This document shows, one piece after another, positions 1 through 64,000 of a stretch of 64,000 nucleotides of DNA. The notes beneath the pieces were generated by a model. The model was given only the letters and a program-made list of their open reading frames with translations, was not told the DNA's origin and ran no database searches. The stretch's first letter is position 1. Every line of letters begins with the position of its first letter. Position numbers and translations under genes: made by a program. This DNA comes from Octopus bimaculoides. Lineage: Eukaryota. The DNA lies in the NCBI RefSeq assembly GCF_001194135.2, contig NC_068981.1, forward strand, positions 71,694,360 through 71,758,359, read 5' to 3'.

Positions 1-346
1 CCTAACAGGGCGAAAACTTCTGGAATTAAGGTCACTAATTAGCATAGCATCATCCAGCGCAACGTAATGAGGTAACGTTACGCACTTGAACAGGTGCACT
101 TTGAGCCCTCCGCTCACTTAATTTTTCTCTCCCATCTCACAAACAAGTAAAATCTACCATAGAGATATACATCATAGAAAGCATAAAACAAATATCAGCA
201 AGACCAGAGTTGGCAGAGACGACTCAATTTTATGCCAGCAATAAAAAAATAACGAACATGGAAACGATTAAAGCTAGATAATGCGTCTACTCACCACAAG
301 TACAAGTTCTGCTATACAGAGCGGTGCTATTTTTAAAAAAAAAATA

Positions 347-386
347 GGACCTCCCCATTTAAATTTAAGACCCTGGGTAAAGGTCC
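347..386 (-). promoter_or_regulatory. Candidate L10ARE: uL1-binding RNA hairpin in RPL10A intron 2
   Basis: GGACCU-UUA-CCCA-(loop)-UGGG-G-AGGUCC, 40 nt, between the productive 5'ss (638) and a distal GTGAGT 5'ss (294-289). GGGAG opposite UACC resembles the L1-stalk rRNA site. Confidence 0.7.
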
Positions 387-638
387 GTAAGGTTTAGAAA
401 AACCCAACTACCTAATAAGTGACTTATAGGAGGCGATATAACGACTTAAAAAAAAAAATTGACATGGTGGTGGACATATGAAGGATTTTGCTAGCCTATA
501 CATTTTATCATACACATCACATATATATAGGCTAGCAATTTTTCTAAGAAATCAAAAAGGATAACTAAACTGTCGTATTGCCTGCCTCCTAGGAGTCTCT
601 TTTATAGGTCGAATAAATAAAAAGATTGCTGTCCGTAC

Positions 639-794
639 TTTACTGTACCAGAAAACCTCTTATCTTTTTGAGGATCGTAGTTCTTCAGGGCGATTTGTAG
701 ATCTACGGATTCGGTAAACCGCCTCTTCTTTCTCTTAGAGAAGGCGAGCATCGCCGCAATAGCTTCCTGCAAAGTATCCTTCGTAATTTTACTA
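639..794 (-). CDS. RPL10A: 60S ribosomal protein L10a (uL1), coding exon 2 (156 nt); gene continues beyond the left edge
   Basis: Translates (S)[51 protein letters not shown](K), containing the uL1 signature [20 protein letters not shown]. Acceptor ttttacag at 796-795; donor AA|GTACGG at 638, phase 2. Confidence 0.97.
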
Positions 795-1060
795 CTGTAA
801 AATAAAATAAAATATATACGTTCAGGTAGCTGTATCATTAATCCTACGTAATATGAACACAAAACTACGACAAATCAAAACGAGAAAATGAATTATGTTT
901 AAGTTAAATTATGAAATATAGAAAATAAATTTTTATAATAAATATATATATATCTAAATTAAGAATAGATATATGAAAACTAAGCAATGAGAATTATAAA
1001 AAAATTAAGTATTTTTTAAACAAGATGCATGAAATTGGTAGAAGCGATAAATTAACGAAC

Positions 1061-1065
1061 CTCAT
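1061..1065 (-). CDS. RPL10A: RPL10A coding exon 1 (ATGAG)
   Basis: Minus strand tcacc ATGAG|gttcgt. ATG AG + T AGT AAA gives MSSK in frame with exon 2; the same 5-nt first coding exon is recalled from vertebrate RPL10A. Confidence 0.9.
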
Positions 1066-1084
1066 GGTGATAAGATGTAGTATC

Positions 1085-1091
1085 GGAAAGA
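1085..1091 (-). promoter_or_regulatory. TCT initiator / 5'TOP start of RPL10A (TC+1TTTCC, C+1 at 1090)
   Basis: Matches YC+1TYTYY, 25 nt upstream of the ATG; this is the typical ribosomal-protein core promoter. Confidence 0.7.
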
Positions 1092-1121
1092 CTGATTTAT
1101 GGTAAGACCGACGCAATGATG

Positions 1122-1161
1122 ACTTCCTGTATTTTCGACAAAACTCGGTAAATTCCGGAAG
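1122..1161. promoter_or_regulatory. Two ETS/GABP-type sites (ACTTCCTG 1122-1129; TTCCGGAAG 1153-1161) in the RPL10A/USP47 intergenic promoter
   Basis: GGAA-core motifs 30-70 nt upstream of the TCT start; ETS sites are common in ribosomal-protein and bidirectional promoters. Confidence 0.45.
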
Positions 1162-3675
1162 CCGAGAATTATTGAATTCTCTAGAAATTTCTCATTTTGT
1201 TTACTTCATTCAATCTCGCATTAATTGGCGTGTTTTGCAATTAGTTTTCCTGATTGTAGTTATAGAGGGATTTCTAATGGGTGTTTGTTATATATATTTA
1301 TATTTTTTTTACTTATAACAAAGGCGTGATGTAATTTCAAGAAAGTATTTCTTATATCTCGAGAAAATTTAAGTAATTTATGCAATTTAAAAAATAAATT
1401 CTGATATGTATATAATTTATAACTTATTGATACGAGTTACAAGTAAATAAGATAGACAGGATTTTGGTTTAATTTTTTAAATTTTGTATTGTTTAAATTA
1501 ACGAAATTGTTTATTAACTTTGTACATGTAGTTACGTCCCTTTACCTTTTGAGTTCGAATCCCCCTGAATTAAGACTTTACTTTACGCTCTACAGGGGTC
1601 AGCAAAAAAAAAATGTGGCGATTAATTTCGAACCCCACTAAAAATTCGGGTTTTGTGCCAGTGCTAAAACTTATTTGCGTGATCGAGTGGCAGGATTAGT
1701 TGAGCACCGGACAATGATTTGCGGTATTTAGTTATGTGGCCTGCCGTTTTAAATCCCTAAACTCTGCCGGAGTCGAGTTTTCATTATCGTATTTAGCAGT
1801 CGATTTGAAATTCTATTAGTCTGGTACTTGGATCGGTAAAATCTGACTGCCCTCGCACTCAAATATATAACCTTGTGTCTATTACTGTATACTACTTTTA
1901 TCGTCATTGAATGTATGAGCATAAAGCAGGAACTCATTTTTAATAATCTAAAATTTTACGTAAACCACATGTCATTTTCATTAATTATACAAATTGAATT
2001 TTTTCTGCAAATAATCAGTTTTTGTTACAGAATTAAATTATTTTGAAAATAATTTCTCGATTCATTTTTTCAAATTAATTTCCATTCATTTTTATCGAAA
2101 ACAAAATTAAGGTTTTATTAATTATATAGAAAAAGGTCGCAGATATATGTAAAACATCCTCAAATGTCACTTCCGTATGTGTAATTGTGTGTACACATAA
2201 GTGTGTGTGTATACATAAGTGTGTGTATGTGTATCCACCACGAGATCTCGTAATTTATCGTTCACTGCATTAGCAGTAGAGTTGATCAGGGACTTAAATA
2301 CTACTAAAATACCATGATACCTCTGCAAATTTGTCTTCAAACCTGTTTATTCGGGGGCGTTAATTTGCCCCTTACGTTCAAAATCTGTAAAATTGATCGA
2401 AGGTAGGAAACCTAGAATCTTTAACAGCTGACATTTCCAGCTGCATGTTACTTCAACCATGCTGCTATTTGGTAGTTTGTTAACCAGCGACTTTGTTGTT
2501 ATTGCTTCTGCCTGTTCGTCCCTACAGCTCTTGCCCTCTCCGGAGCCACGGCTTCTGTCTTCTCTTTCTTTGAGTCTCCACCACCACTCATTTACTTCAA
2601 TAACATCTTCCGAATATAAAGCAAACACTTTCTTTGATATTTCTTTGTCTTCGTGTGGTCACAGAAACAACAATTTGGTTGTATTACGTCTCTTAGAATA
2701 GTTTTCTCTGCTTTCATCTTAACGTTTCTTAGTAATTTAGGTACCTCCGACGACGCTAGACGATGCTCCGATGTTCCTTCGTAAATGTTGGCGAGAGAAT
2801 TCATAAAATATATTGCTCACTAATCAAAACAAACCATTGCCCAAAACTGATACTCCTTATGTAAAATTGAATTTATATATTCCGTAATTGTTGTTGATTT
2901 TCTACCTTTATCGTTACTAATCGTGACTATATCTTTATCATGTTATCTTGTCCTATAATTCTACGAAAAGCGCTTTCATCCTTCAGTAAATAAACTTTGA
3001 ATTCTGTTCGACAAAAAAGACAAAAAAGAAAAATTGAAAAAAATGTAATTTGGAGCCTTTTCATTTTCTAAAATTCCTGTGTAATTTAGTTTTCATTATA
3101 TCCTGAATTATTAAATTGATAATCATTCTGCTGTCTTATCCCCATCCCTTTTCTTTGTAATTTACCCCCACAAATTACGTTTTTGTTCATTCTGTTACTA
3201 TCGATTTTCCAATTTACCCTCATCTTTATATCATTTGTGTTATATTTACTGTTTCTTCCTAATTCTCCATGAATATGTAGTAGATTGTGCCATTCTTGGT
3301 AAACTTATCCTGGTTGTGTAGTCGAGTGTAATAACGTCACTTGTAGCTAGCTACTGGTTTATTTGCCCAACATGTAATTACGAAAATTAAAATATGAAAA
3401 TTCTAGGGGGGAAAAAAAAATTGCTATTGTTGTCAAATTTCTTCTTTTATAATTCTTAGAGACATGGAAAGATCTATTTTCATCAACTGCATACATTCTG
3501 TAAATTGTTTTACTAAAATATAACTATATTAAAAAGAAAGTGAAACAATATTGTGTAAGCATCAAACTAAAATAATACTCATCAGAAAGCAATTACATTC
3601 GATAAGCAACCACCCGATTACAGTGGTTTTACAAGTACAACTAAACGGGGAGACTAAACCTGGTACTAAACAACT

Positions 3676-62777
<59,102 letters not shown>

Positions 62778-63096
62778 GTAAGTTGCACCTAAACCATTTG
62801 TATATTTATGCATTTACATGACTGATTTTTAATTATTTTTATAATCATACTAAAGAGTATGGAATGCTATTGTCAAAACATGTCCATGGCAGTAACATTT
62901 GTGGATGTCACAGCATTTGACTCTATAAACTGGGCAGTCACATTAGTTATCCTGTGCTACTGTAGAGTACCTGCAAAAATTAACAATCAAAATTATCTAT
63001 CACAGATGGAAAAGTAGCAGGTCAACTGTAGTTTAAGACTAGCTATCATGCAAGAACTGATACTATTTTTATTTACTCAGTGTTGTATTGTCTTAA

Positions 63097-63295
63097 CCCT
63101 TTAGCATTGAGATTACTTGGCCGAATGTAATGCTTGTTTATTCACATTGTTTTGAATTAATCATGCATTATTTTGTAGCCTTGAGATTTTGATATTATTT
63201 ATTTATGACATTGTAAGATAGGTTTGAGAGAGGCCAGATCTGGCAAAGCAGATTGAATATTTGGGCTGGATATAGTCAGTTTAACTACTAAAGCA
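63097..63295 (+). mobile_element. TTAA MITE, family A
   Basis: ttaa CCCTTTAGCATT left end; degraded right end followed by ttaa. Confidence 0.75.
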
Positions 63296-64000
63296 TTAAG
63301 TAAAGTTTGGTTGAAATACAGAATCAGAAACAGTGTTACCCTCTTAAAAGACTCACTAACATTAGCTGTTGGACACAATATGACTATTCAAGGCCTCAGA
63401 ATTTAGTACAAGACATTAGTCATGAGCATTAGTGACTGATTGGATGAAAGTTAAACTGGATCACTTAGTGGTAAGAGAATAGAGTTGGATCAATATATGG
63501 TTTCAGATAGCATCTTCTGAAGAATATTTGTTATTCATCTGAAGAAAAATTACAACTTAATTTTGTTTTCCTCCTTAAACATGATAAGGTCTATTAAAAA
63601 AATGTTTAATTGAAAGAGATGGAAATGATTGAGAAAACACTGTAGTTTGTAGTCCTGAGGTTGATGATAAATAGTAGAAATTTAAAGCAAAAAAAAATTT
63701 TTACAAGAAAAAAAATATTTACAATCAATAAAAGTAAGTATCTAAATATTCAGTTCAAGTCGTATGACATCAGTAGTGCTTTACCATTAAACAAATGTTA
63801 AACTTCTCTGATTTGATAGCAAATCAAACATTTTTATTTATATTGAAGAAAATAGATTCACAGATTCTCTGTTTTTTAGCATTGAGAATTGGTAAATTTT
63901 TGACATATTTTGAAGTGGAAAATACTGAAATTGTATAATGGCTTTGACTTGCCAAAATGATTTATGTAGTTATGCCCCTTTCAAGTTCTGAGTTATCTTA

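Follow-up and report, generated by a model that had tools for sequence, protein, structure and literature searches.

A probable uL1-responsive L10ARE splicing element in the RPL10A gene of Octopus bimaculoides, its comparative RNA structure, and a possible likeness to the uL1 binding site on rRNA

The second intron of the Octopus bimaculoides RPL10A gene carries a 40-nt element that, on the evidence of homology, is a true orthologue of L10ARE, and by means of this element ribosomal protein uL1 probably regulates its own gene, RPL10A, through alternative splicing that feeds into nonsense-mediated decay. The element occupies positions 347-386 on the minus strand of the 64,000-nt stretch of DNA analyzed here (the window). 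At the sequence level, it lies between a weak upstream 5' splice site (GTACGG, 638) and a strong downstream one (GTGAGT, 294), and both sites are conserved in three octopods. L10ARE was described as a conserved sequence of 39-40 nt in human, chicken, Xenopus, zebrafish, Drosophila, and C. elegans (Takei et al. 2016, PMC4937301). It binds RPL-1 in vitro and is required in worm and mammalian reporters for the L10a-dependent switch to a downstream unproductive splice site; placed in a heterologous context, it is necessary but does not suffice (PMC4937301). A literature search for the term L10ARE returned only that 2016 study.

Results

The gene in the window is RPL10A, and its second intron is positioned as in all the orthologues that we examined. 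The minus strand of the window holds RPL10A exons 1 and 2 and the initial 638 nt of intron 2. The coding part of exon 1 (ATGAG, 1061-1065, with the ATG at 1065) is directly followed by the donor GTTCGT, and it joins in frame to the 156-nt exon 2 (639-794) to encode MSSKITKD..., identical to XP_014783926.1. Exon 2 ends after the second nucleotide of the Lys54 codon (..SGTVK), and residues 1-54 share 100% identity with RPL10A of O. bimaculoides and O. sinensis. A full-length protein search returned a cluster that includes RPL10A sequences from Argonauta hians, Octopus sinensis/vulgaris, and O. bimaculoides, and over 1300 nt the window shows 100% identity to locus L089 of O. bimaculoides (GCA_001194135.2, CM046601.1). 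This octopod cluster and the match to L089 confirm that an earlier annotation made from the letters of the DNA (the sequence-only reading) was correct in calling the gene cephalopod-like RPL10A. Intron 2 is 1158 nt long, and exon 3 starts outside the window, 520 nt past position 1 (L089:3086), behind a TTTCAG acceptor. The codon split, between nucleotides 2 and 3, is common to all orthologues examined. It is also the codon position of the intron defined for L10ARE: Takei et al. (2016, PMC4937301) took introns as orthologous when they split the codon corresponding to C. elegans Arg53 after its second nucleotide.

Some features of the gene and the window lie apart from intron 2. An annotated RPL10A isoform of O. 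vulgaris (P0307, 251 aa) has an N-terminus 34 residues longer, in which the 3' end of intron 1 is read into exon 2; this probably reflects an error of annotation or an alternative first exon, and it has no relation to intron 2. A search for tRNA genes across the window found none. N runs and a long CA/TG-rich low-complexity tract with a GC skew of -0.64 occupy 41900-43850 and give rise to spurious long ORFs on both strands, and more N gaps occur at about 47.5 kb and 56.8-57.4 kb. The gaps and the low-complexity tract thus mark that part of the assembly as draft quality.

The two 5' splice sites of intron 2 differ in strength, and use of the second would introduce a premature stop. The productive upstream site (AAA/GTACGG, 633-638) is a weak match to the consensus and is identical in the three octopods, whereas the candidate unproductive site downstream (GTG/GTGAGT, 289-294) is a strong match and is kept in the same three species (5.0 versus 9.2 in a simple PWM donor score). 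If the 294 donor were used, exon 2 would be extended by 344 nt (295-638), a length that is not a multiple of three, and five in-frame stops would be included. The first of these is a TAA at 602-604, located 34 nt into the extension and 307 nt before the alternative junction. The sequence-only reading had named the productive donor at 638, the GTGAGT donor at 294 with its 344-nt extension, and the in-frame TAA as a premature stop, and each was recovered at the same place. The same TAA is kept in O. sinensis, and Argonauta has a TGA instead, after a 2-nt indel; an extension length not divisible by three and an early in-frame stop are found in 3/3 octopods. When the truncated products predicted for O. 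bimaculoides, O. sinensis, and Argonauta were looked up by exact sequence, no match was returned.

Conservation among octopods follows the pattern that would be expected if the interval from donor to donor were a functional RNA. When intron 2 was aligned among O. bimaculoides, O. sinensis, and Argonauta hians, the 40-nt element proved 100% identical. It is surrounded by a conserved intronic block (about 286-446, minus strand) that stops just past G/GTGAGTA. The three octopods also share about 60 nt that open the intron with the weak donor, and the sequence past the downstream donor is unalignable in Argonauta. By blastn against Argonauta, the element block showed 92% identity over 144 nt and the exon 2 block 85%.

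Two other features of intron 2 resemble small RNA genes at low scores. A 16-bp perfect inverted repeat (UUGCUAGCCUAUAUAUAUG...UGUAUAGGCUAGCAA) at window positions 477-550 matched mir-2567 with E = 0.14, far under threshold; O. sinensis shares this repeat and Argonauta lacks it. Past the alternative donor, positions 144-207 scored 16.8 bits for the C/D-box family snoMe28S-Cm2645, whose gathering score is 48 (E = 4.1), and the match is probably due to chance, since this segment is not conserved in Argonauta. A search of the whole window at the Rfam gathering thresholds found no family, and a permissive Rfam search of positions 1-1300 found sub-threshold chance matches only.

The 40-nt core (GGACCTTTACCCAGGGTCTTAAATTTAAATGGGGAGGTCC, 347-386) stands out by its sequence. 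The sequence-only reading had reported a hairpin there, and it is present as described and is also the RNAfold minimum-energy structure. Its folding energy is ordinary for its composition (z = -1.03; 35/200 shuffles fold equally well), so the hairpin by itself is not beyond chance, whereas its sequence is. The motif GACCNNNACCCAGGGTC-N(6-24)-TGGGNAG occurs once in the 64 kb and 0 times in 100 shuffles. Covariance model R1, built from a seed of 38 non-cephalopod elements from which Limulus was left out, gave a single match on the window, at 348-388 of the minus strand, with 50 bits and an E value of about 1e-10. The same model recovers the same site in O. sinensis and Argonauta and scores the Limulus polyphemus element at 48 bits.

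The element recurs in the orthologous intron across animal phyla. RPL10A exon-2 loci were sampled blind to the element, through short read-through ORFs and 80 metagenomic loci identified by a protein pattern; a protein search with the 54-aa N-terminus yielded only short read-through ORFs from metagenomes, and these served as loci. With the exception of L052, all sampled loci in which an intron follows ..SGTV(K/R) and the sequence extends far enough downstream carry a core of the form (G)GACCY-NNA-CCCAGGGUC-(A-rich, 6-20 nt)-UGGG-N-AG, at 37-300 nt from the donor, and none of the sampled loci with uninterrupted coding at ..SGTV(K/R) carries it. The core is found in this intron in about 25 metagenomic eukaryote lineages as well as in a mammal, a fly, a sea urchin, and Limulus. 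In Nannospalax galili, GGACCCCCACCCUGGGUCUUAAAACAAGAGGGGAGG lies about 150 nt into the orthologous intron and is followed by a GTAAGG donor, and Drosophila miranda, Strongylocentrotus purpuratus, and Limulus polyphemus likewise have the element in the orthologous intron. The match to the published human and worm elements is made through proxies, namely the rodent Nannospalax and another Drosophila species. The homology in orthologous introns and the 50-bit score from a model free of cephalopods identify the hairpin at 347-386, by sequence, as a true L10ARE orthologue, which bears out the candidate identity given in the sequence-only reading. That reading had also proposed a comparison of orthologous introns, in which the 40 nt of the hairpin proved identical in the three octopods and the core was found in other phyla. 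The element is lost in some lineages; Helobdella robusta (L092) and L052 have a short intron of about 100 nt at the canonical position and no L10ARE.

Variation in copy number and intron was also seen. Tandem copies of the element, about 85-150 nt apart in one intron, were found in L003 (3316-3352 and 3404-3440), L037, L038, and L043. In these lineages, a strong donor follows the second copy, and the second copies are more diverged (GGGUAG, AACC/GGUU). RPL10A of the coral Pocillopora meandrina has no intron at the ..SGTVK codon and carries a full L10ARE-like element (L087:1489-1527; 43.7 bits with R1) in a later intron, after ..IKFQMKK, together with its own version (GACC GUUU GGUC) of the hairpin P2 that is described below. 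Its presence in a non-orthologous intron suggests an origin before Bilateria and a change of intron.

The comparison supports a structure in which a stem-loop, P1, is joined by a two-nucleotide NA bulge to a downstream hairpin, P2, and both P1 and P2 are backed by compensatory changes in the aligned sequences. The structure statistics refer to 38 distinct elements in alignment A3, with alignment A5 also used for the 5' strand. This strand (GGACCUUUA, 378-386, minus strand) includes a GGACC that is near-invariant across phyla, and its last A is invariant (A3 and A5). P1 (354-377) pairs CCCA (374-377) with UGGG (354-357) around the loop GGGUCUUAAAUUUAAA; it is paired in 100% of the 38 elements and includes two compensated pairs, seen as CUCA/UGAG in Drosophila and CCCU/AGGG in vertebrates. 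The bulge, GA in octopus (352-353; A3 columns 30-31), has a variable first base and an invariant A.

P2 (323-351, minus strand; GGU-C-CUAUUUUU / AAAAAUAG-C-ACC) begins at the GG after the bulge. The hairpin in the window has a folding energy of -13.0 kcal/mol (z = -4.1), and its stem is conserved and its loop variable in O. sinensis and Argonauta. Equivalents of differing sequence are present in nearly all lineages, with a median z of -2.6 for constrained folds compared with dinucleotide shuffles. The G after the bulge pairs downstream with a mean probability of 0.77 in ensemble folds, versus 0.15 for upstream pairing. The first pair of P2 is G-C in 38/38 elements, the second is G-C in 30 and A-U in 8, and the third takes five pair types; the 3' partners were picked by folding and are therefore biased to pairing, which leaves the diversity of pair types unaffected. 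An earlier test of P2, based on the longest perfect helix by offset, was uninformative because its loose motif let in false elements and G-rich offsets pair anywhere.

The hairpin proposed in the sequence-only reading held up in part. Its inner stem, which is P1, is always paired and compensated, but its 6-bp outer stem is paired in only 63% of the 38 elements, and the covariation check across orthologous introns found compensation in the inner stem and never in the outer one. With its three outer pairs mostly broken and uncompensated, the outer stem was rejected as a feature of the family. It is the minimum-energy pairing in both Octopus species, and it is a possibility specific to certain lineages, namely Octopus, Drosophila, and L003. 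The GACCU of the 5' strand could pair with GGGUC (369-373) or, in octopus, with AGGUCC (347-352). GACCY and the loop RGGUC are pairable in 97.9% of cases, with one compensated case (AACC/GGUU) and a fifth pair that is U-G in 23, C-G in 12, and U-A in 2, and their pairing would form a possible H-type pseudoknot. Since both strands are nearly invariant, covariation says little in favor of this pseudoknot.

Discussion

The RPL10A intron of octopus probably hosts a feedback switch of the kind reported for other animals. By default, the weak 638 donor would be joined to exon 3 to yield a productive mRNA. Excess free uL1 would bind the element, splicing would move to the strong 294 donor, and the resulting 344-nt extension, with a TAA 34 nt in and a frameshift, would cause the transcript to be degraded or to yield only a 65-aa fragment. 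From the behavior of C. elegans, human cells, and zebrafish (PMC4937301, PMC7354994), we infer that in octopus uL1 binds the element, the 294 donor comes into use, and the product decays; zebrafish upf1 mutants accumulate the downstream-donor isoform (PMC7354994).

The strong downstream donor may be masked by local structure until uL1 binding favors P2. A tentative hairpin between CACCGC (321-326) and GUGGUG (292-297) would cover the 294 donor from -3 to +3 and overlaps the 3' strand of P2. Thermodynamic prediction gives the donor an unpaired probability of about 0 in the minimum-energy fold of both Octopus species, and Argonauta has GCGGUG at the donor-covering helix, a change from G-U to G-C. 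Stabilization of P2 by uL1 might in this way free the 294 donor. A second tentative helix is long-range and would join UAGGAGGC (584-591, minus strand), 47 nt past the productive donor, to the complementary GCCUCCUA (427-434). Both arms are kept in Argonauta, where the sequence between them is diverged or deleted, and the helix is part of the minimum-energy fold of 645-280 (z = -3.8). Such pairing could conceivably bring the productive donor near the element.

Donor choice is the output that we favor for octopus, and retention of the intron is an unlikely alternative output of the same element. Under this alternative, the element is a true L10ARE that in octopus mainly blocks the upstream donor, and intron 2 would be retained and the transcript then kept in the nucleus or degraded. 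The productive donor at the same position is usually weak in other lineages too, of the GTAYGN type, and most long-intron lineages have a consensus-like donor 45-100 nt past the last element. GTRAG occurs 40-110 nt after the element in 13/24 lineage groups, compared with an expectation of 12% derived from those introns themselves (binomial p about 1e-6), the chance frequency of GTRAG being about 0.0018 per nt. This strong enrichment of downstream donors past the element in long-intron lineages argues against retention, as does the preservation of GTG/GTGAGT in three octopods exactly where conservation stops. However, six lineages with short introns of 100-250 nt (L036, L039, L042, L046, L049, and L069) have the element and no downstream donor, so the output there may be intron retention, and an isoform retaining intron 3 was also seen in HeLa cells (Takei et al., PMC4937301). 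Because a premature stop lies near the intron start, retention of intron 2 would be equally unproductive.

An origin of the conserved block outside RPL10A regulation is far less probable. The block would then be another intron-hosted element, such as a snoRNA, a miRNA, or an enhancer, and its likeness to L10ARE would be incidental. Introns of ribosomal protein genes often host small RNAs, and the sub-threshold matches to mir-2567 (477-550, E = 0.14) and the C/D-box family (144-207, E = 4.1) lie nearby; yet no Rfam family reaches threshold anywhere in the window, and the 477-550 hairpin is not conserved in Argonauta. The element is moreover tied to RPL10A across phyla, coral included, and its compensatory changes are strand-specific and act at the RNA level. 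The reading of the hairpin and GTGAGT as chance features of an AT-rich intron, to which the unremarkable folding energy (z = -1.03) and the chance occurrence of GTRAG might lend themselves, is refuted by the 100% identity in three octopods, the absence of the motif from all window shuffles, and the score of the independent model (50 bits, E about 1e-10), and its probability is negligible.

The L10ARE structure with P1 and P2 may also bear on how uL1 recognizes it. From the sequence comparison, L10ARE could be a permuted mimic of the uL1 site on rRNA, a reading that we take seriously while leaning slightly against it. The mimic would be longer than 40 nt, with the stem-loop, the NA bulge, and P2 standing for helix 77, the GA bulge, and helix 78, perhaps stabilized by the GGACC/GGGUC pseudoknot. 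Twelve viral-contig loci were tried as the eukaryotic 28S L1-stalk segment and rejected, their flanks being unlike rRNA by eye in 12/12. As these loci are not rRNA-like, the comparison uses the bacterial Rfam consensus and, beside it, a presumed eukaryotic 28S L1-stalk sequence. The Rfam LSU_rRNA_bacteria consensus, checked on the E. coli 23S gene, reads [gGuGG]-GA-[GgC...GcC]-aucguUGAaAUA-[CCaCc], which comprises helix 77, the GA bulge, helix 78, and a 12-nt strand back to helix 77. L1 domain I contacts the bulge together with the duplex of helix 77 and the base of helix 78 (PMC5689012).

L10ARE, written as ...NNA-[CCCA]-loop-[UGGG]-NA-[GG...CC], shares with this site two helices whose G-rich strand runs from one to the other through a 2-nt bulge with A as its last base. 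The first helix closes and the second opens with two G-C pairs (gGuGG-GA-GgC in rRNA, UGGG-NA-GG in L10ARE), and an unpaired A, invariant in L10ARE, lies directly 5' of CC on the opposite strand. The GA bulge of octopus matches the GA between helices 77 and 78 of the Rfam consensus. Set against that consensus, the core features of helix 77, J1-2, and helix 78 are all found in L10ARE: P1 ends in G-C, the A of the bulge is invariant, and P2 starts with G-C. What differs is that the first helix of L10ARE is capped by a conserved loop and that the return strand from helix 78 to helix 77 is broken, the continuous J2-1 strand that links the 3' side of P2 to P1 being absent. Because the chain exits after P2 and the partner strand of P1 enters from the 5' side, the relationship would be a circular permutation, not a collinear copy. 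The resemblance to a circularly permuted L1 stalk that the sequence-only reading had noticed is thus plausible, but the second helix is better taken as the downstream P2 than as the outer stem.

The main value of this analysis lies in the comparative structure and in the rRNA-mimic hypothesis. The octopus copy extends the range of L10ARE to Mollusca, which is an expected addition, and L10ARE belongs to a rare kind of element, regulatory RNAs in introns that retain their sequence from one animal phylum to another. The comparison yields an L10ARE structure with support from compensatory changes, in which the functional unit appears to reach into the downstream hairpin P2. A permuted copy of the uL1 rRNA site is a concrete hypothesis for how uL1 finds its own pre-mRNA, and, if true, such mimicry would explain this recognition across animals. 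The analysis also suggests a way in which a strong downstream donor could stay silent until the protein binds. These structural points are testable with a few mutants in the existing worm and human minigenes.

Compared with the published L10ARE, the octopus element is found in the same gene and at the same intron position, is about 40 nt long, and lies, at the sequence level, between upstream and downstream 5' splice sites with a premature stop between them. It differs in its host, a mollusc outside the published alignment, and in its distance from the upstream donor, which is 248 nt in octopus versus 45 nt in the worm. The published work contained no covariation-backed structure; it described L10ARE as unrelated to the L1 stalk and left the mode of recognition open (Takei et al., PMC4937301), and a model of L10ARE as an rRNA mimic did not turn up in our literature search. 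Unlike the rRNA site and the L1 mRNA sites of archaea and bacteria, L10ARE has splice-site choice as its output, not translational repression. The logic in which excess free ribosomal protein directs its own transcripts to unproductive forms is shared with C. elegans rpl-12 and rpl-3, human RPL3 and RPS13, and yeast RPL30 (PMC4937301). The other ribosomal-protein circuits that act through splicing or through alternative splicing and nonsense-mediated decay use other cis-elements, and among them only L10ARE has been reported to be conserved in sequence from nematodes and insects to vertebrates.
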